Assembly: GCA_015060925.1 (NCBI GenBank)
Contig: SUXM01000011.1
Coordinates: 247-64,246 of the forward strand
Length of the DNA stretch: 64,000 bases
From: Parabacteroides distasonis
GTDB lineage: Bacteria; Bacteroidota; Bacteroidia; Bacteroidales; Tannerellaceae
Reading direction: 5' to 3'
Below the pieces are notes generated by a model that was given only the letters and a program-made list of their open reading frames with translations, ran no database searches and was not told the DNA's origin. A program made the translations under genes and the position numbers. Of this stretch, positions 1 through 64,000 are shown piece by piece. Within the stretch, counting starts at the first letter, position 1. The number at the start of each line of letters is the position of its first letter.

Positions 1-1055
1 GATGTGAGTGCTAAGATGCTTTTGGATTCCGCAGACATCGGCAATCTCTTTCAGGTAGCTGTTCATATTCTGATTGCAAGGAACGGGGAGTAATACGCCA
101 CGCTTGATGCAAGTTGGGTTGTTCTCATATTTCTTGAGAATCGCCAATGGGATATCCAACAGCGGGATATTACACATATTATTTGTCTTTTGGCGTGTCT
201 TGCGAATCCAATAGTGTCCGTTGTTGTCTTGCACGATATGTTCGGCTGCGAGTTGTTGAACATCTATAAATGCTAATCCTGTAAAGGCTGCGAAGATAAA
301 CACATCACGCACCAATGCAAGGCGAGGCAGCGAAAACTCCTTTTGGTATATTGTCATAAGTTCGTCCATAGTCAAAAACTCGCGAACCACCTCTTTCTCG
401 TGAAACTTAATGCCCACAAAAGGATTCTTCTCTATCCATTCGTTGGCAAGTGCGAGGTTGATAATCTTCTTCAAGCACTTCATATAGCGGATAACGGTAT
501 TCTGCTGACAATTTTTCTCGGTTTTCAAATAGAACTCAAGGCTCGCACAAGTTCGCCGTTTACCTCCGTAATAGGCAAATCCTCTTTGTCATATTTCAGT
601 TTGATTAGTTCGGCAAGATAGCGGGTACAACTTTCGTATCGCCTTACGGTGATTAGGGCAAAATCTTTACCCACCAAAGCTCGGCATTGCTCGTTGTGCT
701 CACGCATAATACCGATGATGGTGCGTACTTGCTCCACCTTTTTGTCCACTCCAAAGAACTTTTCCTGTAATATTCGGGCAGTGATAAGTTCCCCATTCTC
801 TTCGAGTTGCGTATAGATTCGGTGGAGTTTGATTCGACTCTCCTCGATGTAATTGTTAAGCTCGGTTGATTTACGGCTTTTGCCCCTCGCACACTCCTTT
901 GCCTGGTTCCACGACACAGGCTCAATACTTTTACGGATGTTTGTTTCTACTCTTGCGCCATTGACTGTGATGCGCATACATACTGAAGCTTCTCCGTTTT
1001 TCAGCAGTTTGGTTTTCTTGATAAAGAAAAGTACATTAAATGAATCTCGTCTCAT
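1..1055 (-). pseudogene. Tyrosine integrase (Bacteroidetes type: arm-binding, SAM-like and catalytic domains), frameshifted near 538-540 and running off the window start
   Basis: ORF 525..1055 has the typical N-terminus (FNVLFFIKKTKLLKNGEASVCMRITVNG). A shifted frame continues open to base 1: EFYLKTEKNCQQNTVIRYMKCLKKIINLALANEWIEKNPF...RDVFIFAAFTGLAFIDV...RQKT...NSYLKEIADVCGIQKHLSTHI. Restoring one T (GCC TT[T] GAG) joins the two frames. Confidence 0.9.
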
Positions 1056-1088
1056 TTTCTCCTACTTTTAAGTTAAACATTTATTTGG

Positions 1089-1096
1089 CAAAAGTA
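1089..1096 (-). promoter_or_regulatory. Bacteroidetes -7 promoter element (TACTTTTG) for the integrase
   Basis: Matches TAnnTTTG about 35 nt upstream of the ATG. Confidence 0.55.
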
Positions 1097-1251
1097 AGAA
1101 TCCGAGTACGTTTTGACGCTATGCAAAATGTTGTGAATCAGCGAAAAAGGCTCTTTCAAGGTGGAGATGTTTGGAACACCCGTTTGCTCCACCTTCTGCT
1201 CCACCAAAGGCGGTCGTGAACCGCACTTTTTTGCGTTTTTTGGGAAAATAA

Positions 1252-1284
1252 AAAATCCCGATTTTCATTGAAAATCAGGATTTT
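1252..1284. repeat. 16-bp imperfect inverted repeat downstream of tRNA-Phe (terminator and/or att-associated site)
   Basis: aaaatcccgattttca-t-tgaaaatcaggatttt, 15/16 complementary. Confidence 0.6.
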
Positions 1285-1308
1285 ACGTTGTTTTGCTTTT
1301 CTTTGCTG

Positions 1309-1381
1309 TGGTGCCACCAGGAATCGAACCGGGGACACAAGGATTTTCAGTCCTTTGCTCTACCAACTGAGCTATGGCACC
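1309..1381 (-). tRNA. tRNA-Phe (GAA)
   Basis: GGTGCCATAGCTCAGTTGGTAGAGCAAAGGACTGAAAATCCTTGTGTCCCCGGTTCGATTCCTGGTGGCACCA folds as a cloverleaf; anticodon GAA; CCA not encoded. Confidence 0.97.
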
Positions 1382-1567
1382 GTTTTTGTTTTACGGGTGC
1401 AAAGGTAGTGTTTATTTGTAATACTCCAAATGTTTTTGGGTATTTTTTAATTAAATATTTATTTTTTTTCTCGTGGGGTAAGAATTTTTGCCTCGTTTAT
1501 GAAAAAAAATAGCAAAAGAGTTTGTGGTTTAAAATTTAGTTGTACCTTTGCACCCGTAATCAAAAAT

Positions 1568-1641
1568 CGGGATGTAGCACAGTTGGCTAGCGCGCCACGT
1601 TCGGGACGTGGAGGTCGGAAGTTCGAGTCTTCTCATCCCGA
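1568..1641 (+). tRNA. tRNA-Pro (CGG)
   Basis: CGGGATG...CATCCCG acceptor stem, anticodon arm CCACG-TTCGGGA-CGTGG, GTTCGAG T-loop. Confidence 0.97.
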
Positions 1642-1645
1642 CTTG

Positions 1646-1682
1646 AAAAAGGATAAATATCAAGAGGTATTTATCCTTTTTT
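1646..1682 (+). terminator. Intrinsic terminator after tRNA-Pro
   Basis: aaaaaggataaatatc-aaga-ggtatttatcctttttt. Confidence 0.8.
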
Positions 1683-1780
1683 AGTTTTATGGAGAAAGAG
1701 CAGCTTTAATCAATCAAATTTGATATTAAAACTATTTTATATCCGGTTAATTCTTTACATTTGCCATAAAATTTGCGATT

Positions 1781-3691
1781 ATGAGAGAATGCAAGGATGA
1801 GTACATATTAAATAAGATAGATTCTCCTGAGGATTTGCGTAATCTGTCTCCGGATAAGCTAAATCAAGTATGTGCAGAGTTGCGTCAATATATAATAGAT
1901 ATACTTTCCGAAAATCCCGGCCATTTAGGAGCCAGCCTGGGAACAGTCGAATTGACTGTCGCTCTCCATTATGTTTTTAATACCCCTTATGATCGTATTG
2001 TGTGGGACGTGGGTCATCAAGCCTATGGGCACAAGATTTTGACCGGCCGCCGAGAGGCTTTTCATTCGTTGCGCAGGTTTAAAGGAATCAGTGGTTTTCC
2101 TAATCCGCAGGAGAGTGAATATGATGCTTTTGTCGCTGGTCATGCCTCCAATTCTATTTCTGCGGCTATGGGTATGTCGGTCGCTTCTGCATTGAAAGAA
2201 GAGAAGGAACGACATGTGGTTGCTGTGATAGGTGATGGTGCCATGACAGGGGGGTTGGCTTTTGAAGGTCTCAACAATGCTTCTGCCAATCCGAATAATA
2301 TGCTTATCATCTTGAATGATAATGATATGTCGATTGACAGGCCGGTAGGAGGATTAAGCCAGTATTTGGTGGATATCACAACGAGCCAGACGTATAACAA
2401 GATGCGTTATGATGTCTATAAGGGGCTTCGTAAGATGAATTTGATTAATAATAATCGGAGAGGAAATATTCTTCGTTTTAATAATAGTTTAAAGGCTTTG
2501 CTTACCCAGCAGCATAATTTGTTTGAAGGGTTCAGTATCCGTTATTTTGGCCCTGTTGATGGCCATGATGTGGATTATTTGGTAAAGGTGCTGAATGATA
2601 TCAAGGATTTGCAGGGACCGAAGCTTTTGCATATCAAGACTAAGAAAGGGAAAGGATTCAAACCGGCAGAGGAGTCTGCAACCGAATGGCATGCTCCGGG
2701 ATTGTTTAACAAAGAGACCGGCGAACGTATTATCAGTCATAAACTGAATGAACCCCAGTTATACCAAGATGTGTTTGGGCATACTTTGGTTGAATTGGCA
2801 GAAAAGGATGAACGAATAGTGGGGGTTACTCCGGCTATGCCTACTGGATGTTCGATGAGCTATATGATGAAGGTTTTTCCGAAACGCTCTTTTGACGTGG
2901 GAATTGCCGAGGGGCATGCTGTTACCTTTTCAGCCGGACTTGCCAAAGATGGGATGATCCCTTTCTGTAATATCTACTCTTCATTTATGCAAAGGGCGTA
3001 TGATATGGTGATCCATGATGTCGCTTTGCAGAACCTTCACATGGTAATCTGTTTAGACCGAGCAGGGTTAGTAGGTGAAGATGGAGCTACCCATCATGGC
3101 GTTTTGGACTTGGCCTATTTGCGTCCGGTCCCTAATCTGATAATCTCTTCTCCATTGAATGAATGGGACTTGCGTAATCTGATGTTTACTGGATGTACTG
3201 CAAACAAGGCTCCGTTTGTGATTCGTTATCCGAGAGGAAAAGGGGAGTTGTCGGATTGGCAGAATGAAATGCAAGTCTTGCCAATAGGAAAGGGAAAGAA
3301 ATTGCGGAAAGGAAAAGATATAGCGATCCTTTCTTTAGGCCCTATAGGCAATGAGGTTGTCAAAGCAATAGATGAGGTCGAACAAGAGGGAGTGTCTGTC
3401 GCCCATTATGATATGATCTATTTGAAGCCGATGGATGAGGAACTATTACATGAAGTTGGTACACGCTTTGAACATGTCATTACGGTGGAAAATGGAGTGG
3501 TAAAAGGTGGATTGGGTAGTGCCGTTTTGGAATTTATGGCAGACCATGGTTATAGGCCGTATGTGAAACGTATTGGTGTCCCCGATGCGTTTATCGAACA
3601 TGGGACAATTCCTGATTTGTATAAGTTGTGTGGTATGGATGCATGTAGCATAGCTTCTGAGATCAGAAAGATGGTGGGAAAGGATAATTGA
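1781..3691 (+). CDS. dxs: 1-deoxy-D-xylulose-5-phosphate synthase
   Basis: [35 protein letters not shown] motif, [13 protein letters not shown]. Confidence 0.97.
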
Positions 3692-3709
3692 TTCTTAAAG
3701 AAAGATCAG

Positions 3710-5047
3710 ATGAAAATCATTATAGCTGGAGCTGGTGAAGTTGGTACGCATTTGGCCAAGATGTTGTCACAGGAAAAACATGACATCATTTTGATGGATC
3801 CCAGTGAAGAACGTTTGAATTTTACAAACTCAAGTATGGAAATCCTGCCTATGGTGGGTAATCCAACATCTATCAGGGAATTGGAAGAGGCCGGTATCAA
3901 GAAAGCTGATTTGTTTATCAGTGTGACACCGGAGGAAACGACTAATATTGCAGCAAGTATGTTGGCATCGAAGTTGGGGGCTCGTAAAACTTTGACCCGA
4001 ATAAATAATTACGAGTATTTATTGCCGAAAAACAAGGAATTGTTTGAAAATATGGGCATTGACTCCATGATTTATCCTGAAATGCTTGCAGCAAAAGAGA
4101 TTGTGACTGCAGTCAAACGTCCTTGGACTCGTCAGTACTGGGAGTTGTTTGGTGGGGCTTTGATTTTGATAGGAGCGAAGATTCGGGAAAATTCTAAACT
4201 TGTAAATAAACAACTGTTTGAGTTGTTGAGCGAACAAAAGTTGTATCATATCGTGGCTATTAAAAGAAAAAACGAGACGATTATTCCGCGAGGCTTAGAT
4301 CGGATCGAGGCCGGTGATATTGTATTTTTTACTACGACAAAGGAACATATTGAGGATGTACGTCTGCTTGCCGGTAAACCTGATTTGGAGGTAAAGAAGG
4401 TTATTATAATGGGAGGTAGCCGTATTGCTATCAGAACATGCCAATATCTTCCGAATAACATTCGAGTTAAGATTATTGAACCAAATAAAGAAAAAGCTCA
4501 TCGTGTCGCAGAAAAAGTTCCAAGCAATGTTTTGATTATTAATGGAGATGGACGTGATACGGATTTGTTAATGCAAGAGGGTATTAACGATGCGCAGGCT
4601 TTTATCGCATTAACCGAAAACTCCAGTACCAATATTTTGGCCTGTCTTGCTGCGAAACGCATGGGAGTCTTTAAAACCATTGCAAAAATAGAGAATATAG
4701 ATTATATATCTTTGGCGGAAAGCATGGATATCGGGGCGGTGATCAATAAGAAACTGATAGCTGCCAGCCATATCTACCGTTTTTTGCTTGATGCCGATGT
4801 CTCCAATGTCAAATGCCTTACTTTTGCGAATGCTGATGTGGCAGAGTTAGTTGCTCGTCCTAATTCAAAAATTACCCGTAAGCAGGTGAAAGATTTGAAC
4901 TTACCAAAAGATATGACATTGGGAGGCTTGATTCGTGATGGTAAACCGATGATGATCAAGGGGGATACACATATCCAAGCCTATGACCATGTGGTTGTGT
5001 TCTGTCTGGATACAGCTATGCGTAAATTAGAGGATTATTTTAATTGA
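3710..5047 (+). CDS. trkA: Trk potassium uptake NAD-binding subunit
   Basis: Two RCK domains (IIAGAGEVG; IMGGSRIA), 445 aa. Confidence 0.95.
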   Translation: MKIIIAGAGEVGTHLAKMLSQEKHDIILMDPSEERLNFTNSSMEILPMVGNPTSIRELEEAGIKKADLFISVTPEETTNIAASMLASKLGARKTLTRINNYEYLLPKNKELFENMGIDSMIYPEMLAAKEIVTAVKRPWTRQYWELFGGALILIGAKIRENSKLVNKQLFELLSEQKLYHIVAIKRKNETIIPRGLDRIEAGDIVFFTTTKEHIEDVRLLAGKPDLEVKKVIIMGGSRIAIRTCQYLPNNIRVKIIEPNKEKAHRVAEKVPSNVLIINGDGRDTDLLMQEGINDAQAFIALTENSSTNILACLAAKRMGVFKTIAKIENIDYISLAESMDIGAVINKKLIAASHIYRFLLDADVSNVKCLTFANADVAELVARPNSKITRKQVKDLNLPKDMTLGGLIRDGKPMMIKGDTHIQAYDHVVVFCLDTAMRKLEDYFN

Positions 5048-5048
5048 T

Positions 5049-6503
5049 ATGTTGAATATCCGTTTTATATTAAAAATGTTGGGGATCATGTTTATCCTCG
5101 AAACATTTTTTATGTTGTTGGCTACGGCTGTTTCCTACTGGTATAAGGGGGATGATTTCCCCGCTTTCCTTCAAACAAGTGGGTTGATGCTTGGTGTTGG
5201 CCTTCTTTTTACTTTGATAGGATATAGGGCTGATGATCATACGACCGGCCGTAGGGAAGGGATGCTGATTGTCTCTTTTACGTGGATCTTTTTCTCTTTG
5301 TTTGGTATGTTGCCCTATTATTTAAGTGGATATATTGATAATGTGACAGATGCGTTCTTTGAGACGATGTCTGGTTTTACTACTACCGGATCTACGATAT
5401 TGAGAGATATTGAGGCGTTGCCTCATGGATTGTTATTCTGGAGAAGCTTGACTCAGTGGGAAGGAGGATTGGGGATCATCGTGTTTACGGTAGCTATCCT
5501 CCCTATGATTGGTGGAGGAGTGATCCAGATGTTTAATGCTGAAATGCCGGGTATCACGCATGAACGGTTTTTGCCCCGTGTGACACAGGTTGCCAAGCGC
5601 TTATGTGGGGTTTATCTGTTCTTAACTGTTGTTTTGATTGGACTGTTATGGGCTGGACCGATGGATTTGTTTGATGCTGTTAATCATGCGCTTACCTGTA
5701 TTGCAACAGGTGGTTATTCAACGAAAAATGCAAGTATTGCTCATTGGAATTCAGCATATATTGAATATGTGATTACTTTCTTTATGTTTGTGGGAGCAAC
5801 CAATATCACGCTTATCTATTTCTGTTTGAATGGAACCCCAAAAAAGCTATTGAAAGATGAGGAGACACGTTGGTATTTTTGGGTGGTAGCGATTGCTACT
5901 GTTGCTACTATGATTTGGGTGTTAAGCAAAGGATTTGTATCGGGGTTTGAGGAGGCTTTCAGACAGTCTGTATTCCAAGTGGTCACATTGATAACTACCT
6001 GTGGGTATGCCACCGTGGATTATATATCATGGGGCTCTTTTTTCTGGCTTGTGGCGTTGTTCTTGATGTTGGTTTGTGGTTGTGCCGGTTCAACCAGTGG
6101 AGGATTGAAGATGGGACGTTTTGTTATCCTTGCCAAGAACTTGCTGAATGAGTTTAAAAAACAGACTCACCCGAATGCGATTCTTCCGGTTCGTATGAAT
6201 GATCATGCCGTTTCCAGAGATGTGGTACATCGGGTGTTGGCGTTTACTTTTGTTTATGTAGGGTTGATATTTTTTTGTTGTATCATCTTGACATTGGATG
6301 GAATGGGATTTGAGGAGACGATAGGGGCATCTGTTTCTGCGGTAGGTAATATAGGACCGGCGTTGGGGAGCTTGGGCCCTGTAGAGAATTATGCGGATGT
6401 ACCTGTACTATCCAAGTGGGTTATATCTTTTTTGATGTTGGTCGGCCGTTTGGAAATCTTCACGATTGTTACCATATTATTGCCAGGATTTTGGAAACAA
6501 TAA
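5049..6503 (+). CDS. trkH: Trk potassium uptake membrane subunit
   Basis: FFETMSGFTTTG, ATGGYS, GSTSGGLK, GNIGP and GRLEIF pore motifs. Confidence 0.95.
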   Translation: MLNIRFILKMLGIMFILETFFMLLATAVSYWYKGDDFPAFLQTSGLMLGVGLLFTLIGYRADDHTTGRREGMLIVSFTWIFFSLFGMLPYYLSGYIDNVTDAFFETMSGFTTTGSTILRDIEALPHGLLFWRSLTQWEGGLGIIVFTVAILPMIGGGVIQMFNAEMPGITHERFLPRVTQVAKRLCGVYLFLTVVLIGLLWAGPMDLFDAVNHALTCIATGGYSTKNASIAHWNSAYIEYVITFFMFVGATNITLIYFCLNGTPKKLLKDEETRWYFWVVAIATVATMIWVLSKGFVSGFEEAFRQSVFQVVTLITTCGYATVDYISWGSFFWLVALFLMLVCGCAGSTSGGLKMGRFVILAKNLLNEFKKQTHPNAILPVRMNDHAVSRDVVHRVLAFTFVYVGLIFFCCIILTLDGMGFEETIGASVSAVGNIGPALGSLGPVENYADVPVLSKWVISFLMLVGRLEIFTIVTILLPGFWKQ

Positions 6504-6594
6504 TCTCTATTCTAAATATTAATTTATAGGAAAATATACGCTTTTGTGTTATTTTGCGTTATAATAGGTACGAATCATTAAGATGTGATGCAAA

Positions 6595-7200
6595 ATGATA
6601 GAATATATCAAGGGAGAAATTGTTGAATTAGCTCCTGCCCGCATGGTTTTGGAGTGTGCAGGAATTGGGTATGAACTGAATATTTCTCTGAATACATATA
6701 GCTTTTTTAATGGGAAACGGGAGGGTAAGATTTACGTATATGAGGTGATACGTGAAGATGCCCATCTGCTCTTTGGATTTGCAGAGAAGGTTGAGCGTGA
6801 ACTGTTCCTGTTGCTTACTTCCGTTTCCGGTGTAGGTCCCAATACGGCACGAATGATTTTATCTTCATTGCCTCCTTCCGATTTGATTCGGGTGATTGCT
6901 GAAAAGAATGAAACCGCATTGACTTCCGTCAAAGGAATAGGTTTAAAGACTGCCCAACGTATTCTTGTGGATTTGAAGAGCAAGGTGAAGAACATGGAGG
7001 GGGCTACCGTAGAATCGAAAGAGATTGTATCGTCTGCCCTTGCAGGTAATCAGCATGTGGTGGTTGATGAAGCTGTGGCAGCATTGGTGATGTTAGGCTT
7101 CCAGAAAGCGGCTTCACAGAAGGTGGTTCATACCATTTTGAAGGGTTCGCCGGCATTGACTGTCGAACAAGTGATAAAGACAGCATTAAGAATGCTTTAA
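6595..7200 (+). CDS. ruvA: Holliday junction branch migration protein RuvA
   Basis: [36 protein letters not shown]. Confidence 0.97.
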
Positions 7201-7250
7201 AGGTTGAAAGCTTACGGCTTTGGACGGTTTAGCCGGCTTTCAAGAATAAT

Positions 7251-10200
7251 ATGAGAAGATTGTTTAAATATATACTTTGGATAACAATTCTACTGTTTGG
7301 TGCAGGTCTGTATTCCCTAAATGCAGATTTTCTGGCTTATACATCGTCGTTGCCGGATCTTGAATTGTTGACACCTCCGGAAGAGGATACGATCCGGAAG
7401 GTGAAGACGCGTTATCCTGTAGCCAAGACCGTCCCGGAGGAGTATCAGGACATTCTGAAGCAATCCCCTGCGGATTTGAAAACTCCTGAGAATGTAAAGA
7501 CTACGATTGAATATGATATTCATACTGGTAAATATGTTGTTCGTACCAAATTAGGCGAATTTGACCTCTCTACTCCAATCTTGTTGACACCGGAAGAGTA
7601 TCAAGATTACAGTTTCCAGAAATCAATCCAATCCTATTATCGTCAGAAGAATGAAGAGGAATTTCAGAAGGCGATGAACAAGGAGTTCAATTTAACAGAT
7701 ATGCAGTTTAATATTGGAGCTGCGGAACGTATCTTTGGTCCGGGGGGAGTACGTGTGAGAACCCAAGGTTCTGCATCCGTTGAGATAGGATTGAAACAGA
7801 ACAAGACAAAAAATCCCTCGTTACCGGAGCGAGCACGGAACCGCACCTTTTTCAACTTCGATGAGAATGTGCAGCTGAACGTGCAGGCATCGGTTGGAAC
7901 GAAGGTGAATTTTGATATGAATTATAATACCGAAACCTCTTTCGACTTTGATTCCAAGAAACTTAAACTCGCTTATACCGGTGAGGAAGATGAAATCATC
8001 AAATCATTGGAGGCCGGTAACGTGAGTATGACCACCAGCAATTCTTTGATTAATGGTGGGGCGGCTTTGTTTGGTATGAAGGCTGATTTGCAATTTGGCA
8101 AGTTACGAGTGAATGCTCTATTTGCTCAGCAGGAATCGGAATCTAAAACGGTTAGTTCCAAAGGGGGAGTACAGACTAAGCCTTTTGAGTTGACTGTTGA
8201 CCAATATGATGAGAACCGCCACTTCTTCTTGTCCCATTATTTCCGTGACCGATATGATGAGGCGGTAAAGAATCTGCCATCCATTTCTTCTCCAGTGAAG
8301 ATAAACAAGATCGAGGTATGGATTACCAATAAACGAAGCAATTATGACCAATCACGTAATATTGTCGCTTTTTCAGATTTGGCCGAACATGAACAGGTAC
8401 ATATCTATAACAAGGTGGCTGTTTCTCCTTCGGGCACTAAGCCTATCCCTTATAATAATACCAATACGTTGTATAACGTTTTGACTCAGCAATATGCGGC
8501 TGCTCGTGACATTAGTACGGTGAACCAAGCCATCGGCAATGATTTTGTCAATGGATTGGAATATGAAAAGGTGGAAAGTGCCCGCCTATTGGATCCTTCC
8601 GAGTATTCGATCAATACTCAGCTTGGATATATCTCATTGAAAACACAATTACAGGCAGATGAGGTGTTGGCTGTAGCCTACAATTTTACCTATTCGGACG
8701 GACAAACCTATCAAGTTGGTGAATTTTCAACAGATAATCCCTCTTCGGCTAATGCCTGTTTGTATGTGAAGTTGTTGAAAGGTACTTCTATGTCTCCCAA
8801 TATGCCATTCTGGGATTTGATGATGAAGAACGTCTATTCTTTGGGTGCCTATTCGGTACAGAAAGAAAAATTCCGTTTGAATGTCATGTACCAGAGTGAT
8901 ACGACAGGTACTTATGTCAACTATCTTCCAGAAGGAGCTATTGCCAATCAGATTCTATTGAGAGTATTGAATTTGGATAACCTTGACTCTAATAACGAAC
9001 GTCATGCCGATGGTATTTTCGACTTTGTGGATGGATATACCGTTCTTGCAGAAAATGGAAAGATCATTTTCCCATCTGTAGAACCATTTGGCTCTTATCT
9101 AAGGAAACAGATTAATAATGATGCAATTGCAGATAAGTATGTTTTCCAAGAATTGTATGATTCTACGCTTACCATTGCACGTCAGATTGCGGAAAAGAAT
9201 AAGTTTATCCTGCAAGGGGAGTATAAAGCCTCTTCAGGAGCTGAGATACAGTTAGGAGCTTCCAATGTGGCAAGAGGTTCCGTAAAGGTGACAGCCGGAG
9301 GAGCAATCTTGACGGAAAATGTGGATTATACGGTAGATTATACCTCCGGAGTCGTGACTATTTTGAACGAAAGCATTATAGCATCAGGTACTCCTGTCAG
9401 TGTCTCATTGGAAAACCAGACAGCTTATAATATGCAACGTAAAACCATGATGGGGTTGGATTTGAACTACCAGTTTAATCCGAACTTTATGATCGGGACA
9501 ACCATCATGCATATGTCGGAGATGCCTCTTACAACCAAAACCGTAATGGGTGATGAGGCAATCAAAAATACTTTATGGGGAGCGAATATGTCCTATAAGG
9601 GGGAAAGTCAGTGGTTGACCAATATGTTTGACAAGTTACCGTTATTGACATTGAGTAAACCGAGCCAGATTTCTTTCAATGCGGAGTTTGCCCATTTGAT
9701 AGCCGGTCATTATGAAAATAAAAATACAGGGGGATATTCCTATTTGGATGATTTTGAATCGACTCAGAGTAATATTGATTTAACAGACCCTTATCCTTGG
9801 CAGTTGTCAAGTGTTCCTTACAATGATGGAAATCAGTTATTCCCCGGTGCAGAACTTGTGAATAATATTGATTATGGTAAAAGTCGTGCACTATTGGCTT
9901 GGTATCGGATTGATGGTCTGTTTACTCGACAAAATTCATCCTTGCGCCCTAAGTATATAACCAAAGACGATTTGTCGAATCATTATGTACGTGCGATACA
10001 GTCGAATGAGTTGTTCCCGGAACGCCAGCAGACGATGAGTGAAAGTAATACTTTGAATGTATTGAACTTGGCTTATTATCCGAATGAACGTGGTCCGTAT
10101 AACTTGGATGCGGATTATATTAATCCGGATGGTACATTACAAAATCCGGAAAAGCGTTTTGGGGGTATGATGCGCCGTATCGAACAGAGTGATTTTGAAA

Positions 10201-13200
10201 CGGCAAATGTGGAATATATAGAGTTTTGGGTATTGGATCCTTTCATTGATAATCCTCAGGCCACAGGGGGAGAGTTGTATTTCAACTTAGGTGAAATTTC
10301 AGAAGATATTCTAAAGGATGAAAAGAAATTTTTTGAAAATGGATTACCAATCGATGGAGATACGACTAAGTTTGAATATACTGTTTGGGGTAAAATCCCT
10401 AAACAGCAAAGTACGGTATATGCTTTTGATAATACAGCCGGTGCTCGTGCATTGCAGGATGTGGGTTTGAATGGTTTATCTTCGGAAGAAGAAAAAGCTT
10501 ATCCGACTTATCAAGAATATTTGGATAAATTACGTTTGAAATTAAGTCCTATGGTTCTTGATAGTATGGAGAATGACCCATTACGACTTTCTCCATTCTT
10601 TGACCCGGCCGGAGATAAGTTTCATTATTTCCGTGGTTCTGATTATGATGCAGAGGAGGTTGATATCTTAGGTCGTTATAAACGTTATAATGGTACGGAA
10701 GGTAACTCCAAAGATATCAATGATTCAGAAGAAAGGTATAGTACCTCTTCCAAGACAGTTCCAGATGTGGAAGATCTTAATCAAGATAACACATTGAATG
10801 AGAATGAGAAATACTTTGAATACAAGGTGTCTCTTACTCCAAGCGATACGGTTGTCGGGGAGAATTTCATTTCGGACAAACGTACGGCACGTGTCACTTT
10901 GGCAAATGGTGAAAAGACATCTGTGAATTGGTATCAGTTCAAGATACCTATCAAGCAGTACCAACGCCGGGTAGGAGCTATCAATGACTTTAAAACGATC
11001 CGTTTCATGCGTATGTATATGACGGGATTTAGGGAACCTGTCATCTTACGTTTTGGTACGTTACAGTTGGTTCGTGGTGAATGGAGGTCGTATGAGCAGG
11101 ATCTTTCCGATCCGAAAATGCCTCCTGCTGTAAAAGGAAAATTAGAGGTGGCAACATTGAATATAGAAGAAAACAGTGATCGTGATCCGGTTAATTATGT
11201 TTTACCTCCGGGTGTGACACGTGTGTTAGACCCAAGCCAGCCACAGATCCGTCAAGAAAATGAACAGTCTATTTCGTTGAAAGTGACAGATTTGGCCGCG
11301 ATGGATGCACGGGCTATCTATAAGAATACCAATTATGACCTGCGTCAATATAAACGTTTGCAATTGTTTACGCACGCTGAAGCGCCAAAGTTGGATATTT
11401 ATAATTTAGGCAATGGAGATTTGTCTGTCTTTATTCGTATGGGTTCGGACTACCGGAACAACTATTATGAATATGAAGTGCCGTTGAAATTGACACCTCA
11501 TGGGGAATATAGCAAGAACAATTCAAGTGACCAGGAGATCGTTTGGCCGGCAGAGAATATGTTGAACTTCCGTTTGGAGGTCTTGACAGAATTGAAATTG
11601 GAACGTAACCGGCAGAAACGTGCCGGAGAAAATGGGGTCTCTTTCCAATCCGTCTTTTCAAGTCGAGACCCGGATAATGAGCGGAATACGATCCGTATAA
11701 AAGGAAATCCGACCTTGTCTGAAGTTAAAACGATTATGATCGGTGTGCGTAATAACTCAAGAGACATCAAGAGTGGGGAGGTTTGGGTGAACGAATTGCG
11801 CTTGACCGACTTTAAAGAAGATGGAGGTTGGGCGGCTAATGCCAATTTGAACGTAGCTCTTTCTGATTTAGGTACGGTGAATGTTTCAGGGCGTATTGAG
11901 ACGGCCGGATTCGGGGCTTTGGATCAATCGTTGAATGAACGGCGCATGGAAGATTTCAAGCAGTATAGTGTGGCAACTTCCATCGAATTAGGGAAGTTAT
12001 TCCCGGAAAAGGCTCAGGTGAGTATCCCGTTCTATTATGCTTATTCTAAGGAGACTTATGCTCCGAAGTATAATCCGTTGGATCAAGATGTGGAATTGAA
12101 AGATGCGATTGATACTGCGGAGACGAAGGAGGAAAAGGATTCTATCCGTAACTATTCTCAAGACCGGACAGTCATCAAGAGTGTCTCTTTTAATAATGTG
12201 CGGGTAAATATAAAGAGTAAGAACCCGATGCCTTATGACCCCGCCAATTTCTCGTTTGGATATTCATATAGCGTGAATGATAAAAAGAACCCGGAAACGG
12301 AGTATGAAACGACCAAGGATACACGTGCCAATTTCGCCTATAATTATATTCCGTACATGAAGCCGCTGAAACCGTTCGATAAGATATTGAAGAAGAACAA
12401 CGGCTATACACGTTATGCGAAGCAGTTGGCCTTTAACTTGGCGCCTTCTATCAACTTCCAGACGGCAATGATGCGTAATTATTATGAAATAAAGTTGCGT
12501 GATTTGACCGGATTGACAACCGGTGTCACTAATGATATTCCGGTTACATTCAGCCAGAATTTCTATTGGGATCGTGCGTTTAGTCTGAATTGGGCATTTA
12601 CCAACAACTTGAATATCACCTTCAGCTCAGGAACAAACGCCCGTATCGAAGAACCGTATGTGCAGGTAAACAAAGAACTTAATCCGGATGATTATCAGTT
12701 ATGGAAAGATTCTGTCAAGAGAAGTTTGGCTGATTTAGGTACGCCGATGAAGTATGACCAGCAGTTTATGGCCACTTGGCAATTACCGTTGCAACTGATT
12801 CCGGTATTGGATTGGACGAATGCCTCCATGAGTTATAATGCGACCTATAATTGGGAACGTGGTGCCAATATCAGTGAAGATATAGAATTAGGAAACACGA
12901 TTAAAAATCAACGTCAGTTTGATGTCCAGGCTGGTTTGAACTTCCAGTCTCTTTATAATAAGAATAAGTATCTGAAGAAAATAAACCAGAAGTTTGGTAA
13001 CACTCGGAATACGGCGAGAAAAAATGAAAAGAAGAAAAAGGTTAAGTTGGAGAAAGAGATTACGTTGAACCCGGATAGCGGAACGGTGGTTGAGCATGGA
13101 ATGTTCACGAAGAAGGTATATATCACCGCCCGTGGAGCAGACGGACGTGTCTATAAGGTCAACTATAAACCGATAAACTTAGCACAGGTCATGATTACCA

Positions 13201-14708
13201 ACCAAGATACCGCTCATTTGAAGTTGACGATCGTGCCGGGTGCTGCTCCAGCAGAGAATTTCTTGAACCAAGCTGCGGAATATGGAACCCGTTTCTTGAT
13301 GATGGTTCGTCGTGTGAACTTCCAGTTTACCAATTCAGCCGGTATGATGTTGCCGGGATTCCGTCCGGAGATTGGAGATATTTTCGGTCAAGGACGTTCT
13401 ACGGTCGGGCTATCTCCTGGTTTAGGATTTGCATTTGGTAGTGTCAACCGTAGCTATATTGATGAGGCATCCGAAAGGGGGTGGTTGGTTGAAAGTACGG
13501 AAAATAACTTGAATCCGGCAGTGATAACCGGAACGAAGAACCTGACGATACGGGCGAACCTTGAACCGATCCCTGGATTGAAGATTGATTTGAATGCCTT
13601 GCGTAACGATACCCGGAATACAGAAATACAATATATGTATGAAGGAATGCCGGAGATTATGGGTGGAAACTTTACGATGACGACAATTGCCCTAAGTAGT
13701 GCATTCGGAGGTAGTGGTAATGCCATGAACAATTATTCATCAAAAGCGTTTGACAAGTTTTTGGCTCATAGGGAAATCATTGCGCAACGTTATGAAAACC
13801 AATATGCCGGATTGACCTACCCGAATGAAGGATTTATCCGTGAACAGGGGTTGGGAGGTAAACCATATAACCCGGGGGCGAACAATGAGAACGGTATCAA
13901 TCGAAATTCACCGGATGTTTTGATCCCGGCATTCTTGGCTGCTTATACAGGAAAAGACCCGAATAAGGTTGGGCTGACTGCTTTCCCTTCATTGAAAAGC
14001 ATGCTTCCAAACTGGCGTATCACGTATGACGGCTTGAGCCGTATCCCGGCGATTAAAAAATATTTCAAGAGTGTGACACTGAGTCATCAATATCGTTGCT
14101 CTTATACAGTGGGAGCCTTCTCCTCTTTCTTGAACTGGGTAGATGCAGGGCAAGACGGGTTAGGTTATATCCAGTCTATTCTGAATGATAACCCGACACC
14201 ATCATCTCCGTATGACATCTCTTCCGTTAGTTTGACAGAGGCGTTTAATCCGTTGTTCGGTGCTGATGCGACATTGTTGAATAACATAACAGTTCGTGCG
14301 GATTATTCTACCACACGTAATTTGAGCCTGAATACAACCTCTTATCAATTGGTGGAAGCGTTGTCCAATAAGGTTACGATTGGTATCGGATATAAGTTTG
14401 CTGAGTTTAACAAGGTGTTGAAGATGAAGAAGACTCGCGACTTCAGTAACGACTTGACAGTTCGATTGGACTTCTCTTATAATAAGATGCAATCATTGAT
14501 TCGTAAGATTGATACGGAATTGACGCAAGCAACCAGCGGGAATGTTGCAAAGACCATTCAGTTCTCGGCCGATTATGGATTAAGTCGTGCGTTGACCATT
14601 CGAGCGTTTTATGATCTTCAAATCAATCAACCGTTGATTTCGAATGCGTCATATCCGACTTCCAATTCCAATTATGGAATCAGTCTGCGTTTCTCCTTGG
14701 CTCAGTAA
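7251..14708 (+). CDS. sprA: T9SS outer-membrane translocon SprA/Sov
   Basis: 2485 aa with signal peptide; GEEDEIIKSLEAGNV, WDLMMKNVYSL, YLDDFE, FNLGEISEDILKD, VWVNELRL; follows ruvA as in other Bacteroidetes. Confidence 0.95.
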   Translation: MRRLFKYILWITILLFGAGLYSLNADFLAYTSSLPDLELLTPPEEDTIRKVKTRYPVAKTVPEEYQDILKQSPADLKTPENVKTTIEYDIHTGKYVVRTKLGEFDLSTPILLTPEEYQDYSFQKSIQSYYRQKNEEEFQKAMNKEFNLTDMQFNIGAAERIFGPGGVRVRTQGSASVEIGLKQNKTKNPSLPERARNRTFFNFDENVQLNVQASVGTKVNFDMNYNTETSFDFDSKKLKLAYTGEEDEIIKSLEAGNVSMTTSNSLINGGAALFGMKADLQFGKLRVNALFAQQESESKTVSSKGGVQTKPFELTVDQYDENRHFFLSHYFRDRYDEAVKNLPSISSPVKINKIEVWITNKRSNYDQSRNIVAFSDLAEHEQVHIYNKVAVSPSGTKPIPYNNTNTLYNVLTQQYAAARDISTVNQAIGNDFVNGLEYEKVESARLLDPSEYSINTQLGYISLKTQLQADEVLAVAYNFTYSDGQTYQVGEFSTDNPSSANACLYVKLLKGTSMSPNMPFWDLMMKNVYSLGAYSVQKEKFRLNVMYQSDTTGTYVNYLPEGAIANQILLRVLNLDNLDSNNERHADGIFDFVDGYTVLAENGKIIFPSVEPFGSYLRKQINNDAIADKYVFQELYDSTLTIARQIAEKNKFILQGEYKASSGAEIQLGASNVARGSVKVTAGGAILTENVDYTVDYTSGVVTILNESIIASGTPVSVSLENQTAYNMQRKTMMGLDLNYQFNPNFMIGTTIMHMSEMPLTTKTVMGDEAIKNTLWGANMSYKGESQWLTNMFDKLPLLTLSKPSQISFNAEFAHLIAGHYENKNTGGYSYLDDFESTQSNIDLTDPYPWQLSSVPYNDGNQLFPGAELVNNIDYGKSRALLAWYRIDGLFTRQNSSLRPKYITKDDLSNHYVRAIQSNELFPERQQTMSESNTLNVLNLAYYPNERGPYNLDADYINPDGTLQNPEKRFGGMMRRIEQSDFETANVEYIEFWVLDPFIDNPQATGGELYFNLGEISEDILKDEKKFFENGLPIDGDTTKFEYTVWGKIPKQQSTVYAFDNTAGARALQDVGLNGLSSEEEKAYPTYQEYLDKLRLKLSPMVLDSMENDPLRLSPFFDPAGDKFHYFRGSDYDAEEVDILGRYKRYNGTEGNSKDINDSEERYSTSSKTVPDVEDLNQDNTLNENEKYFEYKVSLTPSDTVVGENFISDKRTARVTLANGEKTSVNWYQFKIPIKQYQRRVGAINDFKTIRFMRMYMTGFREPVILRFGTLQLVRGEWRSYEQDLSDPKMPPAVKGKLEVATLNIEENSDRDPVNYVLPPGVTRVLDPSQPQIRQENEQSISLKVTDLAAMDARAIYKNTNYDLRQYKRLQLFTHAEAPKLDIYNLGNGDLSVFIRMGSDYRNNYYEYEVPLKLTPHGEYSKNNSSDQEIVWPAENMLNFRLEVLTELKLERNRQKRAGENGVSFQSVFSSRDPDNERNTIRIKGNPTLSEVKTIMIGVRNNSRDIKSGEVWVNELRLTDFKEDGGWAANANLNVALSDLGTVNVSGRIETAGFGALDQSLNERRMEDFKQYSVATSIELGKLFPEKAQVSIPFYYAYSKETYAPKYNPLDQDVELKDAIDTAETKEEKDSIRNYSQDRTVIKSVSFNNVRVNIKSKNPMPYDPANFSFGYSYSVNDKKNPETEYETTKDTRANFAYNYIPYMKPLKPFDKILKKNNGYTRYAKQLAFNLAPSINFQTAMMRNYYEIKLRDLTGLTTGVTNDIPVTFSQNFYWDRAFSLNWAFTNNLNITFSSGTNARIEEPYVQVNKELNPDDYQLWKDSVKRSLADLGTPMKYDQQFMATWQLPLQLIPVLDWTNASMSYNATYNWERGANISEDIELGNTIKNQRQFDVQAGLNFQSLYNKNKYLKKINQKFGNTRNTARKNEKKKKVKLEKEITLNPDSGTVVEHGMFTKKVYITARGADGRVYKVNYKPINLAQVMITNQDTAHLKLTIVPGAAPAENFLNQAAEYGTRFLMMVRRVNFQFTNSAGMMLPGFRPEIGDIFGQGRSTVGLSPGLGFAFGSVNRSYIDEASERGWLVESTENNLNPAVITGTKNLTIRANLEPIPGLKIDLNALRNDTRNTEIQYMYEGMPEIMGGNFTMTTIALSSAFGGSGNAMNNYSSKAFDKFLAHREIIAQRYENQYAGLTYPNEGFIREQGLGGKPYNPGANNENGINRNSPDVLIPAFLAAYTGKDPNKVGLTAFPSLKSMLPNWRITYDGLSRIPAIKKYFKSVTLSHQYRCSYTVGAFSSFLNWVDAGQDGLGYIQSILNDNPTPSSPYDISSVSLTEAFNPLFGADATLLNNITVRADYSTTRNLSLNTTSYQLVEALSNKVTIGIGYKFAEFNKVLKMKKTRDFSNDLTVRLDFSYNKMQSLIRKIDTELTQATSGNVAKTIQFSADYGLSRALTIRAFYDLQINQPLISNASYPTSNSNYGISLRFSLAQ

Positions 14709-14727
14709 TAATCTTAAATAATCGTGT

Positions 14728-15720
14728 ATGAAAAAGTTCTCTTTATGGATCTGTTTAACAGCCTTATTGATTGGTTGTGCGAGTAGCCATACTGATCGTA
14801 TGGAACCTGTTCATTTAATCCTGGATACCGACTTAGGCCCTGATTATGATGATGTGGGGGCGGTGGCTCTTATGCATGCTTTGGCGGATAGCGGACAAGT
14901 GAATGTATTGGCGACCTTGTCTTCCAATAAAGATGAACGGGTAATCCCCTGCATAGAGGTACTGAATACCTATTTCAAACGTCCGAACCTTCCTGTCGGT
15001 GCACCTAAAAGTGAAGGAGGGGTAAGCATGACAAGCAATCATAAGATTAAGTGGACAGAGGCATTGCCTGCCCATTATCCCCATCATACAAGGCAGACAT
15101 CCGATGCGCCTGATGCGGTGAAGGTGTATCGTCAGGTATTAAGTCGGCAACCGGATAGCAGTGTGGTTATCTGTACCATTGGTTTCTTTACCAATCTGAA
15201 AGACCTTTTGCTTTCCGAGGGTGATGAATATAGTCCGCTTACAGGAAAAGAATTAGTTGCCCGGAAGGTAAAGCGACTCGTCTCCATGGCTGCCGGATTT
15301 CCCAAAGGCAAGGAATTCAACGTGTATTGCGATACGCCTGCCTCCCAAGTCGTCTTTGGACAATGGCCTACCGAGATTGTCTGTAGCGGATTTGAGATCG
15401 GGGAAAAGATTCTTACCGGTAAAAAGGTGACGCAAATGAATGTGGAGGGTAGTCCTGTCAAAGAGACCTATTCACTTTGTTTGGCAGAGGGAGATTTTAA
15501 TGGACGGATGAGTTGGGATCAGACCGCAGTGTTGGTCGCTATAAAAGGATATGAACCCTTTTATACGGTCGAACGTGGTACAGTTCGTATCATCAATGAT
15601 GAAGGTGCGAATGATTGGGTGCCAGATGAAAAAGGAAAACATCTCCGTTTAATAGAGAAAGTACCGGTACAGGAGATGGCCACCCTTATCGAAAACTATA
15701 TGATGCATCAACCCCGATAA
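14728..15720 (+). CDS. Nucleoside hydrolase family lipoprotein
   Basis: ILDTDLGPDYDDVGA motif, SWDQTA, lipobox LLIGC. Confidence 0.85.
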   Translation: MKKFSLWICLTALLIGCASSHTDRMEPVHLILDTDLGPDYDDVGAVALMHALADSGQVNVLATLSSNKDERVIPCIEVLNTYFKRPNLPVGAPKSEGGVSMTSNHKIKWTEALPAHYPHHTRQTSDAPDAVKVYRQVLSRQPDSSVVICTIGFFTNLKDLLLSEGDEYSPLTGKELVARKVKRLVSMAAGFPKGKEFNVYCDTPASQVVFGQWPTEIVCSGFEIGEKILTGKKVTQMNVEGSPVKETYSLCLAEGDFNGRMSWDQTAVLVAIKGYEPFYTVERGTVRIINDEGANDWVPDEKGKHLRLIEKVPVQEMATLIENYMMHQPR

Positions 15721-15740
15721 ATCCTTATAGAGATAGTTGA

Positions 15741-15790
15741 TAAAAAAAAGCATGTGTAAAGGGAAAGCCTCCCTTGCACATGCTTTTTTT
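15741..15790 (+). terminator. Intrinsic terminator
   Basis: aaaaaaagcatgtgtaaaggga...tcccttgcacatgcttttttt. Confidence 0.8.
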
Positions 15791-15808
15791 ATATGCCAAG
15801 TAAAAGAA

Positions 15809-15870
15809 AGTTTCATCCGATGAAACTTTTAGTTTCTCACCTGAAACTCCGAGTTTCATAGGCAGAAACT
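15809..15870. repeat. Three tandem short palindromes AGTTTC-N6/7-GAAACT, 21-22 bp period (REP-like)
   Basis: agtttcatccgatgaaact / agtttctcacctgaaact / agtttcataggcagaaact. Confidence 0.75.
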
Positions 15871-16000
15871 TTTAAATCGATGCCTGTCGGTTGAAGATAG
15901 TTCCCGTTTTTATTGTTAATCTAACTCATTTTAGGCTTTTCTTAATCTTTCTTGATTTAATATTTTTTTTAATATTTTTTATTTGCAATAAAAAAAACTA

Positions 16001-16361
16001 TATCTTTGCTGTGTTCCCATGCCGATTTATTAGGGTGGGAGCAGACATATATGTGAAAGGCGTTTACTTGACGTCTTGTCTTCTATGTTCCAAACTTCGC
16101 AACTTTAGAACTATACAAGGAGGCAGGGCAGCAGTAGATGTCTACGGGATGTGTATATATGCTTTATACCTCAAAAGGTATAAGGTCGTATTTCATATCG
16201 GCGTGGGCTTCTGCGTTGCTTATCCTTGTATAGTAGGCAATGCGAAGGCCTGGAACGTGGGATAAGTAACAGGTACAGATCCCGCGCTTTTTGTATATGT
16301 ATATTCCTTTTTATAGAACCGTCCGGTTCGGGAGCTGCGGACAATAAACTACAAGATTGTT
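16001..16361 (+). promoter_or_regulatory. TATCTTTG promoter and long structured 5' leader with alternative antiterminator/terminator folds
   Basis: Complementary blocks 16088-16135 vs 16207-16255, and 16201-16225 vs 16260-16287 followed by TTTTT. Confidence 0.6.
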
Positions 16362-19300
16362 ATGCGAAAATTTTACGTAGGATTATTACTCTCTTTTTTT
16401 ACATGTTGTATTTGGGGGCAATCAAAGGATGATTTGCAAGAATTATTGGATAGCAAAGGGTTATTGCGTTCGGATGAGGTAACGGTTGTTGATTTATCAA
16501 ACTATTCTTCGTTAGAACGAACACGTCCATTATATGTTCGAAATGGAGGAAAGTTTAAATTTATTAATGGAACATTATTAAGAACTGAACACCTGAAAGA
16601 TAGTGCCATGTTGGTTATTACCAATAATAGTTCTGTAGATTTGGGAGATGGGGCTGAATTGTCCGGAGCAAAAGAGTATAATGAGAAATATATGGTGGAT
16701 TCTGAATTGGAATTGGTCTTAGTTGATCATGGAAAGTTAAGTATTTCATCAGGAAGAATACATAATGTTTTTTCTAATGGTAACTCTTATCTTTTTAGTA
16801 CTTCTTATTACAATCGACGTGCAGTTACGGTTTCTTCTAAAGGAATATTTGAAATGACCGGAGGTATTATTGTAGAATCTACAGTTGAGAATAATGGACA
16901 AATGATTTTTAAGGGAGGACATATAGGATGTGTGAGATCTTATAATGATTTTGAGATGTCAGGTGATGCTTGGTTTTATGATGTTTGTTATGAAAAAGAT
17001 AAGATAATAAAATTATCTTCGGCATTGAAGAATGAGATGACTGTATGGTTGAATGACTTAGCAATAATGAGCACAGCACCTGGTGCTTCGCCTAAGTATA
17101 TAGATTATGATGGAGCGGTGTTAATGACAAGTAATGGTTATGAGATAACAGAAGCCGATTTACAGAAAATACGGTTACAGACTAATCGAAAATATAAATT
17201 AATTTTAGAGAATAGTCATGTTCTTATTCGAAAGGCTGATGATGAAATTAATACACAAAAGGATTTTATTGAAGCAATAGAGAATGCCACAGGAACGTGT
17301 GAATCTCCTACTGAAATAAAAGTGTCGGGTGAGATTCTTCTTGATAGTAAAATAGAAATTAAAAATAAAGGTATAAAACTAACTGGTGGTGGAACTTTGA
17401 AAAGAGCATCCGGGTATTTAGGTGAATTGTTTGTTTTGAATGGTGCTTGTGTCACTTTGGAGAATATTAATTTTGATGGAAATGCTTTTGCCTTTTCTAA
17501 TTATTCAGATTCAGAAATATTAAAATCTCCTATTGTTTTATATAATCAAAGTGTTTTAAAGATAAATGAAGGGACATTGATTAAAAATCATAGAGTAAAT
17601 GATAATCATGCAGGCTTAATATGTGCTTACAGTGCAAGTATGCCTGTTCATTCCTGTTCTGTTATTATGAATGGAGGACAGATAACAAATAATATTGTAC
17701 CTCTTTCTGATATAATAAGTAATACAGATCCTTATTTGTCTGATTTTTATGTCAAAATAAATGGGGGAATTATTTCAAACAATCGTTGTCTTTCATTGGT
17801 TGTTGCAAATGATGTGGATATTTTAGATGTTTATATAGTTGATAATAATACTAATAATAGTATTATTCGATTTGAGACAGGATGGATTCAGAATTTTGAG
17901 AATGGAATACCTGGTTTTATTTCTGTGTCTTCTAATGTGATTTTACAAAATACAACAAATGTATCCTCTTTTATATTAGCGGGAGAGAATGCATTTATTT
18001 ATAGGTTTGGTGAATTCAAAAATAAAATAAACATAAAACATTCTTCTTATTATGAGAATAAATTAATTACAGGTACTGCAATTGTTAAAGGTTGGCAAGG
18101 TTATGAATTGACAGAAAAAGATCTGTCTATGTGTCATTATGAGAGTGATAAATGGGAACTTGAATTGAAGGATAATGCTTTTGTTTTAAAAGAAAAAGGT
18201 TCAAGTTCTCAAGATGAGATTAAGAATGGTGATGATTTGCAAGATTTCTTGGATGGTTTAGTTGAAAAAGGAACAACAGGTACAGAAAAAGAACCTATTG
18301 ATATTATTTTAGGTGGTGGAGTTAATGATGGTATTACATTGGGTGTTTTCCCAAAAATAAGAATATATGTTAATATGCATATTCGTATTGTTGGTGGAAC
18401 TTTTGTTCGTGGAACAGGCGTAGATGCATCTTATGACGGAACTATGTTTGATGTAGCTGAAGGTGCTAGTGTCGTTTTTGAGAATGTGACGATTGATGGA
18501 GGAAAACGTGATTTTCCTAATAGTTTGATAAAAGCCGGAGGTACAGTTTATATTACGGGAACAACTATAATTAAAAATGGTTCGGGTAATGGTTTATATG
18601 GAGGAGCTGTTTATATCCCTATAGGAGGTCGTGTTGTAATGTCAGGAGGTACAATTACTGAAAATTATGGAACACAAGGTGCTGCATTCTTTAATAATGG
18701 AACTTTAATTATTAATGGAGGCTTAATTTATGGTAATAGCGGAACAATTGGAGTTATTGTTAATAACGGAGGATCAAGCTTTACTTTGAATGGAGGTTCT
18801 ATATATGACAATACAGGTTTACAAATGGGCGGTATATTTAATGGGGATGGTTCAACTATCTTTATTAATAATGGAATAATAGATGGAAATAATGTCTTTG
18901 ATTTTTATACATGGGTGAATATTATAATAAACGGAGGTGTTCAAATTAATGGTCCATTAGCCTTATTGCCCCCTGCAAAATTATTGATAACTTCTAAATT
19001 AGAGTATACAATTTATTTGACAATTATTGTAAATGTATTTGTCAATGGAACAGTTATTGCTGAGGGACATAATGGATATAAATTGACGGAACAGGATTTA
19101 TCTCATATTTATTTTGTAAATGAAAAATGGGAATTAAAATTACAAGATAATACAATCGTTCTTGTAGAGAAAAGTCCTGCTACAGCCATTGAGGATGTAT
19201 CGAATACAAAGGTTGTATATGTTGAAAATAATAATTTAGTGTTAAAAGGGCAAATAGTAGGAGAACCTTATTATATTTATTCAATCAATGGACACTTAGT

Positions 19301-19406
19301 GCATAAAGGATTGATAGATAGCGATTATACTCAATATTTATTGAAAGAAAAGGGCATAATGATTGTTAAATGTGGAAATAAGACATATAAAGTTGTAAAT
19401 AAATAG
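16362..19406 (+). CDS. Large secreted modular beta-helix-like protein with T9SS C-terminal sorting-domain-like tail
   Basis: Signal peptide; three repeats of GY[EK][IL]TE.DL; G/N-rich strands; C-terminus TAIEDVSN...YIYSINGHLV...KGIMIVKCGNKTYKVVNK; visibly AT-rich. Confidence 0.75.
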   Translation: MRKFYVGLLLSFFTCCIWGQSKDDLQELLDSKGLLRSDEVTVVDLSNYSSLERTRPLYVRNGGKFKFINGTLLRTEHLKDSAMLVITNNSSVDLGDGAELSGAKEYNEKYMVDSELELVLVDHGKLSISSGRIHNVFSNGNSYLFSTSYYNRRAVTVSSKGIFEMTGGIIVESTVENNGQMIFKGGHIGCVRSYNDFEMSGDAWFYDVCYEKDKIIKLSSALKNEMTVWLNDLAIMSTAPGASPKYIDYDGAVLMTSNGYEITEADLQKIRLQTNRKYKLILENSHVLIRKADDEINTQKDFIEAIENATGTCESPTEIKVSGEILLDSKIEIKNKGIKLTGGGTLKRASGYLGELFVLNGACVTLENINFDGNAFAFSNYSDSEILKSPIVLYNQSVLKINEGTLIKNHRVNDNHAGLICAYSASMPVHSCSVIMNGGQITNNIVPLSDIISNTDPYLSDFYVKINGGIISNNRCLSLVVANDVDILDVYIVDNNTNNSIIRFETGWIQNFENGIPGFISVSSNVILQNTTNVSSFILAGENAFIYRFGEFKNKINIKHSSYYENKLITGTAIVKGWQGYELTEKDLSMCHYESDKWELELKDNAFVLKEKGSSSQDEIKNGDDLQDFLDGLVEKGTTGTEKEPIDIILGGGVNDGITLGVFPKIRIYVNMHIRIVGGTFVRGTGVDASYDGTMFDVAEGASVVFENVTIDGGKRDFPNSLIKAGGTVYITGTTIIKNGSGNGLYGGAVYIPIGGRVVMSGGTITENYGTQGAAFFNNGTLIINGGLIYGNSGTIGVIVNNGGSSFTLNGGSIYDNTGLQMGGIFNGDGSTIFINNGIIDGNNVFDFYTWVNIIINGGVQINGPLALLPPAKLLITSKLEYTIYLTIIVNVFVNGTVIAEGHNGYKLTEQDLSHIYFVNEKWELKLQDNTIVLVEKSPATAIEDVSNTKVVYVENNNLVLKGQIVGEPYYIYSINGHLVHKGLIDSDYTQYLLKEKGIMIVKCGNKTYKVVNK

Positions 19407-19438
19407 AAATTTAGAAAGATGAAGATGTCTTAAAATCG

Positions 19439-19482
19439 AAGTGCCCCCGAAAGTTAGATAAAAAACTTTCGGGGGCACTTTT
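19439..19482. terminator. 17-bp perfect hairpin between convergent genes
   Basis: aagtgcccccgaaagtt-agataaaa-aactttcgggggcactt(tt). Confidence 0.8.
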
Positions 19483-19532
19483 AAATTTGAATGTTAATAA
19501 ATCGGTGTTTTTTAGAACTTCTTACAATCTTT

Positions 19533-22229
19533 TTAGGCTTTTCTTACTCTGCTGATTAGGCGGGCGAATTCTCCGATCCATAAGACAAGTGAAGTCGAGC
19601 CGATGATGATTCCCCAATCTTTCCATGTTAATGGAGTAACACTGAACATCTCTCCTCCGAAGGTCACAATTAGGTATTGTCCGATGATGATGAGTAATGC
19701 GACAAATAGGAAGCTTTTGCACTCTTTTAAGTTTGCAAAGGCTGAACGGCCTTCCATAAAGGCTTTTGCATTGAACATATTCCAGAATTGAAGCATTACA
19801 AAGAAGCTGAAGAACCAAGACAGGAAGTATTCATGCTTTTCGGGAGATAAGCTTTCTTGTGTTTGGATATACAGTAACAGCCCGATAAGTATTGCTACAA
19901 AGGTTAAACCTACTCCAAAGATGTTATAAGCCATCGGACGGGTAATGATGAAATCTCCTCCTTCACCACTTTTACGAGGTTGGTCTTTCATCACACGTTC
20001 GTTGGGAGGGAGAGAGGCCAATGCTCCGGCTGCAAATGTATCCATAATCAAATTGACCCAAAGCATTTGGGTGATGGTCAAAGGAGATTCTGCTCCCAGT
20101 AAGGAACCTAATAGGACAATGAAGCAGGCTGCCACATTGATTGTTAATTGGAACAACAGGAACTTTTGGATGTTTCGATACAAAGAGCGTCCCCACATGA
20201 CTGCACGGGTAATGCTACTGAATGAATTGTCGATAATGGTAATATCGCTTGCCTCTTTCGCTACAGATGTACCGTCTCCCATGGATAAACCAACTTGTGC
20301 TGCTTTTAATGCCGGAGCATCATTTGTCCCATCGCCTGTTACAGCTACAACCGCGTTTTTCTGTTGGAGAAGTTGAACCAATCGTTGTTTGTCAGTCGGA
20401 CGAGCACGGCACATAATCTTCAAATCTAATACACGATCCAATGCCTCTTCATCGCTTAATGCTTCAAATCCCGGACCGGTAATGATATTACGGTCAGTAT
20501 CTTCCGTATTCCAAATACCAATTTGTCGACCGATTTCTTTTGCTGTTCCCGGTGTGTCTCCTGTCACGATTTTGATGTTGATACCGGCGTCCAAACAGCT
20601 TTGTACTGCTGCCGGAACATCTGCACGTACAGGGTCGGATATAGCAACAATCCCTACATAGGTAAGGTCTGTATTGTGTAGGCGGCCGTTGACAAAGAAA
20701 GAGGCCTCTTGGTTGTCATCTAATATTTGATAAGCAAATCCCAATGTTCGCATCGCTTGGTTTTGATAGTCCAGTAACTGCTTTTCGATGACAGACTGAC
20801 TCTCTTCTACGGTTTGGTAAGTGTCTCCCATTGCGACACGATTACAGTTGGCCAAGACTATTTCAGGTGCCCCTTTCACATATAGAACCCGTTTCCCTAT
20901 CAATGGCGATTGCACGACTGTTGCCATATATTTCCGCTCAGTAGAGAAGGTTAATTGATCCAATATACGTGCATTTTCCCTATATGTAAGGTAGTTCTCC
21001 TGTTGATTGTTCAGCCATAACAATAGAGCGGCCTCAGTTGGATTTCCTAACGTTTTTATCTTATCTTCTGAAAAATCCAAGAAGGCAGTGGAATTGACTG
21101 ATATACCTTCTTTGATAAGGTTACTCAGTTCGTCTTCGCCCAATTGTTGGTCTTTCAAGTTGTAGAACCGGGTTTCGTGTACCTGCATTTGGTTTTGAGT
21201 GAGTGTTCCTGTCTTATCAGTACAGATAACCGTGGTTGCTCCCATTGTTTCGCATGCGTGCATCTTACGGACAAGATTGTTGGTTTTCAACATCCGGTTC
21301 ATGCTAAGAGCCAAACTTAAAGTTACACTCATAGGTAATCCTTCCGGAACGGATACTACGATAAGTGTTACGGCTACCATGAAAATATTTAGAATTTGCG
21401 AAATTATATCCATGATAGGCATGCCGGAAGAGGATAATAACACTTTGGTCAATAAGGCAACAAATGTAATAGCTGCAATCGTGTAACCGGCTTTGCTGAT
21501 TACATTGGCCAATCCGGCTAACTGCATTTGCAGTGGGGTGTCTATGTTATTATCTATTTGAGAGCCTTCATATACTTTACCGTAACCGGTTTGGTCACCA
21601 ACCTTTTCCACTTGCATCACACCATGACCGTCCACAACTGTTGTCCCACGCATTACAACATTGGATGGATAGGTGGCATCTTTGTCAAAATCTGCCTCAT
21701 TCGTGGTTTTGCTGATAATAGGTTCCCCGGTTAAGGTAGATTCATTGATTTGCATAGAGACTGCTTCCAATAGTTTACCATCGGCCGGAACCTCTTCTCC
21801 TGTCTCTAAGACGACAATATCACCTACTACCACCTCTTTGCGAGGAATTTGGCAGATATGTCCCTCTCTGATGACCTTGACTAAAATATCATCATTGACA
21901 GTGTTTAATACTTCAAAAGCACGGTTGGCTTTTACTTCAAAGAAGAAGCCGACACACGATGCTAACATGATTGCAAAGAAGATACCAATGGGTTCAAGAA
22001 AGGCGGTGAACCCTTTTGCCTCCGGTCCCCAACAGTGGACACCGGCAATAATCATGGATAATCCCCAAGCTACTAACAAAATTTTGATAATAGGATCATC
22101 GAATTTTTCCAGAAATTGACTCCATAAAGAGGCTTTCTCCGGAGGGGTAAGGATGTTTTCTCCATAAAGGCGTTTGTTCTCTTCTACTTCTTGTTTAGTT
22201 AAGCCTTGATATTGATTCTTACGTTCCAT
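19533..22229 (-). CDS. Calcium-translocating P-type ATPase (PMCA-like)
   Basis: DKTGTLT phosphorylation site, VPEGLP, TGDGTNDAPALK, QMLWVNLIMDT. Confidence 0.93.
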   Translation of the reverse strand: MERKNQYQGLTKQEVEENKRLYGENILTPPEKASLWSQFLEKFDDPIIKILLVAWGLSMIIAGVHCWGPEAKGFTAFLEPIGIFFAIMLASCVGFFFEVKANRAFEVLNTVNDDILVKVIREGHICQIPRKEVVVGDIVVLETGEEVPADGKLLEAVSMQINESTLTGEPIISKTTNEADFDKDATYPSNVVMRGTTVVDGHGVMQVEKVGDQTGYGKVYEGSQIDNNIDTPLQMQLAGLANVISKAGYTIAAITFVALLTKVLLSSSGMPIMDIISQILNIFMVAVTLIVVSVPEGLPMSVTLSLALSMNRMLKTNNLVRKMHACETMGATTVICTDKTGTLTQNQMQVHETRFYNLKDQQLGEDELSNLIKEGISVNSTAFLDFSEDKIKTLGNPTEAALLLWLNNQQENYLTYRENARILDQLTFSTERKYMATVVQSPLIGKRVLYVKGAPEIVLANCNRVAMGDTYQTVEESQSVIEKQLLDYQNQAMRTLGFAYQILDDNQEASFFVNGRLHNTDLTYVGIVAISDPVRADVPAAVQSCLDAGINIKIVTGDTPGTAKEIGRQIGIWNTEDTDRNIITGPGFEALSDEEALDRVLDLKIMCRARPTDKQRLVQLLQQKNAVVAVTGDGTNDAPALKAAQVGLSMGDGTSVAKEASDITIIDNSFSSITRAVMWGRSLYRNIQKFLLFQLTINVAACFIVLLGSLLGAESPLTITQMLWVNLIMDTFAAGALASLPPNERVMKDQPRKSGEGGDFIITRPMAYNIFGVGLTFVAILIGLLLYIQTQESLSPEKHEYFLSWFFSFFVMLQFWNMFNAKAFMEGRSAFANLKECKSFLFVALLIIIGQYLIVTFGGEMFSVTPLTWKDWGIIIGSTSLVLWIGEFARLISRVRKA

Positions 22230-22296
22230 ATATATAGTGTTTCAAAATAAGTCGGCAAATAAACGAAAGTTCATGTGAATAAACAAATATAGGGTG

Positions 22297-23220
22297 TTAA
22301 ATAAATAAACGACCCTGATAAGTTTTTCGTTCGGCAATGCGTTTATTTACTTTGGCTGTAAATTCAAAGTTTTTTAGTCCCCAATCAGGAGCGATCAGTA
22401 GCTCTTTAGGTGATTGGGAAACGAACCGTTCAACCACAATATTAGGATTTAATCGTTCAATGAAATCAATGACTAAATCAATGTATTCATCGGCGGTATA
22501 AAGATGGAACTGTTCGGGGTGTTCTTCCTGTTCTTTCGCCATGCGGGTGTTACGGATGAGTTGTAATTGATGTAGCTTGAGAGTCGTGATAGGTAATGCC
22601 GAGAGTATATCAGCGTGATGTAAGATCTCTTCTCGGTTCTCCCCGGGTAGCCCTAAAATCAGATGGGCGCCGGTATGGATGCCTCGTCCGGCTGTCCGTC
22701 GTATAGCCTCTTCCGATTCGGCATGCGTATGTCCCCGATTGATACGGATAAGCGTACGGTCCAAAGTGCTTTCCAAACCATATTCGATCATGACAAATCT
22801 CTTTTGGGAAAGCATGGTGAAATAATCCAATAACTCATCCGGCATACAATCCGGACGAGTACCAACAATTAGGCCGACAACATCAGGGAAGGAGAGAGCC
22901 TCTTCATATTTGGCAATCAACTTGTCAATCTTGTCGTAAGTGTTGGTGTAAGCTTGGAAGTAGGCCAAGTATTTCATTTCCGGATATTTGCGGGAGAAGA
23001 ACCGAATTCCTTCTGCTAATTGTTCCTTTACACTTTTTTCCGTATGGCAATATTCCGGACTGAAGGTTTGGTTGTTGCAATACGTACAACCACCGAACCC
23101 TTTTGTCCCGTCACGATTAGGGCAGGTAAATCCGGCATTGATGGATATTTTTTGAACTTTGTAAGGGAATGCCTCTTTTAAGAATTGGCTGAAATCACGA
23201 TAGGCTTTATTTGTTTCCAT
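22297..23220 (-). CDS. Radical SAM protein, TIGR01212/YhcC family
   Basis: GFTCPNRDG...GGCTYC, YFQAYTNTY, GTRPDC. Confidence 0.9.
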   Translation of the reverse strand: METNKAYRDFSQFLKEAFPYKVQKISINAGFTCPNRDGTKGFGGCTYCNNQTFSPEYCHTEKSVKEQLAEGIRFFSRKYPEMKYLAYFQAYTNTYDKIDKLIAKYEEALSFPDVVGLIVGTRPDCMPDELLDYFTMLSQKRFVMIEYGLESTLDRTLIRINRGHTHAESEEAIRRTAGRGIHTGAHLILGLPGENREEILHHADILSALPITTLKLHQLQLIRNTRMAKEQEEHPEQFHLYTADEYIDLVIDFIERLNPNIVVERFVSQSPKELLIAPDWGLKNFEFTAKVNKRIAERKTYQGRLFI

Positions 23221-23411
23221 GCAGACAAAGGTAGTTTATAATCGTAAAAGAACCATATAGGGTTGCGGATAATTTTGTGAAAAGAGATTTATAACCATTT
23301 ATTCTATATAAATAACCTTTAATACTTTTCTAAATTCAATCATATTTGATAGAATGTACTAACTTTGCACATATATTATATCACGGAATAAATTAGAAAA
23401 ACAAATTATAA

Positions 23412-25589
23412 ATGAGAAAGTTTTATATTGCAGCAACTTTGCTTTCTCTCTTGTTAGCAGGGGAAACTTATGCTCAAAATGGTGGAAAACGTGTTGAGCT
23501 TAAAGAAATCACAGATGGCCGTTTTTCTCAAGTAACAAATACTGGGGAGATGCGCTCATTACCGGATGGAGAACATTATACAGCCATGAATGACGCCCGT
23601 AATATGATTATCAAGTACTCTTATCGTACGGGTAATCCGGTAGACACTTTGTTTAATACCCAAAAGGCGCGTGAATGTACGTTTGATACTTTTGAAGGAT
23701 ATTCCATCAGCAGTACGGGACATCATATTTTGGTTTGGCGGGATACCGAACGTATCTATCGCCGCTCTTTCCGTGCGAATGTTTATAATTATGATGTACG
23801 CCGTAATTATGTGAAGCCACTTTCTGATTCCAAAAGCAAGCAAATGATTCCGACCTTCTCTCCGGATGGCAGAATGGTCGCTTATGTGAGTGATAATAAT
23901 ATTTGGATTCGTAAGTTTGATTTTGATACGGAAGTTCAAGTGACCAAAGATGGTGAATTGAATAAAATATTGAATGGTATAACCGATTGGGTATATGAAG
24001 AGGAGTTTTCGGTTACAAATTTGATGGCTTGGTCTCCGAATAGCCAGCAATTGGCTTTTGTCCGTTTTGATGAATCGGAAGTCCCGCAATTCTCCATGCA
24101 GATGTATAGAGATGGTTTGTATCCGGAGTATTACAATTACAAATATCCGAAAGCAGGAGAAAAAAATTCCAAGGTCACGCTACATGCGTATGATGTGATG
24201 ACTAAGGATACAAAGACCTTGAATGTTCCAATCGAAGAGGATAGTTATATTCCTCGGATTGCCTTTACAAATAATTCCGATCAGTTGGCGGTAATGACGT
24301 TGAACCGCCATCAGAATATCTTTAATATGTATTATGCAAATCCTAAAAGCGGGGTGTTCCGCTTGATTTTGCGTGATGAGAATAAAGCGTATGTGGATTC
24401 AGAGTGGTTAAGCTCGATCCATTTCTATGATAACTGTTTCTCTTACGTGAATGAGCAAGATGGTTACGCACATATTTACTTGTATTCTCCAACTGGTGTC
24501 TTGCAACGTCAAGTAACCAAAGGTAATTGGGATGTGACTGCCTTTTTAGGTTATGATGAGGCGACAAAGACTGTTTATTATCAATCGGCAGAAGAGAGCC
24601 CGATGCGTCGTGCTATTTATAAAGTGGATGCTAAGGGGGTTAAAACCAAACTATCCAAGCAAGAGGGTACAAACAATGCTGTATTCAGCAGTAATTATGC
24701 TTACTATGTAAACAAATATTCCAATGCAAATACACCGATGAAGATTACGGTCAATGAAACGAAGGCAAATAAGGTGTTACGTGTTTTGCAGGATAATGCC
24801 CGTCTTAATGAAAAGTTGGCCGGTTATACTTATGCAAAGAAAGAATTTATCAAGTTACATACTGCCTCTGATATTGAACTGAATGCGTGGATTGTGAAGC
24901 CGATAGATTTTGATGAATCAAAGAAGTATCCGGTATTGATGTTCCAATACAGTGGCCCAAATTCACAGAAAGCATTAGATGCGTATAGCTTTGATTGGGA
25001 ACAATATCTGGCTACAAAAGGTATCATTACGGTTTGTGTGGATGGACGTGGTACCGGTGCACGTGGTGAGGCTTTCCGTAAATGTACTTATTTGAAGATG
25101 GGTGTATTGGAATCCAAAGACCAGGTAGAGGCTGCTCATGCGTTGGCTAAGTTACCTTTTGTGGATAAAGACCGTATGGCTATATGGGGATGGAGCTTTG
25201 GTGGTTATAATACATTGATGGCAATGAGTGTCGGAAATGGTACTTTTAAAGCTGGTATAGCGGTAGCTCCTCCTACGGATTGGAAGTATTATGATACGGT
25301 TTATACAGAACGTTTCATGCGTACTCCAAAAGAAAATTTTGAGGGTTATGCCGTAACATCACCGATCCGTTTGGCTAAAGATTTGCAGGGAAAATTGTTG
25401 TTGGTACATGGTACTGCCGATGATAATGTACACTTCCAACAGACAATGGATTATGCTGAGGCATTGGTGCAAGCCGGAAAGCAGTTTGATATGCAGGTGT
25501 ATAAGGATCGAAACCATAGCATTTATGGGGGAAATACCCGTTATCATTTGTATACTCGGATGTCTAATTTCTTATTTGATAATTTATAA
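23412..25589 (+). CDS. Dipeptidyl peptidase IV (S9B family)
   Basis: DWVYEEE, YPKAG, GWSFGG nucleophile motif, HGTADDNVH. Confidence 0.93.
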   Translation: MRKFYIAATLLSLLLAGETYAQNGGKRVELKEITDGRFSQVTNTGEMRSLPDGEHYTAMNDARNMIIKYSYRTGNPVDTLFNTQKARECTFDTFEGYSISSTGHHILVWRDTERIYRRSFRANVYNYDVRRNYVKPLSDSKSKQMIPTFSPDGRMVAYVSDNNIWIRKFDFDTEVQVTKDGELNKILNGITDWVYEEEFSVTNLMAWSPNSQQLAFVRFDESEVPQFSMQMYRDGLYPEYYNYKYPKAGEKNSKVTLHAYDVMTKDTKTLNVPIEEDSYIPRIAFTNNSDQLAVMTLNRHQNIFNMYYANPKSGVFRLILRDENKAYVDSEWLSSIHFYDNCFSYVNEQDGYAHIYLYSPTGVLQRQVTKGNWDVTAFLGYDEATKTVYYQSAEESPMRRAIYKVDAKGVKTKLSKQEGTNNAVFSSNYAYYVNKYSNANTPMKITVNETKANKVLRVLQDNARLNEKLAGYTYAKKEFIKLHTASDIELNAWIVKPIDFDESKKYPVLMFQYSGPNSQKALDAYSFDWEQYLATKGIITVCVDGRGTGARGEAFRKCTYLKMGVLESKDQVEAAHALAKLPFVDKDRMAIWGWSFGGYNTLMAMSVGNGTFKAGIAVAPPTDWKYYDTVYTERFMRTPKENFEGYAVTSPIRLAKDLQGKLLLVHGTADDNVHFQQTMDYAEALVQAGKQFDMQVYKDRNHSIYGGNTRYHLYTRMSNFLFDNL

Positions 25590-26434
25590 TGTCGGAGCAT
25601 GTAAGAAAGCCGGATTGGTTGAAAATCCGGTTTCGGGGAAATGAACAGTTTACTCGAACAAAAAGTATTGTGGAAAATCACTGTTTACATACGATTTGTA
25701 CCAGTGGCAAGTGTCCCAATATGGGGGAATGTTGGAGTCGAGGAACTGCTACGTTCATGATTGCAGGGGATATTTGTACCCGTTCTTGCCGTTTCTGTAA
25801 TACATTGACAGGTAAACCGCTCCCGTTAGACCCGAAAGAACCGGCCAATGTAGCGGAAAGCATTCGTCTCATGCAATTGAAACATGCAGTGATAACCTCT
25901 GTTGACCGAGATGATCTGCCTGATTTAGGAGCACAACATTGGGCTGAAACGATACGGGTGGTAAAAGAGGTAAATCCTGAAACGACAGTAGAGGTGTTAA
26001 TTCCTGATTTTCAAGGACGTTTGGAGTTGGTTGATAAAGTAATAGGTGCGGCTCCGGAAATTATATCCCATAATATGGAAACTGTACGGAGGATATCTCC
26101 GGAAGTTCGTAGTGCAGCCAAATATGAAACCAGTCTTTCTGTTTTGAAGCATATAGCGGAACAAGGTGTGGTTGCTAAAACCGGTATCATGGTTGGGTTA
26201 GGTGAGACGATCGAAGAGGTGTATGAATTGATGGATGATGTTAGAGCAGTGGGGGGTTCTGTCTTGACTATTGGTCAATATTTACAACCCAGTCGGAAAA
26301 ATATTCCGGTAAAGGAATACGTTTCTCCGGAACAATTTGTTATGTATAGAACAGTTGCTTTGGATAAAGGTTTTAAGCATGTGGAAAGTGCTCCATTAGT
26401 ACGTTCTTCCTATCATGCAGAAAAACATGTCTGA
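25589..26434 (+). CDS. lipA: Lipoyl synthase
   Basis: CTSGKCPNMGEC, CTRSCRFC, RSSYHA. Confidence 0.97.
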   Translation: MSEHVRKPDWLKIRFRGNEQFTRTKSIVENHCLHTICTSGKCPNMGECWSRGTATFMIAGDICTRSCRFCNTLTGKPLPLDPKEPANVAESIRLMQLKHAVITSVDRDDLPDLGAQHWAETIRVVKEVNPETTVEVLIPDFQGRLELVDKVIGAAPEIISHNMETVRRISPEVRSAAKYETSLSVLKHIAEQGVVAKTGIMVGLGETIEEVYELMDDVRAVGGSVLTIGQYLQPSRKNIPVKEYVSPEQFVMYRTVALDKGFKHVESAPLVRSSYHAEKHV

Positions 26435-26465
26435 ATCGTAAATCATTTGATAGGATTTATTTGTT

Positions 26466-27569
26466 ATGGGTAGCGTGAAAAAAGGTGTAGTAAATCAGGC
26501 TATGGGATTAATCCCTTTGTTGTTGTTAATGTTTCTTGACAACTATCTGCCCTATTTTTACTCTTTTGTATTAAGTGCATGTTTGGGGATTATCTCTCTT
26601 TGTCTTTTTAAAATCTTAAAGAAACGTGATACCTATTATTTTATTCTAAATCCGGTAGGAATAACGTTGCTTCTTTATTCTTTGTTTTTAGCTCTCCAGT
26701 TCTCATTCATTCTGCATCTTTATTTACCGCTTGTCATAGAGATATTATTGGTGTTGAGTTTATTCTTTGTTGGGATTTTTAAAAATGTGATTTTCCAGCA
26801 TATAAGATTGAACAAAGAGAATCCTTATAAGCTGGCATGGCAACGTTTGATGTGGGAAGAGTCTCTTTATATAGCTAAACTGATACAATTTTTTTATACA
26901 TTGCATCTTTTCGGATTACTATTGTATGGCATCCTGCCAGAGAGTATGAAAGAACCGGATATTAGTCTCTTCTTGTATCGGAAGTTTGGTTTTGGGATAG
27001 GTGTTTTGATTGTTGTTTATGGACAGATTCGTTTCTTTTGGATGAATAAAGCCCTTGACAAGGAGATGTGGTTACCGGTTTTGAATAATAAAGGAAATGT
27101 AGTGGGACGTGTGGCTTATTCTGTAAGTGATTCTTTACCCAAGGATCATTTTTTACCGGTTGTTCGTGTGGCGGTTATTTATAAAGGGATGTTTTATTTG
27201 GTACATCAAGGAGAGAAAGCTTTATTCTTCCCTGATAAGATTGATTATCCTTTTAGTAGTTATCTTCAATATAGTCAAACAATGGAGAAGGCTGTACAGA
27301 CGATGATTAGTGGGGATGACTCTTTAAAACCTCGCTTCTTGGTTCGTTATATATTTGAAAATGAAAAGTTAAAGCATTGGGTGAGCTTATTCGTCTTACG
27401 AATCCAAACGGAAAAATCTTTTGAACAAATCAAAAAGGATACAGGTAAATTATGGACTGTGAAGCAAATAGAAGAGAATCTTAATTCGGGTATTTTCAGT
27501 GATTATTTGAAAGAAGAATTTGGATATTTGCAAAGTACAGTCCTGTTTGTCGAGAACTTGAATAAGTAG
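26466..27569 (+). CDS. Membrane protein with a C-terminal degenerate Nudix/IDI-like domain
   Basis: About 6 hydrophobic helices, then WLPVLNNKGNVVG...PVVRVAVIYKGMFYL. Confidence 0.6.
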   Translation: MGSVKKGVVNQAMGLIPLLLLMFLDNYLPYFYSFVLSACLGIISLCLFKILKKRDTYYFILNPVGITLLLYSLFLALQFSFILHLYLPLVIEILLVLSLFFVGIFKNVIFQHIRLNKENPYKLAWQRLMWEESLYIAKLIQFFYTLHLFGLLLYGILPESMKEPDISLFLYRKFGFGIGVLIVVYGQIRFFWMNKALDKEMWLPVLNNKGNVVGRVAYSVSDSLPKDHFLPVVRVAVIYKGMFYLVHQGEKALFFPDKIDYPFSSYLQYSQTMEKAVQTMISGDDSLKPRFLVRYIFENEKLKHWVSLFVLRIQTEKSFEQIKKDTGKLWTVKQIEENLNSGIFSDYLKEEFGYLQSTVLFVENLNK

Positions 27570-27572
27570 CAA

Positions 27573-28067
27573 TTACCGATGTCCGAGTTCGATGACCTCC
27601 AAATCTTTAATCTGTTTGCCATCAATGGCGAAACGGATTAATGTCCTAACTTGATGGAATCCACTTTTGCCCGCAGCCCCAGGGTTTATATGCAGGCAAT
27701 TGAGTGTTTGGTCGAAAGCAACTTTCAGAATATGGGAATGACCAGCAATGAATAGGTCTGGGCGCTTGTCATACAACTCTTTTCGGATAGCAGGATAATA
27801 ACGTCCGGGATAACCTCCTATATGTGTCATCATCACTTTGACCTCCTCTACCGTAAAGTGAAGGACTAAGGGATATTGGATGCGTATGGGATATCCGTCT
27901 ATATTCCCACAAACAGCTCGCAAAGGTTTTAAGGCGGATAACTTGTTGGCAACCTCTTCCGAACCGATATCACCGGCATGCCAAATCTCATCACAATCGG
28001 CGAAATACTCTGCATATTTCTCATCCCACCAGGCATGCGTATCTGAAAGTAAACCTATTTTTAACAT
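27573..28067 (-). CDS. YfcE-like metallophosphoesterase
   Basis: SDTH, HAGDIG, GNID, GHSH, NPG. Confidence 0.9.
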   Translation of the reverse strand: MLKIGLLSDTHAWWDEKYAEYFADCDEIWHAGDIGSEEVANKLSALKPLRAVCGNIDGYPIRIQYPLVLHFTVEEVKVMMTHIGGYPGRYYPAIRKELYDKRPDLFIAGHSHILKVAFDQTLNCLHINPGAAGKSGFHQVRTLIRFAIDGKQIKDLEVIELGHR

Positions 28068-28154
28068 AAAGAATGTATTATATATGCAAAAGTAGGAAAA
28101 ACTCTGATTGAATCCATGAAAATAAGTATATTTACCGGACGAAGATCAAATACG

Positions 28155-30224
28155 ATGGAAACTGTACGGAAATATTTCAAGCGAGACATCAGTTGGCTGT
28201 CATTCAACTATCGGGTACTCTTGGAGGCGGAAGATGAAACGCTTCCTATCTATGAGCGTATTAAATTTCTTTCTATCTATTCTTCTAACTTGGAAGAGTT
28301 CTATGAGATACGTGTGGCTGAGCATCGGGGAGTCATTATGAAAAAGAATTACACCGAAGAGAGTGGGGCTGAAGCGGAAGAAGTCTTGGCTGAGATAACC
28401 GAAGAGGTCAATCGGCAACAGCGTGAGTATTACCGGATCTTTTCAAAGGTGTTGCAGGCTTTGAATCAAGAGAACATCTATTTGTATCAGGATAGTAGTC
28501 CAGAACCTTTCCATGAAGCTTTTATCCAGAACTTTTTTAATGAAGAGGTATTCCCTTTCCTCTCTCCTGTGATGATACAAGCCGGTGATATTCGTACATT
28601 TATACGTGACCGCCGTCTTTATTTGGTTATTCGCATGTGCAAGAAAAGCAAGCGGATGAAAGAACCGGATTATGTTCCGGAGTACCATTATGCTTTGATG
28701 AAAATTCCCTATTCCAAAGTGCCTCGGTTTATAGAACTTCCTCCACATGAAGGAAAGCATTATATCATGTTTATAGATGATATCATTCGGGCAAACTTAT
28801 CGAGTGTTTTCCCCGGTTATGTGGTAGAGAGTTGTTATAGTATCAAGATATCCCGGGATGCTGATATCTATTTGGATGATGAGAAGGGTGGCAATCTGTT
28901 GGAGAAGATTCGGAAGAAGGTGAAGAAGCGCAAGATTGGAGCATTGAGCCGGTTTATGTATGACAGCAGTATGCCGGCAGACTTCCTTCAGTTTATTTGT
29001 CAAGCGTTTGGAATTACTTCGGATGATTTGGTACAAGGGGGGCGGTATAATAATTTGCAGGATTTGGCAAAACTCCCAAATCCGAAAGGAAAAGTGCTGG
29101 AACAGGTTGTTCCCGCTCCTATGCGGATTCCTTTTTTGGATGAAACCGGATCGGTATTCAAGGCGGTTAAGAAACGAGACATCTTGTTACATTTCCCTTA
29201 TCAATCTTTTGATTATTTGATTCGTTTCTTGATGGAAGCGGCTTTTGACCCGAAGGTGGATGAAATCAAGATTACGCAATATCGGGTGGCTGAAAATTCG
29301 GCAGTGATAAATACGTTGATTAGTGCAGCTCAGAACGGGAAGAAAGTGACTGTTTTCGTAGAACTGAAAGCCCGTTTTGATGAAGAGAATAATATGAGTA
29401 CGGCTGAACGGATGGAACAGGCCGGTATTCGGATCATATATAGTATTCCTGGATTGAAGGTACATGCCAAAGTCGCTGTTATTTTACGAAAAGACACTGT
29501 GGATGGGAACAAGAGGCGGGACTTTGCCTATTTGAGTACAGGTAACTTTAATGAGAAAACGGCTCGTATTTATTCGGATATGGCACTGTTAACCTCCAAT
29601 GTGGATTTGATAAAGGATATAAATAAGGTCTTTGCAGTATTGGAGGGAAAATTGCATGAACCGACATTTCATCATTTGTTGGTTGCACGTTTTAATATGG
29701 TACCGGAACTGACACGTATGATTCGCCGTGAGGTGGAACATGTGAAAGCCGGTCGTAAAGGACGTATTGTTTTAAAGATGAACGGGCTTCATGATCAAAA
29801 TATGATTAATGAGTTATATGATGCCAGTGAGAATGGGGTAGAGATTGATCTGATAGTGCGGGGTATTTGTTGTTTGGTCCCCAATCAACCTTATAGTGCA
29901 AATATCAAGGTAACCCGTATTGTGGATATGTTTTTGGAACATTCCCGTATATGGTATTTCTATAATGATGGGGCAGAGGAGCTGTATTTGACTTCGGCTG
30001 ATTGGATGCGTCGTAATTTGAGCAGGCGGATAGAGACGGCTTTCCCGATTTGGGATCCGGAAATCAAACGGAGTATCATTGATATTTTGAAGATACAGTT
30101 GCAAGACAATGTGAAGGCCTGTTTGTTGGATGAACATTTGGGGAATCATTTCAAGCGGGATTCCCAAGCTGAAAAGGTGCGAGCACAATTAGCTATTTAT
30201 GATTATTTGAAAAAGAAGGGGTAG
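28155..30224 (+). CDS. ppk1: Polyphosphate kinase 1
   Basis: RDISWLSFNYRVL, SNLEEFYEIRVA, VELKARFDEENN, LEHSRI, SADWMRRNL; start placed at METV. Confidence 0.95.
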   Translation: METVRKYFKRDISWLSFNYRVLLEAEDETLPIYERIKFLSIYSSNLEEFYEIRVAEHRGVIMKKNYTEESGAEAEEVLAEITEEVNRQQREYYRIFSKVLQALNQENIYLYQDSSPEPFHEAFIQNFFNEEVFPFLSPVMIQAGDIRTFIRDRRLYLVIRMCKKSKRMKEPDYVPEYHYALMKIPYSKVPRFIELPPHEGKHYIMFIDDIIRANLSSVFPGYVVESCYSIKISRDADIYLDDEKGGNLLEKIRKKVKKRKIGALSRFMYDSSMPADFLQFICQAFGITSDDLVQGGRYNNLQDLAKLPNPKGKVLEQVVPAPMRIPFLDETGSVFKAVKKRDILLHFPYQSFDYLIRFLMEAAFDPKVDEIKITQYRVAENSAVINTLISAAQNGKKVTVFVELKARFDEENNMSTAERMEQAGIRIIYSIPGLKVHAKVAVILRKDTVDGNKRRDFAYLSTGNFNEKTARIYSDMALLTSNVDLIKDINKVFAVLEGKLHEPTFHHLLVARFNMVPELTRMIRREVEHVKAGRKGRIVLKMNGLHDQNMINELYDASENGVEIDLIVRGICCLVPNQPYSANIKVTRIVDMFLEHSRIWYFYNDGAEELYLTSADWMRRNLSRRIETAFPIWDPEIKRSIIDILKIQLQDNVKACLLDEHLGNHFKRDSQAEKVRAQLAIYDYLKKKG

Positions 30225-30228
30225 AGAG

Positions 30229-30897
30229 GTGGATTCATCTTGGATATACGTTTTGTTTAGTTTAGGTAGCATCGCTTTGATTACGGGTGCAGTCTTAGGC
30301 TACTTGTTCGGGCTTCGAGCAGGAGGGAGACGAGAACGTTTTATTCAAATGAAAGAGAAATTGAGACGAAATAAAGCTGCTGTTTTTAAACAACAAAAAG
30401 ACCGTTATGAATATGCGTTGCATATAAAGCAGTTGGAGTTAGAGATACAACAGTTGACTTCCGAATCGGATCTTTACAAAGAGCGTATGGCTGATTTGGA
30501 GTTTTATCAGCAGAAGCTACGTGAGAGTGAGAGAATCATTGCTGACTTATCTGATGAAAGAAAGGAAATATCAGATCAATCCGGTACGCTTTCTTTATTA
30601 GTTCAAATGAAGGAAGACCCTTTGCATGCAAACCTGACACGTACGGAATGGAATGAAATATTCCATTTGACTGACCAGTTATTTAATCATGTCTTGACTA
30701 CATTTAAAGAGCAGTATGCCATTACCCGCCATGAACAAGAAATTTGTTGTTTAGTTAAATGGAACTTTTCCCGTAAAGAACAGTTAGCTGTTTTTAATAA
30801 TACCTCTGAAGCCTTAACAAAATCAAAGAACCGATTGAAAAAGAAGTTCCAATTAGACGAGAAAAGTGATTTAGATACTTTTATTCGTTTGTTTTAA
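30229..30897 (+). CDS. Membrane-anchored protein with coiled coil and C-terminal LuxR-like HTH
   Basis: N-terminal TM helix; ITRHEQEICCLVKWNFS...EALTKSKNRLKKKFQL...LDTFIRLF tail typical of Bacteroidetes regulators. Confidence 0.65.
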   Translation: MDSSWIYVLFSLGSIALITGAVLGYLFGLRAGGRRERFIQMKEKLRRNKAAVFKQQKDRYEYALHIKQLELEIQQLTSESDLYKERMADLEFYQQKLRESERIIADLSDERKEISDQSGTLSLLVQMKEDPLHANLTRTEWNEIFHLTDQLFNHVLTTFKEQYAITRHEQEICCLVKWNFSRKEQLAVFNNTSEALTKSKNRLKKKFQLDEKSDLDTFIRLF

Positions 30898-31085
30898 TCT
30901 CTCCATATATCTCAAATTGTCCGTTTAATAGTCTGCTGTCTGTTGTTTTTGCCTTTTAAAACGATGTGCTATAGTGTTTTATGATGATGGTGATTTGTCC
31001 ACCTGTATTCCTTTCTTGTTTCCAATGAACAGCCTACTTTTGCCTTGTGTCGTTTAATTTTTTAAGAAATCTAATCACAAACAGT

Positions 31086-32099
31086 ATGAAAACACGAACA
31101 ATTTTAACTTGGCTCCTGCTTGTTTTGGCAGGCGGGAGCTTAATCTATCACTTTTCAGAACCATCAAAACGTTCAATCTTTACAAAACGAGCGACTGGTG
31201 CTGCGTATGAGGTGTTAGTTGTAATGGATAAAGAATATTGGAATAGAGAAGCAGGGAAACTACTGAAGAAACAGTTGATAGCCCCTATTTCGGGACTACC
31301 CCAAATAGAACCATCCATGCGGGTAACGTATGCCGAACCGAATCAGTTTAATGGATTATTGCGCTATGTCCGTAATATTATTCAAGTACAAATAGACAAA
31401 TCTCTTTATACAAAAATTACTGTATCCAAGGAGCAGGATGTATGGGCTACGGGGCAAGAACTGATTCGTATATATGCTCCATCCGAAGAACTATTGATTC
31501 CTTATTTAGAGGAAGAGGGTTCTTTGTTAGTTTCTTATTTGGAGACTAAAGAGCGGGAAAGGTATGCAGCTTATTTGGATGAATCACATAATCTTTGGGT
31601 TCAAGATTCGGTGATGTCTCAGTTTCAAGTACAACTGTTTGCTCCGAAAGAGATTTCTTCGTCTAAAACCTCTACGGATTTCTTTTGGGCAACGGATCAT
31701 GGTCGGAATGGTAGAACTGATTTTGTACTGTATAGTTTTCCCTATATAGATGAAAGAACCTTTAGTTTGGACTATTTGGTCACAAAGCGTGATTCTGTTT
31801 TGGGGAAACAAATCAAAGGCGCATATCCGGATTCCTATATGACAACCGTTAAACATCTTACCCCTTCCTATGAAACAGTGAAACTGAACCATACATATTG
31901 TGGAGTAGTAAGAGGTTTATGGGAAATGGAAGGTGATATGATGGGAGGTCCTTTTGTCAGTTATGCCTATTTAGACGAGAAGAATCAGCGTATAGTGGTT
32001 GCTGAAACTTTTGTCTATGCCCCTAATACCGACAAAGCAAAGTTTATCCGTAGAGGGGAGGCTGTACTGCATACCTTACGGTTTATGGATACAGATTAA
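31086..32099 (+). CDS. DUF4837 family protein
   Basis: ATGAAYEVLVVM, GLPQIEP, RGLWEMEGDMMGGPFVSYA, FVYAP. Confidence 0.75.
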   Translation: MKTRTILTWLLLVLAGGSLIYHFSEPSKRSIFTKRATGAAYEVLVVMDKEYWNREAGKLLKKQLIAPISGLPQIEPSMRVTYAEPNQFNGLLRYVRNIIQVQIDKSLYTKITVSKEQDVWATGQELIRIYAPSEELLIPYLEEEGSLLVSYLETKERERYAAYLDESHNLWVQDSVMSQFQVQLFAPKEISSSKTSTDFFWATDHGRNGRTDFVLYSFPYIDERTFSLDYLVTKRDSVLGKQIKGAYPDSYMTTVKHLTPSYETVKLNHTYCGVVRGLWEMEGDMMGGPFVSYAYLDEKNQRIVVAETFVYAPNTDKAKFIRRGEAVLHTLRFMDTD

Positions 32100-33480
32100 T
32101 CTTTTCAGGTATGTGGCTTGTGCGGATGCGCCATTCTTGTGGATAGAGGTTGTTTGCCCGGTTGCCTAAGTTCTTGACAAAGCCTAACGGGAAACCTTGG
32201 TAACGCATAAGCACATATCCTTTGGCTGTACCTTCAGGTAGGATAAGAATCTCTTTCCTTAGAAACTTGATAGCATCTTCCCAGGTCAGTTCAACAGAGG
32301 GAAAAGCCTCCGGATTGAGTGCTGCGCTGAGTGCCAGCTCATGGGCGGGTATCAGATCTTTCCCTTTCAACTCTCCTATACAAACTCCAGCAGAGAGGAT
32401 GTGAAAGCGTTCTTGTAACAGAAGAAAAACTTCCCGAACGGATTCCGGTTGCATGGTCACAAGATTTCCATCCGATCGTAGTCCGTTTATGAATGCCTCC
32501 CGAACAAATTCTTTGGCGATAGGAGGGATTGTTGGAGTGGATTTCCCTTTCTCTTTTTTCCCCTTATTTTTGCTTTTGACACGTATCTCCTCTATTTCTC
32601 CTTCCGCTTTTCGTAAAACCGCCAAGAAGAAACCTTCTCCTTTTGTTTTATGTGGAAAGAAACGGTAAACCGGATGGGTGTATTTGAGTGCCCCGGTGAT
32701 TCCCCATGCTGAAGGAGTAGGGATTGCCAAGGCTTCGGCTCCTAACTCCTCAATGATGTAGTGGATGTTTTCCTCGTTCTCTTCTGTGTTATATGTACAG
32801 GTACTATATATCAAAAGTCCGCCCGGTTTTAGGGCGTTCCATATATCATGGATGATTCTTCTTTGGCGGGCTGCACACAGTTCAACATTCGCTACGCTCC
32901 ATTCACCTGTGCTGTCTGTGTCTTTGCGGAACATTCCTTCACCGGAACAGGGAACATCTGTGACGATAACATCAAACAGATGGGTGAGTTGACCGATCTC
33001 TTCCGGGTCGTTGTTGAGGACGATGCTGTTTGGGTTTCCCCACTTGGCGATGTTCTCTGCCAAGATATGGCTTCGGCTACGTATCACCTCATTACTGACG
33101 AGCAGGCTGCCTTCGGGCAAGAGGCTGAGCAGATGGGTGGATTTCCCTCCGGGTGCTGCACATAAGTCCAAACATTTGACTGGCGTTGTCACATGATTTC
33201 GTATGGCTTGTTCCAAGAACATGGAAGAGGCCTCCTGTACATAATAAGCTCCGGCATGGAACAAGGGGTCGAAAGTAAAAGAGAGACGCTCCGGTAGGTA
33301 ATATCCGGTGTCGCTCCAAGCAACGGCACTTCCTCGTTCGTTGGTTGGTGGAAGAGTCTCTTTTGAGTGGTTGATACGGATGCTGACAGGGACATCTGCA
33401 AGCAACGCTTTTTCTAATTTGTCGAACTCATTCCCTAACAACGTACGGGTACGGGTAATAAAATCAATAGGAAGTGCCAT
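32083..33480 (-). CDS. rsmF: RsmF/NOL1/NOP2-type rRNA m5C methyltransferase
   Basis: YVQEASSM, LDLCAAPGGKS, DVPCSGEGMFRK, YSTCT. Confidence 0.9.
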   Translation of the reverse strand: MALPIDFITRTRTLLGNEFDKLEKALLADVPVSIRINHSKETLPPTNERGSAVAWSDTGYYLPERLSFTFDPLFHAGAYYVQEASSMFLEQAIRNHVTTPVKCLDLCAAPGGKSTHLLSLLPEGSLLVSNEVIRSRSHILAENIAKWGNPNSIVLNNDPEEIGQLTHLFDVIVTDVPCSGEGMFRKDTDSTGEWSVANVELCAARQRRIIHDIWNALKPGGLLIYSTCTYNTEENEENIHYIIEELGAEALAIPTPSAWGITGALKYTHPVYRFFPHKTKGEGFFLAVLRKAEGEIEEIRVKSKNKGKKEKGKSTPTIPPIAKEFVREAFINGLRSDGNLVTMQPESVREVFLLLQERFHILSAGVCIGELKGKDLIPAHELALSAALNPEAFPSVELTWEDAIKFLRKEILILPEGTAKGYVLMRYQGFPLGFVKNLGNRANNLYPQEWRIRTSHIPEKINLYP

Positions 33481-33565
33481 GTTATTCTATATTGTTTGGT
33501 GCAAAAGTACTACATTTGTATCGAATAAAAAACGGCTGTCGGGTCGGTAATCCGATATTATAGAT

Positions 33566-34270
33566 ATGCAAACAGCTCTTTACCTCATACCGGTTACTTT
33601 AGGCGATACGGAACATCGCCGGGTACTTCCTGAATATAACCGGGAAGTGATACTGTCTATTAAACATTTTATCGTGGAGAATGTGCGTACGGCACGTCGT
33701 TTCTTAAAAAAGTGCGAACCCTCCATTGTGATTGATGATTTGACCTTTTATGAATTGAACAAACATACCTCCCCGGAGGATGTGGCCGGTTATTTGGCTC
33801 CGATGGCAAAAGGTGAATCAGTTGGTGTCATCTCTGAAGCAGGTTGTCCGGCTGTTGCTGATCCCGGAGCGGATGTGGTTACTATTGCCCAGCGGAAAAA
33901 ATACAAGGTTGTCCCATTGGTCGGCCCCTCTTCCATCTTGATGTCGGTGATGGGTTCCGGTTTTAATGGACAGAGCTTTGCATTTCATGGTTATCTGCCG
34001 ATTGATGCCTCTGAGCGTACCAGTACCATTAAGAAATTGGAGGGACGCATCTATGCCGAAAACCAAACGCAACTGTTTATCGAAACTCCTTATCGCAATA
34101 ATAAGTTGGCAGAAGAACTAATCCGTACTTGTCGTCCTTCGACGAAGTTGTGTATCGCTTCCAATATCACGTGCGAAGATGAATATATACAGACACGCCC
34201 GATCAAGGAGTGGGCAGGTAAAATACCTGACTTAAGTAAGAAACCTACCATCTTTCTAATTTATAAATAG
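33566..34270 (+). CDS. RsmI-like tetrapyrrole-methylase-family SAM methyltransferase
   Basis: LYLIPVTLG, SEAGCPAVADPG, GPSS, FHGYLP, FIETPYRN. Confidence 0.85.
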   Translation: MQTALYLIPVTLGDTEHRRVLPEYNREVILSIKHFIVENVRTARRFLKKCEPSIVIDDLTFYELNKHTSPEDVAGYLAPMAKGESVGVISEAGCPAVADPGADVVTIAQRKKYKVVPLVGPSSILMSVMGSGFNGQSFAFHGYLPIDASERTSTIKKLEGRIYAENQTQLFIETPYRNNKLAEELIRTCRPSTKLCIASNITCEDEYIQTRPIKEWAGKIPDLSKKPTIFLIYK

Positions 34271-34272
34271 CG

Positions 34273-34845
34273 ATGGAAATGTATCAAGCACATGAAACAG
34301 CCGTTATAGACGCGGGTTGCCATATAGGGGAAGGCACACGTATTTGGCATTTTTCCCATATCATGTCGGGTTGTACGATAGGGAAGTATTGTAACATCGG
34401 GCAGAACGTGGTGGTCTCTCCGGAGGTTGTATTGGGTGATCATGTTAAAGTTCAGAATAATGTATCGATTTACACCGGGGTGACCTGCGATGATGAGGTT
34501 TTTTTAGGACCTTCTTGTGTCTTTACCAATGTCATCAATCCTCGTAGTGCAGTTGTTCGGAAAGACCAATACCGAAAGACGCATGTCGGGAAAGGGGCAA
34601 CGATTGGGGCAAATGCAACGATTGTCTGCGGACATCAGATCGGAGCGTATGCTATGATTGGAGCAGGAGCGGTAGTGACCAAAGACATCCCACCGTATGC
34701 TTTGGTTGTGGGTAATCCCTCCCGGCAAATTGGTTGGGTAAGTGAGTATGGCCATCGGTTGGTCTTTGACGAAACAGGAAAGGCCACCTGTCCGGAAACC
34801 GGCCAACAGTATCAATTAACAGATAATCAAGTAAGAAGGGTATGA
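34273..34845 (+). CDS. Hexapeptide-repeat N-acetyltransferase (WbpD-like)
   Basis: IWHFSH, VKVQNNVSIY, FTNVINPRS, VVGNP. Confidence 0.85.
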   Translation: MEMYQAHETAVIDAGCHIGEGTRIWHFSHIMSGCTIGKYCNIGQNVVVSPEVVLGDHVKVQNNVSIYTGVTCDDEVFLGPSCVFTNVINPRSAVVRKDQYRKTHVGKGATIGANATIVCGHQIGAYAMIGAGAVVTKDIPPYALVVGNPSRQIGWVSEYGHRLVFDETGKATCPETGQQYQLTDNQVRRV

Positions 34846-34850
34846 TAAAT

Positions 34851-34877
34851 AGAAGGCGAAGAGGTTCGCCTTTTTTT
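34851..34877 (+). terminator. Intrinsic terminator
   Basis: agaaggcgaa-gagg-ttcgccttttttt. Confidence 0.75.
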
Positions 34878-34980
34878 ATTTGTGGAAAATAATTTTCATT
34901 TTCTCTCTTTTTTGTGTTACAAATATCAGACATATTCGTTTCCCTTTATGAACGAACTAAAAAAATAGTGAAAACGGTTC

Positions 34981-35487
34981 ATGAGTGAAGAACTATTGAC
35001 ATCAACATTTACCAAATTACATAAGAAGTTTCAGCGGATTGCATTGAAACTCCTTCCCTCTGAATCCGATGCAGAAGATGCCTTGCAGGAGGCCTTTTGC
35101 CGGCTTTGGCCAAGAGCCGGCGAACTGAATTCATTGCAGGAGGTGGAGGCCATGACGGTAACAACTGTTCGGAATCTTTGTATCGATACGTTGAGGCGGG
35201 AAGACAGGGTTAAGATGGTTGAGTTGGATGTTGAGCGGGATACAAGAATGACGAAGTCGATAGATGAGGAGATAGAGAGGCAAGAGCAGTTCCAAGCAGT
35301 GGAGGCGATAATTGATAAGGAATTGTCTGATTTGCAAAGACAAATTTTGAGAATGAAGGAGTATGAAGATGAGAGTATCGAATCCATTGCGGAAAAGTTG
35401 GATATGCAACCGGCAACTGTGAGAGTAAACTTATCACGTGCCCGAAAACAGGTTCGAATGTGTTATTTAAAACAGAAGGAAAGATGA
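34981..35487 (+). CDS. ECF sigma-70 factor
   Basis: DAEDALQEAFCRLW, RNLCIDTLR, IAEKLDMQPATVRVNLSRAR. Confidence 0.93.
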   Translation: MSEELLTSTFTKLHKKFQRIALKLLPSESDAEDALQEAFCRLWPRAGELNSLQEVEAMTVTTVRNLCIDTLRREDRVKMVELDVERDTRMTKSIDEEIERQEQFQAVEAIIDKELSDLQRQILRMKEYEDESIESIAEKLDMQPATVRVNLSRARKQVRMCYLKQKER

Positions 35488-35960
35488 AGAGGCATATATA
35501 TGAAGATAAACAGTATTGGTTGGCATTGGGAGAGCGGTATATGGAGGCGGAAACCACTGACCAAGAAGAGAAGCAATTGGCTCGCTTCTTAGCCTCTCCT
35601 TATGCTGAAAGTGTTGAGTTTGATGAACTTCGGGCGGTGATGGGGTTTATGGCTGTTGGAAAGAAGAGATATGCCAAAAGGCAAATATCTTATATGCAGC
35701 GGTATGTACGCATAGGAGCGGCGATTGTAGCCGGGTTGTTGATGGTTGCATGGGGCAGTTATGAAATGGAACGAAGACAGAACGTATGTATCGCCTATGT
35801 GTATGGTGAGCGATTTACAGATCCCGAACGGGTAATGTTGGAGATGGAAAGCTCGTTGAAGAGTTTGCATTATGGGGAGACTGAAAGAATTGTAGAGGAA
35901 CAGTTGTCTTCTATCTTTCAGACTTTGGATGAAGAATCAGAAAGTAACAAGAGTAAATGA
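35484..35960 (+). CDS. Putative anti-sigma factor (single TM)
   Basis: ATGA overlap with the sigma gene; ERYMEAETTDQEEKQLARF N-terminus, TM helix, AYVYGERFTD. Confidence 0.7.
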   Translation: MKRHIYEDKQYWLALGERYMEAETTDQEEKQLARFLASPYAESVEFDELRAVMGFMAVGKKRYAKRQISYMQRYVRIGAAIVAGLLMVAWGSYEMERRQNVCIAYVYGERFTDPERVMLEMESSLKSLHYGETERIVEEQLSSIFQTLDEESESNKSK

Positions 35961-36418
35961 ATAGGAATATGAAACGAATCTTATGGATAATCATAACGCT
36001 TTGCCACTCATTATGGGTTTGGTCACAAGAGGGATTGCAGGTTGCTACCCTTTTTGACGGGCCTTATAAGAAGAAACACAATGCGATTGAGGTTTTGGTC
36101 AAAGGCGAACAACTCTCCGCTTATCATTTGACCCTGTTTAGGAGTCTTACCATAAAAGACGATTCGGTAGCTTTCAAGGATATCGAACGATGTATACGAG
36201 CAGATGCTAAGAAGGCAATTGATAAAGAGGAGGGTATGTTTGGTCAGGAGTTATATTATGGATTTTATTGTTTCCCTCCGCAAAAGGAACAAAATCGTTA
36301 TCTGTTTTATAGGAATGCATATTTGAAAGAAAGAGGAAAACCTGAGGTGACGACTGTTTACATGGAAGGTTATGCCACAATGGATGAGTTAAAGAAAATG
36401 TTTAAAAAAAATAGATGA
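35957..36418 (+). CDS. Small exported protein (DUF6108-like)
   Basis: Signal peptide, AYHLTLFRSLT, LYYGFY, VYMEG. Confidence 0.55.
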   Translation: MNRNMKRILWIIITLCHSLWVWSQEGLQVATLFDGPYKKKHNAIEVLVKGEQLSAYHLTLFRSLTIKDDSVAFKDIERCIRADAKKAIDKEEGMFGQELYYGFYCFPPQKEQNRYLFYRNAYLKERGKPEVTTVYMEGYATMDELKKMFKKNR

Positions 36419-36419
36419 T

Positions 36420-37289
36420 ATGAGTATGAAGAGTGTTTATTTATCGGTTTTAGTAACCTTGGTTACTTGTTCTGTATGGGCACAGGATGTGAAGGTTATA
36501 GAGCGTCCGCAGCGAGTGGTGATAAATAGTAAAGGAGATACTTTAGTCGTTGAGGTTGAAGGAAAAGAGGGAAATCCGGATTTTCGATATACGCACCAAG
36601 CTATTATCGCCTCAGACGAACCGGTTGTCATGAAGGAGAAGGAACGGGATTGGGAGTTCCAGATTCCCTTTAAGAAGGAAGCAATCAAACAGAAAGCCCA
36701 TTATAATTTCAATATGAGAGGATTAGGTTTCGGTTTGGTAACAGCTTTGAATGCTCCGGAACAGATGAATGTCGATATGGGAGCCTCTTACGAGATCATG
36801 GCTCCGTCAGTCTTTGAGTTGGAATATTGTATGGCCGGAGGAAAGAACACTTTCTCTATTGGTATCGGTGTCGATTGGAAGAATTATCGGATGACAGGAC
36901 GTAACCGTTTTATTAAAGAGGAGGAGAACATTGTGTTGGGTACTTATCCGGAAGGGGCAGATGTCCAGTTTTCACGCTTGAAGGTTTTTAGCTGGACATT
37001 GCCACTGTTATATACCCATAAGTTTTCCCGTAAGTTAAGTTTCAAAGTGGGGCCTATGGTTAACTTTAATACCCATGCAAGTATGAAGACTTGCTATAAG
37101 CTGGCTGGGGAGAAGGTGAAGCTGACAGACAACAACATTCACCAGTCTCGAGTGACGGTGGATCTATTGGCGGTGTTTAGAGTCAGTGCTATTGGGGTAT
37201 ATGTAAAGTATAGTCCGTTCAAGGTGCTTAACAGTGATTTTGGCCCCGACTTCTCCGGATTGTCAACCGGTCTGACTCTGTTTTATTAA
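36420..37289 (+). CDS. Outer-membrane beta-barrel protein
   Basis: Signal peptide, amphipathic strands, C-terminal GLTLFY. Confidence 0.7.
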   Translation: MSMKSVYLSVLVTLVTCSVWAQDVKVIERPQRVVINSKGDTLVVEVEGKEGNPDFRYTHQAIIASDEPVVMKEKERDWEFQIPFKKEAIKQKAHYNFNMRGLGFGLVTALNAPEQMNVDMGASYEIMAPSVFELEYCMAGGKNTFSIGIGVDWKNYRMTGRNRFIKEEENIVLGTYPEGADVQFSRLKVFSWTLPLLYTHKFSRKLSFKVGPMVNFNTHASMKTCYKLAGEKVKLTDNNIHQSRVTVDLLAVFRVSAIGVYVKYSPFKVLNSDFGPDFSGLSTGLTLFY

Positions 37290-37330
37290 GGAAGAATCTA
37301 CGTTTTTTAAAGGATAAAACAACGGTTTCA

Positions 37331-37388
37331 TTACCTCGGATGTAGTTGGGTTTACTTCGGATGTAATCTCAACTTACCTCCGAGGTAA
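37331..37388. repeat. Three tandem short palindromes TTAC-N7-GTAR, 21-22 bp period
   Basis: ttacctcggatgtag / ttacttcggatgtaa / ttacctccgaggtaa. Confidence 0.75.
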
Positions 37389-37419
37389 TTTTTTGTACAC
37401 TCATATAAGATTAGAGAGT

Positions 37420-38262
37420 TTAGTTATCAACCGTAAACAGGAATGTAACAGGATATCCGCTTATCGGTGTTTCTGCTAATTTAAGTTCGATGCCCTGTTT
37501 GATCATCATTTGTCGTGAAAGAGAAAGGCCAATGCCGCAACCTGTTTGCTTAGTTGTAAAAAATGGGATGAAGATTTCTCTTGCCACATCGGCCGGGATA
37601 GGCATTCCGTTGTTACTAATACATAATCCCTCTTTCCATCTGACATCTATCTCCTTGGCTCCGGCCTCAATGGCGTTTTTTACTAAATTAATCATTACTT
37701 GGCGCAACATGTTTTCGTCGGCTGTTATTTGAATATCTGCAGGTAAATCAATACGCCACTTTACTTGAGGATAAAGTGTCATGAAGTTCTTAAAGAAGGT
37801 TGGGAGATGGATAGGTATCATATTCGGCTCTTGGAGATTGGTGAACTTTCGATAACTGTCAACAAAGTTGGAAAGTCCACCTGCCGTTTCATAGATAGCC
37901 CGGATACCCTCTTCATAGATCGTACCTTTGATTTGAGAGTTGTTCAAATAGGCTTGACTGATACTGCTGATAGGGGCAGTGGCGTTCATGATTTCATGCG
38001 TTAGGACACGAGTCAGGCGTTGCCAAGATTCCACCTCTTTTTGTGCGACCAACGTGCGGATGTTTTTTCCCATATCGTTGAGTGCCTCTTGTAAAGCACG
38101 TTCACCAAAGAATAAACCTTTTACCGGTAGATGAAAGGTGAAATCTCGGTTATGAATCGCCTCACGCATCAAATGGGCACGATCTTTCAATAATAGTTGG
38201 TGGCGGTAAAACCAAAAGGATACAGCCACAATTACGATTAGGATGAATAGGAGTATAATCAT
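37420..38262 (-). CDS. Short sensor histidine kinase
   Basis: LTHEIMN H-box, NLVKNAIEA, FIPFFTTK, GCGIGLSLSR; 280 aa, one TM. Confidence 0.9.
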   Translation of the reverse strand: MIILLFILIVIVAVSFWFYRHQLLLKDRAHLMREAIHNRDFTFHLPVKGLFFGERALQEALNDMGKNIRTLVAQKEVESWQRLTRVLTHEIMNATAPISSISQAYLNNSQIKGTIYEEGIRAIYETAGGLSNFVDSYRKFTNLQEPNMIPIHLPTFFKNFMTLYPQVKWRIDLPADIQITADENMLRQVMINLVKNAIEAGAKEIDVRWKEGLCISNNGMPIPADVAREIFIPFFTTKQTGCGIGLSLSRQMMIKQGIELKLAETPISGYPVTFLFTVDN

Positions 38263-38780
38263 TTTTTTATTTTAGCATAGAGTGTTTGTCGAGTGATTCC
38301 AAGTAATTCGGCAGCCTTGCTGATATTACCATGGCATTTGTCCACAACCTTGTGGATATGTTCCGTCTCCATTTGGGATAATGGGATTACATTTCGATTT
38401 TTGTCGATGGCATCTTTCAGCACACGAACCAAATCATCATTGTCCCAAGGCTTGGTGACAAAATCTGCCGCTCCGCTCTTTAGCCCTTTGACTGCCAGTT
38501 GTACTTCGGCATAAGCGGTAATCAATACGACCGGAATATCCGGATGTCGCTTCTTGATGGTTCGAAGCCAAAACAGCCCGTCCTGGCCGGAGTTGACCCC
38601 AAGGGTGAAATTCATATCTAACAATACGATATCCATCCTCTCCTGGCAAAGTGTAGTCAATATACTGTCCGGGGAAGATAGGGCAATTATGTTGTTAAAT
38701 ACACCATCCAAACAGATTTTCAAAGCAGTCAGGATAGAAGGATTATCATCTACCACCAATATAGTTCCGTAATGAGCCAT
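38259..38780 (-). CDS. Response regulator: receiver domain fused directly to a Fis-type HTH
   Basis: LVVDD, LLDMNF, ITAY, FVTKPW, then GNISKAAELLGITRQTLY; no Walker A or GAFTGA. Confidence 0.9.
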   Translation of the reverse strand: MAHYGTILVVDDNPSILTALKICLDGVFNNIIALSSPDSILTTLCQERMDIVLLDMNFTLGVNSGQDGLFWLRTIKKRHPDIPVVLITAYAEVQLAVKGLKSGAADFVTKPWDNDDLVRVLKDAIDKNRNVIPLSQMETEHIHKVVDKCHGNISKAAELLGITRQTLYAKIKK

Positions 38781-38884
38781 CTCTTTTTTCTATTTATTTA
38801 GGAAATATTACCCGTACAAATATAGGATAAAACTTGTGTCGGGCGGGTTGATCGGGTGGCTTTCTTTTAAAGACTGGTCAGAAG

Positions 38885-38924
38885 TGTATGAATTTCATAC
38901 AATGAGGTGTGTGATATTCATACA
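38885..38924. promoter_or_regulatory. Tandem TGT-N11-ACA operator-like sites
   Basis: tgtatgaatttcataca (dyad) and tgtgtgatattcataca, starts 23 bp apart, between the regulator and the exporter operon. Confidence 0.6.
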
Positions 38925-39004
38925 ACCCGCCTTTGGATGCTCTTAAATCCATGGAGGGTTGGATTTGCCTCTCTAATTTTGTCTCAACAAAAAAACGGAA
39001 AAAG

Positions 39005-40339
39005 ATGAAACAGTTGGTATTTATAGGAGTATTTATGGTCGCTTATTTGAACTGCCATTCCCAAGAGGGAGCGGGGAAAAGGTGGAGCTTGCAACAGTGC
39101 ATACAATATGCAGTGAAACATAACCATGAGGTACGCCAGCTGCAATATACGCTGAATGATTATAAGGCAGAACGTACACGTGCCATCGGCTCTTTCCTGC
39201 CGGCCATCAGTGGAAGTGTCAACGGACAGTATAACTTCGGGCGTGCGGTGGATCCGGAGACCAATACCTATACGAATGTCAGTACATTTCATAATGGTTA
39301 CAGTCTTTCAGCATCTATCCCTTTGTTCGATGGGTTGATGCGTTTTCATGAGTTAAAAATGGCAAAGGCCAACCTTTTGAAGGGTAAACATGGGGTAAGT
39401 GCACAGAGGGATGAGGTAGCCTTACAGGTAATGCGTTCGTATATGGATGTGCAATATTATCAAGGTATGGTAGAGATGGCGGAACGGAAACGGGAAGAGA
39501 GTGAAGCCTTGCTCCGGCAGACTTTGGTGATGTTAGAAGTTGGTACGAAGGGAGAGTCGGATGTTGCACAGATGAGGGCGACTGTCGCTTCGGATGATTA
39601 TGAGGTGACAAGGCAACAAAACCTGCTTTCTAAAGCGGTTCTTACCCTGAAGGGGCAGATGAACTATCCGATAGCTGATAGTTTAGCTTTGGAGGAGACG
39701 AGGAATCTTCCTTCCGAACTTGTTTTGGAAACGGCAGGAGAGATTTATGAGCGTGCACAATCGTATCATCCGCAAATCCTTCAGGCTAAACAGGCCTTTG
39801 AGGCTGTTAAATACAGCCTTCGTTCGGCTAAAGGAGGATTGTCTCCAACGATCTCTATCGGAGCGGGTGTCTCTACCTCTTATTATAAGAACTTAGATAG
39901 CCGGGATGCCTTGAGGTTTCGTGAGCAATGGAAGAACAATGCGGGGCAGTATCTCTACGCTACGCTTTCCATCCCGCTATTTAACCGGTTGAGTACGCTT
40001 ACCAATATCCGTAAGCAACGGAACAACTTGCGGCGTGCCCAAGAGAATCTGGATTATCAGCAAACCGAATTGCAACGGTTGATAACGGAAGCTGTTTCCG
40101 AACAACAAAACAGTTGGAAAGAGACTGAGAAGATGCAACTAAAGATGGAATCGGACAGTATCGCTTCTCAACTGACTATCCGAAAATGGGAGGAGGGACT
40201 TGCTTCACCGATTGATGTACAGACGGCGACCGTCATACTGTTACAGAGCAGGGCGCAACTGTTGCAATGCCAACTGACCTATTATTATCATACGCAATTG
40301 TTGAACTATTATAAAGGAGTACCATTATGGATCGAATAA
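39005..40339 (+). CDS. TolC-family outer-membrane efflux protein
   Basis: WSLQQCIQYAVKHN, SIPLFDG, LSIPLFN; start placed at MKQLVF. Confidence 0.9.
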   Translation: MKQLVFIGVFMVAYLNCHSQEGAGKRWSLQQCIQYAVKHNHEVRQLQYTLNDYKAERTRAIGSFLPAISGSVNGQYNFGRAVDPETNTYTNVSTFHNGYSLSASIPLFDGLMRFHELKMAKANLLKGKHGVSAQRDEVALQVMRSYMDVQYYQGMVEMAERKREESEALLRQTLVMLEVGTKGESDVAQMRATVASDDYEVTRQQNLLSKAVLTLKGQMNYPIADSLALEETRNLPSELVLETAGEIYERAQSYHPQILQAKQAFEAVKYSLRSAKGGLSPTISIGAGVSTSYYKNLDSRDALRFREQWKNNAGQYLYATLSIPLFNRLSTLTNIRKQRNNLRRAQENLDYQQTELQRLITEAVSEQQNSWKETEKMQLKMESDSIASQLTIRKWEEGLASPIDVQTATVILLQSRAQLLQCQLTYYYHTQLLNYYKGVPLWIE

Positions 40340-41577
40340 TTGAAAAGAAACGCGGAATCCAACGGAAGCATTTTCCCTATATTGGGGTCGCTGTCTTGTC
40401 TGTAGCCTTGATTGCTTGGGCTTTGTTGGGAGGACAGGGAAAAAGCTTGAAGGTGGAGAAGCAGCAACAGACCATCAGTACGGTGATACAAGGTGAATTT
40501 AAGGATTATGTACGTTTGAACGGACAGGTTGTGCCAATACAGGTTGTGCAGATTTCACCCGAAGAGGGAGGTATTGTGCGGGAAAAGGTGGTAGAAGAGG
40601 GAAGCCGTGTCAAGAAGGGGGATGTGATCCTGCGTCTGTCGAACAGCAGCTTGGATTTACAAATTCTGAATTCGGAGGCGGAATTGGCTGAGAAACAAAA
40701 CCTGTTGCGTAATACACAGGTGGCGATGCAACAAGACCTGCTTACCAATCAGACGGAACAGGCTTCGCTTGACATGGATGTCCGCCGTAAGGAGCGTTCC
40801 TTCTTACAGAACCAACGGTTGTACGAAGAGAAATTGATTAGTAAAGAGCTTTATTTACAGAGTAAGGAGGATTATGAATTGTCACGAAAGAAACATCAAT
40901 TGATTACCCGCAGGTTGGCACAAGACAGTCTTTACCGTACGGTACAGATGGAACAGATGGAGGATAACCTTGATAATATGCGGAAGAATGTGCTGATGGT
41001 ACGTGACCGCAAAAACAAATTGGAGGTTCGTTCGGCTATTGATGGAGAATTGGGATTGTTGGATGTCGAATTAGGACAGAGTATTGCTGCCGGGCAGAAG
41101 GTTGGGCAAATCAATGACCTGTCGGCTTTCAAGATCGAGGCACAGATTGACGAACATTACATCGATCGGGTAAAGGCGGGGCTTGTTGCCTCTTTTGCCA
41201 GAGAGGGAAAGGTGTATCAGTTGAAGGTGCGTAAAGTGTATCCGGAGGTTCGTGAGGGTCAGTTCCGTACCGATTTTGTTTTTGTCGATGAACGGCCGGA
41301 AAATATCCGAAGCGGTCAAACGTACTATCTGAATTTGGAATTAGGGAAAGCGGAACAGGCTTTGTTAGTCCCTCGTGGAACCTTCTTCCAGGCGACCGGG
41401 GGCAATTGGATCTTTGTCGTAGATAAAGAGGGGGATAAGGCATACCGTAGGAATATCCGTATCGGCAGACAAAATCCTCAGTTTTATGAGGTAATCGAGG
41501 GGCTTGAACCGGGTGAGCAGGTAATTACCAGCGGTTATGAACCGTTTCGGGATCATGAAATGCTAAGATTAAAGTGA
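40327..41577 (+). CDS. Periplasmic adaptor subunit (MacA/HlyD-like)
   Basis: MDRIIEKK, EEGGIV..VVEEGSRVKKGD, IGRQNPQFYEVIEGL. Confidence 0.9.
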   Translation: MDRIIEKKRGIQRKHFPYIGVAVLSVALIAWALLGGQGKSLKVEKQQQTISTVIQGEFKDYVRLNGQVVPIQVVQISPEEGGIVREKVVEEGSRVKKGDVILRLSNSSLDLQILNSEAELAEKQNLLRNTQVAMQQDLLTNQTEQASLDMDVRRKERSFLQNQRLYEEKLISKELYLQSKEDYELSRKKHQLITRRLAQDSLYRTVQMEQMEDNLDNMRKNVLMVRDRKNKLEVRSAIDGELGLLDVELGQSIAAGQKVGQINDLSAFKIEAQIDEHYIDRVKAGLVASFAREGKVYQLKVRKVYPEVREGQFRTDFVFVDERPENIRSGQTYYLNLELGKAEQALLVPRGTFFQATGGNWIFVVDKEGDKAYRRNIRIGRQNPQFYEVIEGLEPGEQVITSGYEPFRDHEMLRLK

Positions 41578-41621
41578 TTTATGAAAAAAATAAAAGAACT
41601 TTGTATAAGAATTAGGGAGAT

Positions 41622-43988
41622 ATGAAAGGATTAATGTTTATCGTACGTAAGTACAAGATGGCCTCTTTCTTGAATGTATTGGGGTTGACAGTGGCTTTCT
41701 CGGTTTTTTATGTCTTGTTGATACAGATAACCGATCAGCTGAACCATAACAAAGGATTGAAAGATTGGGAACAGCTGTATCGGGTAGAGAATACGGTTGG
41801 AGATGGTGACTGGAGTGCTATTTGTAATCGTCCTTTGGCAGAGAAAGCAGCCGAACTTCCACAAGTAGAAGAATTGTCTTTGTGGTGTGGAATGGGGGGA
41901 TGTTATGTCGATTTGAATGGAACACCTATGTACATGAGTGAAGGGCTGATGCTTCCCGGAACTCTTGAAACATTGGGAGCCAAATGTGTGGATGGAAGAT
42001 TAAAGCCACATACCGGTGAAGAGGGGGTGATTATTCCGGTATCCTTTGCTCAAAAATATTTTGGAGAGACAATGGTGGTCGGACGTAGCATCCGAATATG
42101 GAAGGAGAGTAAACAACTGACCGTGATAGGTGTTTATGAAGATTTTCCGAAGAACAGTGATGTGGATAATTATTGTTTTCGTGATATGGGGGATAGAGAC
42201 CAGAATAGGCCTAATAACTTTAATTATACCTGTTTGGTTAGACTGAAAAAGGGAACCAATCCGGAGCAAATGGATGAACTCTTAACCACAACTTTGCATA
42301 AGTTATATCTGGATTGGGGTACTTCCAATGGATATCAAGTAACGCCAGAGATCGATGCACATGTTAAAAAGTTTAAATCGCGTCTTGTTTCAGTGGATAA
42401 GACCTATTTCTCAAATGTTGATTTGAACGTAGATAAAGGGAATAAGGGTATTTTGTTAGTACTTGAAGTCATTGCTTTGCTTGTCATTCTTGTGTCGGCC
42501 ATCAACTTTACCAATTTTACCTTGGCGGAGTCTCCTGTACGGATGAGAGGAATCATGACACGTAAAGTGATGGGTAGTTCTACCTGGAGCTTGAGAGTGG
42601 GTTTGATGGGTGAGAATGTGTTGCTTTCTTTATCGGCATTCCTTTTGGCTTTGTTGCTCATCGCTTTATTGGAAAGTAGTCAACTTTTTTCTGAGATGTT
42701 ACAGGCCTCTTTGGCATTGACGGAACATGTTGATTTAATCCTTCTTTTATTGGTAGTTGCAATCGGGGTGGGTATCTTGACGTCACTCTATCCCTCTTGG
42801 TATGTGACCTCCTTCCCGCCGGCTATGGCTTTGAAGGGTTCATTCGGGCTTTCGCCTAACGGTCGTCGGCTTCGTGGCTTTCTGATAGCTTTACAATTGA
42901 TTGTGTCGTTTACCATGGTGGGATACTTAGGTATTTTGTGGTCTCAAAAGGACTATTTTTATTCTTCGGACTATGGTTTCGATAAAGAACAGATTTTGTA
43001 TGGAAATATGTATGGCGTTTTTCCGCTGAGTCAAGCCGAAACAGTTCGTCAAGAGTTGGTAAAAATACCCGGGGTAGAGGATGCCTCTTATTCTCGCTTT
43101 ACATTAGGGATGCAAACGGAGGTGATGAGCTGGTCACGAAGTTGGGGGGAAAATCCGGACGACCAATATTTCTTTAAGGTATTTCCGGTCGATGAACATT
43201 TCTTGCGTACCTATGGTATCAAGGTGGTGGAAGGGCGAGATTTTAATGCACACGATCGGAATGCTTACATCATCAATGAGGCGATGAAACGTAAGTATCC
43301 GAGGATTGCCATTGATGAACCATTCTTTAAAGGTTCTTCAGGAAAGGTGATAGGAGTATGTGAAGATTTGCGTTTCTGTTCTGTACATGTCGATAACATG
43401 AATGAACCGGCTGTCTTTGTTGTGATGAATCAAGATCCGGAAAAGGATGATATGGGGGTGCTTAGTATCCGTTTGGCGGCAGGAATGGATAAGATTCAAT
43501 TACGCAAAGAGATTGAACGTACCATCATGCGTTTTGCAGATATGGATCCGGATCTCTATTTCTATGATGAAAGGATTGAAAGTGCCTATAGGGATGAGGT
43601 ACGTTTCATGAGACAATTCAATTGGTTTGCATTGATTGCTTTGGTCATCACTTTGATTGGTGTATTCTGCCTGACCATGTTTGAAACGGAGTATCGCCGG
43701 AAAGAGATCGGTATCCGTAAGGTAATGGGTGCATCGGTAATGGAAATCATAGAGATATTCTTGCGGTATTATTTGAAACTGATTCTGATTGGTTTTATCC
43801 CTTCTGTCCCGATAGCTTACCTGTTTGGTAAAGAGTGGCTGCAGAACTTTGCTGAGCAAACCCCTATTTATTGGTGGATATTTGTCATCTCATTTGTCTC
43901 TGTGTCAATAATCGTTTTGTTGACAGTCATCGTACAAAGCTGGCGTGTAGCCAATGATAATCCTATAAACAGTATTAAAACAGAATAA
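41622..43988 (+). CDS. ABC transporter permease (MacB/FtsX type, duplicated)
   Basis: INFTN, RRKEIGIRKVMGAS, WLQNFA, NPINSIKTE. Confidence 0.9.
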   Translation: MKGLMFIVRKYKMASFLNVLGLTVAFSVFYVLLIQITDQLNHNKGLKDWEQLYRVENTVGDGDWSAICNRPLAEKAAELPQVEELSLWCGMGGCYVDLNGTPMYMSEGLMLPGTLETLGAKCVDGRLKPHTGEEGVIIPVSFAQKYFGETMVVGRSIRIWKESKQLTVIGVYEDFPKNSDVDNYCFRDMGDRDQNRPNNFNYTCLVRLKKGTNPEQMDELLTTTLHKLYLDWGTSNGYQVTPEIDAHVKKFKSRLVSVDKTYFSNVDLNVDKGNKGILLVLEVIALLVILVSAINFTNFTLAESPVRMRGIMTRKVMGSSTWSLRVGLMGENVLLSLSAFLLALLLIALLESSQLFSEMLQASLALTEHVDLILLLLVVAIGVGILTSLYPSWYVTSFPPAMALKGSFGLSPNGRRLRGFLIALQLIVSFTMVGYLGILWSQKDYFYSSDYGFDKEQILYGNMYGVFPLSQAETVRQELVKIPGVEDASYSRFTLGMQTEVMSWSRSWGENPDDQYFFKVFPVDEHFLRTYGIKVVEGRDFNAHDRNAYIINEAMKRKYPRIAIDEPFFKGSSGKVIGVCEDLRFCSVHVDNMNEPAVFVVMNQDPEKDDMGVLSIRLAAGMDKIQLRKEIERTIMRFADMDPDLYFYDERIESAYRDEVRFMRQFNWFALIALVITLIGVFCLTMFETEYRRKEIGIRKVMGASVMEIIEIFLRYYLKLILIGFIPSVPIAYLFGKEWLQNFAEQTPIYWWIFVISFVSVSIIVLLTVIVQSWRVANDNPINSIKTE

Positions 43989-44003
43989 TAAAAACAGATC
44001 ATT

Positions 44004-44684
44004 ATGATAAAGATAGAAAATCTTAGTAAAATCTTCCGTACAGAGGAGGTGGAAACAACCGCTCTTAATGGAGTGAACATTGATGTGAAAGAGGGTGAAT
44101 TTGTCGCAATCATGGGGCCTTCCGGCTGTGGAAAGTCCACTTTGCTCAATATCTTAGGTTTGCTTGACAATCCGGACAGTGGTAGCTATTGGTTGGGCGG
44201 TGAAGAGGTCGGCCATTTGAAAGAAAAGGATCGTACACAGTTCCGGAAAGGACGTATCGGTTTTGTATTCCAAAGTTTCAATCTGATTGATGAACTGACC
44301 GTCGAGGAGAATGTGGAATTACAGTTGAAATACCTGAATGTCCCGAAAGAGGAACGTAAACAACGGGTATTGGATATACTGCGAAAGGTAAATCTCAGCC
44401 AGCGTGCGAAACATTATCCGCAACAATTATCCGGAGGACAGCAGCAACGTGTGGCGATTGCTCGTGCCGTAGTAGGTAATCCGAAACTGATATTGGCCGA
44501 TGAACCGACCGGTAATTTGGATTCAAAGAATGGACTGGAAGTGATGGAACTGTTAAGCCAACTCCATGCAGAAGGTACGACTATCGTCATGGTGACCCAC
44601 TCTCAGCATGATGCTACCTACGCCAACCGGATCATCCATCTGTTTGACGGGCAGGTGGTCGAACATGTAGATGGCTTGTTATAA
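44004..44684 (+). CDS. ABC transporter ATP-binding protein (LolD/MacB-like)
   Basis: GPSGCGKST, LSGGQQQRVAIARA, ADEPTGNLD. Confidence 0.95.
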   Translation: MIKIENLSKIFRTEEVETTALNGVNIDVKEGEFVAIMGPSGCGKSTLLNILGLLDNPDSGSYWLGGEEVGHLKEKDRTQFRKGRIGFVFQSFNLIDELTVEENVELQLKYLNVPKEERKQRVLDILRKVNLSQRAKHYPQQLSGGQQQRVAIARAVVGNPKLILADEPTGNLDSKNGLEVMELLSQLHAEGTTIVMVTHSQHDATYANRIIHLFDGQVVEHVDGLL

Positions 44685-44686
44685 AC

Positions 44687-44722
44687 AAAAGAGGTTACTT
44701 CTTTCTGGAAGTAACCTCTTTT
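44687..44722. terminator. Bidirectional terminator
   Basis: aaaagaggttacttc-tttctg-gaagtaacctctttt. Confidence 0.85.
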
Positions 44723-44751
44723 ATCATATAGAATGATAGATGTTTAGTTTA

Positions 44752-45609
44752 TCAACAGGCTTTGAAGCTCATGTCCAACCCTTTTACCGAGTGGGTCAAA
44801 GCACCAACGGAGATATAATCGACACCGCATTCGGCATAGTCACGTAATGTGTCGAAAGTAATACCACCGGAAGATTCTAATTCATAACGGCCTGCTACTA
44901 TTTCAACCGCTTTCTTTGTGTTTTCCGGATTGAAGTTATCCAACATGATACGGTCGATGCCGCCTACACGCATTGCTTCTTGTAATTCGTCGAAGTTACG
45001 TACCTCGATCTCAATCTTCAAATCTTTGTTTTTTTCTTTTAAGTACTGGTGGCAACGGGTGATAGCCGCTTCGATACCTCCGGCGAAGTCAACATGGTTG
45101 TCTTTTAACAGAATCATATCAAACAAACCGATACGGTGGTTGACACCTCCACCAATCTTAACGGCTTCTTTTTCTATCATACGTAATCCGGGAGTAGTCT
45201 TGCGAGTATCCAACACGCGGGTTTTAGTTCCTTCCAAAGCCTTTACATAACGGCGAGTGTTGGTTGCGATACCACTCATGCGCTGCATCACGTTTAACAT
45301 CAAACGTTCTGTCTGTAATAAAGATTGAACTTTCCCCTCTACCACGAATGCGATGTCACCTTTTTTGACTTCCGCCCCGTCATGGATGAAGGTAGTCATT
45401 TTTAGTTCAGGATCAAACGTATGGAATATGCGCTCTGCCATCTCCACACCTGCCAATACACCATCTTCTTTGACGATTAACTGGCTTTTACCCATTTCTG
45501 TGTCCGGAATACAACAAAGTGTCGTATGGTCGCCGTCCCCGATATCTTCAGAAAATGCCAAGCGAATTAGATCCGCAATGAGTTGTTCTTTTGTTTCTTG
45601 TAAGTTCAT
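44752..45609 (-). CDS. nadC: Quinolinate phosphoribosyltransferase
   Basis: DTRKTTPG, HRIGLFD, KDNH, IMLDN, SVGALTHS. Confidence 0.97.
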   Translation of the reverse strand: MNLQETKEQLIADLIRLAFSEDIGDGDHTTLCCIPDTEMGKSQLIVKEDGVLAGVEMAERIFHTFDPELKMTTFIHDGAEVKKGDIAFVVEGKVQSLLQTERLMLNVMQRMSGIATNTRRYVKALEGTKTRVLDTRKTTPGLRMIEKEAVKIGGGVNHRIGLFDMILLKDNHVDFAGGIEAAITRCHQYLKEKNKDLKIEIEVRNFDELQEAMRVGGIDRIMLDNFNPENTKKAVEIVAGRYELESSGGITFDTLRDYAECGVDYISVGALTHSVKGLDMSFKAC

Positions 45610-45701
45610 ATCTTATTAGTTTACACGATTTCCTGCTATTATCTGCAAAGGTATGTTTTTTTCCTGTAATTTAGCGTTCTCAATCTTTAAAATATACAAG
45701 G

Positions 45702-46175
45702 ATGAAAATTGTATTGGTTGTTATAGGGAAAACAGATGCCGGATACTTTGTGGAGGCGATCAATGAGTATAAGAAACGTTTGGTTCACTATCTGCCTTTT
45801 GAGATGGAGGTTATCCCTGATATCAAGAATGTGAAGAACTTGTCGGAAGCCCAACAAAAGGAGAAAGAGGGGGAACTAATCTTGAAATCTTTACAATCCG
45901 GAGACTATTTGGTTTTATTAGATGAAAAGGGAAAAGAATATACCTCGATGCAGTTTGCCGCCTATATAGAGAAAAAGATGCATACCGTACCTAAACGGTT
46001 GGTCTTTGTAGTGGGTGGCCCGTATGGATTCAGTGAGGCTGTTTACAAAGCTGCAGCAGAGAAGATCTCTTTGAGTAAAATGACCTTTTCTCACCAAATG
46101 ATTCGCCTGATCTTTGTGGAACAGATTTACCGGGCGATGACGATTTTGAATAACGAACCGTATCATCATGAATAG
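45702..46175 (+). CDS. rlmH: 23S rRNA m3-pseudouridine-1915 methyltransferase
   Basis: FVVGGPYG, SKMTFSHQMIR, EQIYRA, PYHHE. Confidence 0.96.
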   Translation: MKIVLVVIGKTDAGYFVEAINEYKKRLVHYLPFEMEVIPDIKNVKNLSEAQQKEKEGELILKSLQSGDYLVLLDEKGKEYTSMQFAAYIEKKMHTVPKRLVFVVGGPYGFSEAVYKAAAEKISLSKMTFSHQMIRLIFVEQIYRAMTILNNEPYHHE

Positions 46176-46184
46176 AAAAAACGT

Positions 46185-47141
46185 ATGGAAATAGTTGTAT
46201 TGGATGGGTATACGTTGGATTTGGCGGATGCTTTCAAAAAGGAGTTGAGCGTACTGGGTGAGTGTCGGTATTATGACCGTACATCGGCGGAGCAGGTTGT
46301 AGAGCGGGCACAAGGGGCAGAGGTTGTCTTTACCAATAAGGTGCTCCTTTCGGAAGAGGTAATTGCTGCGCTTCCTAATCTGAAATACATTGGTGTATTG
46401 GCTACCGGTTATAATGTGGTGGATATAGAGGCAGCCAAGAAGCGTGGGATTGTTGTGACAAATATTCCGGCTTATAGTACCGAATCGGTGGCACAAACGG
46501 TTTTTGCACATTTGCTGACCATCTCCAATCAAGTCGCCCATTATTCAGAAGAGGCACGAACTGGAGTGTGGACAAAGTGCCCGGATTTCTCCTATACGAA
46601 TACTCCTCTTTTAGGGTGGAACGGGAAGACTATGGGGATTGTTGGTTTAGGTAATATCGGTCAAGCTGTCGCACGTATTGCTTTAGCTTTCGGAATGAAG
46701 GTGATAGCCTATACCTCTAAGAAAAAGGAGGAGTTGCCGACAGGTATTTTTCCGGTATCTAAGAAGGAGTTGTTTCAACAAAGTGATGTATTGTCTTTGC
46801 ATTGTCCGTTGACACCGGATACGAAGGAGTTTGTTTGTGCTGAGACTTTGTCATGGATGAAACCTACGGCTATTGTCATCAATACCAGCCGGGGATTGGT
46901 TGTTAATGAGGCTGATTTGGCAGATGCCTTGAATGAAGGGAAGATTATGGCGGCAGGTGTGGATGTACTTTCTTCCGAACCTCCAAAAGCGGACAATCCG
47001 TTGTTGAATGCACGTAACTGTTATATCACCCCTCATATCGCTTGGGCAACCTTGGAAGCTCGTACTCGATTGATGCAAACAGCTGTAGATAATTTAAAGT
47101 CCTATCGGAAAGGAAACGTTAAGAATAATGTAGCTGTATGA
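46185..47141 (+). CDS. D-2-hydroxyacid dehydrogenase (glycerate dehydrogenase/HprA-like)
   Basis: ATGYNVVD, GLGNIG, LHCPLT, INTSRG, TPHIAW. Confidence 0.9.
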   Translation: MEIVVLDGYTLDLADAFKKELSVLGECRYYDRTSAEQVVERAQGAEVVFTNKVLLSEEVIAALPNLKYIGVLATGYNVVDIEAAKKRGIVVTNIPAYSTESVAQTVFAHLLTISNQVAHYSEEARTGVWTKCPDFSYTNTPLLGWNGKTMGIVGLGNIGQAVARIALAFGMKVIAYTSKKKEELPTGIFPVSKKELFQQSDVLSLHCPLTPDTKEFVCAETLSWMKPTAIVINTSRGLVVNEADLADALNEGKIMAAGVDVLSSEPPKADNPLLNARNCYITPHIAWATLEARTRLMQTAVDNLKSYRKGNVKNNVAV

Positions 47142-47180
47142 ACAAACAAGGGAAAGACTAAAATCTTTCCCTTGTTTGTT
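47141..47180. terminator. Hairpin between convergent genes, overlapping the aroC 3' end
   Basis: aacaaacaagggaaaga-ctaaa-tctttcccttgtttgtt. Confidence 0.7.
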
Positions 47181-48237
47181 GTATGAGTAAATAATCTAAG
47201 ATTGTCATTGCAGCCATCGACTCAACGATAGGGACTGCCCGTGGCAGTACACAGGGGTCATGGCGTCCTTTGGCTTTTAGGATGGTTTCTTCACCCTCTT
47301 TATTGACAGTCTCTTGCTCCATCAAGAGTGTAGCCACCGGTTTGAATGCCACTCGGAAATAGATGTCTTGTCCATTGGATATACCTCCTTGAATCCCTCC
47401 GGAATGGTTTGTGCGTGTTTGGATTTTTCCATTAGCATTGAAGAAACGATCGTTGCGTTCCGAACCACGAAAGGATGCCGATGCAAATCCATCGCCATAT
47501 TCAAAGCCTTTTACGGCATTGATGGTTAACATGGCGTGGCCTAAAGCGGCATGGAGTTTTCCGAAAGCTGGTTCCCCTAATCCTACCGGAACTCCTTGTA
47601 TAACACATGTGATCACACCACCGATGGTATCTCCTTGCGCTTTAACCTCTGCAATCAGTGCTTCCATCCGGTTGGCAATCTCTTTGTCCGGACAGCGTAC
47701 GGCTGTCTCTTCAGTTCGGTGAAGGTCATAGTCTTGGTAAGAACCCGGTAGACAAATATCACCGACTTGTGAGGTATAGGCCTGGATCTGTATATCTTTT
47801 TGTTGGAGTATCTGTTTGGCAATGGCACCTGCTACACAGCGGGCGATGGTCTCACGTGCGGAAGAACGTCCACCCCCGCGTGGATCCCGTATGCCATATT
47901 TCATTTGGTAGGTGTAATCAGCATGAGAAGGACGATACACCTCTTTCATGTTATCGTAGTCGGAAGAGTGTTGGTTTTTATTCCAGACAATGAACCCAAT
48001 AGGTGTTCCGGTAGTCTTTCCTTCGTATAAACCGGAAAGGAACTGCACCTCATCATCTTCTTTACGGGGGGTAGTCAGTTTGGATTGCCCCGGTTTACGT
48101 CGGTTAAGTTCGCTTTGGATAAACTCCCTGTCTAACTCGATACCGGCCGGGCAACCGTCAATGACGCCTCCTATCCCCGGGCCATGCGATTCTCCAAAGG
48201 AGGTTAATCTATAAATGTTTCCGAATGTATTCATCAT
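47158..48237 (-). CDS. aroC: Chorismate synthase
   Basis: [29 protein letters not shown]. Confidence 0.97.
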
Positions 48238-48266
48238 TACAAATGAATTAATCGTTTATAAAATAG

Positions 48267-48310
48267 ACAAAGGACAATGAAAAATCCTTTATTCATTGTC
48301 CTTTGTTTTT
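48267..48310 (-). terminator. Terminator after slyD
   Basis: acaaaggacaatgaa...ttcattgtcctttgt. Confidence 0.7.
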
Positions 48311-48317
48311 ATGTTGT

Positions 48318-48896
48318 TTAGTGGCAACCACCACAACCGCAACCTCCGTCGTGATCGTGATCTCCACAACCACCTCCACATTCGTCACAGCCGCAACCAC
48401 AACCTCCGGCAGGAGCTGTTAATGCTGCAATTTCTTCAGCTGTCGGTTCGTGAACATCGATTACTTCACCATCAAAGTGTAATGTCTCTCCAGCCAATGG
48501 ATGGTTGAAATCCATTACAACAATATCTTCTTTTACTTCCAAAACAGAACCATTCATACGGTTTCCGTTTGAGTCCATCATTGGAACAGTATTACCTTCT
48601 TTGATCATTTCAGCATCAAACTTACCGTCCACCTCAAAGATATTTTTCGGAAGTTCCAATACATGTTCATCTACATATTCGCCGTATGCGTCAGCCGGTG
48701 CGATAGAGAAACTGAATTTATCACCGACTTCCAAACCTTTTAGTGCATCTTCAAAAGCAGGAAGCATCGCTCCTGTACCGAAAATAAATTTCAAAGGTAC
48801 TTCTTGAGTAGCTCTTTCCATTAATTCACGTTCTTCGCCTTCACCAACGTTTAGGTCGTAAGTAACCGCAACGTATTTATTTGCTGTAATTTTCAT
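48318..48896 (-). CDS. slyD: FKBP-type peptidyl-prolyl isomerase SlyD
   Basis: DFNHPLAG and a Cys/His/Gly-rich metal-binding tail. Confidence 0.92.
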   Translation of the reverse strand: MKITANKYVAVTYDLNVGEGEERELMERATQEVPLKFIFGTGAMLPAFEDALKGLEVGDKFSFSIAPADAYGEYVDEHVLELPKNIFEVDGKFDAEMIKEGNTVPMMDSNGNRMNGSVLEVKEDIVVMDFNHPLAGETLHFDGEVIDVHEPTAEEIAALTAPAGGCGCGCDECGGGCGDHDHDGGCGCGGCH

Positions 48897-48972
48897 TTTG
48901 TAATTGTATAGTTAATAAATAAAACGAGGACAAATTTATAAATAAAATCCTTACCCTTCATCAATGCTGTTC

Positions 48973-50163
48973 TTAAAGCGAGCTGATTGCTTTCTTTAAC
49001 GCTTTCATCGCTTCCTCCAAGGTTGAGCGTGGACAACCAATGTTCAGTCGCATATAACCTTCACCTCCCGGGCCGAACATGCTGCCATCATTGAGGAGCA
49101 AACCGGCTTTCTCTTCAAATAATTGAACCAATTCGGGCTGGCTTAAGTTTAAGTCCCGGCAATCCAACCAGACCAAAAAAGAGGCTTGCGGCTGATATAC
49201 CTTTATTTGAGGTATATTGTTTTTTAAATAAGTATCAATGTAACGGACATTCTCAATGATATAGATACGCATTTGTTGTAGCCATTCAGCACCATAAGTG
49301 TAAGCGGCTTCTGTAGCTGTATAAGCAAAAATGGTGCCGGCATTCAGTTCTCCGGCTTCTAAGAATGAATGGAATTGTTTACGTATAGACTCATTCGGAA
49401 TGATGGAATAAGATGAAACGATACCGGCGATGTTGAATGTTTTGCTGGGAGCCATGAACATGATTGAACAATTGGCAGCTGTCTCTGATACGGTGGCAAA
49501 CGGGTAATGTTTGTATTGCGGGTAAACCATTTCTGAATGTATCTCATCTGAAATAACCAAAATATGGTTTCGGTGGCAGATCTCAGCCAGTTTGACCAAA
49601 GTCTCTTTCTCCCAAACAACTCCTCCAGGATTATGAGGGTTACTTAGGATAAGCATTTTGCACTTTTCATCAATGATGGATTCTAATTGTTCAAAATCCA
49701 TTTGGTAAACTCCGTCAACCAATTGGAGTGGATTGTAAACCACCTCACGCTGCATTTTTTCCGGGACTAACCGGAAAGGATGGTAGACAGGTGGCTGGAT
49801 GATGATTTTGTCTCCCGGTTGGGTGAAACATTGCAAAGCAAACCCGATTCCTTTGACAATGCCAGGTATGTAGCTGATCCATTCACGTTGGATTTTCCAA
49901 AGATGCTTGTATAAAACCCATTCTTCTATACTCTTGAAATAGGAATCGGAACCAAAGGTGTAACCAAAAACTTCATGCTCACAGCGTTTCTTCAATGCGT
50001 CAACTATGAAATCAGGTGTACGGAAATCCATGTCCGCTACCCAAAGAGGAAGTAACTCTTTCCCATCTGAACCTTTTTTTGCTCCATCGAACTTGACACA
50101 ATTTGTACCATGCCGTTCGATTACTTCGTCAAAATTATAGTGTTTCATCGTATTTGAATTCAT
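48973..50163 (-). CDS. PatB/MalY-family C-S lyase (PLP-dependent)
   Basis: LWVADMDF, NPHNPGG, SDEIH, APSKTFN. Confidence 0.92.
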   Translation of the reverse strand: MNSNTMKHYNFDEVIERHGTNCVKFDGAKKGSDGKELLPLWVADMDFRTPDFIVDALKKRCEHEVFGYTFGSDSYFKSIEEWVLYKHLWKIQREWISYIPGIVKGIGFALQCFTQPGDKIIIQPPVYHPFRLVPEKMQREVVYNPLQLVDGVYQMDFEQLESIIDEKCKMLILSNPHNPGGVVWEKETLVKLAEICHRNHILVISDEIHSEMVYPQYKHYPFATVSETAANCSIMFMAPSKTFNIAGIVSSYSIIPNESIRKQFHSFLEAGELNAGTIFAYTATEAAYTYGAEWLQQMRIYIIENVRYIDTYLKNNIPQIKVYQPQASFLVWLDCRDLNLSQPELVQLFEEKAGLLLNDGSMFGPGGEGYMRLNIGCPRSTLEEAMKALKKAISSL

Positions 50164-50243
50164 TCTTCAAGGGACAAAGATACAAATATTTGTTATTTTG
50201 GAGAAAAAAGATTAATATTGCATGAGTAGAATCACAGACTATT

Positions 50244-51368
50244 ATGATTATGGATCGAAGGAGTTTTCTTTTATTGTCCTCTGCAGGTTTGTTAGATTTT
50301 GCAGTGGGGAGTAGCTTATCAACGCTTAAAGCTAAAGAGTCGGGCTTGAATGGAAAGTATTCAATTGTTATGTTGGGAGATACCCATTTTGATACGGAGC
50401 CGGCAAGTGTTTATCATTCTAACTATAATGAAAAAGTAGAATGGTTGAACCGTGTACAACGGGCAGAATTTGCTCGTAATGGTGAAATGTGGCGGGAACG
50501 TTGCCCCCGATTATTACGGAGGGCTGCAGAATTGGTGGATAAAGATACCCGTATGATTTTCCAAATGGGCGATCTTATCCAAGGAGATTGTGGAAAAGGG
50601 GAAGTTCATCAAAAGATGTTGGAAGATGTGATGAACCATTTTAAAGGGGAGTTGGGAGGTTTACCTTTTATCTCCGTAGCAGGTAACCACGATATCAGAG
50701 GGGTGGATGCCGAAAAGGTTTATCATGAGTATATGCCGGCAAGAATCAGCCAGGAGTTAGGACAGCCGGTATCAAAGACAACATTCTATTTCTCTATTGG
50801 TGAGGATGTGTATCTGTTTGTGGATTTTAATAAACCGGATGATGATGTCGTTGAGACTGCTTTGCGTGAAACAGAAGGTGCTCGCCATACATTTTTGGTG
50901 ACGCATGGGCCTGTATTCCCTTGTGATGGAGGAAGTTGTAGATGGTTTTTGTATGGAGGAAATAATGATAGAAATAATACGGCTCGCCGTCATTTCCGTA
51001 AAGAGTTTGCACGTCGCCATACGATCTGTTTGTGTGGACATACCCATCGCACTGATCTGTTGGATTGGTATGGTGATGGAGGGCGTATTACACAGATGAC
51101 GATGAATAGCGTATGGTCTAAAGATGAGTTAGCTAATTATGAACTGATAGCTGAAAGACCGGACGAGTTTGGTAAATTCGCTTTAGGCAAAGAAGATGTA
51201 AAGGATCATGAAAGGGCACTCTTTGATGAGTATCGTCCGGGAGTTAAGATTTATAAGAGTTCCAAGGCGGCAGGTTCGTATAAGATGCTAGTGACGAAGA
51301 AGCATGTCCGGGTTGATTTTTATGCCGGGGATTCACAAAAGGTAACCCAATCCTTTAAGTTGAGATAA
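50244..51368 (+). CDS. Metallophosphoesterase with twin-arginine signal peptide
   Basis: DRRSFL; GDTH, GDL, GNHD, GHTH. Confidence 0.8.
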   Translation: MIMDRRSFLLLSSAGLLDFAVGSSLSTLKAKESGLNGKYSIVMLGDTHFDTEPASVYHSNYNEKVEWLNRVQRAEFARNGEMWRERCPRLLRRAAELVDKDTRMIFQMGDLIQGDCGKGEVHQKMLEDVMNHFKGELGGLPFISVAGNHDIRGVDAEKVYHEYMPARISQELGQPVSKTTFYFSIGEDVYLFVDFNKPDDDVVETALRETEGARHTFLVTHGPVFPCDGGSCRWFLYGGNNDRNNTARRHFRKEFARRHTICLCGHTHRTDLLDWYGDGGRITQMTMNSVWSKDELANYELIAERPDEFGKFALGKEDVKDHERALFDEYRPGVKIYKSSKAAGSYKMLVTKKHVRVDFYAGDSQKVTQSFKLR

Positions 51369-51458
51369 GGTTTAAATTACCCTTATAATAAAAGAATAAC
51401 CCCGATTGTTTCAAAAGAACTTTCGGGGTTTGTCTTTATATGTTACAGGATAATCCTT

Positions 51459-52943
51459 TTATCTTTTCTTTTTCTTTGTGAGATTACGAGCTAATTGGGA
51501 TGCAAAAGTTTTAGCGAAATAGGTAATAGCCGTACCGATTACAGTGGTAAGGATACCTTTGCTTCTGCTGTTATCAGAAGAACGTTTGCCTTTACGGCTC
51601 TCCTCTTTTTCTTTGCGCTCTTTTTCTTTTAATTCAGCTGCTTCTTGTTCCGCCTCTTCTCGTTGTTTGATGATTTGTTCAAAAGCCGATTCACGGTCTA
51701 TCAATGTTTCATACTTCCCGCTGATACGAGAGGAAGAATTAATTACATTCCGTTGTTCAGAAGTAATGGCTCCGATTTGGCTTAAAGGAAAAAGGATTTT
51801 CGCTTTTTGGACAATAGAAGGTGCTCCTTTTTCGTCCAAGAATGAGACTAAGGCTTCACCTGTTCCCAGTTCTAATATTTCTCGTTCTGTTTCGAATGCG
51901 GGATTCGGCCGGAATGTTTGTGCAGCAGCTTTTACGGCTGTTTGATCCTTAGGAGTGAAGGCACGTAACGCATGCTGTACTCGGTTTCCACATTGTCCTA
52001 AGATTGCTTCCGGAAGGTCTGATGGAGATTGGGAGATGAAATAGACCCCGATACCTTTTGAGCGGATGAGCCGGACGATTTGTTCTATCTTATCTGTTAA
52101 AACTTTTGAAGTATCTTTGAATAACATGTGGGCTTCGTCGAAGAAAAATACCATTTTAGGAAGTTCCATATCTCCGATTTCCGGCATCTTCTCATAAATT
52201 TCAGAAAGAAGCCACATCAGGAATGTGGAGTATAGTTTGGGTTGAAGCATTAATTTATCTGCAGCCAAGATGTTCATCACGCCCCGTCCGCCTTCTGTCT
52301 GTAGAAGGTCATAAATATCGAAAGCCGGTTCGCCGAAAAACTGATCACCTCCTTGTTCCGATAGAGCCAATAAAGCCCGTTGGATGGCACCGATGGAAGC
52401 AGAGGAAATGTTACCATAGGTGGTGGCATACTGCTTAGCGTTTTTAGCCACATAATCCAACATAAGCCGTAGGTCTTTCATGTCGATCAAAGGAAGGTGC
52501 TCGTCTTTAGAGATACGAAAAGCCAGTGTTAGAATCCCGGTCTGTGTCTCATTTAAGTCCATCAACCGGGCGAGTAACATCGCTCCCATATTTTCGATGG
52601 TAGTACGCATAGGATGTCCTTGTTCGCCATATACATCGTAGAATCGTACAGGACAACCTTCAAAATGCAAAGAGGAGGTCTCCATTCCCCATTCATTGCA
52701 CCGTTTTTCTATAAATTTGCTTAAGCTGCCGGTTTGTGATATACCGGATAAATCTCCCTTCATGTCTGCCATGAAACAAGGGACACCAGCCTGTGAAAAT
52801 GTCTCCGCCAATACTTGGAGCGTTACTGTTTTGCCCGTACCGGTAGCACCGGCAATCAATCCGTGACGGTTTGCCATTTTACCGATAAGATGTATAGGCC
52901 CTTCTGTGGAGTGAGCAATATAGAGTTGTCCTTCTTTATACAT
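51459..52943 (-). CDS. HerA-like ATPase (DUF853/YjgR family)
   Basis: ANRHGLIAGATGTGKTVT, FFFDEAH, IRSKGIGVYF, QHALRAFTP. Confidence 0.9.
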   Translation of the reverse strand: MYKEGQLYIAHSTEGPIHLIGKMANRHGLIAGATGTGKTVTLQVLAETFSQAGVPCFMADMKGDLSGISQTGSLSKFIEKRCNEWGMETSSLHFEGCPVRFYDVYGEQGHPMRTTIENMGAMLLARLMDLNETQTGILTLAFRISKDEHLPLIDMKDLRLMLDYVAKNAKQYATTYGNISSASIGAIQRALLALSEQGGDQFFGEPAFDIYDLLQTEGGRGVMNILAADKLMLQPKLYSTFLMWLLSEIYEKMPEIGDMELPKMVFFFDEAHMLFKDTSKVLTDKIEQIVRLIRSKGIGVYFISQSPSDLPEAILGQCGNRVQHALRAFTPKDQTAVKAAAQTFRPNPAFETEREILELGTGEALVSFLDEKGAPSIVQKAKILFPLSQIGAITSEQRNVINSSSRISGKYETLIDRESAFEQIIKQREEAEQEAAELKEKERKEKEESRKGKRSSDNSRSKGILTTVIGTAITYFAKTFASQLARNLTKKKKR

Positions 52944-53192
52944 AGTTTTGTTAGTCTATAAATTATAATTCTGTTTGTAAAGGTAGGTGATGTAGGTTAA
53001 ATATTCAACGTTTTTTTGTTTTATCTGTGATTTTATTAGAAAAAGAAAGGGTAAGGTGTGAAAATGCAAGCTTGAAAGTTGTCTTTTCTTGAAATATGTA
53101 AGAATGTAGATGATTATTTTTTATTTAAATTCTTTGGTGGTATCAATTATTATTCTACCTTTGCGGCGTTAATAAAGTTAAAGGAAGAAAAA

Positions 53193-53249
53193 ATGATGAA
53201 CAATGTGTTGCATATTCTCGTGGTGGTCCTTCTATTCATTAGTAGGTAA
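53193..53249 (+). CDS. ilv operon leader peptide MMNNVLHILVVVLLFISR (absent from the ORF track)
   Basis: 10 of 18 codons are Ile/Leu/Val; lies after a TACCTTTG promoter (53156-53163) and before the attenuator. Confidence 0.85.
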   Translation: MMNNVLHILVVVLLFISR

Positions 53250-53329
53250 GGAGAAAGGTGTGCAAGAAGTTGTGAAGTCATGTAAAAGATATTTCTTAAG
53301 CCTTTCTCCTTATAGAGAAGGGCTTTTTT
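53247..53329 (+). terminator. Attenuator (antiterminator and terminator) of the ilv operon
   Basis: Terminator aagcctttctc-cttata-gagaagggctttttt (53298-53329); taaggagaaaggt (53247-53259) pairs with gcctttctcctta (53300-53312). Confidence 0.85.
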
Positions 53330-53357
53330 GATTCTATATATAATTATAATGTAGATT

Positions 53358-55190
53358 ATGATGAAGAATCCGTTAAGAAGTTCATTCAGCACAGAAGGTA
53401 GACGTATGGCAGGTGCCCGTGCGTTATGGCGTGCCAACGGTATGAAAGAGGAACAATTTGGCAAGCCGATTATCGCTATAGTCAATTCATTTACCCAATT
53501 TGTGCCCGGGCATGTGCATTTGCATGAAATAGGACAGTTGGTAAAAGCGGAGATTGAGAAATTAGGCTGTTTTGCTGCAGAGTTTAATACAATTGCCATT
53601 GATGACGGTATCGCTATGGGACATGATGGAATGCTCTATTCGCTCCCTTCACGTGATATTATTGCGGATAGCGTAGAATATATGGTAAATGCACATAAAG
53701 CTGATGCGATGGTTTGTATCAGTAATTGTGATAAGATTACGCCGGGTATGTTGATGGCTTCCATGCGTTTGAATATCCCTACTATCTTTGTGTCTGGTGG
53801 TCCGATGGAAGCCGGGGAATTGGATAATCGCCATTTGGATTTGATCGATGCAATGATTGAGGCTGCAGATATGACTGTGGATGATGAACGGATAGCACAG
53901 GTTGAACGAAGAGCTTGCCCTGGTTGTGGTTGTTGCTCCGGAATGTTTACAGCCAATTCTATGAATTGCTTGAATGAAGCGATTGGTATGGCTCTTCCGG
54001 GTAATGGAACCATTGTGGCGACTCATGTGAACCGTACCCAATTATTCCGTGAGGCAGCTAAGCAGATTGTAGATAATGCTTATAAGTATTACCGGGATGG
54101 TGATGAGTCTGTCCTTCCTCGTAGTATTGCGACACGTCAGGCTTTTTTGAATGCGATGTCTTTGGATATAGCAATGGGTGGTTCAACCAATACGGTTCTT
54201 CATTTATTGGCGATAGCTCAAGAGGCAGAAGCTGACTTCACCATGGATGATATTGATATGTTGTCTCGTAAGACTCCATGTTTATGTAAGGTGGCTCCCA
54301 ATACGCACACCTATCATGTACAGGATGTAAATCGAGCCGGAGGTATCATGGGAATCATGAATGAACTGTTGAAAGCCGGTTTGGTGGATGGCAGTGTGAA
54401 ACGAGTGGATGGCTTGACATTGGCAGAAGCGGTAGATAAGTTTGCGATTACCTCTGCCCATGTGACAGAAGAGGCAATCAATAAATATAAGAGTGCACCG
54501 GCTTGCCGTTTCAGTATTCAAATGGGATCACAAGAAACCTATTATAAAGAATTGGATACAGATCGTACATCGGGATGTATTCGTGATGTGGAACATGCCT
54601 ATTCAAAAGATGGCGGTTTGGCTGTATTAAAAGGAAATATCGCTTTGGATGGTTGTGTCGTAAAGACGGCCGGTGTGGATGAGAGCATCTGGAAGTTTGT
54701 AGGGCCAGCCAAAGTGTTCGATTCGCAAGATGCCGCTTGTGAAGGTATTTTAGGAGGAAAGGTCGTTTCCGGTGACGTTGTGGTAATTACACATGAAGGT
54801 CCTAAAGGAGGACCGGGTATGCAGGAAATGCTTTATCCTACCTCTTATATCAAGAGCCGTCATTTAGGTAAGGAGTGTGCACTGATTACGGATGGCCGTT
54901 TCAGTGGTGGTACATCCGGTCTTTCTATCGGTCATATCTCTCCGGAGGCAGCAGCAGGTGGTGCCATCGGATTGGTGAAGGATGGGGATATTATCGAAAT
55001 TAATATTCCGGAACGAACCATCCAAGTGAAGGTCAGTGATGAAGAGTTGGCTGAACGCCGTAAGGCTGAAGAGGCTCGTGGAGAGAAAGCATTTACCCCA
55101 CCATATCGCCAGCGTGTCGTATCCAAAGCATTGCAAGCGTATGGTAAAATGGTTACTTCGGCTGATAAAGGTGGAGTAAGAGTGATATAA
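53358..55190 (+). CDS. ilvD: Dihydroxy-acid dehydratase
   Basis: [31 protein letters not shown]. Confidence 0.97.
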
Positions 55191-55214
55191 TAATCTTCAA
55201 GCAACATATTTTCA

Positions 55215-56909
55215 ATGAAACAACAAATTACAGGTTCGGAAGCTTTATTGAAATCATTAATAGCAGAAGGAGTTGACACTATTTTTGGTTATCCGGGTGG
55301 TGCTGTGATTCCGGTCTATGATCAATTATATGATTATAAAGAACAATTGAAGCATGTCTTGGTTCGTCATGAACAGGGTGCAACACATGCCGCACAAGGG
55401 TATGCTCGTGTCTCAGGGAAAGTAGGTGTGGCTTTGGTTACATCCGGCCCCGGAGCAACAAATACCTTGACAGGTATTGCAGATGCAATGATAGATAGTA
55501 CCCCTTTGGTGGTAATAACCGGTCAGGTGGCTTCTCCATTGTTAGGAACAGATGCGTTCCAAGAGATAGATGTAATTGGTATAACATTGCCGATCACCAA
55601 GTGGGCATATCAGGTTCGTAAACCGGAAGATATTGCTTGGGCTGTCTCTCGTGCCTTCTATATCGCTTCTACCGGACGTCCGGGACCTGTAGTGCTTGAT
55701 ATTGCCAAAGACGCACAGGTCGGGTTGGTTGACTTTGAATATCAGAAAGCAGATTATATCCGTAGTTACCAACCGGAACCCTCTATTAAATCAGAACGGA
55801 TTCAAGACGCAGCGAAGTTAATTAATGCAGCAGAGAAACCATTCTGTTTGGTTGGACAGGGGGTGATATTGGCCGGTGCAGAAGAAGAATTGAAAGCCTT
55901 TTTGCTGAAGAATGATATACCGGCAGGTTGTACGACCTTAGGTTTGTCGGCTTTGCCTACTGATTTTCCTTTGAATAAAGGGATGTTGGGTATGCATGGC
56001 AATGTAGGCCCTAACCGTAAAACAAATGAATGTGATGTACTGATTGCCATTGGTATGCGTTTTGACGATCGGGTAACGGGTGATTTGAACACGTATGCCA
56101 AACAGGCCAAAATCATCCATTTGGATATTGATAATTCAGAGATAGGAAAGAATGTCCCCGTTGATGTAAAGGTGTTAGGGAATGCGAAGAAAACACTGCC
56201 TTTGATTACAGAATTGTTAGACAGCCGTAAACGTCCGGAGTGGAATGACGCATTTGAACCGGATGCGCAAGAGGAGTATGAAAAGGTCATCAAGAAGGAG
56301 TTGTATCCTACTGAAGGCTATTTGAAAATGGGTGAGGTGATCCGTAAAATTTCGGAAGCAACGAATCATGAGGCGGTGTTGGTGACCGATGTTGGACAGA
56401 ACCAGATGATGGGGGTTCGTTATTTTAAATACAAACAGACACGCAGTGTGGTAACCTCCGGTGGTTTGGGTACGATGGGATTTGGATTGCCGGCTGCTAT
56501 TGGAGCAAAGATGGGTGCACCTGAACGTACGGTTTGTTTCTTTACAGGTGATGGGGGCTTGCAAATGACTATCCAGGAACTGGGAACGATTATGCAAGAA
56601 CGATTGAATGTAAAGATCATCCTGTTGAATAACAATTTCTTGGGAATGGTTCGCCAATGGCAAGAACTATTCTTCCAAAACCGCTATTCGGCTACCGTGA
56701 TGGAGAATCCAAATTTTGTGATGGTAGCAAAAGCGTATGGAATTGCATCCCGAGAGGTACAGAAGCGGGAAGAGTTGGATGAGGCTATCCGTGAAATGTT
56801 GGAACATGATGGTCCTTATCTGTTAGTCGCAGATGTGGAAGAGAAGGGGTTGGTGTATCCGATGATTCCGGCGGGTGCGACCATTACCAATATATTGATG
56901 GGAGATTAA
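55215..56909 (+). CDS. ilvB: Acetolactate synthase large subunit
   Basis: FGYPGGA, RHEQGA, TSGPGATN, GDGGLQM, GMVRQWQ. Confidence 0.96.
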   Translation: MKQQITGSEALLKSLIAEGVDTIFGYPGGAVIPVYDQLYDYKEQLKHVLVRHEQGATHAAQGYARVSGKVGVALVTSGPGATNTLTGIADAMIDSTPLVVITGQVASPLLGTDAFQEIDVIGITLPITKWAYQVRKPEDIAWAVSRAFYIASTGRPGPVVLDIAKDAQVGLVDFEYQKADYIRSYQPEPSIKSERIQDAAKLINAAEKPFCLVGQGVILAGAEEELKAFLLKNDIPAGCTTLGLSALPTDFPLNKGMLGMHGNVGPNRKTNECDVLIAIGMRFDDRVTGDLNTYAKQAKIIHLDIDNSEIGKNVPVDVKVLGNAKKTLPLITELLDSRKRPEWNDAFEPDAQEEYEKVIKKELYPTEGYLKMGEVIRKISEATNHEAVLVTDVGQNQMMGVRYFKYKQTRSVVTSGGLGTMGFGLPAAIGAKMGAPERTVCFFTGDGGLQMTIQELGTIMQERLNVKIILLNNNFLGMVRQWQELFFQNRYSATVMENPNFVMVAKAYGIASREVQKREELDEAIREMLEHDGPYLLVADVEEKGLVYPMIPAGATITNILMGD

Positions 56910-56927
56910 AGTGAGGGAGAGTGAGTT

Positions 56928-57497
56928 ATGATAGAAAAAAAATTATATACAGTAATTATCTTCTCTGAGAATACAGTCGGTCTTTTGAACCAGATAACGA
57001 TTATCTTTACACGCCGGCAGTTGAATATCGAGACGCTTTCAGTATCTCCTTCTGCCATACCGGGTATTCATAAGTTTACGATTACTACCTTTGCCGATGA
57101 AAATATGATAGACAAGGTCGTCAAACAGATTGATAAACGGGTGGATATTTTAAAGGCCTACTACAATACAGATGAGGATTTGGTTTTCCAAGAAATCGCT
57201 CTGTATAAATTAAGTACGGAGAGATTCCTTAAAATGGGAACGGTAGAGGAGTTGATCCGCAAATATAATGTGCGGGTGTTGGAAATGAATGAGACCTGTG
57301 TGGTATTGGAGAAGAGTGGCCATTACGATGAGACACAGAACCTGTTTAAGGAACTGAGTGAAACCATAGGGGTTTTGCAATTTATTCGTTCCGGACGTAT
57401 CGCTATCACGAAAAGCCCGGTTGAACGGCTGAGTGATATGTTGGCCAATATGGAACGAGTGTTGTTGGAGAAGAAGAACGAAGATGGAAAAGAGTAA
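56928..57497 (+). CDS. ilvN: Acetolactate synthase small subunit
   Basis: ACT domain ENTVGLLNQITIIFTRRQLNIETL; RSGRIA. Confidence 0.93.
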   Translation: MIEKKLYTVIIFSENTVGLLNQITIIFTRRQLNIETLSVSPSAIPGIHKFTITTFADENMIDKVVKQIDKRVDILKAYYNTDEDLVFQEIALYKLSTERFLKMGTVEELIRKYNVRVLEMNETCVVLEKSGHYDETQNLFKELSETIGVLQFIRSGRIAITKSPVERLSDMLANMERVLLEKKNEDGKE

Positions 57498-58215
57498 GAT
57501 AGGAGAATTTCATTTTACCACAGAACCCTATTTGTCTGACTTCCGGGGGCGTGTGACAATCCCGATGATTGGGAATTATTTGTTGAAGGTTGCTTCGACT
57601 CATGCCGGACAAAGAGGATTTGGTTATAATGAAATGTCGGAAAAGCATACAGCTTGGGTGTTGTCTCGCTTGGCTATTGAGATGGTTGAATATCCGGCTA
57701 TTTCGGAAACAATCACTTTATATACATGGGTGGATGAGGTCGGACGACTTTTCACAAGCCGTTGTTTTGAGTTGGTAGATAGTCGTGGAAAGACGGTAGG
57801 ATATGCCCGCTCTATTTGGGCAGCCATCGATTTAACTACTCGCCGTCCTACGTTGTTGAATATAGAGGATCTAAGTTCATATATTTCGGATCGTCCTTGT
57901 CCGATTGAAAAACCGGGAAAGATTACAGCCGTTGAAAATGAGATGGAGGGAGTTCCTTACCGGGTTAAATATAGTGATTTGGACATTAATGGCCATTTGA
58001 ACAGCATGAAGTATTTGGAACATCTGTTAGATTTGTTCGATATAGAGCTGTTTAAGGCAAAAGATATTAAACGTATAGAAATCGCCTACCAGTCTGAAGG
58101 TAAATATGGAATGGAACTGATGCTGCATAAGAAAGAGATTGTTCCGGACAGTTATCATTTGGCGATTTGTAATGAAGGTAAAGCAATATGTAGAGCCTCT
58201 GTTACATGGATTTAA
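57484..58215 (+). CDS. Acyl-ACP thioesterase
   Basis: AWVLSRL, SDLDINGHLNS; start placed at MEKSKIG. Confidence 0.88.
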   Translation: MEKSKIGEFHFTTEPYLSDFRGRVTIPMIGNYLLKVASTHAGQRGFGYNEMSEKHTAWVLSRLAIEMVEYPAISETITLYTWVDEVGRLFTSRCFELVDSRGKTVGYARSIWAAIDLTTRRPTLLNIEDLSSYISDRPCPIEKPGKITAVENEMEGVPYRVKYSDLDINGHLNSMKYLEHLLDLFDIELFKAKDIKRIEIAYQSEGKYGMELMLHKKEIVPDSYHLAICNEGKAICRASVTWI

Positions 58216-58251
58216 ATAGAATTAGTTTTACATTTTAAAATAAAAAAGAAA

Positions 58252-59298
58252 ATGGCAATAATGAATTTTGGCGGTGTTGACGAAAATGTAGTAACCCGCG
58301 AAGAGTATCCGTTGGAAAAAGCAAGAGAAGTGTTGAAAGATGAAGTAATCGCAGTGATTGGTTACGGCGTACAGGGTCCGGGACAGAGTTTGAACTTGCG
58401 TGACAATGGTTTCAATGTGATTGTAGGACAACGTAAAGGTGGTAAAACTTGGGACAAAGCTGTTGCAGATGGTTGGGTACCGGGTGAAACCTTGTTTGAT
58501 ATTGAAGAAGCATGTGAAAAGGCGACCATTATACAGTATTTGTTATCTGATGCTGCCCAGATTGAAGTATGGCCACGTATCCAGAAATATTTGACTCCGG
58601 GTAAGGCGTTGTATTTCTCTCATGGTTTTGCAATCACTTACAAAGAACGCACAAACATCGTGCCTCCTGCTGACGTGGATGTGATTTTGATTGCTCCGAA
58701 GGGCTCTGGTACCTCTTTGCGCCGTATGTTCTTGCAAGGACGTGGTTTGAACTCCAGTTATGCAATTTTCCAAGATGCAACCGGTAAGGCTTGGGATCGT
58801 GTGATTGCTTTGGGTATCGGTGTCGGTTCTGGTTATTTGTTTGAAACAACTTTCAAGAAAGAGGTTTATTCAGACTTGACAGGTGAACGTGGTACGTTGA
58901 TGGGAGCTATTCAAGGTTTGTTGTTGGCTCAATATGAAACATTGCGTGAAAACGGCCACGAACCATCAGAAGCATTCAATGAAACAGTTGAAGAATTGAC
59001 GCAGTCTTTGATGCCTCTATTCGCTGAAAACGGAATGGATTGGATGTATGCAAACTGTTCAACCACTGCACAACGTGGGGCATTAGACTGGATGGGCCCG
59101 TTCCATGATGCAACTAAGCCGGTGTTTGAAAAATTGTATAAAGAGGTAGCTTGCGGTAATGAAGCACAGCGTTCTATCGATTCTAACTCACAGCCGGATT
59201 ATCGTGAAAAGTTAGAAAAAGAGTTAGAAGCATTGCGTAACAGTGAAATGTGGCGTGCAGGTGCTGTCGTTCGTAAATTACGTCCGGAAAATAACTAA
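58252..59298 (+). CDS. ilvC: Ketol-acid reductoisomerase
   Basis: IGYGVQGPGQ, FSHGF, APKGSG, SDLTGERG. Confidence 0.96.
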   Translation: MAIMNFGGVDENVVTREEYPLEKAREVLKDEVIAVIGYGVQGPGQSLNLRDNGFNVIVGQRKGGKTWDKAVADGWVPGETLFDIEEACEKATIIQYLLSDAAQIEVWPRIQKYLTPGKALYFSHGFAITYKERTNIVPPADVDVILIAPKGSGTSLRRMFLQGRGLNSSYAIFQDATGKAWDRVIALGIGVGSGYLFETTFKKEVYSDLTGERGTLMGAIQGLLLAQYETLRENGHEPSEAFNETVEELTQSLMPLFAENGMDWMYANCSTTAQRGALDWMGPFHDATKPVFEKLYKEVACGNEAQRSIDSNSQPDYREKLEKELEALRNSEMWRAGAVVRKLRPENN

Positions 59299-59327
59299 AA
59301 AGAGATAAAGCATTATTATGCAAAAGG

Positions 59328-59358
59328 AAAAGGGGTGTCAGTTTGGTACCCCTTTTTT
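59328..59358 (+). terminator. Terminator of the ilv operon
   Basis: aaaaggggtgtca-gtt-tggtacccctttttt. Confidence 0.8.
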
Positions 59359-59417
59359 CATGTTAATCTGTATCCTTTTTTAAGTTTTCATAGAAAACGC
59401 TGAACGCAAAAAGGTCC

Positions 59418-59602
59418 AAAAGGTCCAAAATATCCTATGATACTATTTAAAAAGTGCTTCATTCTCCAAATGTCCGTGAGAGTTCATAGAAATGTCCGTT
59501 TATTTTGCTTAAGTTTAGTTTATATTATTGTGTATTAATGAATTACGTTTGTTAAGAAAAAACGTATGTAGAAAACAACCATAAGGATATTTTGGACCTT
59601 TT
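59418..59602. promoter_or_regulatory. Candidate invertible promoter bounded by perfect 19-bp inverted repeats
   Basis: AAAAGGTCCAAAATATCCT (59418-59436) and its exact reverse complement (59584-59602); 147-bp spacer contains TACGTTTG (59544-59551). Confidence 0.6.
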
Positions 59603-59727
59603 TTTATTGCTCCCTCCTCCTTTTCACTTCCGACCAAGGACAAACGGATGCCTATGTAGTCAAAAAAACGTAGGCATCTTGATAAAGCCTCTTGCCGAAG
59701 TCTTCCCTCCTTATACCTTATATTTAG

Positions 59728-59856
59728 AATGTGTTGGTTTGGACTGCTGATTATTACGATTATCACTTGTTCAATATTGAAAAGGTGGCTGCTCCTGCAG
59801 GTGTAGTAGTTGTTAAGGTTGAAGGTGAAGCTGCTGTTAAGGCTATCGTAAAGTAA
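59728..59856 (+). pseudogene. C-terminal remnant of a DUF6383-type Parabacteroides surface/S-layer-like protein
   Basis: NVLVWTADYYDYHLFNIEKVAAPAGVVVVKVEGEAAVKAIVK*; strongly biased GCT/GTT/GAA codon use; in-frame TAG directly upstream. Confidence 0.75.
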
Positions 59857-59906
59857 GATTTACAATCTGAAACTTTTTAATTAATAATATATCGCTGCAA
59901 GTATCT

Positions 59907-59970
59907 CTGTGAAGAGCGAAAGCAGACAAAAAACAAGCGGTGAGGATTCGTCCCCACCGCTTCTTTTTTT
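59907..59970 (+). repeat. 64-bp direct repeat, copy 1 (contains a terminator)
   Basis: ctgtgaagagcgaaagcagacaaaaaacaagcggtgaggattcgtccccaccgcttcttttttt, identical to 61591-61654. Confidence 0.95.
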
Positions 59971-60138
59971 TATAAAGTTTTAAATCCATACAAATTGATA
60001 TCGTGAGAAAGATATTGATTTATATGGATAGTACTGCGGAATCTTTGTAAAAAAATGACATTCCGCATATTTATCTTTGTTTTTTTTCTAAACATTTTAC
60101 TTCCTTTGTCTTTATTAAAAAGACTAATAGGTTTTCGT

Positions 60139-61568
60139 ATGGAATACAAAGAGACTATAGTAGGAAGAAAATATGAGCAAAAGATACTTCAAGCATGTGT
60201 AAATAGTCCACGAGCTGAGTTTATAGCTATTTATGGTCGTAGGCGTATTGGAAAAACATATTTAGTGTAACAATTTTTTGGTGAGTCATTTGATTTTTAT
60301 ACAACAGGTGTGTATAAGGTTTCAAGGAATGAACAACTGAAACATTGGCAAGAACAATTATTTAAATATAGTGGATGTAAAAGAAGTAGACCAAAAGATT
60401 GGTTTGAAGCTTTTGCTCAGTTACAAGCCTATTTAGAAACAAAGAAAGATAAAGAATTATTGGTCGTTTTTATAGATGAATTACCATGGATGGATACTCC
60501 TAAGTCTGGCTTTATACGTGCTTTGGAATTGTCTGGAATGGTTGGGTTTCTGATCGTAAAGGACTTAAACTTATTGTTTGTGGTAGTGCAACTACTTGGA
60601 TGACGAATAAACTCTTAGGAGATAAAGGAGGGCTTCACAATAGAGTAACCAGACCTATTCGATTAGCTCCGTTTTCTTTGATAGAAACAGAAGAATATTT
60701 GAAGACTCTTGGTATTGAGTGGGAACGTGTAGAGGTTTTGGATGCTTATATGATTTTAGGAGGTACCCCTTTTTATCTATCTTTACTTCGTTCGGAGTAT
60801 AGTCTTTCTCAGAATATAGATGAATTGTTCTTTAGTCAAAATGCTGTTTTGAATACAGAATATAATTTTTTATTTACCTCATTATTTAATGATGCAACAC
60901 TTTATCGTCGAGTAGTGGAAGCCCTTGCTTCAAAATTAAAAGGTTTAACCAGAGAGGAATTGATTCAAACACTTAAAATTACAGATAATGGATTATTAAC
61001 CGAAGTTTTGGATAACTTAAAAAAAAGTGATTTTTTGCGTAGTTATCAGTCTTTCGGAAAGAAAGGAAAAGGTATGCTTTTCCAATTGTCAGATATGTAC
61101 ACATTGTTTTATTTGCGTTTTGTAAAAAACTATTATGGATTAGATGAGCATGCTTGGTCTAAAATGGAAAATGGACGTCGGAATGTTTGGGCTGGTTATG
61201 CATTTGAACAGGTTTGTATCCATCATGTAAATCAAATCAGACAAGCTTTAGGTATTAATGGTATAGTCAGTGATGTTTGTTCTTGGAGCTATAAAGATAA
61301 GGAGAGAGGTGCGCAGATAGATCTTATTATAGATAGAAGTGATAAGTCTATAGATCTTTGTGAAATGAAATATAGTGATAGTGAGTATGAATTAAAGAAA
61401 GATTATGTGGAATGGATGCGTGTAAGACGAGACCTTTTTAGAGAAATAACAGGTACTCGAAAATCATTACGTCTGACAATGATTTCTTCAGGAGGTATCA
61501 AACAAGGAAAATATTCTTCTGCTATACAAGGTATAGTAGGGTTAGATGATCTATACCGTAATGCATAA
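60139..61568 (+). pseudogene. AAA-family ATPase (archaeal-type ATPase with C-terminal PD-(D/E)XK-like domain), disrupted
   Basis: YGRRRIGKT Walker A, FIDELPW Walker B, QIDLIIDR...LCEMKY; in-frame TAA at 60268-60270 and a 1-nt deletion near 60532. Confidence 0.88.
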
Positions 61569-61590
61569 AAACCTTCATTTATCCCCCCCC

Positions 61591-61654
61591 CTGTGAAGAG
61601 CGAAAGCAGACAAAAAACAAGCGGTGAGGATTCGTCCCCACCGCTTCTTTTTTT
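61591..61654 (+). repeat. 64-bp direct repeat, copy 2
   Basis: Identical to 59907-59970; begins at the last C of a 9-C run (61583-61591). Confidence 0.95.
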
Positions 61655-61726
61655 GTATAGGATTGGTTTATCTCTCTTTTTCTTGTATCTTCGTTGCAGA
61701 ATAATTAATATCTTAAATGTAAAGTT

Positions 61727-62905
61727 ATGAAAAAGGTAAGTTTGGCTTTTCTGCTTTGTCTGTTTACCATATTACCGATGGCAGCACAGTGGAATATTGA
61801 TGAACCCATTAAAATCGTACATGGCCCTTATTTGCAGAATGTGGGTCCTAACGAGGTAACAATCGTATGGATGTCTGATAAACCCTCTATCGGTTGGATT
61901 GAATTGGCTCCTGCCGGTGATGACAGCTTTTATGCAGAAGAGCGTCCACAGTTTTTTGATGCTCGTGATGGTGTGAAAACAACCGCTCTGCTTCATTCTG
62001 TGAAGTTGAAAAACTTGAAATCCGGAACAACTTATCGTTACCGTGCGTATGTGAAACGCGTTTTGCATCATAAAGGAAATCGTGTAATCTATGGTAATTC
62101 GGCTGCAACGGATGTCTATTCTAAGAAACCGTTGACTTTTAAGACCAGTGATCCTAATGCAAGCAGTGTCTCTTTTGCGATGTTGTGTGACATCCATGGA
62201 AAGAATGATTTGTTGACCAATTTGATTGGAAAGTGTGATTTAAAGAGTACAGATTTGTTCTTATTCAATGGGGATATGGTCTCTATCTTGAACGAAGAAA
62301 ATCATATCTTTAATGGTTTTATGGATACGGCAACCAAATTGTTTGCTTCTGAAATTCCGATGTATTATGCACGTGGTAATCATGAAACACGTGGTGCTTA
62401 TGCCGGAGAGTTTTATCGCTATTTCTCTCAAGGCGAAGACCATTTGTATTTTGCATTCCGTCAAGGTCCTGTTTTCTTTGTAATATTGGATACGGGGGAA
62501 GACAAACCGGATTCGGATATCGAATATGCCGGTATTACCGTTTATGATGAGTATCGTACCGAACAAGCGGAATGGTTGCGTGAAGTCTTGAATAGCAAAG
62601 AGTATAAAGAAGCTCCGTTTAAGGTAGTTGTAGGACATATTCCTCCTTCTGCAAGCGATTGGCATGGAACAGTGGAGCTAAAGAAGAAATTCATGCCTCT
62701 GTTGTGTGATGCTAAGCCTGATGTGATGCTTTGTGGACATTTGCATCGTTATGTACATAATAAAGCTGATTCACAAACTCCGTTCCCGGTCATTGTGAAT
62801 ACCAATACAGCAGTATTGAAGGCAAAAGCTACTGCTACAGAATTAAAGATAGAGGTTGTGAACGAAGACGGAAAGGTTTTGGATACCATTTCAATCAAGA
62901 AATAA
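61727..62905 (+). CDS. Purple-acid-phosphatase-like metallophosphoesterase (FN3-like N-domain)
   Basis: HGPYLQNV, DIHG, NGDM, RGNHE, CGHLH; signal peptide. Confidence 0.85.
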   Translation: MKKVSLAFLLCLFTILPMAAQWNIDEPIKIVHGPYLQNVGPNEVTIVWMSDKPSIGWIELAPAGDDSFYAEERPQFFDARDGVKTTALLHSVKLKNLKSGTTYRYRAYVKRVLHHKGNRVIYGNSAATDVYSKKPLTFKTSDPNASSVSFAMLCDIHGKNDLLTNLIGKCDLKSTDLFLFNGDMVSILNEENHIFNGFMDTATKLFASEIPMYYARGNHETRGAYAGEFYRYFSQGEDHLYFAFRQGPVFFVILDTGEDKPDSDIEYAGITVYDEYRTEQAEWLREVLNSKEYKEAPFKVVVGHIPPSASDWHGTVELKKKFMPLLCDAKPDVMLCGHLHRYVHNKADSQTPFPVIVNTNTAVLKAKATATELKIEVVNEDGKVLDTISIKK

Positions 62906-62917
62906 TGCTTATGGAAA

Positions 62918-62960
62918 CAAACAAAAACAGACAGCTAATCAAAGCTGTCTGTTTTTGTTT
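62918..62960. terminator. Bidirectional terminator
   Basis: aaacaaaaacagacagct-aatcaa-agctgtctgtttttgttt. Confidence 0.85.
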
Positions 62961-62975
62961 ATATATGGTTGTAAA

Positions 62976-64000
62976 CTATTTGTTATCCGGAAATGAAATT
63001 TTACTTTTCCCTAAATCCTTAGAGGTTGCAACTGCAATGCTTCTTTGATTCTTTTTATTGACTGCACAATAGAAATGATAAACAACTCCGTTCCATTTGA
63101 CCACACATGATTTATGGGCATATCGGTCGTCATACGATTCGGATGGTTGGATCAAATGAGGACCGTTCCAGTCTGTCCAATTCAATAGATCATATGAGCA
63201 GGCAAAGTGGTTGAATGCCCCTTTGGGATGGTCGCCCCAAGCTGCACCAAAGTAAAACATTACCCAGACATCATTGATCTTTTGAATGTAGGCATCTCCG
63301 GTTATCCCTTTGTGATGGTCTAATACCGGATTCTTATCGTATCTTTTCCAAGTGACCATGTCGTCAGAAAAAGCAATACCGATTCTTTCAGCCCTTTTAT
63401 GATCAGGAAGGCTTTCTCCTTTGGCATTGTAAAACATAACGAATGGGCTACCGGTTGTTTTGGCTCTGTCCCAAATGATACCACTTTTATAGATGGTGTT
63501 GTTTTCCCACCAACCGGCATCCTTGTCTGTTATTCGTAATATAGGAGCATCAAACCGTTCCCATTCATGTACGATAGAAGGTTTTTTCTTTGTGTAAGCC
63601 ATACCTACCGACAGTACACCGGCCTCATAACCTCTTGTATCTCCCCCTAAATAGGACATCCAATATCGTTTGTTGAAGGAGGGGTATTGGTAATTGCCAC
63701 CCCATTCGGTATTGATTAAAGCGGGGTAACCGGCTACCTGGTTTTTATCCCAGCGAGTATCATCGTATGACATGATTCTGCCTTGTGTCTCCCAATCCAA
63801 CAGATTTTGGCTGGTGGCCATCCATGTTTCGTAGCCTCGTCCATCAAATATGATATAGGTCATATACCAAGTATCTCCTTCTTTGAATAGGGTTGGACTG
63901 TCGATCATATCTGAACTGTTAGGAGGTAATATGACTAACCCGTATTTATGAGGAGTTTTGATCTCTTGGTATATTTGTTCCATGGTCTCTTGTGGTACGG
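62976..64000 (-). CDS. Five-bladed beta-propeller glycoside hydrolase (possibly GH137-like); 5' end outside the window
   Basis: Repeated WYMTY/YWMSY/FVMFY/WVMFY/YHFY blades; frame stays open past the ORF-track ATG (VPQETMEQIY...). Confidence 0.65.
   Translation of the reverse strand, partial: VPQETMEQIYQEIKTPHKYGLVILPPNSSDMIDSPTLFKEGDTWYMTYIIFDGRGYETWMATSQNLLDWETQGRIMSYDDTRWDKNQVAGYPALINTEWGGNYQYPSFNKRYWMSYLGGDTRGYEAGVLSVGMAYTKKKPSIVHEWERFDAPILRITDKDAGWWENNTIYKSGIIWDRAKTTGSPFVMFYNAKGESLPDHKRAERIGIAFSDDMVTWKRYDKNPVLDHHKGITGDAYIQKINDVWVMFYFGAAWGDHPKGAFNHFACSYDLLNWTDWNGPHLIQPSESYDDRYAHKSCVVKWNGVVYHFYCAVNKKNQRSIAVATSKDLGKSKISFPDNK

Follow-up and report, generated by a model that had tools for sequence, protein, structure and literature searches.

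Positions 16001–16361 of the window (the whole 64,000-nucleotide stretch of Parabacteroides distasonis DNA that was analysed) lie between two genes. Upstream, a nucleoside-hydrolase gene (14728–15720) is followed by its own terminator hairpin (15743–15790). Downstream, a 1014-codon ORF occupies 16362–19406 on the + strand, which is also the strand of the leader and all of its parts described below. The promoter elements were read from the sequence: the -7 box, TATCTTTG, is present at 16001–16008, where the earlier note had placed a promoter string, and a possible -33 element, TTTG, lies at 15981–15984. Transcription would start near 16013–16016, a few bases past the TATCTTTG box. No second promoter was found between the leader and the gene at 16362.

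The product of the downstream gene is a secreted protein of 1014 aa, to which no family was assigned. The gene had been described in the earlier note as an accessory gene for T9SS cargo. The first half of this description stands, as partial matches (24–41% identity) were found in just 10 of 60 genomes of the same genus, indicating that the window's gene is accessory. The second half is unproven: the protein matched none of the T9SS C-terminal domain families, and DUF6383 aligned with its last 72 residues only below threshold (16.2 bits against a cut-off of 23.7). It is possible that the protein is T9SS cargo, because sprA lies two genes upstream. When the loci of five homologues of this protein were inspected, one carried a fragment of the leader within the flanking DNA examined.

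The RNA begins with a 5' hairpin, H0 (CCCAUGCC...GGGUGGG, 16012–16043), which is present in the MFE folds. Region 1 (16055–16084) provides the 5' strands, and region 2 (16120–16146) the 3' strands, of helices P1 (16059–16068 with 16133–16142) and P2 (16073–16083 with 16120–16129); both helices are 83–90% paired among the copies of the family, with compensatory changes. Between the two regions lie hairpin P3 (16089–16109), whose loop CUUCGCA (16095–16101) is complementary to the loop of hairpin PB3, and the hypervariable segment X (16103–16122), the partner of segment Y (16222–16238). An apical hairpin (16147–16199), varying in length and sequence among copies, separates regions 2 and 3, and its inner stem (16157–16191) confirmed the inner hairpin anticipated by the earlier note. 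Region 3 (16200–16226), the alternative partner of region 2 and as such the putative antiterminator, carries the 5' strands of helices PB1 (GGCGUGGG; 16200–16207 with 16280–16288) and PB2 (GUUGCUUAUCCU; 16215–16226 with 16259–16270). It is followed by a block (16222–16255) made up of segment Y, hairpin PB3 (stem 16235–16238 with 16248–16251; loop UGCGAAG, 16241–16247) and UGGAA (16251–16255). The last part (16259–16293) is composed of region 4, i.e., the 3' strands of PB2 and PB1 ending in CCCGCGCU, and a U5 run; together with region 3, it constitutes an intrinsic terminator.

Two elements lie beyond the U-run. GUAUAUGUAU (16294–16303) is complementary to ACAUAUAU (16045–16052); this pairing is moderately conserved (68% paired in the family) and, judged from the sequence, would extend the rod described below in read-through transcripts only. 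A post-terminator hairpin, GUCCG-GUUCGGGAGCUG-CGGAC (16321–16342), ends 19 nt 5' of the start codon. In the family, 41 of 129 copies have a GGGRA-loop hairpin with a covarying stem 3' of the terminator and 5' of the start codon, compared with 8.2 expected from shuffles; the window's own hairpin falls outside this count, as it is a GGGAG loop variant that was assigned by eye. At the other end of the leader, the 5' arm of H0, CCCAUGCCGAU, is complementary over 11 nt to AUCGGCGUGGG of region 3 (16197–16207), and the duplex in the window amounts to -20.5 kcal/mol. The CACGCCGA motif of this H0 layer was found in only 22 of the 133 copies, so the layer is specific to a subgroup; in the window's subgroup, the 5' arm of H0 may be an additional antiterminator layer.

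The earlier note had proposed a long interrupted duplex in this leader and, for its 3' arm, a competing set of partners downstream. The duplex strings TTCCA (16088–16092)/TGGAA (16251–16255) and CTTCGCA (16095–16101)/TGCGAAG (16241–16247) occur in the sequence as listed, and ACTATACAAGGA (16110–16121) is complementary to TCCTTGTATAGT (16223–16234) at 12 of 12 positions. For a further segment given as GCAGCAGT/GCTTCTGC, a pairing does exist, but the strings were imprecise, the actual pairing being GGCAGC.GUAGA with UCUGC.GUUGCU. The downstream partners pair with one G.U each (GCGTGGG, 16201–16207, with CCCGCGC, 16281–16287; GTTGCTTATCC, 16215–16225, with GGATAAGTAAC, 16260–16270), TTTTT is found at 16289–16293, and the proposed sequestration of GGAGGCAGG by CTTGTCTTC proved to be helix P2.

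Two folds and the nucleotides they share

The RNA from 16010 to 16361 had an MFE of -136.8 kcal/mol, compared with -95.7 +/- 5.3 kcal/mol for 100 dinucleotide shuffles (z = -7.75), none of which matched the native energy. RNAalifold applied to 22 same-genus copies yielded a two-domain fold. Domain A consists of P1, P2 and hairpin P3, whereas domain B, the terminator, consists of PB1, PB2 and hairpin PB3, followed by U5. In this fold, 96% of cells were paired in the 22 sequences and 89.5% in a family alignment of 133 diverse, non-identical copies, and the value fell to 36–57% when the partners were slid by 1–3 columns. The terminator helices were paired in 92.7% (PB1) and 95.4% (PB2) of cells across the 133 copies, compensatory changes were found at 7 of the 10 PB2 pairs, and 104 of 130 copies have a run of at least four U after the terminator stem. 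In the window, the intrinsic terminator (GGCGUGGG...CCCGCGCU then U5, 16200–16293) separates the gene from its promoter. Many pairs in the helices are G.U (GU:94 and UG:86 in P1, GU:92 in PB1). As such pairs would be A.C on the opposite strand, the folding strand is the sense strand, namely the transcript.

The MFE form of the same RNA is a rod of about 250 nt with arms at 16045–16171 and 16176–16300. Its helices, region 2 with region 3 and region 1 with region 4, conflict with P1/P2 and PB1/PB2. When the pairing of this rod was mapped from the window's MFE onto the family, 80.9% of cells were paired. Changes on both sides of a pair were found in 33 of 48 pairs (444 cells) for the two-domain fold and in 1008 cells for the rod fold across the 133 copies, and in neither case did any of 500 shuffles reach the native level, albeit these shuffle controls overstate significance because the 133 sequences are related. 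The 2:3 helices, which sequester the terminator strand, are 82–95% paired and show compensatory changes. The UUCCA/UGGAA helix (16088/16251) is ~95% paired, and each of its positions shows three to four pair types.

Individual nucleotides appeared to answer to more than one partner. Coupled covariation was found at 16091, with the triples GCC:44, CGG:18 and AUU:14, and at 16261, with AUU:49, GUU:22 and GCC:19. C16219 has changed to U in 24 copies; at either of its two G partners, only 7–8 of these copies have A, and the others retain a G.U wobble. Many other changes are likewise tolerated as G.U wobble with the alternative partner. Region 1 can also fold locally into a hairpin, P-alpha (16057–16064 with 16070–16077), which is 90.2% paired in the 133 copies, and position 16060 covaries with three different partners. 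Part of the covariation of the terminator fold is not explained by the rod, i.e., that of 16060:16141 (GC:71 / AU:23) and that in PB2 (UA:55 / CG:34). The coupled covariations indicate that both folds matter and that both partner sets are under selection. Thus, the switch topology of alternative 1:2, 2:3 and 3:4 pairings claimed in the earlier note is borne out, as compensatory changes over 133 copies of the family back the terminator fold as well as the long-range fold that competes with it.

The two halves of the molecule also match each other outside these regions. The loop of P3 (CUUCGCA) can pair with that of PB3 (UGCGAAG) in 929 of 931 cells (99.8%), and two adjacent loop-loop pairs covary (CG:90 / UA:42 and UA:90 / CG:42). 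A swap of CU/AG to UC/GA gives the UCUCGCA/UGCGAGA class found in 42 copies; one relative carries UCUAGCA/UGCUAGA, and the window's own paralogues carry UCUCGAC/GUCGAGA and UCGCCAA/UUGGCGA. Overall, there are at least five loop sequence classes, three of which occur within the window's genome in two copies each. Most of the 133 sequences were recruited by a PB3-loop pattern in which the 3' loop was fixed and its partner left free. Conservation of the PB3 loop and stem is therefore by construction, a reservation from which the covariation of the partner is exempt.

Segments X and Y are matched copy by copy. The X:Y duplex had a mean energy of -12.5 kcal/mol for cognate and -5.5 kcal/mol for non-cognate combinations, and for 129 of the 133 copies the cognate partner was the better one, its median rank being 1 of 133. 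We used these duplex energies together with the partner assignment in the MFE, instead of an alignment-based rod energy for the family, which is unreliable because MAFFT misaligns the hypervariable X:Y region.

A leader family ahead of unrelated genes

BLAST found a single copy of the leader in the window's genome. Covariance-model and profile searches extended this count: a covariance model of the terminator domain (R1) detected six copies (C34, C24, C14, C20 and two on C32), that is, five paralogues besides the window's leader, so diverged that BLAST returned one match alone. Of 24 genomes of the same genus, 15 gave BLAST matches at 68–80% identity, a single genome having as many as 8. The terminator-domain model matched 30 of 148 genera sampled evenly across Bacteroidales and found as many as 11 copies in a genome. 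A 17-mer taken from one of the conserved loops matched at least 120 stretches when one genome per species was considered, as well as 29 viral-labelled contigs, and a profile search found the element in 130 of 149 loci drawn from the 17-mer matches listed. The carriers among the matches listed belong to Prevotella, Bacteroides, Parabacteroides, Paraprevotella, Leyella, Muribaculaceae, Paludibacteraceae and Porphyromonadaceae, and the closest copy outside the window's genome, again among the matches listed, was found in Parabacteroides sp. ASD2025. Bacteroides clarus YIT 12056, Paraprevotella clara YIT 11840 and Prevotella ihumii are further isolates that carry family members.

The copies share one layout, in which a TAnnTTTG promoter is followed by a structured RNA of ~280 nt, an intrinsic terminator with a U-run and a gene without its own promoter. 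A strict TAnnTTTG was present at the matching position in 109 of 130 copies and a loose one in 10 more, the background in random windows of 130 nt being 5.9%. Past the terminator, a further promoter box ahead of the gene was found in 6 of 130 copies, which equals background. We thus consider that the gene relies on the leader's promoter and on read-through, and this dependence makes the RNA a leader and not simply an sRNA gene that lies nearby. All 23 same-genus copies that were aligned, like the window, have an ORF on the same strand starting 303–401 nt from the 5' end, and these ORFs are mutually unrelated.

Nothing in Rfam 15 overlapped 16010–16361 even at E up to 10, the whole window gave two tRNAs only, and 17 diverse family members had no match either, which agrees with the earlier view of this RNA as uncharacterised. 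A full-text literature search did not find a description of the leader family, and a 2026 review of gut-commensal sRNAs makes no mention of any leader or attenuator. The leader motif strings were absent from the portion of Fremin and Bhatt (2021) covered here, 200 of 408 supplementary files; HMP2_1881, another promoter-proximal rod of Bacteroidetes from that study, is unrelated in sequence to the leader family. As far as sequence comparison can tell, this is a large RNA family, new to Rfam 15 and to the literature searched, that resembles a terminator/antiterminator attenuator.

The genes behind the leaders had been suspected to be accessory in other Bacteroidales as well, and more than 130 homologues of the leader indeed stand before unrelated accessory genes. 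A Pfam catalogue of 89 downstream ORFs assigned BspA-type LRR to 13, PAPS reductase to 5, ResIII to 4 and LytTR to 3; DNA methylases, UvrD and Schlafen-type helicases, STAND NTPase and FHA were further types. On the viral-labelled contigs, products of the downstream genes include a C5 methylase, a BspA protein of 1737 aa, an EF-Tu-like GTPase and a PAPS-reductase/DUF4007 protein.

We surveyed several candidates for the trigger. A regulator encoded next door was rejected, as the upstream neighbours are unrelated: 84 Pfam families were found among 99 upstream neighbours, none of them in more than three. A ribosome-mediated attenuator was also rejected, since no conserved leader peptide or short ORF covers segment 1. 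The window has only ATG frames of 1–7 codons (16019, 16050 and 16085), and the start codons of these mini-frames are absent in relatives. A T-box leader was dismissed because Rfam gave no T-box match at E up to 10, and no aminoacyl-tRNA or amino-acid genes stand behind the leaders. In one relative (L075), the leader lies directly 5' of a gene for a UpxY-like NusG paralog (NusG and KOW domains). Nevertheless, the window's genome has three NusG-family genes, none with an adjacent leader, and two genomes that are nearly complete and contain 6 and 5 leaders possess one NusG each, the housekeeping one. It follows that the general trigger cannot be a dedicated paralog of NusG, and UpxY is disfavoured as a general partner.

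A proposed kinetic attenuator and its alternatives

Co-transcriptional fold prediction on growing transcripts of the window gave domain A for transcripts reaching as far as 16200. After the emergence of region 3 (16226), the predicted optimum becomes P-alpha plus the 2:3 pairing, and after that of Y (16258), a half-rod of -107.5 kcal/mol is predicted. At the decision point (RNA 16045–16288), the terminator fold has -76.3 kcal/mol and the MFE -103.5 kcal/mol, a gap of about 27; the family means are similar (-75.6 for the terminator fold and -103.7 kcal/mol for the optimum), and the MFE pairs region 3 upstream in 123 of 133 copies. As the rod is far more stable, the terminator fold is metastable and must be kinetically trapped, and the outcome should consequently depend on the speed or pausing of the polymerase, or on a factor holding domain A or P-alpha.

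We regard the element as probably a cis-acting leader that gates transcription of the downstream gene by a co-transcriptional choice between two folds, in other words, a kinetically controlled attenuator. In the proposed course of events, regions 1 and 2 would pair first and form P1 and P2, i.e., domain A. If domain A is intact as regions 3 and 4 emerge, these would fold into the GC-rich two-part hairpin followed by U5, and the polymerase would halt near 16293 (OFF). If region 2 is instead handed over to region 3, the terminator would be blocked and the polymerase would enter the 1014-codon gene (ON). The hand-over would be aided by X:Y pairing, by pairing of the complementary loops and by region 1 folding into P-alpha, and region 4 would then zip onto region 1 to complete a rod of about 125 base pairs. 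The terminator would thus work only if domain A survives for ~1 second while regions 3 and 4 are made. We infer that termination actually takes place and that the folds are assigned to ON and OFF in this way. The rod might still terminate by itself, as a short stem, GGCGU / GCGCU, lies directly 5' of the U-run; if so, the rod would not be an ON state.

Several known systems offer a comparison. Like trp-type and pyr leaders, the element is promoter-proximal, with a 3:4 intrinsic terminator, a competing 2:3 pairing and a deciding 1:2 pairing, and like the pyr/PyrR leaders it has an extra upstream layer (here P-alpha, and H0 in the window's subgroup). Unlike trp and pyr leaders, the family (i) has no leader peptide or known binding protein, (ii) is three to four times larger, (iii) pairs its halves also by a copy-specific helix of 10–20 bp and complementary loops, (iv) has segments 1 and 4 that close a full-length rod after read-through, and (v) serves dozens of unrelated accessory genes instead of one pathway. 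A kinetically trapped early fold facing a far stabler long-range fold, with three-way coupled covariations, also characterizes the hok mRNAs of the plasmid R1 type, for which Gultyaev, Franch and Gerdes reportedly described in 1997 metastable co-transcriptional hairpins, 5'-3' long-range pairing and coupled covariations. The hok system differs in that it controls translation and antisense access in a toxin-antitoxin system, whereas the folds described here surround a transcription terminator; we know of no antisense RNA for the leader family.

The P4 CI and P1/P7 c4 immunity RNAs, to which the leader had been loosely likened, are also leader-derived RNAs with boxes complementary within the same transcription unit. 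Those RNAs, however, are processed and act in trans on defined targets, while here the boxes are two loops of one molecule, and there is no sequence or Rfam similarity to the leader; the likeness is an analogy only. Within the Bacteroidales, UpxY proteins prevent premature termination in the leaders of Bacteroides capsule loci (PMC7315117). The UpxY-dependent 5' UTRs resemble the present family as Bacteroidales leaders with a premature stop unless rescued, and L075 precedes a UpxY-like gene, but the window copy and nearly all others have no upxY downstream. FopS comprises trans-acting sRNAs of 65–70 nt that repress susC translation (PMC11697453). FopS and GibS share with the leader its multicopy nature, sigma-ABfr-type promoters and occurrence in Bacteroidales, while the leader is ~280 nt long, sits in cis upstream of a gene and is unrelated in sequence; membership of this group was rejected on length and architecture.

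Other readings of the same features need to be weighed. A stand-alone, terminated sRNA of ~280 nt, acting in trans (e.g., via its loops or P-alpha) with read-through being incidental, could account for the element having its own promoter and terminator, for the high sequence conservation of the loops and P-alpha, and for its multiple copies, as known in the Bacteroides sRNA family FopS; the rod would, in addition, be a very stable RNA. We nevertheless find this unlikely, since a same-strand gene follows the element within about 50–110 nt in all aligned same-genus copies and the window, that gene's own promoter is at background (6/130), the terminator is followed by another conserved hairpin ahead of the start codon, and the conserved loops are complementary within one molecule. 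A role as an sRNA and one as a cis leader are not mutually exclusive. The element could alternatively serve processing or stability without any switch, the rod being the sole functional form, either as a target of RNase III cleavage or as protection for the mRNA, and the terminator fold a by-product. RNase III could plausibly act on a duplex of about 125 bp, in 123 of 133 copies the rod is the fold favoured thermodynamically, and the complementarity reaches beyond the U-run (16045–16052 with 16294–16300), where it is relevant to read-through RNA only. What makes this reading improbable is that some compensatory changes belong to the terminator fold and are left unexplained by the rod (16060:16141 and PB2), that the U-run is conserved and that the coupled covariations reflect selection for both partner sets.

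A ligand-sensing riboswitch, in which domain A or the helix junctions bind a small molecule or second messenger and one fold is stabilised, appears very unlikely. No known aptamer was matched in Rfam, the downstream genes have no common metabolic theme, and no conserved internal loop or junction stood out as a candidate pocket for a ligand. The conserved sequence is found mostly in two-partner helices, and two partners for each helix strand explain its slow change without a ligand. The features that would suit a riboswitch are a large conserved structured domain ahead of a terminator, several invariant nucleotides beyond what pairing explains, and many unrelated downstream genes, as is the case for the c-di-GMP riboswitch class. 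Finally, it is extremely improbable that the element acts as DNA, be it a MITE, a cruciform, a recombinase site or a single-strand promoter of a conjugative leading region, even though it is multicopy, near-palindromic over about 250 bp and frequent in mobile/defence islands and viral-labelled contigs. A single-strand DNA promoter or cruciform was rejected because the many G.U pairs of the helices would be A.C mismatches on the other strand. The orientation relative to promoter and gene is fixed, the copies differ by compensatory substitutions and are not near-identical, and no terminal repeats or target duplications were seen in the flanks when the same-genus alignment was examined by eye. 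A MITE or REP-type repeat was likewise rejected, given the diverged copies, all co-oriented with the downstream gene, and the strand-specific G.U pairs.

Returning to the attenuator, its design is unusual: a metastable terminator fold is combined with a far stabler rod, a copy-specific docking helix and covarying kissing loops. It is attractive to speculate, albeit we hold it to be quite unlikely, that the leaders of one genome form an RNA network, in which terminated leaders dock in trans via their loops onto nascent siblings of the same loop class and bias their folds. The copy-specific X:Y helix would, in such a network, keep full zipping intramolecular. If a network of this kind exists, it would coordinate which accessory surface and defence genes are on, and would be a counterpart of UpxZ cross-inhibition or P4 CI immunity that consists of RNA alone.

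If the attenuator model holds, the leader would be a common, portable RNA gate in gut and rumen Bacteroidales. The groups bearing it would include Prevotella, Bacteroides, Parabacteroides, Paraprevotella, Muribaculaceae and Paludibacteraceae, and the genes gated would be those for BspA-type surface proteins, restriction-modification and anti-phage functions, regulators and at least one capsule-type operon. Such a gate would represent a new large class of cis-regulatory RNA in bacteria with very few known RNA regulators. The leader offers a natural model for kinetically controlled RNA switching, and it could serve as a compact expression-control part for Bacteroides engineering. For the bacteria themselves, it would add an extra layer of control over genes that shape phage resistance and interaction with the host.

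Leader copies in the genome and on viral-labelled contigs

Besides the copy in the window, the same genome (G000) carries five diverged paralogues of the leader, at C24:41335-41428 on the minus strand and, on the plus strand, at C14:115213-115305, C20:29831-29927, C32:53309-53409 and C32:54710-54809. The two copies on contig C32, separated by 1.4 kb, represent a tandem duplication. When the copies of the genome were classified by the sequence of their kissing loops (i.e., the complementary hairpin loops of P3 and PB3), three classes with two copies each were recognized. The genes behind the five paralogues encode lipoproteins, secreted proteins and zinc-ribbon membrane proteins. Complete leaders were also found on at least 13 contigs from IMG/VR (among L161-L186), which are viral by label and could be either true phages or islands. 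The genes following these leaders encode a methylase, a helicase, PAPS-reductase/DUF4007, an EF-Tu-like GTPase and BspA.

Small elements within and around the leader

The 5' element with the highest sequence conservation in the leader family is a small hairpin, P-alpha (window 16057-16077; AAGGCGUU-UACUU-GACGUCUU), which is followed by a U-rich stretch and offers region 1 (the 5' strands of helices P1 and P2) a third way to pair. P-alpha is a candidate for a binding site or a pause hairpin.

Between the leader terminator and the start codon, a GGGAG-loop hairpin was assigned by eye from the alignment (16321-16342). A conserved GGGRA-loop hairpin with a covarying stem occupies the equivalent place in 41 of the 129 relatives, a count that excludes the GGGAG variant of the window. 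No match to this hairpin was found in Rfam, and it may serve as a protein site or as an element for translation or stability.

A short distance upstream of the leader promoter lies a palindromic unit of ~70 nt (15806-15875; AAAGTTTCA...GAAACTTT) comprising three small hairpins. This sharply bordered unit is dispersed over no fewer than 11 sites in the genome, where the repeat mostly occurs as paired hairpin motifs with 43 nt spacing, and it looks REP- or MITE-like.

Relation to known leader RNAs

The supplementary alignment of PMC8040213 contains HMP2_1881, a rod-shaped Bacteroidetes RNA of about 108 nt, reported there to be expressed and located upstream of radical-SAM 'mobile pair' genes. 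Like the leader family, HMP2_1881 is a promoter-proximal rod; the two are unrelated in sequence. At L075:3387-4422, a family member immediately precedes a UpxY-like gene encoding NusG and KOW domains. PMC7315117 reports that UpxY prevents premature termination in capsule-type leaders; the position of the L075 leader links the family to leaders of this type.
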